Shown here: positions 1 through 4,793 of the stretch, piece by piece
Layout of the letters: every line of letters begins with the position of its first letter
Numbering within the stretch: position 1 is the first letter of the stretch
Virus record (IMG/VR): IMGVR_UViG_3300029577_000119
DNA length: 4,793 nucleotides
Source of the DNA: a virus
Lineage: Duplodnaviria > Heunggongvirae > Uroviricota > Caudoviricetes
Direction: 5' to 3' (one strand)
The notes under the pieces: model-generated
Told to the model about the DNA's origin: nothing
The model's database searches: none
What the model saw: only the letters and a program-made list of their open reading frames with translations
Made by a program: the position numbers and the translations under genes

Positions 1-141
1 GCGGCAGCACCTGACCTTCTCGAAGCACTTCAGTTATTACTTAAGCAATCCAAAAATAGAACAACGACAACATATCCAGAATGGTATGGAGCTGTTAATA
101 AAGGTCTTGCAGCAATCAGAAAAGCTCTTGGGGATAAGTAA
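1..141 (+). CDS. 3' end of an upstream CDS (hypothetical protein, C-terminal 46 codons in window)
   Basis: Frame 1 is open from base 1 to TAA at 139-141 (..AAAPDLLEALQLLLKQSKNRTTTTYPEWYGAVNKGLAAIRKALGDK*). The stop overlaps the next ATG as TAATG (139-143), typical translational coupling. No start within the window, so absent from the ORF track. Product not recognised. Confidence 0.45.
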   Translation, partial: AAAPDLLEALQLLLKQSKNRTTTTYPEWYGAVNKGLAAIRKALGDK

Positions 142-329
142 TGAAAGTAAAAATAACTGCTTCTAATACCAGTTTTGTTAGTGTTGGTGATATTACAGAA
201 GTAATAACAAACCATGATGGAACCCAAGTTATGTGGTCTGATTTTTGTAAAAGATATGAGCGAGTTAGTTGGTGTAAACTCGTATGGGGCGTCGAATACG
301 AAGAATTACCTGAAATGCATGACGAATAA
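141..329 (+). CDS. hypothetical small protein (62 aa), AT-rich
   Basis: ORF-track ORF with ATG at 141 overlapping the upstream stop (TAATG); GGGGA 6-10 nt upstream could serve as SD. Visibly AT-rich (first 60 nt about 30% G+C by hand count) compared with downstream genes. Product not recognised. Confidence 0.55.
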   Translation: MKVKITASNTSFVSVGDITEVITNHDGTQVMWSDFCKRYERVSWCKLVWGVEYEELPEMHDE

Positions 330-334
330 GCACT

Positions 335-362
335 GTGTATTCATTCCAACGAGTGAATACAC
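335..362 (+). repeat. perfect inverted repeat GTGTATTCA-N10-TGAATACAC (hairpin or dimeric protein binding site)
   Basis: Read directly: arms 335-343 and 354-362 are exact reverse complements, 10-nt spacer ttccaacgag. Begins 6 nt after the stop of the 62-aa ORF. No downstream T-tract, so not a canonical intrinsic terminator. Confidence 0.5.
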
Positions 363-422
363 GGAGCAATGTCGCTCGTAACTAAACAGGAGCCGACTTG
401 TTCTGATTATTGGAAATCTTCT

Positions 423-450
423 TTGCCCTCCAGTGTGAGGGCAATTTTTT
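423..450 (+). terminator. rho-independent terminator, + strand orientation
   Basis: TTGCCCTC (423-430) / loop cagtgt / GAGGGCAA (437-444), perfect 8-bp GC-rich stem followed immediately by TTTTTT (445-450). On the opposite strand the hairpin is not followed by a T-run. Confidence 0.7.
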
Positions 451-462
451 GACGGAGGATAT

Positions 463-1431
463 ATGAGTGAAGTAACAGATTTAGTTGTTATTGAAAAAGC
501 AAATGCAATGACTGTATTTCAGTCTGCCGACCAGATTGAAGAAATCCTTCAAAAGGTTGAACGTGAAGTTATGTCCTTTGTGCCTGATATCACAACGGCA
601 AAGGGCAGAAAGGAGATCGCTTCTCTGGCGTATAAAGTTGCGCAGACGAAAACATATCTCGATGGTCTTGGAAAAGACCTTGTTGCTGAACTGAAGGAAA
701 TTCCAAAGCTAATTGATGCCAACCGCAAGACAGTGCGTGATCGCCTTGATGAGCTGAAATCCAAGGCACGCCAGCCTCTTACTGATTATGAGGAGGAACA
801 GGCACGGATTAAAGCCGAAGAAGAAGCTAAGGCAGCAGCTGAAGCTCTCGCAAAGCAAATTGAGTCTGACCATGAAATAGCTATTTTGATGGATCGCGAA
901 TTTGACCGCCAAAGAGAAGAGGCAAGACTCAAAGCGGAGCAGGAAAAGCGAGAGCATGAAGAACGCTTAAAAAGAGAAGCTGAAGAGAAAGCCAGAGCAG
1001 AAGCCGAAGCAAAGGCAAAAGCCGAAATTGAAGCAGCAGCAAGGCGAGAAGCAGAAGCTAAGGCCGCAGCGGAACGTGCAGAGCGTGAACGCATTGAAGC
1101 CGAGCAACGAGCACAGCGCGAAGCAAAAGAGGCAGCAGAACGAGCTGAAAGAGAAAAGCAGGCGGCAATTGAAGCAGAACGCCGAAAAGCACAGGAGGAG
1201 GCTGAACGAATCCGGCGCGAGGCTGAAGCAAAAGAGCAAGCCAGAATAGCAGAAGAAAAAAGAATCAAGGACGAAGAAGAGCGTAGAGCAAAGGATAAAG
1301 CTCACCGGAAAGAAGTAAATAACAAAATACTTGCTGACCTTATCAAGGTTGGCGCATCAGAAGATGTTGCTAAAAATATCATAACAGCCATCGTAAAAGG
1401 CGAAGTATTCGCAACAAAAATAACCTACTAA
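463..1431 (+). CDS. hypothetical protein with a long E/R/K/A-rich predicted single alpha-helix or coiled-coil segment (TolA-domain-II-like composition); function unknown
   Basis: 322-aa ORF; GGAGG at 454-458 upstream of ATG 463. Residues ~108-284 (nt ~784-1314) are almost exclusively E, A, K, R, Q (e.g. REAEEKARAEAEAKAKAEIEAAARREAEAKAAAERAERERIEAEQRAQREAKEAAERAEREKQAAIEAERRKAQEEAERIRREAEAKEQ), flanked by a ~107-aa N-terminal and ~38-aa C-terminal region of ordinary composition. No N-terminal hydrophobic segment. The many minus-strand ORFs over this span are shadows of the repetitive GAA/GCA/AAA codons. Confidence 0.8.
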   Translation: MSEVTDLVVIEKANAMTVFQSADQIEEILQKVEREVMSFVPDITTAKGRKEIASLAYKVAQTKTYLDGLGKDLVAELKEIPKLIDANRKTVRDRLDELKSKARQPLTDYEEEQARIKAEEEAKAAAEALAKQIESDHEIAILMDREFDRQREEARLKAEQEKREHEERLKREAEEKARAEAEAKAKAEIEAAARREAEAKAAAERAERERIEAEQRAQREAKEAAERAEREKQAAIEAERRKAQEEAERIRREAEAKEQARIAEEKRIKDEEERRAKDKAHRKEVNNKILADLIKVGASEDVAKNIITAIVKGEVFATKITY

Positions 1432-1454
1432 TAAACCAACATAAGGAACCACCC

Positions 1455-1586
1455 ATGATTTACGCAATCGCGGGAGGCGCTCGCATGGGTGCCTTCCAAC
1501 TAAATGAATCTTTACTTGAACGAATCACCCGTAAATTACGTGACGGATGGAAAAGAGTTGAGGTCTTATTATGCGCAATGAAATAG
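1455..1586 (+). CDS. cIII: cIII-like protein (FtsH inhibitor / lysogeny regulator homolog), 43 aa
   Basis: Not in ORF track (too short). ATG 1455 preceded by AAGGA at 1444-1448. Translation MIYAIAGGARMGAFQLNESLLERITRKLRDGWKRVEVLLCAMK* matches, from memory, the lambda CIII N-terminus and core amphipathic region (ESLLERITRKLRDGWKR). Shorter than lambda CIII (54 aa) at the C-terminus. Confidence 0.8.
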   Translation: MIYAIAGGARMGAFQLNESLLERITRKLRDGWKRVEVLLCAMK

Positions 1587-1723
1587 CCATCAATCACCAG
1601 ATGCTTCGTGCTGCACAGAACAAAGCAGTAATAGCCAGATTTATTGGTGATTCCAAAATGTGGTTTGAAGCAAATAAAGCGATGAAATCAGCTATCAACC
1701 TTCCGTGGTATCGCAGGAAATGA
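1571..1723 (+). CDS. kil: Kil-like small protein (putative host cell-division inhibitor), 50 aa
   Basis: ATG 1571 with GAGGT 8-12 nt upstream; overlaps the 3' end of cIII by 16 nt in another frame. Translation MRNEIAINHQMLRAAQNKAVIARFIGDSKMWFEANKAMKSAINLPWYRRK*. The IARFIGDSKM motif resembles my recollection of lambda Kil (..ATFIGDEKM..), and the position directly after cIII matches kil in lambda and P22. Identity is from memory and position only. Confidence 0.55.
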   Translation: MRNEIAINHQMLRAAQNKAVIARFIGDSKMWFEANKAMKSAINLPWYRRK

Positions 1724-1878
1724 GTTTTACAGATAACTGGTCAGACGAAGAATTCATTCGTCAGATGAAAGAATTAATCGGTAACGAAGGAGATATTCAT
1801 GTCACTTGCAACCACAGTGAAGGAGAGCAAGTTACAGAGACGCATGTACACGCAGAAAGCTCTCTGGTATCGCCATAA
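1720..1878 (+). CDS. hypothetical small acidic protein (52 aa), candidate 1 for the kil-erf slot
   Basis: ATG 1720 overlaps kil stop (ATGA at 1720-1723). Translation MSFTDNWSDEEFIRQMKELIGNEGDIHVTCNHSEGEQVTETHVHAESSLVSP*. No well-spaced SD. Overlaps the alternative ORF 1799..1969 in a different frame. Confidence 0.35.
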   Translation: MSFTDNWSDEEFIRQMKELIGNEGDIHVTCNHSEGEQVTETHVHAESSLVSP

Positions 1879-1969
1879 TGGCGATCGCGAAGGAATGCGG
1901 GTATGCCTTAATTTGTCCAGAGTCGAAGTTTTAAATCAGCGTTATTTCCTTGGGGAATGTCCATTCTGA
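1799..1969 (+). CDS. hypothetical small basic protein (56 aa), candidate 2 for the kil-erf slot (arf position in P22)
   Basis: ATG 1799 preceded by consensus SD AAGGAG (1786-1791) at 7-nt spacing. Translation MSLATTVKESKLQRRMYTQKALWYRHNGDREGMRVCLNLSRVEVLNQRYFLGECPF*. Ends 10 nt before the erf ATG. Not in ORF track (under 60 aa). Confidence 0.45.
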   Translation: MSLATTVKESKLQRRMYTQKALWYRHNGDREGMRVCLNLSRVEVLNQRYFLGECPF

Positions 1970-1979
1970 GAACAAACAT

Positions 1980-2585
1980 ATGAGCAAAGAATTTTACGCA
2001 AGACTGGCAGCTATTCAGGAGAATCTGAACGCGCCAAAAAATCAGTACAACTCATTCGGTAAATATAAATACAGAAGCTGCGAAGATATTCTTGAAGGCG
2101 TTAAGCCGTTACTGAATGGTCTGTTTTTATCAATCAGCGATGAAGTTGTGTTGATTGGTGATCGGTATTACGTGAAAGCCACGGCAACTATTACCGATGG
2201 CGAAAACAGTCATACGGCAACCGCTCTTGCACGAGAGGAAGAAAGCAAGAAAGGAATGGATTCTGCACAAGTTACGGGAGCTACAAGCTCTTATGCACGC
2301 AAGTATTGCCTCAATGGTTTGTTCGGCATTGATGATGCGAAAGATGCAGATACAGACGAGCATAAACATCAGCAGAACGCAGCAGCAAAGCAATCAAAAC
2401 CATCACCTACACCTGAACAGGTTCTAAAAGCATTCACTGACGCAGCAATGCAGAAAAACACCGTAGAAGAGCTTAAACAGGCGTTCGCCAAAGCGTGGAA
2501 GATGCTCGAAGGCACACCGGAGCAGCACAAAGCGCAGGACGTTTACAACATCAGACGAGACGAATTAGAAGGAGCTGCTGCTTAA
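1980..2585 (+). CDS. erf: Erf-family single-strand annealing protein (essential recombination function)
   Basis: ORF-track ORF 1950..2585 begins at a TTG; the ATG at 1980 gives MSKEFYARLAAIQENLNAPKNQYNSFGKYKYRSCEDILEGVKPLL.., which closely matches my recollection of the phage P22 Erf N-terminus. 201 aa. Followed immediately by ssb with TAATG overlap. Confidence 0.85.
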   Translation: MSKEFYARLAAIQENLNAPKNQYNSFGKYKYRSCEDILEGVKPLLNGLFLSISDEVVLIGDRYYVKATATITDGENSHTATALAREEESKKGMDSAQVTGATSSYARKYCLNGLFGIDDAKDADTDEHKHQQNAAAKQSKPSPTPEQVLKAFTDAAMQKNTVEELKQAFAKAWKMLEGTPEQHKAQDVYNIRRDELEGAAA

Positions 2586-2969
2586 TGGCACATTCGATTA
2601 CTGTAAGACTAAACAAGCCCGCAAGAGAGTTTCAGGCCGNNNNNNNNNNATATCGGATTCAACATCCGTGCTGGCGTTCAGTATTACGATCGCCAGACAA
2701 AAAAGAAAGAATGGACAAACTACAGCGCCGTTGTATTTGCCAAGCCGGGAGCGCAAGCGGATTACTACCGTAGTGTTCTTGTTGAAGGTGGAATTGTGGA
2801 AATTACCGGAGAAAACATCAGGGTTGATGTTTATCAGGGGCAAAATGGTCAATCAATCACTCTTGAATTACTGAATGCAAAGATTGGATTTGCAGCTTCA
2901 GGAAATGGCCAGCAGCAAAGTAGCAATCATCAAAATCATCCTGAATACGACGATTCAATTCCCTTCTAG
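2585..2969 (+). CDS. ssb: phage single-stranded DNA-binding protein (SSB), interrupted by an assembly gap
   Basis: ATG 2585 overlaps erf stop (TAATG). N-terminal MAHSITVRLNKPAREFQA runs into the N-run. After the gap, the frame with codons at 2652.. reads IGFNIRAGVQYYDRQTKKKEWTNYSAVVFAKPGAQADYYRSVLVEGGIVEITGENIRVDVYQGQNGQSITLELLNAKIGFAASGNGQQQSSNHQNHPEYDDSIPF*, ending in the acidic DD(S)IPF tail diagnostic of bacterial/phage SSB. The two halves are in different frames relative to window coordinates, so the 10 Ns do not represent the true gap length. Confidence 0.7.
2640..2649. other. run of 10 N (assembly gap or masked bases)
   Basis: Ten consecutive n characters in the sequence, inside the ssb reading frame. 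Confidence 0.95.
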
Positions 2970-2992
2970 ATTAGCAAAATAAGGCTCCCATT

Positions 2993-3289
2993 ATGCCAGC
3001 GCCTCTGTATGGTGCGGATGACCCGCGCAACTGCTCCGGTAGCTCCAAGGCGGAGGTGCTGGAAAATATCAAAAATAATTTCGACACGTTTATCGATCTT
3101 CCACCAGAAACAAAAGCAGAACGGATGTACCGACGCGATATACAACTCGCGTTAAAAGATGAGAAGGACCGAACAAACGAAACAGCAATGAGACCGTTGC
3201 GAAAAGAGACAATAGACAAATTCCCTGAATATATCGACCCGCGCCTGCGTAATTACCGCTCACGCTATGGCGCTATCAGTAATGACTGA
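2993..3289 (+). CDS. hypothetical protein, 98 aa; possibly Abc2-like anti-RecBCD protein (unverified)
   Basis: ORF-track ORF; ATG 2993 with AAGG 8 nt upstream. Translation [98 protein letters not shown]. The Abc2 suggestion rests only on size (P22 Abc2 is about this length) and position distal to the recombinase in the pL operon; sequence not confirmed from memory. Confidence 0.6.
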
Positions 3290-3299
3290 GGAATTTACC

Positions 3300-3464
3300 A
3301 TGAGAGGACTTGCATACAATCCCGGCATTCTTCCGGCAGAAATGATTATTCGCCAACGCGTAAAGCCAATGCCATCGAGAGAGAAATTGCTTAAGAGAAA
3401 GAGTTTCGGTTCTGTTAATGACAACAAATATCTGAATGCAATGTTGCGGAGTGGGAAGAAATGA
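3300..3464 (+). CDS. hypothetical small basic protein (54 aa)
   Basis: ORF-track ORF 3267..3464; I prefer the in-frame ATG at 3300, which has GAGGA at 3288-3292 (7-nt spacing) and begins after the 98-aa ORF stop (3287-3289). Translation [54 protein letters not shown]. Stop overlaps the next ATG (ATGA 3461-3464). Confidence 0.5.
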
Positions 3465-4042
3465 AACAAATGTCACTAATTAAGATGGATGGTTTTCTGA
3501 AAGGTAAATGCATCCCATGTGATTTAAAGGTTAACGAAACAAACGCTGAATATCTGGTGCGTAAGTTCGGTGAACTTGAATCAAAACTAGAAACGGCGTT
3601 GCGGGAGTGTCGTTCTGCTGGAATCACGATTGATAACCTTGAGGCCAAGTGCGCGGCGCTGGCTGTGGAGAATGCGTGGCTGAATAAATTTATCGTACAG
3701 AGTTGCTACGTGTTTGACGGCGAGCAGGGTGAACTATCTGATGCGTATATCTGCGCAATAGACGGAAGGATGCCGCAAACCCAAGTCACCGACGCTTTTT
3801 GGGATGAAGTGAAGACTGAAGCACGCAAGGAAGGCGCTTACTTTGTGGCGAACAGAATGCTGGCTGCCTGGGATGCTGGTTTTATTGATGATACTGCGAA
3901 GAACGCAGCGGATATTGCCAGGATGATTCTTACCTCTACTGAGTTTATGGCTAATGCGCCGGAAGGCGATTTCGATCGCTCGTTCGCTGATGGTGTACTC
4001 GAAGACATCGCCGCCCAGATTCGCAAGGGGGACGCGCAATGA
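3461..4042 (+). CDS. hypothetical acidic protein, 193 aa (phage accessory 'ea-region' type gene)
   Basis: ORF-track ORF; ATG 3461 overlaps upstream stop (ATGA). Contains a CxxC pair near the N-terminus (CIPCD), a predicted helical segment ([40 protein letters not shown]) and an acidic C-terminal half. Not recognised. Confidence 0.75.
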
Positions 4043-4581
4043 GCAACATCGACAAACAGGCGCTGCGTGAAATCGCAGCGGCAGCAGTTGGCGCACATGA
4101 GCGCCTTAGTGTTATGCCGCCTGATGACATTTTCGATATCTCACTGGCAGAAGGAACTCAGCTTGATGCAGATATCACTGCCTTGAACGCGCTGAACTCC
4201 GCAGCAAACCCCACTACCGTGCTGGCGCTGCTGGCATCGCTGGAAGCCGCAGAGAAGCGCATTGCAGAACTGGAAGCGCGTGCATTCAATCCTGCAATTC
4301 TGGATGTGATAGCAGAGCGCCAGCGGCAACAATCGGTTGAGGGGTGGATGCCAGAGCATGATGACGAACACTGCAACGGGGAACTGGCAATGGCGGCGGT
4401 TTGTTACATAAACGAAACAGGAACTGTTAACCGCAATGGTGGCAAGCCGTGGGGGTGGCCTTGGGATACTTCATGGTGGAAGCCAAATGCCCGCCGTCTC
4501 AACCTGGTAAAAGCAGGGGCTTTAATTCTGGCTGAAATCGAACGCATAGACCGCGCCGCTGGCATCGGTAAGGGGGAGTGA
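4039..4581 (+). CDS. hypothetical protein, 180 aa; possibly Ead/Ea22-like family (unverified), with a Trp-rich C-terminal motif
   Basis: ORF-track ORF; ATG 4039 overlaps upstream stop (ATGA 4039-4042), AAGGGGGA upstream. The segment TTVLALLASLEAAEKRIAELEARA resembles a motif I associate with Ead/Ea22-like prophage proteins. C-terminal part carries HDDEHCNGELAMAAVCY and GGKPWGWPWDTSWWKP. Family assignment is from memory only. Confidence 0.75.
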   Translation: MSNIDKQALREIAAAAVGAHERLSVMPPDDIFDISLAEGTQLDADITALNALNSAANPTTVLALLASLEAAEKRIAELEARAFNPAILDVIAERQRQQSVEGWMPEHDDEHCNGELAMAAVCYINETGTVNRNGGKPWGWPWDTSWWKPNARRLNLVKAGALILAEIERIDRAAGIGKGE

Positions 4582-4793
4582 TGCTTCAACATCAAATGCA
4601 GCCAACATTTAACACCTGCATGGCTACCTGTGTAGCAATGGTTGCTGGTCAGCCTGTTGACGAGGTGGTTGCTCGCTGGCACCAGGCTTTTCACGACAAA
4701 ACAGACTGGCTGGATGATGCCCTGGATTATTACAAAATCCCTTACTTCTACGGCAGCCAAAGAAAATGTGAACTGCTTTATGGGTTTATTTAT
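4581..4793 (+). CDS. 5' part of a CDS continuing past the window; N-terminus has a papain-like/C39-like cysteine peptidase motif (tentative)
   Basis: ATG 4581 overlaps upstream stop (TGATG 4579-4583) and is preceded by strong SD AAGGGGGAG (4570-4578). Open to the window end: MLQHQMQPTFNTCMATCVAMVAGQPVDEVVARWHQAFHDKTDWLDDALDYYKIPYFYGSQRKCELLYGFIY.. The Q-x6-C-x3-C-x-AM arrangement resembles the Gln (oxyanion) and catalytic Cys signature of C39-type peptidases (Q..C-G-x-A-C-L-x-M). The catalytic His/Asp would lie beyond the window. Confidence 0.6.
   Translation, partial: MLQHQMQPTFNTCMATCVAMVAGQPVDEVVARWHQAFHDKTDWLDDALDYYKIPYFYGSQRKCELLYGFIY

Follow-up and report, generated by a model that had tools for sequence, protein, structure and literature searches.

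An intact abc2 gene with a divergent central cassette, predicted in the early-left recombination module of a P22-like or lambdoid phage or prophage

Gene content of the locus

The stretch of viral DNA analysed here (4,793 nucleotides, Caudoviricetes; in the following the window) finds its best whole-length matches, at ~95% identity, in Sf101, Stx1a phages and E. coli prophages. Its genes follow each other in the order cIII, kil, small ORFs, erf, an SSB-like gene, abc2 and a DUF2737 gene (Table 1), which matches the layout of P22, HK620, HK75 and Sf101. Synteny with P22 is accompanied by identities of 62% for c3, 75% for Erf, 61% for Abc2, 72% for orf56/DUF2737 and 67% for the C-terminal part of EaE.

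Table 1. Genes and sequence features of the window
Feature	Position	Strand	Remarks
TolA-like coiled-coil protein, 322 aa	463..1431	+	Upstream of cIII, PL operon
cIII	1455..1586	+	PF02061, E = 4e-15
Lambda-type kil	1571..1723	+	PF06301
Two small overlapping ORFs	1705/1720..1878 and 1799..1969	+	Before erf
HK75 gp33 homologue, ~52 aa	1720..1878	+	Arf position; tblastn 89% over 56 aa, E = 2e-31
erf, Erf-family single-strand annealing protein	1950..2585	+	PF04404, E = 2.4e-44
SSB-like gene, ~127 aa	2585..2969	+	P22 abc1 slot; C-terminal DDSIPF, an SSB-type acidic tip
Shine-Dalgarno-like AAGG	2981-2984	+	8 nt before abc2 ATG; sequence inspection, consensus resemblance only
abc2 CDS, 98 aa and TGA	2993..3289	+	Abc2 / anti-RecBCD protein 2 family; homology and dN/dS
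Conserved N-terminal segment of Abc2, residues 1-12	2993..3028	+	97% nt identity to P22 and to Sf101
Variable central cassette of Abc2, residues 13-66	3029..3190	+	Helix 1, loop, helix 2; RecC-binding body (predicted)
Nearly invariant C-terminal tail of Abc2 (starts RPLRK), residues 67-98	3191..3286	+	Putative effector segment; disordered in cryo-EM maps
Pro68 codon CCG	3194..3196	+	Equals P22 Abc2 P68 (PpiB site)
DUF2737 gene, 54 aa	3300..3464	+	PF10930, E = 8.2e-29; 94% to HK75 gp29
193-aa P22 EaE relative, then Ead/Ea22-like protein	Downstream of DUF2737 gene	+	Pfam/PHROG/tblastn

The TolA-like protein has a highly charged centre rich in Glu, Ala, Lys and Arg, with EAKAKAE-type repeats. In E. 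coli prophages it carries the PGAP name 'cell envelope biogenesis protein TolA'; no Pfam match was obtained, and the protein maps to PHROGs 1376 and 21365, families to which no function is assigned.

The gp33-like ORF likewise gave no match in Pfam, and its Sf101 orthologue matches PHROG 2123. The defence nuclease OLD of P2 is reported to become toxic in response to HK75 gp33 alone, for which a role as a new RecBCD inhibitor or manipulator has been hypothesised (bioRxiv 10.64898/2026.07.10.737580). In comparison with abc2, this small ORF may be the more interesting gene of the window.

The Erf protein is presumed to be the recombination partner of the Abc2 protein encoded further downstream. 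The SSB-like gene placed between the two has no Pfam match; its Sf101 orthologue (96-100% identical) matches PHROG 44, 'single strand DNA binding protein', with E = 2.1e-27. Comparison with the SSB proteins of HK620 and HK75 revealed no similarity beyond the acidic C-terminal tip, which is shared with HK75 SSB. Within this gene the window holds 10 N at 2640-2649 where Sf101 has 6 nt (GGGAAA), and the reading frame across the gap is presumed. Neither abc1 nor arf of P22 could be traced by tblastn anywhere in the window (best E of 0.78 and 1.1, respectively). The SSB-like gene takes the place of abc1, and the module is therefore to be described as erf-ssb-abc2. Pfam and PHROG searches with the ORFs of the 4.8-kb window revealed neither an exonuclease nor a Gam domain. 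Chi sites (GCTGGTGG) are absent as well (0 in the window), which is uninformative because only 0.07 are expected.

For the DUF2737 gene the start at 3300 was adopted, as in Sf101 and the homologues; the 65-aa version of the ORF listing begins at 3267 and overlaps abc2. A DUF2737 gene lies directly 3' of abc2 also in P22 (orf56), HK620 (hkaI), HK75 (gp29) and Sf101 (gp24), and some database entries (P0039, P0041) represent fusions or read-throughs of Abc2 and DUF2737.

Coding evidence for the reading frame

The earlier note had pointed to a 98-aa ORF distal to the recombinase, at positions 2993-3289 and in the slot that follows ssb, equivalent to that of P22. Such a frame is indeed present: on the + strand, 98 codons run from ATG to TGA at exactly these positions, downstream of erf and the SSB-like gene and upstream of the DUF2737 gene. 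What the note says of P22 likewise holds, the gene order there being erf-abc1-abc2 and P22 Abc2, with 97 aa, being of similar size.

The length of this ORF is in itself not significant, because mechanical ORFs of 120-160 aa arise by chance on the opposite strand of the window (ORF listing). Its coding status follows from homology and from purifying selection in its frame. Compared codon by codon with P22 abc2 (Nei-Gojobori), the gene has a dN/dS of 0.23 at a dS of ~1.2, which shows that the abc2 frame is under purifying selection. It might be argued that long mechanical ORFs are common in the window, for instance an 82-aa antisense ORF at 2971..3219, and that the frame discussed here is a chance ORF or the true gene lies on the opposite strand. 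However, the homology on the + strand is overwhelming, selection acts in that very frame, and overlapping ORFs have no family match better than E = 0.4. This applies to three antisense ORFs and one out-of-frame ORF overlapping abc2, which are without family support and were rejected as genes. A chance ORF is refuted by the homology evidence, and the probability that we would still grant to this reading is negligible.

The gene is of full length, with the N- and C-termini of the family intact and with neither a frameshift nor a premature stop. A scan of positions 2500..3700 for promoters and terminators found none; this is consistent with read-through transcription inside an operon, and is not evidence for it.

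Identity of the gene product

The encoded protein belongs to the Abc2 family. It matches PF11043 ('Bacteriophage P22, anti-RecBCD protein 2') with residues 1-98 against positions 1-97 of the 97-position profile (E = 1.4e-35), scoring 121.8 bits at a gathering cutoff of 25, and PHROG 656 ('abc2 anti-RecBCD') over 1-98 of 98 residues (E = 3.5e-44). Its sole sequence match in the PDB is chain A of 8B1T/8B1U, 'Anti-RecBCD protein 2' (phmmer against 8b1t_A: residues 1-98 versus 1-97, E = 3.3e-32). The comparison by BLASTP with P22 Abc2, which the earlier note had put forward as a check, gave 60/98 identities (61%) and 77% positives with one 1-residue gap over the full length (E = 1e-42; P22 sequence from an annotated P22 record), and tblastn against P22 gave an Abc2 identity of 61.2%. 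Of the two alternatives that the note had left standing, an Abc2 homologue or an unknown protein serving counter-defence, the former is therefore the right one in view of the BLASTP, PF11043, PHROG 656 and 8b1t_A full-length matches, and the latter is not needed. The description as 'anti-RecBCD' is to be refined in one respect: Abc2 is now seen as a modulator or hijacker of RecBCD, not as a Gam-like blocker (PMC9836394). No match to the Gam family (PF06064) was found for the ORF, and a Pfam scan at E <= 1 returned PF11043 and a single noise match only.

Full-length homologues were found by tblastn in 226 phage records, most of them labelled Abc2, anti-RecBCD or 'inhibitor of RecBCD nuclease'. 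The closest among these phage homologues, with 93.9% protein identity, occur in TL-2011a and in Stx2a-converting phages. A search of 5.8 billion proteins returned 125 clusters, every one of which contains PF11043 and is assigned to Escherichia, Salmonella or Shigella; identity reaches 93% in the best cluster. Abc2-family DNA was detected in 1101 of the 5426 complete E. coli genomes searched, and the best chromosomal copy (98.7% DNA identity) is labelled 'phage anti-RecBCD protein'. Hundreds of E. coli prophages have abc2 among their annotated genes, and near-identical alleles are labelled in public phage and E. coli records; the gene is therefore an ordinary one. No NCBIfam model matched Abc2 or its neighbours, and the RefSeq PGAP name of Abc2 therefore does not derive from an NCBIfam HMM in the searched library.

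P22 Abc1 (94 aa, HTH-like) was considered as an alternative identity and rejected on the basis of the aforementioned tblastn of Abc1 against the whole window; P22 Abc1 matches sigma-70 r4/HTH families, and the abc2 ORF has no such matches. One database protein (P0113, 151 aa) joins PF11043 with PF16473, perhaps through a fusion or an artefactual frameshift.

Conservation of RecC contacts and of Pro68

P22 Abc2 is an extended helical protein that lies on the 'inactivated helicase' (Chi-recognition) domains of RecC and displaces RecC residues 252-294, and DNA binding and unwinding by RecBCD are not substantially changed by it (PMC9836394, eLife 2022). The host prolyl isomerase PpiB is recruited via Pro68 of P22 Abc2, which is placed in the PpiB active site, and in a P68A mutant co-purification of PpiB is lost. 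Beyond approximately residue 66 the protein is disordered in cryo-EM, with weak density heading for the RecB motor domains (PMC9836394).

Fifteen Abc2 residues touch RecC in 8B1T (Fig. 4 source data of PMC9836394). In the protein encoded by the window (window Abc2) eight of them are identical (A3, C14, S15, G16, L36, E39, K41, R47), E39 and R47 being invariant in the family. Conservative changes affect another three (Y30F, K44R, H48R), and three further changed positions contact RecC by the backbone only (I33F, M34I, E45M). A side-chain contact is lost at one of the 15 positions, R13N, with which the salt bridge to RecC D324 is gone. The RecC-contact set of 8B1T is conserved in window Abc2 with its core kept, and binding of RecC by this allele is predicted. 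An AF2 single-chain model displays helices at residues 19-35 and 41-75, with a pLDDT of 85-90 over residues 21-60.

Pro68 is invariant, and the pair R67-P68 invariant or nearly so, in alignments A1 and A2 (21 and 42 sequences). Window Abc2 keeps all 20 invariant columns of alignment A2, and carries E72 at a position where A72 is nearly invariant in both alignments. The latter substitution, together with the resemblance of the window to prophage regions of E. coli chromosomes and the run of N that breaks the adjoining SSB-like gene and makes its frame unverifiable there, might indicate a cryptic prophage in which abc2 is decaying or no longer functional. The full-length ORF with intact ends, the 20/20 invariant columns, the lack of a frameshift or early stop and the neighbouring genes, all of which are intact and stand in operon order, speak against it, and we regard a remnant as very improbable.

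Mosaic structure of abc2

The gene is composed of two conserved ends and a variable centre, with intragenic mosaic junctions recognizable when window positions 3029..3213 are compared with the records L001, L003 and L004. Residues 1-12 and C14-S15-G16 correspond to the N-terminal strand contacting RecC 322-328 (contact list from PMC9836394, Fig. 4 source data). The central cassette has ~60% nucleotide identity to P22, Sf101 and HK620, as against 87-100% per 30-nt block to TL-2011a and ~95% to TL-2011a and Stx2a phages (Sak4 modules). At the protein level, residues 17-66 share 21/50 identities with P22 Abc2 (42%). Judged by its sequence, the cassette is an allele class apart from that of P22, HK620 and Sf101. 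The 3' end of abc2 and the downstream genes are ~100% identical to Sf101.

In TL-2011a the same abc2 allele comes after the gene of a Sak4 recombinase, which shares 99% identity with Sak4 of HK620; HK620 itself, however, has a P22-class allele. Since the same allele occurs with different recombinases, the docking-helix cassette reassorts independently of recombinase type, which is consistent with Abc2 acting on a host enzyme and not on a specific phage recombinase. The dN/dS within the cassette is 0.25-0.31, and there is therefore no sign of positive selection.

Across the family, conservation is highest in the C-terminal tail, with a mean column entropy of 0.37 bits for residues 67-98 versus 1.11 for residues 17-66; the dN/dS of the tail versus P22 is 0.086, with dS saturated at ~2. 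Variable docking helices and a conserved tail are properties of the family as such, and are not specific for the window. In mEp013, a 'hypothetical protein' located after the erf/SSB cluster (L005:2450-2740) is a Pfam-negative Abc2 relative of 35% identity; it keeps the equivalent of P68 and the motif PEY(I/V)DPR(L/M)R.YR.R.G...ND.

Proposed mechanism and alternative readings

On sequence grounds, the gene is an intact, full-length abc2 of a P22-like/lambdoid prophage or phage, situated in the recombination module of the early-left (PL) operon. For this identity jointly with RecC docking, PpiB recruitment and Chi-independent recombination by this allele we estimate a probability of roughly 0.88; family membership, conservation of key residues, synteny and purifying selection are established here, and RecC binding, PpiB interaction and functional outcome are what we infer for the allele.

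According to this model, abc2 would be expressed from the PL operon along with the other genes of the module gp33-like / erf / ssb-like / abc2 / DUF2737. The C14-S15-G16 strand together with E39, K41, R44, R47 and R48 would contact RecC around 316-328, Pro68 would recruit host PpiB, and the invariant C-terminal tail probably extends in the direction of RecB. RecBCD carrying Abc2 would still bind and unwind DNA, with its Chi response and nuclease polarity altered, and by this alteration it would stop destroying phage DNA and serve as a resection nuclease of the phage. Resection by such a Chi-blind RecBCD would provide single-stranded DNA for the SSB-like protein and Erf, leading to Chi-independent recombination. 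The use of RecBCD as resection nuclease would explain a module without an exonuclease of its own. That Abc2 phages use a reprogrammed RecBCD in this way is a published idea (PMC9836394; PMC3784561), and the absence of an exonuclease fits it, within a view limited to 4.8 kb. RecC binding and a RecBCD that promotes Chi-independent recombination are known for P22 Abc2 only (PMC9836394; Murphy 2000 via PMC5928155, PMC3784561).

Against the model stand the absence of abc1 and arf from the window and the identity to P22 of only 42% in the RecC-binding centre. Both abc1 and arf are needed by P22 for full activity. Affinity and outcome of the window allele could differ from those of P22 Abc2, because the RecC-binding centre is diverged to this extent and the R13 salt bridge is lost.

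A rival reading holds that the divergent cassette has changed the function of Abc2, such that it addresses another RecC variant or surface, acts as a true inhibitor, or escapes a defence that senses Abc2 or tampering with RecBCD. The distinct allele class (~60% nucleotide and 42% amino acid identity to P22), the swapping of the cassette independently of flanks and recombinase type, and the loss of the salt bridge to RecC D324 by R13N would be in line with it, and defence systems that monitor RecBCD manipulation are known (PMC9836394; bioRxiv 10.64898/2026.07.10.737580). However, the cassette displays no signal of positive selection at its dN/dS of 0.25-0.31, C14-S15-G16, E39, K41, R47 and P68 are kept, and the trigger of OLD in HK75 is gp33, not Abc2 (bioRxiv 10.64898/2026.07.10.737580). 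Moreover, the allele class of the window is common in E. coli prophages beside the P22 class, that is, in the same host species. A functionally shifted allele has no positive support, and we consider it quite improbable.

In a related vein, the two Abc2 allele classes, with invariant ends and ~58% different RecC-binding helices, might be functionally distinct, for example tuned to different RecC states or diversified so as to evade host systems that guard RecBCD, the tail being the true effector that reprograms RecB. This appears unlikely to us. Should the classes differ in function, the window would provide a natural 'domain-swap' reagent that separates RecC docking from effector function.

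The gene carries little weight as a discovery: the family has a solved structure and decades of genetics behind it, and many E. coli prophages and Stx-converting phages contain near-identical copies already labelled phage anti-RecBCD protein. Its value lies in annotation, in that the window is marked as holding an Erf/SSB/Abc2-type module of the kind that hijacks RecBCD and does not block it. Such a module bears on encounters of prophages with defence systems that watch over RecBCD integrity. The contrast between varying, swapped docking helices and a strongly purified, disordered tail could guide experiments on the effector step of Abc2.

Comparison with known systems

Window Abc2 resembles P22 Abc2 (8B1T/8B1U; PF11043) in length (98 versus 97 aa), in 61% identity over the full length and in the shared N- and C-terminal segments. 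It further shares with it P68, the core RecC contacts and the place in the PL operon after erf and before DUF2737/orf56. It differs in residues 17-66, of which only 42% are identical, in the substitutions R13N, Y30F, K44R and H48R, and in an extra residue, Y80. The module differs from that of P22 by an SSB-like gene upstream instead of abc1, and by the lack of a P22-type arf.

With the Abc2 proteins of TL-2011a and Stx2a phages ('anti-RecBCD protein 2 family protein') it shares the allele class, at 93.9% protein identity, whereas abc2 of TL-2011a follows Sak4 and an HK620-type SSB, and not Erf and a short SSB-like protein. HK620 (hkaM-sak4-ssb-abc2) and HK75 (gp33-erf-gp31 ssb-abc2) have the same succession of accessory ORF, annealase, SSB, abc2 and DUF2737, and the annealase-SSB-abc2 layout has already been described for both HK620 (PMC5928155) and HK75 (bioRxiv 10.64898/2026.07.10.737580). 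Their Abc2 proteins, in contrast, are of the P22 allele class and 61-62% identical to window Abc2, and their SSBs show no sequence relationship to the short SSB-like protein of the window. The protein in the Erf position of HK75 is weakly similar to window Erf (29% over its C-terminal part).

Lambda Gam and T7 gp5.9, which inhibit RecBCD as DNA mimics, have in common with Abc2 the target RecBCD and the general purpose of protecting phage DNA and promoting its recombination. They are unrelated in sequence to window Abc2, which has no Gam match. Gam and gp5.9 fill the DNA-binding site of RecBCD and block all of its activities; Abc2, by contrast, attaches to RecC, and unwinding continues unimpaired (PMC9836394).

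Follow-up and report, generated by a model that had tools for sequence, protein, structure and literature searches.

The gene studied here lies in a window of 4,793 nucleotides from a tailed virus (Caudoviricetes; IMG/VR record IMGVR_UViG_3300029577_000119) and encodes a 193-aa homologue of EaE of phage P22. The protein is a chimera, in which a front half of the type found in Oad2 of phage HK446 is joined to a back half of the P22 EaE type, and as a member of a named family it is new only in this combination of modules. In our best explanation, to which we give about an even chance of being correct, it would be an EaE/Oad2-family protein that is dimeric, has no enzymatic activity and acts by binding, and whose C-terminal bundle neutralises a host or prophage protein, by analogy with the way in which Oad2 locks the OLD nuclease.

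The open reading frame (193 codons plus stop) is a real gene and not a chance frame, as judged from the homologues annotated in many phages, the 696 clusters at 50% identity retrieved by an exhaustive HMMER search (E<=1e-3) and purifying selection at the codon level. Most of these clusters match only the N-terminal or only the C-terminal module. In a codon-level comparison of the full-length gene with that of phage Bas106, dN/dS was 0.14. The start codon shares an ATGA (3461-3464) with the stop of the upstream reading frame, the stop shares another (4039-4042) with the start of the downstream one, and GGAG is present 9 nt 5' of the ATG. Both overlaps are visible in the sequence and, together with the purifying selection, bear out the original prediction of a well-supported reading frame coupled on both sides. 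Between 3200 and 4793, we found no Rfam match, no promoter-like site and terminator-like sites only at chance level, which argues that the gene is one cistron of a longer operon. The product is acidic (pI 4.57, net charge -11, or -0.057 per residue, with 17% D+E versus 11% K+R), and most of this character resides within residues 86-193. The acidity that had been noted for the C-terminal half is indeed there, as residues 97-193 carry a net charge of -8 (pI 4.3).

The window corresponds to the early-left (PL) operon of a lambdoid/P22-like phage, read in the direction of transcription. Genes for a 322-aa coiled-coil protein, CIII (PF02061), Kil (PF06301), a Gp33 homologue, Erf (PF04404), an SSB-like protein, Abc2 and a DUF2737 protein are followed by the gene under study and by an Ead/Ea22-like gene (Table 1). 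The gene order is alike in P22 (abc2, orf56 encoding DUF2737, eaE, further ea genes, xis, int), in Salmonella phage MG40, whose homologue is annotated as 'Eae like protein', and in Escherichia phage Bas106, while over 323-4029 the window and phage Sf101 share 95% identity. The location in the lambdoid ea region that had been proposed is thus correct, this being the place between the recombination genes and xis/int in P22 and lambdoid phages.

Table 1. Features of the gene for the 193-aa protein and of its operon neighbours, with window coordinates.
Feature	Coordinates	Strand	Evidence
EaE/Oad2-family gene, complete, 193 aa, translationally coupled at both ends	3461..4042	+	ORF list; phage homologues; PHROG 14548 and 614; codon-level purifying selection
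N-terminal head, aa 1-27, with short helix 6-13; holds CxxC	3461..3541	+	likeness to Oad2 and HK75 gp28; phrog_583; AF2
55-residue helix, aa 28-82, predicted parallel coiled-coil stalk with LAxENA motif	3542..3706	+	AF2 pLDDT 87-95; heptads
Mosaic junction, encoding a variable, low-confidence linker	3685..3778	+	blastn versus HK446, HK75, P22, MG40 and Bas106; pLDDT 57 at residues 81-100
Family-wide motif, aa 106-121, consensus TPATDAFLAEVRAQ, opening the C-terminal bundle	3776..3823	+	invariant residues in A1 and A4; hhalign
Three-helix bundle, aa 108-189, P22-EaE-type module, proposed partner-binding domain	3782..4027	+	AF2; P22 EaE identity; dN/dS
Gp33 homologue, 52 aa, same operon	1720..1878	+	48/52 identical to HK75 Gp33
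abc2 (anti-RecBCD protein 2), upstream operon neighbour	2993..3289	+	Pfam PF11043, E 1e-35; phrog_656
DUF2737 gene (P22 orf56 homologue; 54 aa, pI 11.1, net charge +10)	3300..3464	+	Pfam PF10930, E 8e-29; stop overlaps start of 193-aa gene
Ead/Ea22-like gene, 180 aa; start overlaps stop of 193-aa gene	4039..4581	+	Pfam PF13935, E 4e-17, residues 2-81

Scans of the protein against Pfam, NCBIfam and PADLOC yielded no family, the sole match being a sub-threshold one to the coiled-coil family TBCC_N. The earlier statement that no family could be assigned therefore stands for these three collections but falls with the PHROG profiles and P22 EaE. Two profiles, phrog_14548 (E 1e-83) and phrog_614 (E 1e-70), both listed with function unknown, match the protein from end to end; the former has 378 positions and covers the 193-aa protein and the downstream Ead-like protein as one fused polypeptide. 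P22 EaE (NP_059592, 165 aa), the product of an 'ea' gene of the PL operon, is matched by BLASTP with an E value of 1e-56 and 67% identity across residues 60-190, and residues 122-193 are identical to its C-terminus at 65 of 68 positions. Besides this C-terminal identity, the two proteins have in common their locus (after abc2 and orf56/DUF2737, before ead-like genes and xis/int), the LAxEN core of the coiled coil and the TDAF motif, and they differ in the N-terminus, which in P22 EaE is shorter and unrelated (residues 1-35), and in the linker. Beyond the recent preprint on OLD discussed below, literature searches on EaE brought up little except unrelated uses of 'EAE' and remarks in genome annotations.

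The front half points to Oad2, the gp27 protein of HK446. BLASTP gives 59% identity over residues 1-122, and the likeness is concentrated at the N-terminus, where 40 of 44 (residues 1-44) and 25 of 28 (residues 45-72) positions are identical and residues 1-75 reach about 90%. Past these residues it collapses, save for a TDAF...EV motif and a C-terminal QxRKG. The DNA tells of the same boundary. The window and HK446 share 94.8% identity over 3299-3684, that is, over the DUF2737 gene and the first 75 codons of the gene under study, after which the identity ends. It ends at 3684 for HK75 as well (blastn) and at 3665 for HK544 (megablast), and blastn identity to eaE resumes at 3779 in MG40 and at 3826 in P22. 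Among 5426 complete E. coli genomes, a partial DNA match to the gene turned up in 922, but at least 80% of this particular combination in only 4.

AlphaFold2 modelling with an alignment of 150 sequences (mean pLDDT 84.4) predicts helices at residues 6-13, 28-82, 108-138, 146-165 and 174-189, with a short additional helix (94-100) in the poorly defined linker. Foldseek searches with the full model, the structure check named with the original prediction, gave no informative match in PDB or BFVD (best E values 2.7 and 0.8, respectively). Sequence searches of PDB with the protein and with a profile of the C-terminal domain brought up no match or, at best, weak ones to bZIP/GCN4 coiled coils, and neither the models nor the family scans revealed a catalytic-looking fold or a match to an enzyme or DNA-binding family.

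The N-terminal head is matched by phrog_583 over residues 3-43, and residues 1-44 are identical at 40 of 44 positions to HK75 gp28 as well. The N-terminal CxxC that had been singled out is present, as C17-I-P-C20, but it is not a conserved trait: of the aligned relatives, 71 of 103 have C17 and only 8 of 97 have C20, where Arg is the commonest residue. Oad2, HK75 gp28, HK97 Gp37 and MG40 Eae all read C-I/F-P-R at this site. Moreover, C50 and C64 occupy 'a' positions in the core of the coiled coil, so that a metal site is not a feature of the family. We have thus rejected a zinc-knuckle or other zinc-binding reading, given the poor conservation of the second cysteine, and consider the CxxC to be incidental.

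The helical segment that had been recognised from the letters corresponds to the long helix predicted at residues 28-82. This helix keeps one continuous heptad register with hydrophobic residues at 14 of 16 a/d positions and with Asn71 at an 'a' position; E70 and N71, inside the conserved LAAENA motif, are invariant in alignment A1. A profile including the stalk region gave only weak bZIP/GCN4 matches against PDB. GCN4-type zippers, with an Asn at 'a', are the model for an in-register parallel dimer, and by this analogy the 193-aa protein is most likely a parallel dimer held together by a leucine-zipper-like stalk.

The C-terminal module is strongly conserved. It is 96% identical to that of P22 EaE at the protein level and only 83% identical at the DNA level (3826-4029), and of the differences in 68 codons, 32 are synonymous and 3 non-synonymous (dN/dS about 0.01, dS being saturated). 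Such a ratio argues that the domain is real and under strong constraint. Modelled alone, it gives a pLDDT of 92.1 and a pTM of 0.76. Its conserved residues are mostly hydrophobic or mixed, not acidic, and T107, T110, D111, A112, F113 and E116 are invariant in alignments A1 and A4. A hidden homology between the cores of the EaE-type and Oad2-type C-terminal halves was considered and rejected, since hhalign brought only two short stretches into alignment, the TPATDAF motif (18 residues, 97.6% probability) and the QLRKG tail (16 residues), with no detectable relation beyond them.

The functional results on Oad2 come from a single preprint of July 2026 that is not yet peer-reviewed (10.64898/2026.07.10.737580). 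Oad2 was recovered from a plasmid library screen on the P2 OLD nuclease. Phage HK446 escapes OLD despite encoding the OLD trigger Gp33; the Gp33 proteins of HK75 and HK446, putative RecBCD manipulators, are sufficient to trigger P2 OLD toxicity (10.64898/2026.07.10.737580). Supplied by itself, Oad2 relieves the toxicity of OLD in recB-deficient cells and puts an end to OLD defence; it works without the DUF2737 protein, binds OLD directly and co-purifies with it as a stable complex (10.64898/2026.07.10.737580). It inhibits tRNA cleavage by the wild-type OLD tetramer, whereas cleavage by dimeric mutants that are constitutively active is not inhibited (10.64898/2026.07.10.737580), which indicates that Oad2 blocks OLD activation. 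The authors of the preprint relate Oad2 to P22 EaE and mention that members of the family may be fused to HNH or Ead/Ea22 domains (10.64898/2026.07.10.737580).

The 193-aa protein resembles Oad2 in size and acidity, in the TPATDAF...EV motif, in the QxRKG tail and in genomic position, as HK446 gp27 directly follows DUF2737 in an Erf/Abc2/Gp33 locus, but homology to gp27 does not extend over the full length. A 45-aa middle segment is peculiar to Oad2, whose C-terminal region is also the shorter one; the 193-aa protein has a 70-aa EaE-type bundle instead, and the two sequences are unrelated from about residue 76 onwards apart from the two short motifs. One could still suppose that the 193-aa protein is a functional Oad2 orthologue which binds P2-type OLD and blocks its activation. 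The near-identical N-terminal module, the shared place after DUF2737 and the presence of the trigger Gp33 in the same operon would agree with this proposal, and the OLD-binding part of Oad2 is not mapped in the preprint. Nevertheless, we consider it unlikely. HK97 Gp37 and HK75 gp28 have the same N-terminal head, stalk and position after DUF2737 as the protein studied here (HK75 gp28 is identical to the Oad2 N-module at 68 of 77 positions) and differ in carrying a third type of C-module, identical between both phages, yet HK75 and HK97 are listed as OLD-sensitive (10.64898/2026.07.10.737580). The shared N-module is thus apparently not sufficient and probably without anti-OLD specificity. As the authors also emphasise, a homologue with 54% identity gives no protection (10.64898/2026.07.10.737580); the non-protection ascribed to the HK75 homologue is deduced from the sensitivity of the phage, the supplementary plasmid table of the preprint containing no construct with this homologue. 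The middle segment and the C-terminal helices that are particular to Oad2, and that the 193-aa protein lacks, are likely to be its specificity determinants.

The distribution of the C-module throws further light on its nature. We examined 80 IMG/VR loci encoding an EaE-type C-module at 83-94% identity and found it on at least five unrelated N-terminal heads. Its reuse across different heads and contexts argues that it is an autonomous, portable domain. Fusions illustrate the same modularity: P0139 (361 aa) is made up of an RNase_T exonuclease, a stalk and an EaE-type C-module, P0207 (254 aa) of an Oad2-type N-head and HNH_3, and P0226 (289 aa) of the N-head and DUF551. The fusion of the EaE N-terminus to an HNH nuclease had already been remarked upon in the epsilon34 genome paper.

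In 51 of the 80 loci, the C-module is borne by other heads, either Ead/Ea22-like or starting with MESNIKG, MKSEGL or MKFSKF; DUF2737 was found upstream in 5 of 47 of these loci, Abc2 and Gp33 in none, and an Ead/Ea22-like gene is usually located downstream. Ead/Ea22-like proteins (PF13935; lambda Ea22, P22 EaD) share the build of the 193-aa protein, namely a variable head, a coiled coil and a variable C-terminal domain; they are encoded in the same gene arrays, and the EaE C-module is sometimes found on their heads. These links, the name 'ead/Ea22-like' that NCBI gives to some close homologues and earlier work on EaD/Ea22 in lambda lysogenisation (cited in 10.64898/2026.07.10.737580) might suggest a modulator of lysis and lysogeny like lambda Ea22, acting on phage development and not on host immunity. 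However, the 193-aa protein has no match to PF13935 at E<=1, neither P22 EaD nor the adjacent Ead-like protein proved significantly similar to it in pairwise comparison, and no regulatory (DNA-binding) fold was found, so that this role seems improbable. A deletion from eaC to eaE in P22 was reported in one paper to give no viable particles; as it spans many genes beside xis, it says little on eaE alone.

Some of the loci with other heads present a particular arrangement. In L018 (3732-4610 and its neighbours) and in the upstream reading frames of L022 and L029, the C-module genes are part of Ead/Ea22-like arrays that lie, as far as can be told by eye, downstream of replication-like and PAPS-reductase-like genes, a context that differs from the PL recombination locus.

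The remaining 29 loci carry an Oad2-type head. In the 26 of them with enough upstream sequence, DUF2737 is present in 25, Abc2 in 23 and Gp33 in 18. The DUF2737 gene and the part of the 193-aa gene encoding head and stalk (3300-3464 and 3461-3684) also travel as one DNA block, and the opposite charges of the two proteins (+10 and -11), together with their translational coupling, suggest that they may form a complex. The DUF2737 protein may thus be a basic partner of the kind that the original prediction had mentioned, although Oad2 does not need it. An accessory of the recombination module, which would act alongside Abc2, Erf or the basic DUF2737 protein and might tune RecBCD or recombination, could be imagined on these grounds; we regard such an accessory function as quite improbable. 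Mimicry of nucleic acid was a suggestion of the original prediction. It would mean a protein that sequesters DNA-binding host proteins, and although the low pI and the negatively charged C-terminal half (-8) go in its direction, we have rejected it on charge density and fold and judge it very improbable indeed, as the net charge per residue is small, the model displays no acidic array on an elongated scaffold, searches of PDB and BFVD brought up no fold like that of Ocr, ArdA or Gam-like proteins, and the conserved residues of the C-module are not of the acidic kind. In DNA mimics such as Ocr, the charge density is far above that of the 193-aa protein.

We return to the evenly weighted reading of a dimeric binding protein that neutralises a host or prophage protein. 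The 193-aa protein would be made early, from the PL operon, and its leucine-zipper-like stalk would bring two chains together in parallel. The EaE-type bundle, possibly with the linker, may then act as the specificity module and bind a partner, and such stoichiometric binding could neutralise a protein of the host or of a resident prophage that, left unchecked, would abort infection or induction. This partner is probably not P2 OLD itself, since the bundle differs from the C-terminal region of Oad2, and is more likely to be another conserved protein that Escherichia, Shigella and Salmonella have in common. The phage carries, with Gp33 and Abc2 in the same operon, a RecBCD-manipulating liability of the kind that such inhibitors offset. 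Strong constraint on the C-module and its reuse on many heads are both what one would expect of a binding domain that is autonomous and whose partner is conserved. The anti-defence role that had been guessed at from the position of the gene has thereby gained a basis in homology, through the N-terminal likeness to Oad2, even though the protein did not prove to be without a family. Several observations speak against an immune inhibitor. The very low dN/dS of the C-module is not what is classically seen at an arms-race interface. The only characterised relative, Oad2, differs across the whole C-terminal half apart from the two short motifs, and the part in common with it, also carried by the OLD-sensitive HK97 and HK75, is probably not the active one. 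Moreover, the 51 loci with other heads place the C-module away from DUF2737, Abc2 and Gp33, so that it is not tied to RecBCD-manipulating modules.

It is tempting to go one step further and to view EaE, Oad2 and Ead/Ea22 as one plug-and-play anti-immunity scaffold, in which a zipper stalk would carry interchangeable heads and tails, each for a different immune sensor of host or prophage. The EaE-type bundle of the 193-aa protein would then be a distinct specificity module directed against something other than P2 OLD, e.g. another OLD-family ABC-ATPase/TOPRIM nuclease or a system sensing RecBCD manipulation. We regard this wider proposal as tentative and rather doubtful. Genes of the EaE family abound in the prophages of enterobacteria, and nearly all of them are annotated as hypothetical. 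If the scaffold idea were true, hundreds of uncharacterised 'ea' genes would constitute a catalogue of immune inhibitors; if it were false, the 193-aa gene would be just another of the ordinary accessory genes found in the lambdoid ea region. In either case, the gene is a natural domain swap between an Oad2 front and a P22 EaE back, which can serve for mapping Oad2 specificity, and it offers a handle on the partner of the highly conserved P22 EaE module.

Several other features of the operon deserve mention. The 322-aa protein (463-1431, + strand), called 'TolA' in some phage records, has a long, repetitive coiled-coil centre rich in Glu, Ala, Lys and Arg; it has no Pfam family and matches PHROGs 1376, 21365 and 17211, all listed with function unknown. 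The differences between the Gp33 homologue and HK75 Gp33 are confined to the last few residues, and the mechanical list of reading frames puts its start at a GTG at 1705. The SSB-like gene (gp31 homologue; 2585-2969, + strand) is broken by an assembly gap of 10 N at 2640-2649, and since its frame differs across the N run, the length of the gap is not the true one. The part after the gap, for which no Pfam family was found, ends in an SSB-like tail (...EYDDSIPF). At the far end of the window, a partial reading frame (4581-4793, + strand) begins with MLQHQMQPTFNTCMATCVAMVAGQPVDEVV and continues past the window end; nothing in Pfam matches it at E<=0.1, and its start overlaps the stop of the Ead-like gene in the ATGA manner (GTGATG). 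Finally, the C-terminal domain of the 180-aa Ead/Ea22-like protein (approximately residues 65-175) is found again at the C-terminal end of far larger phage proteins, those of PHROGs 6628, 9434 and 3956 (profiles of 500-685 positions).

Follow-up and report, generated by a model that had tools for sequence, protein, structure and literature searches.

Four short genes that follow a phage recombination module, each overlapping the next from stop to start, raise the question of whether such a block is one system or a set of independent genes on a common transcript. They occupy the 3' end of the window, the whole 4,793-nucleotide stretch of Caudoviricetes DNA that was analysed here. A sequence-only reading had described them as unrecognised genes with a likely joint function, a candidate for an undescribed anti-defence or defence operon.

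Structure of the gene block

Direct reading of the sequence confirmed the four consecutive genes on the + strand and their overlaps. ORF1 (3300..3464; ATG at 3300, stop at 3462-3464) encodes 54 aa, ORF2 (3461..4042) 193 aa, ORF3 (4039..4581) 180 aa, and ORF4 (4581..4793, continuing past the window end) the first 71 of 143 aa; they are joined by ATGA at 3461-3464, ATGA at 4039-4042 and TGATG at 4579-4583. A Shine-Dalgarno-like purine run lies 5' of each start: TGAGGAA for ORF1 (3300), GGAGTGGGAAG for ORF2 (3461), AAGGGGGA for ORF3 (4039) and AAGGGGGAG for ORF4 (4581). An in-frame ATG upstream of ORF1, at 3267, would give an alternative 65-aa form; the DUF2737 profile, however, aligns to the 54-aa form over residues 1-53.

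Each of the four matches a Pfam or PHROG family and is therefore a real gene; the description as unrecognised does not hold for ORF1, ORF2 and ORF3, which fall in named families. ORF1 is a DUF2737 protein (PF10930, 100.6 bits with a cut-off of 25, over profile positions 1-53 of 53; phrog_1117, 1e-36) with equivalents in P22 orf56 (72% identity), HK97 gp38 and HK620 hkaI, ORF2 is a chimeric protein of the EaE/Oad2 family (phrog_614 and phrog_14548), ORF3 is an Ead/Ea22-like modular protein, and ORF4 belongs to phrog_4049. Searches of ORF1-ORF4 against PADLOC-DB (E <= 0.1) and NCBIfam gave no match. No promoter-like site was found inside 2900-4793, so that the genes are probably silent in a lysogen; ORF1-ORF4 are tightly packed and very probably co-transcribed.

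A mosaic variant of the P22 ea region

The source contig (L263) is 99.8% identical to the whole window, and its context could be read through to int. It places the block between the Erf/SSB/Abc2 recombination module on one side and xis/int on the other, as had been proposed from the window, in a region recognised for its accumulation of accessory and counter-defence genes. The order of genes is abc2, DUF2737 (P22 orf56), EaE/Oad2-like, Ead/Ea22-like and a C39-like peptidase in the slot of P22 eaI, followed by an EaA/DUF551-like gene, xis and int. The conserved left flank is abc2 (anti-RecBCD; 2993..3289, + strand; PF11043 1.4e-35, phrog_656), the product of which is 61% identical to P22 Abc2, and in 63 of 70 loci (best 80 IMG/VR matches per query) abc2 lay 5' of the ORF1 homologue. 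ORF1 would be a small basic protein tied mainly to abc2.

The P22 ea region (orf56-eaE-orf45-eaF-eaD-eaI-eaA-eaG-eaC, bounded by abc2 and xis) corresponds to the block in its operon, in its flanks and in how the homologous slots follow one another. Identity to P22 is 72% for ORF1 (with orf56) and 67% for ORF2 aa 60-190 (with EaE), ORF3 has an EaD-like start and a tail similar to that of EaD, the EaA/DUF551-like gene is next on the source contig, and 4-nt overlaps are common to both regions (in P22 at eaE/orf45, eaF/eaD and eaD/eaI). The two regions differ in that the N-terminus of ORF2 is of the Oad2 type, the middle and C-terminal domain of ORF3 have no relation to EaD, the block lacks orf45 and eaF, and a C39-like peptidase stands where P22 holds eaI.

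We therefore read the block, with a probability of roughly 0.8, as the promoter-proximal part of a P22-type 'ea' region, the counterpart of lambda exo-xis, in a P22-like temperate enterobacterial phage, made up of accessory genes that are independent and non-essential, situated at the far end of the PL operon, and not of the components of a multi-component system. The ea/exo-xis accessory region itself, freely shuffled, is already known, and the block is a further mosaic variant of it. The accessory genes, co-transcribed from PL, would be expressed jointly in the first minutes after infection or induction, each product probably acting on its own host target, in roles that may comprise counter-defence, host takeover or lysis-lysogeny modulation.

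Linkage of the genes across genomes

The IMG/VR comparison sets consisted of the best 80 matches per query and included redundant prophages; they are not a random sample. All four genes were found together in near-identical copies of the segment (L263, L264 and L266). Outside these copies the four genes were together in none of 259 IMG/VR loci (best 80 matches per query), nor did all six modules occur together in any of the 259, and neither the 50,697 phage records nor the 5,426 E. coli genomes contained a place carrying at least 80% of positions 3200-4793. Among 38 ORF2-like loci, the next gene had an ORF3-type N-terminus in 8, the ORF3 C-terminal domain in 1 and was ORF4 in 0; of 57 loci that carry the ORF3 C-terminal domain, ORF4 was next in 3 (best 80 IMG/VR matches per query for both counts). 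The ORF3 C-terminal domain lay upstream in 9 of 25 ORF4 loci, the remainder having TraR-like zinc-finger, HNH or unrelated genes in that place.

Recombination reaches below the level of whole genes. ORF2 and ORF3 have an architecture in common (a short head followed by a coiled coil and by a C-terminal domain that can be exchanged), and each half-gene module was found with another partner at least nearly as often as with its own, mostly more often. In the best 80 IMG/VR matches per query, the Oad2-type head was followed by another C-terminus in 46 distinct proteins and by the EaE-type in 41, the EaE-type domain stood behind other N-termini in 28 distinct proteins, the Ead N-terminus carried another C-terminus in 29, and the ORF3 C-terminal domain was joined to another N-terminus in 62 distinct proteins as against its own in 9. 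Short conserved linkers are the sites at which heads, C-terminal domains and entire genes recombine; they include TPATDAFLAEVRA, LEAAEKRIAELEA, a ...QxRKGxxQ tail leading into ATGA and an ...AAGIGKGE tail leading into TGATG. The last of these is the conserved ORF3/ORF4 junction (4558..4583, + strand; tail ...AAGIGKGE, Shine-Dalgarno AAGGGGGAG, TGATG at the end), and the same tail and TGATG end at least four otherwise unrelated proteins 5' of ORF4 homologues.

These data bear directly on the proposal that the four genes are one undescribed, stoichiometrically expressed accessory system, whether anti-defence or defence. The stop-start overlaps on which it was built are real, the four genes do stand together in the near-identical copies, and fusions of ORF2 and ORF3 exist (396 aa in L262; phrog_14548, 378 aa). 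Against this, the genes occur independently of one another across genomes, an outcome that the sequence-only reading had itself named as speaking against joint function, and their modules are found with other partners as often as given above. Nor are the overlaps a sign of a functional unit, being general in the operon and its recombination linkers: overlaps of the same types join functionally unrelated genes at kil/gp33-like (ATGA, 1720-1723) and erf/ssb (TAATG, 2583-2587), and ORF4 relatives retain the 1-nt overlap with most unrelated upstream genes. Because each linker tail also contains the ribosome-binding site for the gene that follows, the overlaps persist whatever the neighbour; in these operons they belong to the recombination linkers and should not be taken as evidence of joint function. 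The lack of any PADLOC match also weighs against a single system, which the co-occurrence data largely refute and which we regard as very improbable.

A smaller unit, in which ORF3 and ORF4 form a two-gene module with the Ea22-like scaffold as regulator, substrate or targeting subunit of the peptidase, and in which the ORF2 C-terminus, ORF3 and ORF4 move as a cassette, fares somewhat better and is still improbable. An ORF3-type C-terminal domain precedes E. coli-type ORF4 with a 1-nt overlap in 9 of the 13 loci with readable upstream sequence, ORF4 follows with the same overlap in 6 of 7 places with an identical ORF3, and a segment matching window positions 3777-4793 at 97% identity lies in another operon, behind replication gene P (L265). 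This adjacency can be traced to recombination at the common AAGIGKGE/TGATG linker and was for that reason counted against the module, as was the scarcity of ORF4 behind the ORF3 C-terminal domain (3 of 57 loci, as above). ORF4 homologues at a greater distance (77-92% identity) are never found behind the ORF3 C-terminal domain; they are preceded by TraR-like, HNH or other genes, and those of Serratia and Yersinia prophages follow proteins without a Pfam match. In isolate phages the two families are found in different lineages and, where both are in one genome, more than 10 kb apart; the host ranges of phages with the ORF3 C-terminal domain and with ORF4 also differ. In one contig (L267) an identical ORF3 is followed by a gene call of 115 aa, not 143 aa, in which the first ~50 bases of ORF4 have been replaced. 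Against the independent-gene reading stand the ORF2-ORF3 fusions and the 9 of 13 E. coli-type ORF4 adjacencies, which leave room for some pairwise cooperation.

ORF2, a domain-swapped relative of Oad2

ORF2 combines an N-terminal head and coiled coil of the Oad2 type (aa 1-75; 3461..3685, + strand) with a C-terminal region (aa 60-190; 3638..4030, + strand) that forms a P22 EaE-type domain. Of its first 60 residues, 56 are identical to those of HK446 gp27 (Oad2), and aa 1-122 align with Oad2 at 59% identity over 135 aligned residues, whereas the C-terminal ~70 residues do not align, being of the unrelated EaE type. The match of aa 60-190 to P22 EaE has an E value of 1e-55; the C-terminal region had no Pfam match, and PDB searches with ORF2 and with its C-terminal domain, as single sequences and as profiles, gave nothing significant. 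ORF2 is also the positional orthologue of Oad2, lying downstream of abc2 and directly 3' of the DUF2737 gene, as do HK446 gp27 (Oad2) and HK75 gp28, and the Oad2-type head was 3' of DUF2737 in 62 of 70 loci (best 80 IMG/VR matches per query). A coiled coil and the motif TPATDAF are common to ORF2 and Oad2.

Oad2 reportedly inhibits the P2 OLD ATPase-TOPRIM defence nuclease and is related to EaE and to EaD/Ea22 fusions, and Gp33 of HK75/HK446 is a reported trigger of the OLD nuclease (bioRxiv 10.64898/2026.07.10.737580). The window phage likewise carries a Gp33 homologue, outside the block (1720..1878, + strand), of which the first 45 of 52 residues are those of HK75 Gp33; an overlapping ORF at 1799-1969 was considered for this assignment and rejected, the match being to 1720-1878. 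The HK75 homologue of Oad2, 54% identical to it, showed no OLD inhibition (bioRxiv 10.64898/2026.07.10.737580), and since the C-terminal domain of ORF2 is moreover unlike that of Oad2, anti-OLD activity of ORF2 cannot be assumed and its target may differ. The most likely role of ORF2 would be to bind directly to an immune protein of the host or of a prophage and inhibit it; the target could be a nuclease of the OLD type or a different sensor that responds to phage genes manipulating RecBCD, and the C-terminal domain would set target specificity. As a natural domain-swap variant of Oad2 beside a Gp33-like gene, ORF2 should be useful for locating the determinant of specificity. Of the earlier proposal of an anti-defence or defence role, the first part gains some support from the relation of ORF2 to a reported anti-defence protein, and the second is not supported, given that PADLOC returned no match and that the block holds no internal promoter-like site.

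ORF3 and its C-terminal domain

The likeness of ORF3 to the Ead/Ea22 family is confined to its N-terminal part (PF13935, 63.5 bits against a cut-off of 27, aa 2-81 only). It shares with lambda and Stx-phage Ea22 a place in the early-left accessory region and a predicted layout in which a head and a coiled coil lead to a variable C-terminal domain; a tripartite architecture with variable C-terminal domains has been described for Ea22 (PMC10834534). The AlphaFold2 model of ORF3 is all-helical (mean pLDDT 71.5, too weak for fold confirmation), with predicted long helices at 6-24, 28-55 and 58-82 and then a separate helical C-terminal domain. In lambda Ea22, by contrast, the C-terminal domain, of which the structure has been solved, is a mixed alpha-beta dimer.

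The C-terminal domain of ORF3 (aa 83-180; 4285..4578, + strand) is autonomous, with the pattern ER.RQ ... EHDD ... WPW ... WWKP ... LAEIERIDR and invariant columns E11, R12, R14, G20, D26, D27, R71, E84, E86, R87, D89 and R90 in the numbering of the domain. It had no match in Pfam, and neither the ORF3 protein nor the profile of the domain had a sequence match in the PDB at E <= 10. The domain terminates proteins of 115-647 aa and was found in 168 phage records, mostly of Pseudomonas phages, and also in Rhodobacter, Xanthomonas, Acinetobacter and even actinobacterial phages, virulent phages among them. Its downstream neighbours fall into 43 unrelated clusters, a search among the neighbours for a conserved partner gene found none, and a protein identical to ORF3 (P0029) is present in 11 contigs in differing contexts. 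ORF3 may be an oligomeric Ea22-like scaffold displaying this conserved charged domain, the significance of which lies in its conservation, without a family assignment, from enterobacterial to Pseudomonas, Rhodobacter and actinobacterial phages.

ORF4 and a family of predicted C39-like peptidases

The complete ORF4 gene (L263:10543-10974) encodes 143 aa. One half of the predicted active site, Gln7 and Cys13, is encoded within the window, and H85 and D101 are on the source contig. The truncated 71-aa query retrieved 4 proteins, and a full-length homologue and a profile search were used instead; by the profile search the family comprised 711 cluster representatives (clusters at 50% identity) at E <= 0.001. 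In 100 diverse members with a mean column identity of 16%, Q7, C13, H85, D101 and P102 were the sole invariant columns. Of these members, 35 matched Peptidase_C39 in Pfam (best E 2.4e-6), 7 matched C58, 5 C39_2 and 2 DUF3335; the window fragment, the full-length homologue from L001 and protein P0008 had no Pfam match. Against the PDB a single ORF4 sequence gave nothing significant and the family profile gave sub-threshold matches only, to a PCAT peptidase domain and PfhB2, and the structure model of ORF4 (pLDDT 57.6) was too weak for fold confirmation.

The family resembles Peptidase C39, the bacteriocin-processing double-glycine peptidases of clan CA, in the invariant Gln-x5-Cys ... His ... 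Asp-Pro, in the local motifs (NTC..C.AM, then H, then DP..G) and in a domain of ~140 aa. It differs in that ORF4 stands alone as a cytoplasmic protein, where C39 peptidases are the N-terminal domain of ABC exporters, and in that neither a transporter nor a gene for a leader peptide was found near ORF4 or its homologues in phage early regions. The earlier label 'peptidase-like' is supported by the conservation of catalytic residues and by the C39 matches of relatives, and ORF4 is a member of a large unannotated family of predicted stand-alone C39-like (clan CA) cysteine peptidases. ORF4 would be an active cytoplasmic cysteine peptidase that cuts a host or defence protein.

Possible roles of the independent genes

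The genes could also be modulators of the lysis-lysogeny decision, like the exo-xis genes of lambda and Stx phages, in place of counter-defence factors; this proposal is compatible with the ea-region reading, as it concerns what the independent genes do. In those phages Ea22 is pro-lysogeny and orf60a, orf61 and orf63 are pro-lysis, and deletion of Ea22 has phenotypes in lambda and Stx phages (PMC7093339, PMC10834534). ORF3 belongs to the same Pfam family, and the position in the operon is that of the exo-xis genes. However, ORF3 and Ea22 share only the N-terminal and coiled-coil part and have different C-terminal domains, the ORF3 C-terminal domain and ORF4 are also present in virulent phages, which make no lysogeny decision, and the closest relative of ORF2 that has been characterised inhibits an immune protein. 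A modulator role is possible, at odds well short of even.

The block matters little as a 'system', its value being that of a map of testable single genes; the peptidase family of ORF4, and ORF2 as a relative of Oad2, are the leads of greatest interest. Tentatively, and on balance rather doubtfully, the ORF4 family may be a host-takeover or counter-defence protease that cleaves an immune protein or removes a ubiquitin-like modification after Gly-Gly, with the C-terminal domain of ORF3 perhaps a new catalytic or target-binding domain and ORF2 perhaps a variant of Oad2 redirected against another immune sensor. Members of the ORF4 family are widespread small phage cysteine peptidases with an intact predicted catalytic tetrad and without an assigned role, the family records listed all being labelled 'hypothetical'. 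They occur as accessory genes of temperate phages and in virulent Ackermannviridae, Seuratvirus-like, Vibrio and Pseudomonas phages.

Organization and genomic context of the ORF1-ORF4 block

The four plus-strand ORFs, ORF1 (3300-3464, 54 aa), ORF2 (3461-4042, 193 aa), ORF3 (4039-4581, 180 aa) and ORF4 (starting at 4581 and cut off by the end of the window after 71 aa), and their overlaps proved exactly as placed in the sequence-only reading when the window was reread: stop and start codons are joined by ATGA at 3461-3464 (ORF1/ORF2) and 4039-4042 (ORF2/ORF3) and by TGATG at 4579-4583 (ORF3/ORF4). Each start is preceded by a purine-rich ribosome-binding site, and no promoter-like site was found within 2900-4793. 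Since all four products match protein families, the ORFs are genes and not chance reading frames.

The ORF3 protein is identical to protein cluster P0029; one of the contigs that carry it, a 34-kb human-gut metagenome scaffold (L263), matches the whole window at 99.8% identity. The scaffold encodes, in order, N, several small genes, a 322-aa coiled-coil protein, cIII, kil, Erf, SSB, Abc2 and ORF1-ORF4 (full-length ORF4 being 143 aa), followed by an EaA/DUF551-like gene, two small genes (one with an HTH) and integrase. The region represents the early-left (PL) operon of a temperate phage of P22-like or lambdoid type. The corresponding P22 map reads abc2, orf56, eaE, orf45, eaF, eaD, eaI, eaA, eaG, eaC, xis, int, with 4-nt overlaps at eaE/orf45, eaF/eaD and eaD/eaI. 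ORF1, ORF2 and ORF3 correspond to orf56, eaE and eaD, the ORF4 peptidase occupies the eaI slot, and the EaA-like gene comes after ORF4 on the scaffold; the block is therefore one version of the classical 'ea' region, whose genes are non-essential. In lambda, the counterpart of this region is exo-xis.

Protein families and domain composition

ORF1 matched DUF2737 with 100.6 bits (cut-off 25) and is 72% identical to P22 orf56. On alignment, ORF2 is a chimera of an Oad2-type N-terminus and an EaE-type C-terminus: it shares 56 of its first 60 residues with HK446 gp27 (59% identity across 135 aligned residues), reaches 67% identity to P22 EaE over residues 60-190, and is unrelated to gp27 in the last approximately 70 residues. 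The HK446 gp27 gene also lies directly 3' of a DUF2737 gene, the position of ORF2. A July 2026 preprint (bioRxiv 10.64898/2026.07.10.737580) gives HK446 gp27 the name Oad2 and shows that it binds the P2 OLD abortive-infection nuclease and inhibits it; Oad2 is described there as a relative of P22 EaE that is at times fused to EaD/Ea22 proteins. In the same work an HK75 homologue with 54% identity proved inactive, and Gp33 of HK75/HK446 is reported to be a trigger of OLD. Oad2 and ORF2 thus share the head and the gene position, whereas the C-terminal domain of ORF2 is of EaE type, and because of this difference anti-OLD activity of ORF2 should not be assumed.

The ORF at 1720-1878 (+) encodes a 52-aa Gp33 homologue that is identical over its first 45 residues and diverges at the C-terminus. 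A 56-aa ORF at 1799-1969 (+), whose homologue in other prophages (for example, locus L001) is annotated after kil, overlaps it by 80 nt in another frame, and gene callers differ in which of the two they choose. A recombination event at this site may have truncated gp33.

ORF3 residues 2-81 matched Pfam Ead/Ea22 (63.5 bits, cut-off 27), and structure prediction gave an all-helical protein in which long helices at the N-terminus are followed by a distinct C-terminal domain. Ea22 of the exo-xis region likewise consists of a head, a coiled coil and a variable C-terminal domain (PMC10834534). The C-terminal domain of ORF3 (aa 83-180) had no match in Pfam or PDB and carries a sharply conserved pattern (ER.RQ ... 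EGW.(x)EHDD ... WPW ... WWKP ... LAEIERIDR); it occurs in proteins of 115-647 aa and in 168 isolate-phage records, 106 of them from Pseudomonas phages.

The ORF4 family comprised 711 representatives at E <= 0.001 in a 50%-identity cluster library, typically of 135-160 aa. Among 100 diverse members (16% mean column identity) only Gln7, Cys13, His85, Asp101 and Pro102 were invariant, a combination that by alignment corresponds to the C39-type papain-fold peptidase signature, Gln-x5-Cys ... His ... Asp-Pro. Pfam Peptidase_C39 was matched by 35 of the 100 (best E 2.4e-6), and some others matched C58, C39_2 or DUF3335; the ORF4 protein of the window fell below every Pfam threshold, and its structure model was too poor in quality for fold confirmation. 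Signature and relatives together bear out the earlier label 'peptidase-like'. Relatives were present in 184 records, all at <60% identity, including Ackermannviridae, Seuratvirus-like, Vibrio and Pseudomonas phages. Homologues in Serratia and Yersinia prophages likewise map to the interval from the recombination module to int and have other genes beside them, and more distant ORF4 genes are preceded by TraR-like zinc-finger, HNH or unrelated genes. In more distant relatives (L180-L185) the peptidase gene is directly 3' of a TraR/DksA-type C4 zinc-finger gene that, judged by eye from its motif, resembles lambda orf73, another gene of the exo-xis region.

The modules do not travel as a unit

Megablast of 3200-4793 recovered parts of the region from 238 phage records and from 1,568 of the 5,426 complete E. 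coli genomes; in neither set did any one place reach 80% coverage. Six modules (ORF1, ORF2 head, EaE-type domain, Ead head, ORF3 C-terminal domain and ORF4) were mapped on 259 IMG/VR loci (best <=80 per gene), none of which held all six, so the genes do not travel as a unit. These are best-hit sets with redundancy and not random samples, and neighbours were counted in loci with enough flanking DNA. Around ORF1 (70 loci), abc2 lay upstream in 63 and the ORF2 head followed in 62, the ORF2 C-terminal domain being present in 22 and the ORF3 C-terminal domain and ORF4 in none. For ORF2-like genes (38 loci), the next gene started with the ORF3 head in 8, with the ORF3 C-terminal domain downstream in 1 and ORF4 in 0. 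The ORF3 C-terminal domain (57 loci) was followed by ORF4 in 3 and had ORF1 or ORF2 modules upstream in 3-4, and ORF4 (25 loci) had that domain upstream in 9. Genes 3' of the ORF3 C-terminal domain fell into 43 unrelated clusters (63 loci).

Exchange extends to the domains. Counted as distinct proteins, the ORF3 C-terminal domain had a foreign N-terminus in 62 versus its own in 9, and the ORF2 head a foreign C-terminus in 46 versus its own in 41; the EaE-type domain carried a foreign head in 28 and the Ead head a foreign C-terminus in 29, and two loci (L169, L006) combine the ORF2 head with the ORF3 C-terminal domain. A mosaic accessory region with independent modules is thereby shown. The sequence-only reading, which proposed one undescribed co-functioning anti-defence or defence operon of genes without a nameable function, had identified the right kind of region, and its statement that no gene has a nameable function is true only in part; the block is not one system, however, and with DUF2737, EaE/Oad2 and Ead/Ea22 matches its genes are mostly not unrecognised. 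Its value lies in three single-gene leads: a domain-swap variant of Oad2, an unannotated family of phage C39-like peptidases and an orphan conserved C-terminal domain.

ORF1-ORF4 occurred together only in near-identical copies of the segment (L263, L264 and L266). Most E. coli-type ORF4 genes are preceded by an ORF3-type C-terminal domain. In isolate phages whose genome has both families, the two are far apart. A piece of about 1 kb in a different phage (L265:5374-6979), 97% identical to window 3777-4793 (ORF2 C-terminus, ORF3, ORF4), lies not behind abc2 but in the rightward (PR) operon, 3' of a replication gene resembling lambda P; the accessory cassette can therefore occupy either early operon. 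In an NCBI assembly (L262:9353-10543) ORF2 and ORF3 form one 396-aa reading frame (...RKGGSP-MSNIDK...), as in phrog_14548 (378 aa), which stems either from a genuine gene fusion or from a 1-nt indel in the ATGA overlap. The fusions, the ORF3-ORF4 adjacency and the L265 piece fit recent block transfer and linker-mediated recombination, leaving a small chance of pairwise cooperation among the genes.

The overlaps had been taken as a sign of joint function, which did not hold up. The same types join other genes of the window (kil/gp33-like, ATGA 1720-1723; erf/ssb, TAATG 2583-2587), and the C-terminal tails of the upstream proteins, which hold the ribosome-binding site of the next gene, are conserved whatever precedes them: ...AAGIGKGE stands directly before TGATG and ORF4 in at least four unrelated proteins, and EaE- and Oad2-type proteins end in ...QxRKGxxQ followed by ATGA. 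The overlaps are thus a property of operon packing and recombination linkers; translational coupling itself is plausible. Domain joints are marked by internal linkers (for example, TPATDAFLAEVRA and LEAAEKRIAELEA).

Proposed roles

ORF1-ORF4 would be co-transcribed from PL early after infection or induction, each product acting alone. ORF2 would most likely bind and inhibit an immune sensor or effector, possibly one triggered by RecBCD-manipulating genes of the phage itself (Abc2, Gp33-like), with the target set by the exchangeable C-terminal domain. ORF3 may form an Ea22-like oligomeric scaffold bearing the conserved charged domain, and ORF4 probably works in the cytoplasm as an active cysteine peptidase whose substrate would come from the host or from a defence system. 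For Ea22 of lambda and Stx phages an influence on the lysis-lysogeny decision has been reported (PMC7093339); such a role would be compatible with independent accessory modules but is a poor fit for those also present in virulent phages.

Other features of the early-left operon

The 322-aa protein (463-1431, +), between the N region and cIII, has an extreme Glu/Ala/Lys/Arg content and a predicted coiled coil; it belongs to phrog_1376 (function unknown), had no Pfam match and is labelled 'cell envelope biogenesis protein TolA' by RefSeq in L001. Just 5' of its gene, inside the PL operon, a strong intrinsic-terminator-like hairpin (423-450, +; 8-bp stem and TTTTTT) is presumably read through via N antitermination, as for the P22 terminator after gene 17. 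Runs of N at 2639-2649, breaking ssb, and at L263:11300-11400, in the EaA/DUF551-like gene downstream of ORF4, are scaffold gaps and not biology. In some relatives (L266:305-595 and L270:2553-2843) an extra 96-aa gene, corresponding to HK446 gp29, Sf6 gene-24-like and with a weak DUF5405 match, lies between abc2 and the DUF2737 gene, which shows that this junction, the best conserved in the region, is also an insertion site.

Follow-up and report, generated by a model that had tools for sequence, protein, structure and literature searches.

The Trp-rich C-terminal domain of an Ead/Ea22-like phage protein shows remote profile-level homology to MazG-like NTP pyrophosphohydrolases

The window, i.e. 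the whole stretch of 4,793 nucleotides analysed here, stems from a virus of the Caudoviricetes and shares 94-95% identity with Sf101, mEp043 and Stx phages. Based on profile matches it encodes Erf, the anti-RecBCD protein Abc2 and Kil/CIII-type early-left proteins. The gene at 4039..4581 lies downstream of the erf, abc2 and kil/cIII homologues, i.e. in the early-left (exo-xis-equivalent) accessory region of a lambdoid phage, a position typical of the Ead/Ea22-like family (PF13935/IPR025153); in a prophage of E. coli ABWA45 the same gene is placed in the nin region. The features considered below are the following:

3461..4042, plus strand: upstream translationally coupled gene for a 193-aa protein, matching phrog_614, phrog_368 and phrog_14548
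4039..4581, plus strand: complete gene for an Ead/Ea22-like modular protein (open reading frame list; ATG start, 180 aa plus stop)
4042..4281, plus strand: N-terminal Ead/Ea22 module, residues 2-81 (Pfam PF13935, profile positions 1-89 of 139)
4210..4284, plus strand: long linker or coiled-coil-type helix in the AF2 model, residues 58-82, carrying LALLASLEAAEKRIAELEARA
4239..4277, plus strand: 39-nt mosaic joint encoding LEAAEKRIAELEA, common to otherwise unrelated ea22-like genes
4285..4566, plus strand: unnamed, widespread helical domain of apparent MazG-fold descent, residues 83-176 (homologue search, AF2, hhalign)
4315..4329, plus strand: helix-1 signature E93-R-Q-R-Q97 (ERxRQ), 99-100% conserved and present in the MazG-like AAS21 gp039 family too
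4357..4371, plus strand: H107-D-D-E-H111, in place of the EE of the MazG EExGE catalytic helix (7-residue deletion in hhalign)
4456..4485, plus strand: Trp-rich loop core W140-P-W-D-T-S-W-W-K-P149 (WPWxxxWWKP), 95-100% conserved, an insertion relative to MazG-like proteins
4492..4557, plus strand: last helix, residues 152-173, RRLNLVKAGALILAEIERIDRA, homologous to R.ELVQVAAVAIA.IE.LDR of MazG-like proteins (hhalign, hmmsearch)
4581..4793, plus strand: downstream coupled gene with a PHROG match to phrog_4049 (E 3.6e-23), cut by the window end

The open reading frame at 4039-4581 is a real gene. The very same 180-aa sequence (P0304) is known from 7 contigs, where it is named 'ead/Ea22-like family protein [Escherichia coli]', RefSeq gives the gene the name 'ead/Ea22-like family protein', and antisense open reading frames match no PHROG family. 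The gene overlaps both neighbours (ATGA at 4039-4042, TGATG at 4579-4583) in the manner of coupled phage genes. A scan for promoters and terminators gave a result at chance level. The 193-aa product of the upstream gene is a second modular protein from the same shuffling set, its N-terminal 75 residues being fused in another protein (P0048) to the same C-terminal domain. The phrog_4049 gene travels with the Ea22-like gene and is found beside it in ABWA45 and at five viral loci.

Ea22-type genes are among the earliest expressed in lambdoid and Shiga-toxin phages and bias the lysis-lysogeny decision; we know of no C-terminal domain of an Ea22-type protein with a known biochemical activity. The original prediction had seen Ea22 resemblance in a central helical segment of the 180-aa protein and had quoted three motifs, all of which are located in the translation: LALLASLEAAEKRIAELEARA (residues 62-82, nt 4222-4284), HDDEHCNGELAMAAVCY (residues 107-123, nt 4357-4407) and GGKPWGWPWDTSWWKP (residues 134-149, nt 4438-4485). 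The resemblance stands at the level of the family profile, with residues 2-81 matching PF13935 (Ead_Ea22) at E 4e-17 and 63.5 bits against a gathering cut-off of 27, but does not extend to a pairwise match, since BLASTP against lambda Ea22 is not significant (E 0.25). Its predicted layout is modular like that of the family, an N-terminal segment being joined through a helical linker to a swappable C-terminal domain (PMC10834534). In the AF2 model N-terminal helices (6-25 and 39-53) are followed by a single long helix (58-82) and a separate compact domain; unlike in the lambda and Stx-phage Ea22 proteins, this linker helix has only about 25 residues. The 39-nt joint within it is 97-100% identical in 15 phage records whose flanks are unmatched (HK620 hkaG, HK633, HK106, CUS-3 and Stx2a phages), and the similarity of mEp043 and mEp213 to the window stops at about 4244.

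While the C-terminal domain of lambda Ea22 is a mixed alpha/beta dimer, that of the 180-aa protein is predicted to be all-alpha and hence unlike it, and it also differs from the DUF551 domain of the Stx-phage Ea22 variant V2. As tblastn with the C-terminal domain found no Stx-phage record, it is apparently not the V1, V2 or V3 domain.

Residues 83-176 are an independent compact domain that occurs alone or behind many unrelated N-termini. Modelled by itself with AF2, the segment is compact and all helical (pLDDT 92), which bears out the earlier view that the C-terminal part is more than a purely structural coiled coil. Its homologues comprise 15,618 cluster representatives, mostly from proteobacterial prophages and phages; between prophages of alpha-, beta- and gamma-proteobacteria its sequence identity is 55-60%, and it is recognisable in actinobacterial phages and also carried by lytic Pseudomonas phages. 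A profile search for homologous proteins returned close enterobacterial relatives alone and did not widen this diversity. In 232 of 262 matches the domain sits at the C-terminal end, and stand-alone forms of about 100 aa occur. Among 138 proteins examined for N-terminal partners, 21 carry Ead_Ea22, four a Lar zinc ribbon and one DUF550, and zinc ribbons are frequent (Lar, primase-type and DnaJ-type Cys motifs).

Searches of established collections gave the domain no name. Residues 83-176 match nothing in Pfam or NCBIfam, nor in the PDB when searched by sequence with the protein and the family profile, and their PHROG matches are confined to families of unknown function. At E 10, Pfam searches with 37 domain-family members yielded scattered noise alone. 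Foldseek of the full-length model, which is dominated by the long N-terminal helices, returned nothing from the PDB at E <= 0.001, and neither the 180-aa protein nor a stand-alone family member matched a PADLOC defence model at E 0.1. The H107-D108 pair had raised the idea of an HD-domain phosphohydrolase, which was dropped as neither profile nor fold supported it. The neighbourhoods of domain genes hold no conserved partner (260 neighbours fall into 224 clusters, of typical early-region families). Nucleotide-related neighbours occur at individual loci, with the Zooman gp182 gene between RNR subunit genes, a MazG-like gene next to the domain gene in a Roseateles prophage, and DUF550 plus DUF4406 in the same region as the domain gene in phage AUS531phi. 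The literature on Ea22-like proteins, including anti-defence work, and on DUF7768 yielded no functional data, and no experiments on members of the domain family.

The Trp richness of the C-terminal part (six in 98 residues, 6.1%) is beyond chance, and its WPWxxxWWK motif marks a very large unnamed domain family. Conservation was assessed in 121 homologues that represent clusters formed at 50% identity. The Trp-rich motif, singled out in the original prediction as unusual, proved conserved throughout at 95-100% (W140 and P141 100%, W142 99%, W146 96%, W147 95%, K148 98%), as are the HDD triad at 98-100% (H107 98%, D108 100%, D109 98%), Y123 (100%) and C122 (90%). C112, N113 and the GGKPWG lead-in are not conserved. 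Position 111 is occupied by H (72%) or Y (26%) and position 155 by D (51%) or N (45%); an acidic residue (E or D) stands at position 115 in 79% of the homologues, and a basic one (K or R) at position 158 in all of them (100%). The distant members FoX1 gp54 and Zooman gp182 retain WPW and are without the second D of HDD and most of EIERxDR; an HDD metal site, if there is any, is thus not universal. That polar and aromatic residues are nearly invariant across representatives differing by 40-45% suggests a functional site.

Profile comparisons show, at the level of sequence, a remote homology between the C-terminal domain and small MazG-like NTP pyrophosphohydrolases. In hhalign the domain-family alignment (A2) matches a profile built from 58 sequences of the Pantoea phage AAS21 gp039 family (A5) with a probability of 67-77% (P 2e-5 to 5e-5) over 73-80 columns, i.e. 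the full domain. The real alignment reached 30.3, compared to 14.9 for the reversed alignment and 18.5 for the best of 60 column shuffles. The HMM of the gp039 family, run against 10,107 six-frame open reading frames, gave 23 matches, comprising two true MazG-like genes, 21 domain-bearing frames and no unrelated one; the same profile matches the solved MazG-like structures 5ie9 (3.7e-4), YpjD 2gta and 1vmg with E-values from 4e-4 to 2e-3. Foldseek against BFVD listed, after the domain family's own relatives, AAS21 gp039, a 'putative NTP pyrophosphohydrolase' (probability 0.91), followed by dATP/dGTP diphosphohydrolase and NMAD1 proteins. The hhalign signal is confined to the gp039-family profile; against single sequences of DUF550 and AAS21 gp039 it is not significant, with a probability of 0.4% for DUF550. 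The MazZ/DUF550 family (PF04447; dATP/dGTP pyrophosphohydrolase) resembles the domain as a phage-encoded all-alpha NTP-PPase of the same accessory regions and is joined to it in one protein, while Pfam gave no match to it at E 1 for the 180-aa protein or at E 10 for the 37 family members.

Compared with small MazG-like proteins (the AAS21 gp039 family, B. subtilis YpjD (2GTA), 5IE9, SSO3215 (1VMG) and AF0060 (2P06)), these alignments show the domain to keep what appear to be the MazG-like first helix, whose ERxRQ aligns to ER.RQ of the gp039-family profile in both hhalign and hmmsearch, and last helix (LVKAGAL..AEIERxDR). They further show the putative counterpart of the EExGE helix to be cut by seven residues, with loss of the EE and gain of HDD-x-H, and an insertion of about 20 residues to carry WPWxxxWWKP, which has no counterpart in the gp039-family profile. 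Position 158, an acidic, metal-binding Asp in canonical MazG and Gln in gp039, is always Lys or Arg in the domain, which moreover is mostly fused C-terminally to unrelated modules. MazG proteins are defined by a Mg-binding tetrad of four acidic residues, ExxE...ExxD (PMC10014863). This tetrad is absent from the domain, where EE is deleted, E115 variable, 155 D/N and 158 K/R. The pocket for a nucleotide or metal that had been guessed from the aromatic and His/Asp/Cys cluster gains indirect support from the remote MazG-like homology. However, the canonical metal tetrad is lost, and the Cys of HDDEHC is not conserved.

We propose that the gene product is a two-module early phage protein whose Ea22 module oligomerises and displays a pocket, built on the MazG fold, that takes up a nucleotide-like ligand. 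We give this reading a probability of about 45%; ligand and chemistry are conjectural. The nucleotide-related neighbours at individual loci speak for it, the lack of a conserved partner gene against it. Lambda Ea22 and Ea22 V3 form tetramers, and their C-terminal domains can be swapped (PMC10834534); tetramer formation and pro-lysogenic activity are known from experiments on the lambda and Stx-phage proteins, and by analogy module 1 (residues 2-81) probably oligomerises the protein. Module 2 (83-176), an autonomous phage and prophage domain, is traced by the profile evidence to the fold of small MazG-like all-alpha NTP pyrophosphohydrolases and may dimerise as these proteins do. H107, D108, D109, Y123, Trp side chains, K148, R153 and K158, if they cluster as we assume, would then form a pocket that could bind a nucleotide-like ligand and either sequester it or hydrolyse it in a non-canonical way. 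With its gene in a pL-type operon that also holds erf and abc2, the protein would act early in infection.

A bolder form of this proposal, which we regard as distinctly unlikely, is that the MazG superfamily has a very large branch specific to phages, founded by this domain, in which the Mg-dependent NTP-PPase site was traded for a cage of Trp, His, Asp and Lys that captures or cleaves a signalling or modified nucleotide, such as an immune second messenger, an alarmone or a non-canonical dNTP. Less probable still is an ordinary house-cleaning enzyme with canonical Mg2+-dependent hydrolysis of (d)NTPs. The remote homology, the DUF550 fusion and the fact that MazG and MazZ enzymes are common in phages (PMC8342488, PMC6850273) would fit such an enzyme, but the lost acidic tetrad and the lack of any MazG or DUF550 match among the 37 members even at E 10 argue against it, as does the canonical MazG-like gene beside the domain gene in one prophage, where a second such enzyme would be redundant.

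The domain could instead be a pseudoenzyme, i.e. a MazG scaffold that uses its Trp loop and charged surface to recognise a conserved protein of host or phage rather than a small molecule, and which modulates lysis-lysogeny or host physiology as lambda Ea22 does. We consider this somewhat unlikely. Protein interfaces are often formed by exposed Trp clusters, the catalytic tetrad is lost, and the 180-aa protein is acidic, with a computed pI of 4.8 (5.4 for the C-terminal domain). Lambda Ea22, which has no known partners, favours lysogeny, and the C-terminal domains of such proteins are acidic modules that can replace one another (PMC10834534); the dimeric all-alpha dUTPases of staphylococcal phages are reported to have a second role as derepressors that bind proteins (PMC5608427). 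However, with 55-60% identity across hosts of three proteobacterial classes and with actinobacterial members, a host target would have to be equally conserved, and the invariant H, D, D, K, R and Y residues are more in keeping with a site for a small ligand. A role specific to lysogeny is moreover unlikely because lytic Pseudomonas phages carry the domain as well. Least probable in our view is that the Trp loop binds nucleic acid or a membrane interface, so that the domain tethers its variable N-terminal modules to DNA, RNA or membrane. The frequent zinc ribbons among its partners and the invariant Arg and Lys beside the Trp residues are compatible with this, but the domain is net acidic, neither fold nor profile similarity to DNA- or RNA-binding domains was found, a hydrophobic segment is absent and the loop is placed within a confidently folded globular model.

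While the Ea22-type front end of the protein was already known, the present analysis ties its widespread, unnamed Trp-rich domain to the MazG nucleotide-pyrophosphatase fold. With more than 15,000 sequence clusters across Proteobacteria, and with members in actinobacterial phages too, this is one of the most frequent unnamed phage domains encountered here, and the link justifies the definition of a new domain family and gives a testable lead on what such proteins bind. If the cage reading is true, the domain would be a portable unit for host takeover or anti-defence, which phages attach to front ends that oligomerise (Ea22) or carry a zinc ribbon (Lar-type), and if the ligand is a signalling nucleotide, it would represent a module of a new class by which phages counter defence or take over the host. 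An inert domain, on the other hand, would clearly exemplify the reuse of an enzyme fold as a binding scaffold.

The following genes make up the window, the early-left region of a P22-like or lambdoid phage:

463-1431, TolA-like charged protein (322 aa; phrog_1376 match; 'TolA' in one phage record)
1950-2585, Erf (PF04404)
2993-3289, Abc2 anti-RecBCD protein (PF11043)
3461-4042, 193-aa ORF directly upstream of the gene studied here
4039-4581, + strand, the gene studied here, encoding the Ead/Ea22-like protein
4581-4793, phrog_4049 gene, truncated by the window end

The protein of 463-1431 has a long, highly charged central region rich in Glu, Lys, Arg and Ala. A 10-N run at 2640-2649 breaks the ORFs between erf and abc2, where Shigella phage Sf101 has the hypothetical gene gp26. 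Sf101 matches window 323-4029 with 95% identity, and mEp043 and Stx1a phages match other parts with 94-95%; all these similarities break off inside the Ead/Ea22-like gene, at about 4029-4274.

The ORF at 4039-4581 encodes 180 amino acids from an ATG start. Its start overlaps the upstream stop (ATGA, 4039-4042) and its stop overlaps the next start (TGATG, 4579-4583), as is typical for phage genes that are coupled. None of the antisense ORFs has a PHROG match, and a scan for promoters and terminators stayed at chance level. The phrog_4049 ORF, which has no Pfam match, co-travels with the gene in E. coli ABWA45 and five viral contigs; its N-terminus (NTCMATCVAM) resembles the catalytic-Cys region of papain-like peptidases. 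The 180-aa protein is already catalogued as Ead/Ea22-like: the identical 180-aa database protein P0304, present on seven contigs, is named 'ead/Ea22-like family protein [Escherichia coli]'. The three motifs quoted in the original prediction are all present, at residues 62-82, 107-123 and 134-149.

Two modules make up the protein. The first, residues 2-81, matches Pfam Ead_Ea22 (E 4e-17; 63.5 bits, cut-off 27), which bears out the predicted Ea22 likeness at the level of the family profile; a direct BLASTP comparison with lambda Ea22 itself falls short of significance (E 0.25). Ea22 proteins combine a short N-terminal segment and a coiled coil with a C-terminal domain that can be swapped (the lambda version, V1, V2 (DUF551) or V3); the full-length proteins are tetramers with pro-lysogenic action, and no biochemical function is known (PMC10834534). 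In an AF2 model of the full protein (mean pLDDT 81.7), the helices of the first 82 residues, one of them long (58-82), precede a separate domain that is also helical. The 39 nt at 4239-4277, encoding LEAAEKRIAELEA, are 97-100% identical in 15 phage records with otherwise unrelated flanks, among them HK620 hkaG, HK633, HK106, CUS-3 and Stx2a phages. Recombination probably uses this stretch as a joint where one N-module or C-terminal domain is swapped for another. In agreement with such shuffling, the database protein P0048 has the C-terminal domain fused behind the first 75 residues of the upstream ORF (3461-4042), phrog_14548 covers both ORFs, and phrog_368 joins an Ea22 module to the C-terminal part of the upstream ORF. 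By its sequence matches, the upstream ORF is another modular protein.

Of 5,426 complete E. coli genomes, only 19 contain the C-terminal 300 nt of the gene. E. coli ABWA45 has the same gene (locus L001, 6001-6543; 95.5% identity) within the nin region of another prophage, in the order ren, HNH gene, homologue, DUF551 gene and ninE, and hence in a rightward rather than a leftward operon. The rarity and this site together mark it as a mobile accessory gene. At the equivalent position in Sf101 (L002, 2656-3836), gp22 carries an allele of the domain (58% identity) behind a different N-terminus and is followed by gp21, an Ead/Ea22 plus DUF551 protein, so that this locus holds tandem modular genes.

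The C-terminal domain (residues 83-176) belongs to a very large unnamed family. Neither Pfam nor NCBIfam, nor PDB by sequence, gave a match, including with the family profile or at E 10, and among the PHROGs only the C-terminal ends of many function-unknown families are matched. When 1.84 billion cluster representatives were searched exhaustively with HMMER, 15,618 proteins passed E <= 1e-3, and 9,041 of these also passed E <= 1e-10. The domain is autonomous and widespread: in 232 of 262 cases it stands at the C-terminus, and it also forms stand-alone proteins of ~100 aa. Most N-terminal partners match no known family; those identified are Ead_Ea22 (21 of 138), Lar zinc ribbon (4), DUF550 (1) and primase zinc ribbon (1). 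Among 169 records of temperate and lytic phages that carry the domain, 106 are from Pseudomonas, followed by Rhodobacter, Xanthomonas, Acinetobacter, Burkholderia, Microbacterium and Synechococcus; those listed are mostly 'hypothetical protein' or lack annotation, a few being named for a fused Lar/zinc ribbon or an overlapping HNH gene. The 169 include no Stx-phage record, and the domain is therefore apparently not V1, V2 or V3. Alpha-, beta- and gamma-proteobacteria and a few Actinomycetota also carry the domain in prophage-like regions.

Conservation was evaluated over 121 domain representatives. Nearly invariant are E93, R94, R96 and Q97 (99-100%), E101 (98%), G102 and W103 (100%), H107 (98%), D108 (100%), D109 (98%), Y123 (100%), K148 (98%), R153 (99%), K158 (K or R, 100%), R169 (99%), D171 (98%) and R172 (100%), followed by E166 (95%), E168 (93%) and C122 (90%). 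H111 is H in 72% and Y in 26%, position 155 D in 51% and N in 45%. The Trp-rich motif, whose absence from homologues would have spoken against the original prediction, is conserved (W140 and P141 100%, W142 99%, W146 96%, W147 95%). The distant members FoX1 gp54 (Xanthomonas) and Zooman gp182 (Microbacterium) keep only ERxRQ, G102, P105, D108, Y123, WPW, [FW]K and KAGAL. Spacing from Y123 to WPW varies from 9 to 26 residues, and C112 and the 'GGKPWG' lead-in are confined to particular lineages.

Modelled alone with AF2 (pLDDT 92, pTM 0.84), the domain has three main helices, one short one and the Trp loop. In Foldseek against viral models, family members ranked on top, then a DUF7768 protein (E 0.02); the search also returned Pantoea phage AAS21 gp039, a 'putative nucleoside triphosphate pyrophosphohydrolase' (probability 0.91), and, more weakly, dATP/dGTP diphosphohydrolase and 'nucleotide modification associated domain 1' proteins. 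Several gp039 homologues are named 'NTP pyrophosphatase (non-canonical NTP hydrolase)' by JGI. The gp039 family profile (58 aligned of 75 homologues collected) matches the solved MazG-like 5ie9 (E 3.7e-4), B. subtilis YpjD (2gta, 1.4e-3) and SSO3215 (1vmg, 1.8e-3), and two of three members scanned have sub-threshold Pfam MazG matches. AF0060 is placed in the all-alpha NTP pyrophosphohydrolase superfamily by SCOP (PMC2238974). Aligning the domain and gp039 families with hhalign covers the whole domain (probability 67-77%, P 2e-5 to 5e-5, 73-80 columns) and yields 30.3, compared with 14.9 for the reversed gp039 alignment and 18.5 for the best of 60 column shuffles. With the gp039 HMM, plain hmmsearch of 10,107 six-frame ORFs from all loci fetched for comparison gave 23 matches at E <= 0.01, comprising two genuine MazG-like genes, 21 domain-bearing ORFs and no unrelated one. 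Profile comparison thus makes it very probable that the domain is a remote homologue of MazG-like proteins.

Relative to these, the domain keeps helix 1 (ER.RQ...G), the GE of helix 2 and the last helix, where MazG-like R.[EN]LV[QK].[AG]A..A.IE.LDR corresponds to R153-x-N155-LVKAGALILAEIERIDR; the charged residues common to helices 1 and 3 probably stabilise the fold. In contrast, a 7-residue deletion removes the 'EE' of EExGE, while the H107-D-D-x-H segment and the WPWxxxWWKP loop are gains.

No conserved neighbour gene was found (260 neighbours, 224 clusters). The families encountered (DUF551, HNH, integrase, DnaB, methylases, ParB, O/P, DUF550, DUF4406) are what early accessory and replication regions typically contain. 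Nucleotide-related neighbours are single, suggestive cases. The genes for the two ribonucleotide reductase subunits flank Zooman gp182 (L085, 2162-2776), where a distant homologue of the domain is joined to an unknown N-terminal domain; in a Roseateles aquae prophage (L153, 2423-3294) a canonical MazG-like ORF with LGEEFGEL overlaps the start of the domain gene and a Dcm-type cytosine methylase comes next; and phage AUS531phi holds one block with DUF550, DUF4406 and a Lar-domain fusion.

MazG binds Mg through four acidic positions, ExxE...ExxD (PMC10014863). In the domain family the first of these is deleted, the second is E or D in 79%, the third is D or N, and the fourth is always K or R. 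With this tetrad lost the domain is not a canonical MazG enzyme, and activity as a canonical NTP-PPase is highly improbable. We favour, at a probability of roughly 45%, a model in which the Ea22 module would oligomerise the protein, the domain would dimerise like small MazG proteins, and the new invariant residues may line a pocket that binds a nucleotide-like ligand or hydrolyses it in a non-canonical way. A protein-binding pseudoenzyme appears rather unlikely, and a nucleic-acid or membrane tether is the least probable reading. What is new here is that this very common, unnamed C-terminal domain is very probably a remodelled branch of the MazG superfamily.

Follow-up and report, generated by a model that had tools for sequence, protein, structure and literature searches.

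A predicted stand-alone C39-like cysteine peptidase gene in the early-left operon of a lambdoid phage

Known C39-like peptidases and the phage protein

C39 peptidase domains are found in ABC transporters such as ComA, LahT, PCAT1, and CvaB (PF03412; MEROPS C39). Those of the MEROPS PCAT type are N-terminal domains of ABC exporters and have a double-glycine leader substrate nearby. Peptidases of MEROPS C39 cut their substrates after Gly-Gly or after Gly-Ala/Ser. There are also stand-alone Peptidase_C39_2 proteins, for example 3erv of B. anthracis, which are of larger size, have additional decorations, and are linked to transporters. Two other C39-like modules of about 143 residues act in the cytoplasm of a target cell. 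These are Cpe1, which belongs to a T6SS (PMC12136450), and StbD-CT, which belongs to a CDI system (bioRxiv 10.64898/2026.05.07.723447). In both cases, GyrB and ParE are cut within LHAGGKF, directly after its Gly-Gly (PMC12136450; bioRxiv 10.64898/2026.05.07.723447). StbD-CT, an experimentally validated C39 toxin, has Gln177, Cys183, Cys187, His258, and Asp275; Cys187 is non-catalytic, yet it affects auto-processing (bioRxiv 10.64898/2026.05.07.723447).

The DNA analyzed here, referred to as the window, is a stretch of 4,793 nucleotides from a virus of the Caudoviricetes (IMG/VR record IMGVR_UViG_3300029577_000119). Its last open reading frame is partial. This frame is likely, with a probability of about 0.8, to encode the N-terminal half of a cytoplasmic, stand-alone cysteine peptidase, about 143 residues long, that has a papain-like fold and is closest to the C39 double-glycine domains.

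The phage protein differs from the transporter domains in that it stands alone, with no transmembrane or ATPase domain, and is phage-encoded and cytoplasmic. No transporter or leader-peptide gene is present near the phage gene. Two motifs, VPSLN before the His and DPxxGRxGxxYY, are specific to the phage family. Neither the exporter fusion nor the nearby double-glycine leader of the PCAT type was found, and nearly all of the 150 listed representatives of the family are 115-190 aa in length (the longest has 264 aa). The size, decorations, and transporter association of the C39_2 proteins are likewise absent from the family. StbD-CT and the phage family both have the spacing Q-6-C-4-C, and the distances from Cys to His (75 in StbD-CT and 72 in the family) and from His to Asp (17 and 16) are similar. 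The C-x3-C pair is common to the phage family, StbD-CT (Cys183/Cys187), and Cpe1 (CGAAC). Unlike Cpe1 and StbD-CT, the phage family has no PAAR, Rhs, or CdiA carrier, entry domain, or immunity gene. No carrier domain was found in the 150 listed representatives, and there is no conserved downstream gene.

The open reading frame and its surroundings

The window is the early-left (PL) operon of a lambdoid/P22-like phage. Positions 323-4029 are about 95% identical to Sf101, while mEp043, HK633, and CUS-3 match discontinuous stretches reaching 4244-4277. The gene order is a TolA-like charged protein, cIII, kil, erf, HK97 gp40-like, abc2, DUF2737, two ead/Ea22-like genes, and the partial open reading frame. 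The latter belongs to the accessory 'ea' region, which separates the recombination genes from xis/int. In lambda, the 'ea' region is transcribed as delayed-early. The PL accessory block opens with a 322-aa open reading frame (463-1431) that encodes an extremely E/A/K/R-rich, long charged helix, and its relatives are annotated as 'TolA' or 'Sf6 gene 33 protein' in related phages. An assembly gap of 10 N (2641-2650) lies in the frame 3' of erf, and open reading frame calls there are unreliable. The two Ea22-like open reading frames (3461-4042 and 4039-4581) overlap by ATGA. The first corresponds to positions 2-197 and the second to positions 200-376 of phrog_14548, which has 378 positions. From these matches, they seem to be two parts of one protein, either split here or fused elsewhere. 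Many PHROGs contain the C-terminal domain of the second (residues ~75-175), for which there is no Pfam model.

The features at the end of the window are given below.

4039..4581, plus strand: ead/Ea22-like gene, 180 aa (Pfam Ead_Ea22, E 4e-17), not a conserved partner
4570..4578, plus strand: Shine-Dalgarno-like AAGGGGGAG, read from the sequence, just 5' of the ATG
4581..4793, plus strand: partial peptidase open reading frame, codons 1-71 of about 143, from its translation, its PHROG 4049 match, and its pattern of codon differences
4599..4601, plus strand: codon CAG of Gln7, the predicted oxyanion-hole residue at Cys-6, invariant in 110 members and aligned with LahT Q21
4617..4619, plus strand: codon TGC of Cys13, the predicted catalytic nucleophile, invariant, aligned with LahT C27, and starting helix 13-22
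4629..4631, plus strand: codon TGT of Cys17, a second Cys at +4 (C-x3-C), kept in at least 90% of members

The stop-free frame at 4581-4793 on the plus strand translates to MLQHQMQPTFNTCMATCVAMVAGQPVDEVVARWHQAFHDKTDWLDDALDYYKIPYFYGSQRKCELLYGFIY and runs past the end of the window. A preliminary description of this DNA had stated as much, and, going by orthologues and by the continuation of a near-identical allele, the gene would have about 143 codons. The peptidase ATG (4581-4583) overlaps the TGA (4579-4581) of the Ea22-like open reading frame, forming TGATG at 4579-4583. Together with the Shine-Dalgarno-like sequence, this overlap forms a layout typical of translational coupling to the upstream gene. 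The preliminary description also reported a Gln upstream of the Cys, which is correct, with six residues between them, where the frame has five (Gln7-x5-Cys13). Its C-x-A-C-x-AM motif is present in a slightly different form, C-x-A-x-C-x-A-M (C13 M A T C17 V A M). The pattern Q-x5-C occurs within the first 40 residues in 158 of 173 proteins (the close homologues and 150 listed representatives, fragments included). Because of this, and because Gln7 and Cys13 are invariant in the 110-member alignment, the motif is not a chance match.

Positions 4039-4793 of the window were compared with an E. coli ABWA45 prophage (L001:4640-5394), in which the orthologue is annotated as a 143-aa hypothetical protein (WP_000939115.1). 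Over the 213 nt of the peptidase frame there are 33 differences, 26 at third codon positions. The codon changes are 24 synonymous and three non-synonymous, which points to purifying selection on the peptidase frame. The partial open reading frame at 4581-4793 is a genuine gene under selection. In the upstream Ea22-like gene, 538 of 540 nt are identical. Since the Ea22-like gene differs at only 2 of 540 nt and the peptidase gene at 33 of 213, a sharp mosaic recombination junction lies at about 4581, coinciding with the gene start. ABWA45 has the same gene pair in its nin region, following ren and an HNH gene, and not in the PL 'ea' region. Copies that are 91% identical were found in 6 of 5,426 complete E. 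coli genomes by megablast. No copy was found by megablast of the phage collection, and an exact 43-mer from the window end had no match in the viral and genome contig collections.

The second half of the protein can be read from relatives. Full-length orthologues are 141-146 aa in length. One protein (P0003) agrees with window residues 14-71 at every position, the allele-specific A31, A36, and C63 among them. Its contig (L084, a Logan assembly) matches window positions 4613-4793 at 99.4%, with one mismatch in 181 nt. Beyond the window, the contig continues as ...FLTVPSLNIQGGLHQILMSLTAERGIEVFDPVMGRPGAKYYVYGEAQNDAQFGVISWCVDLSVPVVQQKGED-stop, and this same-allele continuation passes through '...GGLHQILMSLTAERGIEVFDPVMGR...' to its stop codon. 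A catalytic His and Asp/Asn would be expected in this part of an active enzyme, and both are there, as His85 and Asp101, in the full-length orthologues and in the 99.4%-identical continuation. It is therefore very probable that the product of the window allele has 143 aa and includes His85 and Asp101; the window itself holds residues 1-71 only, and these two residues are read from the near-identical allele and not from the source contig.

The L084 copy (Logan SRR21171025 contig, 1-2353) has unrelated sequence in place of its first ~11 codons, including Gln7. There is no in-frame start before Met14, and the gene directly 5' of this copy encodes a CI-like S24 repressor. The copy has probably been truncated or is a chimera of the assembly.

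The neighbors of the gene are variable. Among close orthologues, the upstream gene is Ea22-like, an HNH endonuclease, a 725-aa protein, or a gene of no assigned family, and the downstream gene varies likewise. The 725-aa protein has an apparent N-terminal C5 DNA-methyltransferase-like motif. In many temperate phages, the gene is found in a nin-type region, between the replication genes and NinB/NinG. Neighborhood analysis with trimmed open reading frame starts found no conserved partner gene across the family, only lineage-specific contexts. It had been proposed that the peptidase processes a partner from a coupled accessory operon. That proposal is not supported: even close orthologues have different neighbors, and none of these is a conserved partner.

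An unannotated protein of 154-180 aa is encoded one or two genes 3' of the peptidase in seven loci (L016:3290-3832, L017:5420-5962, L028:5668-6132, and four others). It was considered as an Ntn/proteasome-type hydrolase and rejected; its N-terminus, M..T(I/V)..DG..AADR, is superficially alike and it has no Pfam match.

Family membership, active site, and predicted fold

The window fragment matches phrog_4049 with an E of 3.6e-23 (profile positions 2-74), and a full-length orthologue matches with an E of 6.9e-52 (profile positions 2-144 of 145). This significant full-length profile match places the window protein in PHROG 4049, which is annotated as 'unknown function' in PHROGs. All of the close homologues come from Enterobacterales and are annotated as 'hypothetical'. 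When 1.84 billion representative proteins were searched with a profile, 713 clusters scored E<=1e-3 and 361 scored E<=1e-10, so that the family comprises at least 713 clusters at 50% identity. By tblastn, the family is present in 193 phage records. The carriers include Kuttervirus and other Ackermannviridae, a 145-kb Vequintavirinae phage, and similar ~145-kb phages of Klebsiella, Cronobacter, and Erwinia. Others are 9g/JenK1-type phages (Nonagvirus/Seuratvirus), VP2-like Vibrio phages, Pseudomonas phages, and lambdoid prophages.

Nearly all of the copies listed are annotated as 'hypothetical'. One GenBank homologue is labeled 'peptidase C39 family protein', and a table in one paper labels PHROG 4049 as C39-type. 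The C39 likeness is therefore already noted in automated annotation.

Some members carry other labels or additional sequence. A member in Escherichia phage CSP1C (PQ202980.1, 51938-52348) is annotated as 'T3SS chaperone', a label that may have been wrongly transferred, on the basis of structure, from YopQ (PDB 8brf), a papain-fold neighbor of the family. Members P0080 and P0050 have C-terminal extensions with CxxC and weak, sub-threshold zinc-ribbon matches. In members P0077, P0125, and P0159, 80-115 unrelated residues extend the protein at its N-terminus, which in P0159 is MazG-like in look. The extensions of these five may be true fusions or gene-calling artefacts. They were considered as a functional clue and set aside, being weak zinc-ribbon-like matches or N-termini of no assigned family.

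The active site was explored in an alignment of 110 diverse members, in which the mean column identity is 25%. Only Gln7, Cys13, His85, Asp101, and Pro102 are invariant. Cys17, Ala19, Met20, Val75, Ser77, Asn79, and Tyr112 are conserved in at least 90% of the same members. An oxyanion Gln with a Cys-His-Asp triad is the pattern expected of an active papain-like peptidase, and this agrees with the residues of clan CA (a Cys-His-Asp/Asn triad plus an oxyanion Gln), all of which the family possesses.

The AF2 model has a pLDDT of 95.5 and a pTM of 0.89, with a helix at 13-22 and strands at 84-92 and 96-100. In this model, Cys13 is at the N-terminus of the helix, His85 is at the start of a strand, and Asp101 follows the next strand. 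The predicted arrangement is that of a papain-like (clan CA) fold, alpha+beta with the Cys at a helix N-terminus and the His on a strand of the opposing sheet. The structural neighbors of this model are led by the ComA peptidase domain (score 9.6), PCAT1 (9.3), and LahT (9.2). These are followed by the PeiR endoisopeptidase (8.9), the B. anthracis C39-like 3erv (8.7), the StbD-CT C39 toxin (8.1), YopQ (7.9), and Josephins (about 7). A Gsp amidase and NlpC/P60 enzymes are among the weak Foldseek matches. YopQ (8brf) was rejected as the top relative; it ranked first with a model of pLDDT 80 and tenth with the model of pLDDT 95.5, and it is a fold neighbor only. A literature search on YopQ added nothing.

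Profile comparisons also point to Peptidase C39. In a Pfam scan of the 110 members at E<=0.1, 29 match PF03412 Peptidase_C39 (best E 2.4e-6). No unrelated Pfam family is matched by more than two members, and the minor matches include the papain-like C58 and Phytochelatin. Two members that were checked singly scored 18.7 and 15.5 bits on PF03412, which is under the 22-bit gathering threshold. The window fragment and two full-length orthologues had no match to PF03412 even at E<=10, and Pfam/NCBIfam scans of the fragment and the full-length orthologues gave a sole match, RhaT, that is spurious. The Peptidase_C39_2 profile (PF13529), which the preliminary description had named alongside Peptidase_C39, matched no member in the 110-member scan. 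Alignment of the family with a LahT-type profile, built from 30 true C39 domains, by hhalign gave a probability of 86.9% and an E of 4.1e-6 over 97 columns. In this alignment, Q7/C13/H85/D101 fall on the invariant Q21/C27/H101/D117 of the LahT family. HMMER alignments to PDB 6mpz are individually non-significant and have the same register. Homology to PF03412 is thus found at the profile level, with the catalytic residues in register. Searches of PDB sequences with the 17- and 110-sequence profiles found nothing significant (best relevant E 0.88-1.5), and matches to dystrophin and arabinanase were rejected as noise.

The papain-like, C39-type active site that had been suspected from the first 71 codons is supported by the invariant Q7/C13/H85/D101, by the hhalign match to LahT, and by the neighbors ComA, PCAT1, and LahT. 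Peptidase_C39 is likewise the one family that recurs among the members. From its sequence and model, the protein would best be filed in a divergent C39-like family (PHROG 4049) that resembles C39 in fold, catalytic residues, and profile, and that lacks the transporter fusion; the window fragment, the two full-length orthologues, and the two members checked singly fall short of the Pfam threshold.

Possible activities and targets

If the protein is a peptidase, Cys13 would be activated by His85, which would itself be oriented by Asp101. Cys13 would attack a peptide (or isopeptide) bond and Gln7 would stabilize the oxyanion. To judge from C39 enzymes, cleavage would probably take place after small residues of the Gly-Gly type at P2-P1. 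The target would most likely be a specific host protein in the cytoplasm of the infected cell, for takeover or counter-defense, and not a phage-encoded partner. This is suggested because there is no signal peptide, transporter or carrier domain, or conserved neighbor, and because the unrelated phages that carry the gene share only Gram-negative hosts.

One possible target is suggested by the Ackermannviridae. In Salmonella phage Maynard and six IMG/VR loci, the family gene is present between the genes for the large (T4 gp39-like) and medium (gp52-like) subunits of topoisomerase II. The junctions abut or overlap, and Pfam DNA_topoisoIV was confirmed.

4071-7757 of Maynard KF669654.1 (L085): topoisomerase context, also in L019-L022, L031, and L071

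The large subunit of these phages has LYAGSNF where E. coli GyrB has LHAGGKF, and the Gly-Gly-Lys site is absent. The E. coli GyrB fragment in that alignment agrees with the motif in the Cpe1 and StbD-CT papers. The phage enzyme could thus be proposed to cleave host GyrB/ParE in the ATP-lid, between LHAGG and KF, as Cpe1 and StbD-CT do, and to shut down DNA topology control. The gene position, the altered site in the phage subunit, and the common C-x3-C all favor this proposal, as does the fact that both of the characterized cytosol-acting, non-transporter C39-like peptidases cut GyrB/ParE after Gly-Gly. The proposal is nonetheless unlikely. The topoisomerase linkage is found in one phage lineage only and may have arisen just once. 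Lambdoid phages depend on host gyrase to replicate. Those like the one in the window encode no topoisomerase, and cleavage of GyrB would be self-harming. No immunity-like neighbor was found. A specific kinship with the Cpe1-type toxins was also rejected, since hhalign gave 81% over only 20 columns with a small Cpe1-type alignment, as opposed to the 97 columns with the LahT-type domains, and the family is no closer to the former than to the latter. The topoisomerase context is compatible with a topoisomerase-directed role, but it argues little for the lambdoid phage of the window. The wider idea would make the family a 'host-topoisomerase killer' that acts on GyrB/ParE between LHAGG and KF. Phages with LYAGSNF in a T4-type topoisomerase II of their own would then be intrinsically resistant, and the lambdoid target would be modified, timed, or a different Gly-Gly. 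This idea is also unlikely.

A papain-like fold does not always indicate a peptidase. Papain-fold proteins with an intact Q-C-H can have other chemistries, which counts against the peptidase reading. One is the BtrH acyltransferase, and a C39-like archaeal protein is reported to have glycosidase activity (PMC13642728). Phytochelatin synthase is another papain-fold enzyme with a different chemistry. The phage protein could therefore be an amidase or an acyltransferase, or could be transglutaminase-like or glycosidase-like, and could act on a small molecule or on the cell envelope. The Gsp amidase and NlpC/P60 matches are in keeping with this, as is the one member that matches the Pfam Phytochelatin model. 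However, the top sequence and structure matches are consistently double-glycine peptidase domains, the oxyanion Gln at Cys-6 is a peptidase configuration, and the gene lacks a signal peptide and belongs to the early region and not to a lysis cassette. A non-endopeptidase is quite unlikely on these grounds.

A deconjugating isopeptidase (DUB-like) would be another type of counter-defense protein, one that removes the ubiquitin-like modifiers of Bil or type II CBASS. C39 enzymes cleave after Gly-Gly, and this is the same C-terminal motif that Ub and Ubl proteins have. The gene occurs in phage accessory regions, where counter-defense genes are typically found, and Hor et al. have speculated that Bil is countered by DUB domains of phages. 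Against this, DUB-type structural neighbors score below the C39 domains, and no co-occurrence or experimental link was found. PADLOC defense models gave no matches, and literature searches for a characterized phage C39-like protease or a counter-defense role found none. A deconjugase appears very unlikely.

It is highly improbable that the protein is a catalytically dead C39-like domain that only binds, in the manner of the HlyB C39-like domain or YopQ. Inactive domains of the HlyB CLD type have lost the catalytic Cys, whereas Cys13 is invariant in the phage family. That Gln, Cys, His, and Asp (with Pro102) are the sole invariants in 110 divergent sequences is a signature of retained catalysis. 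Finally, a spurious open reading frame or a chance motif in non-coding DNA, for which it can be said that the fragment alone matches no Pfam family, is ruled out for practical purposes by the PHROG match (E 3.6e-23), the hundreds of homologues, and the strong third-position substitution bias, and the confident predicted fold also speaks against it.

The C39-like cysteine peptidase is thus the preferred reading. To our knowledge, early phage proteases aimed at host proteins are rare and poorly understood. The identity of the substrate would define a new mechanism of host takeover or counter-defense. The family would also supply a protease that is compact, at 143 aa, and probably has sequence specificity. 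A concrete hypothesis comes from the topoisomerase II operons and from the relatives that cleave GyrB/ParE.
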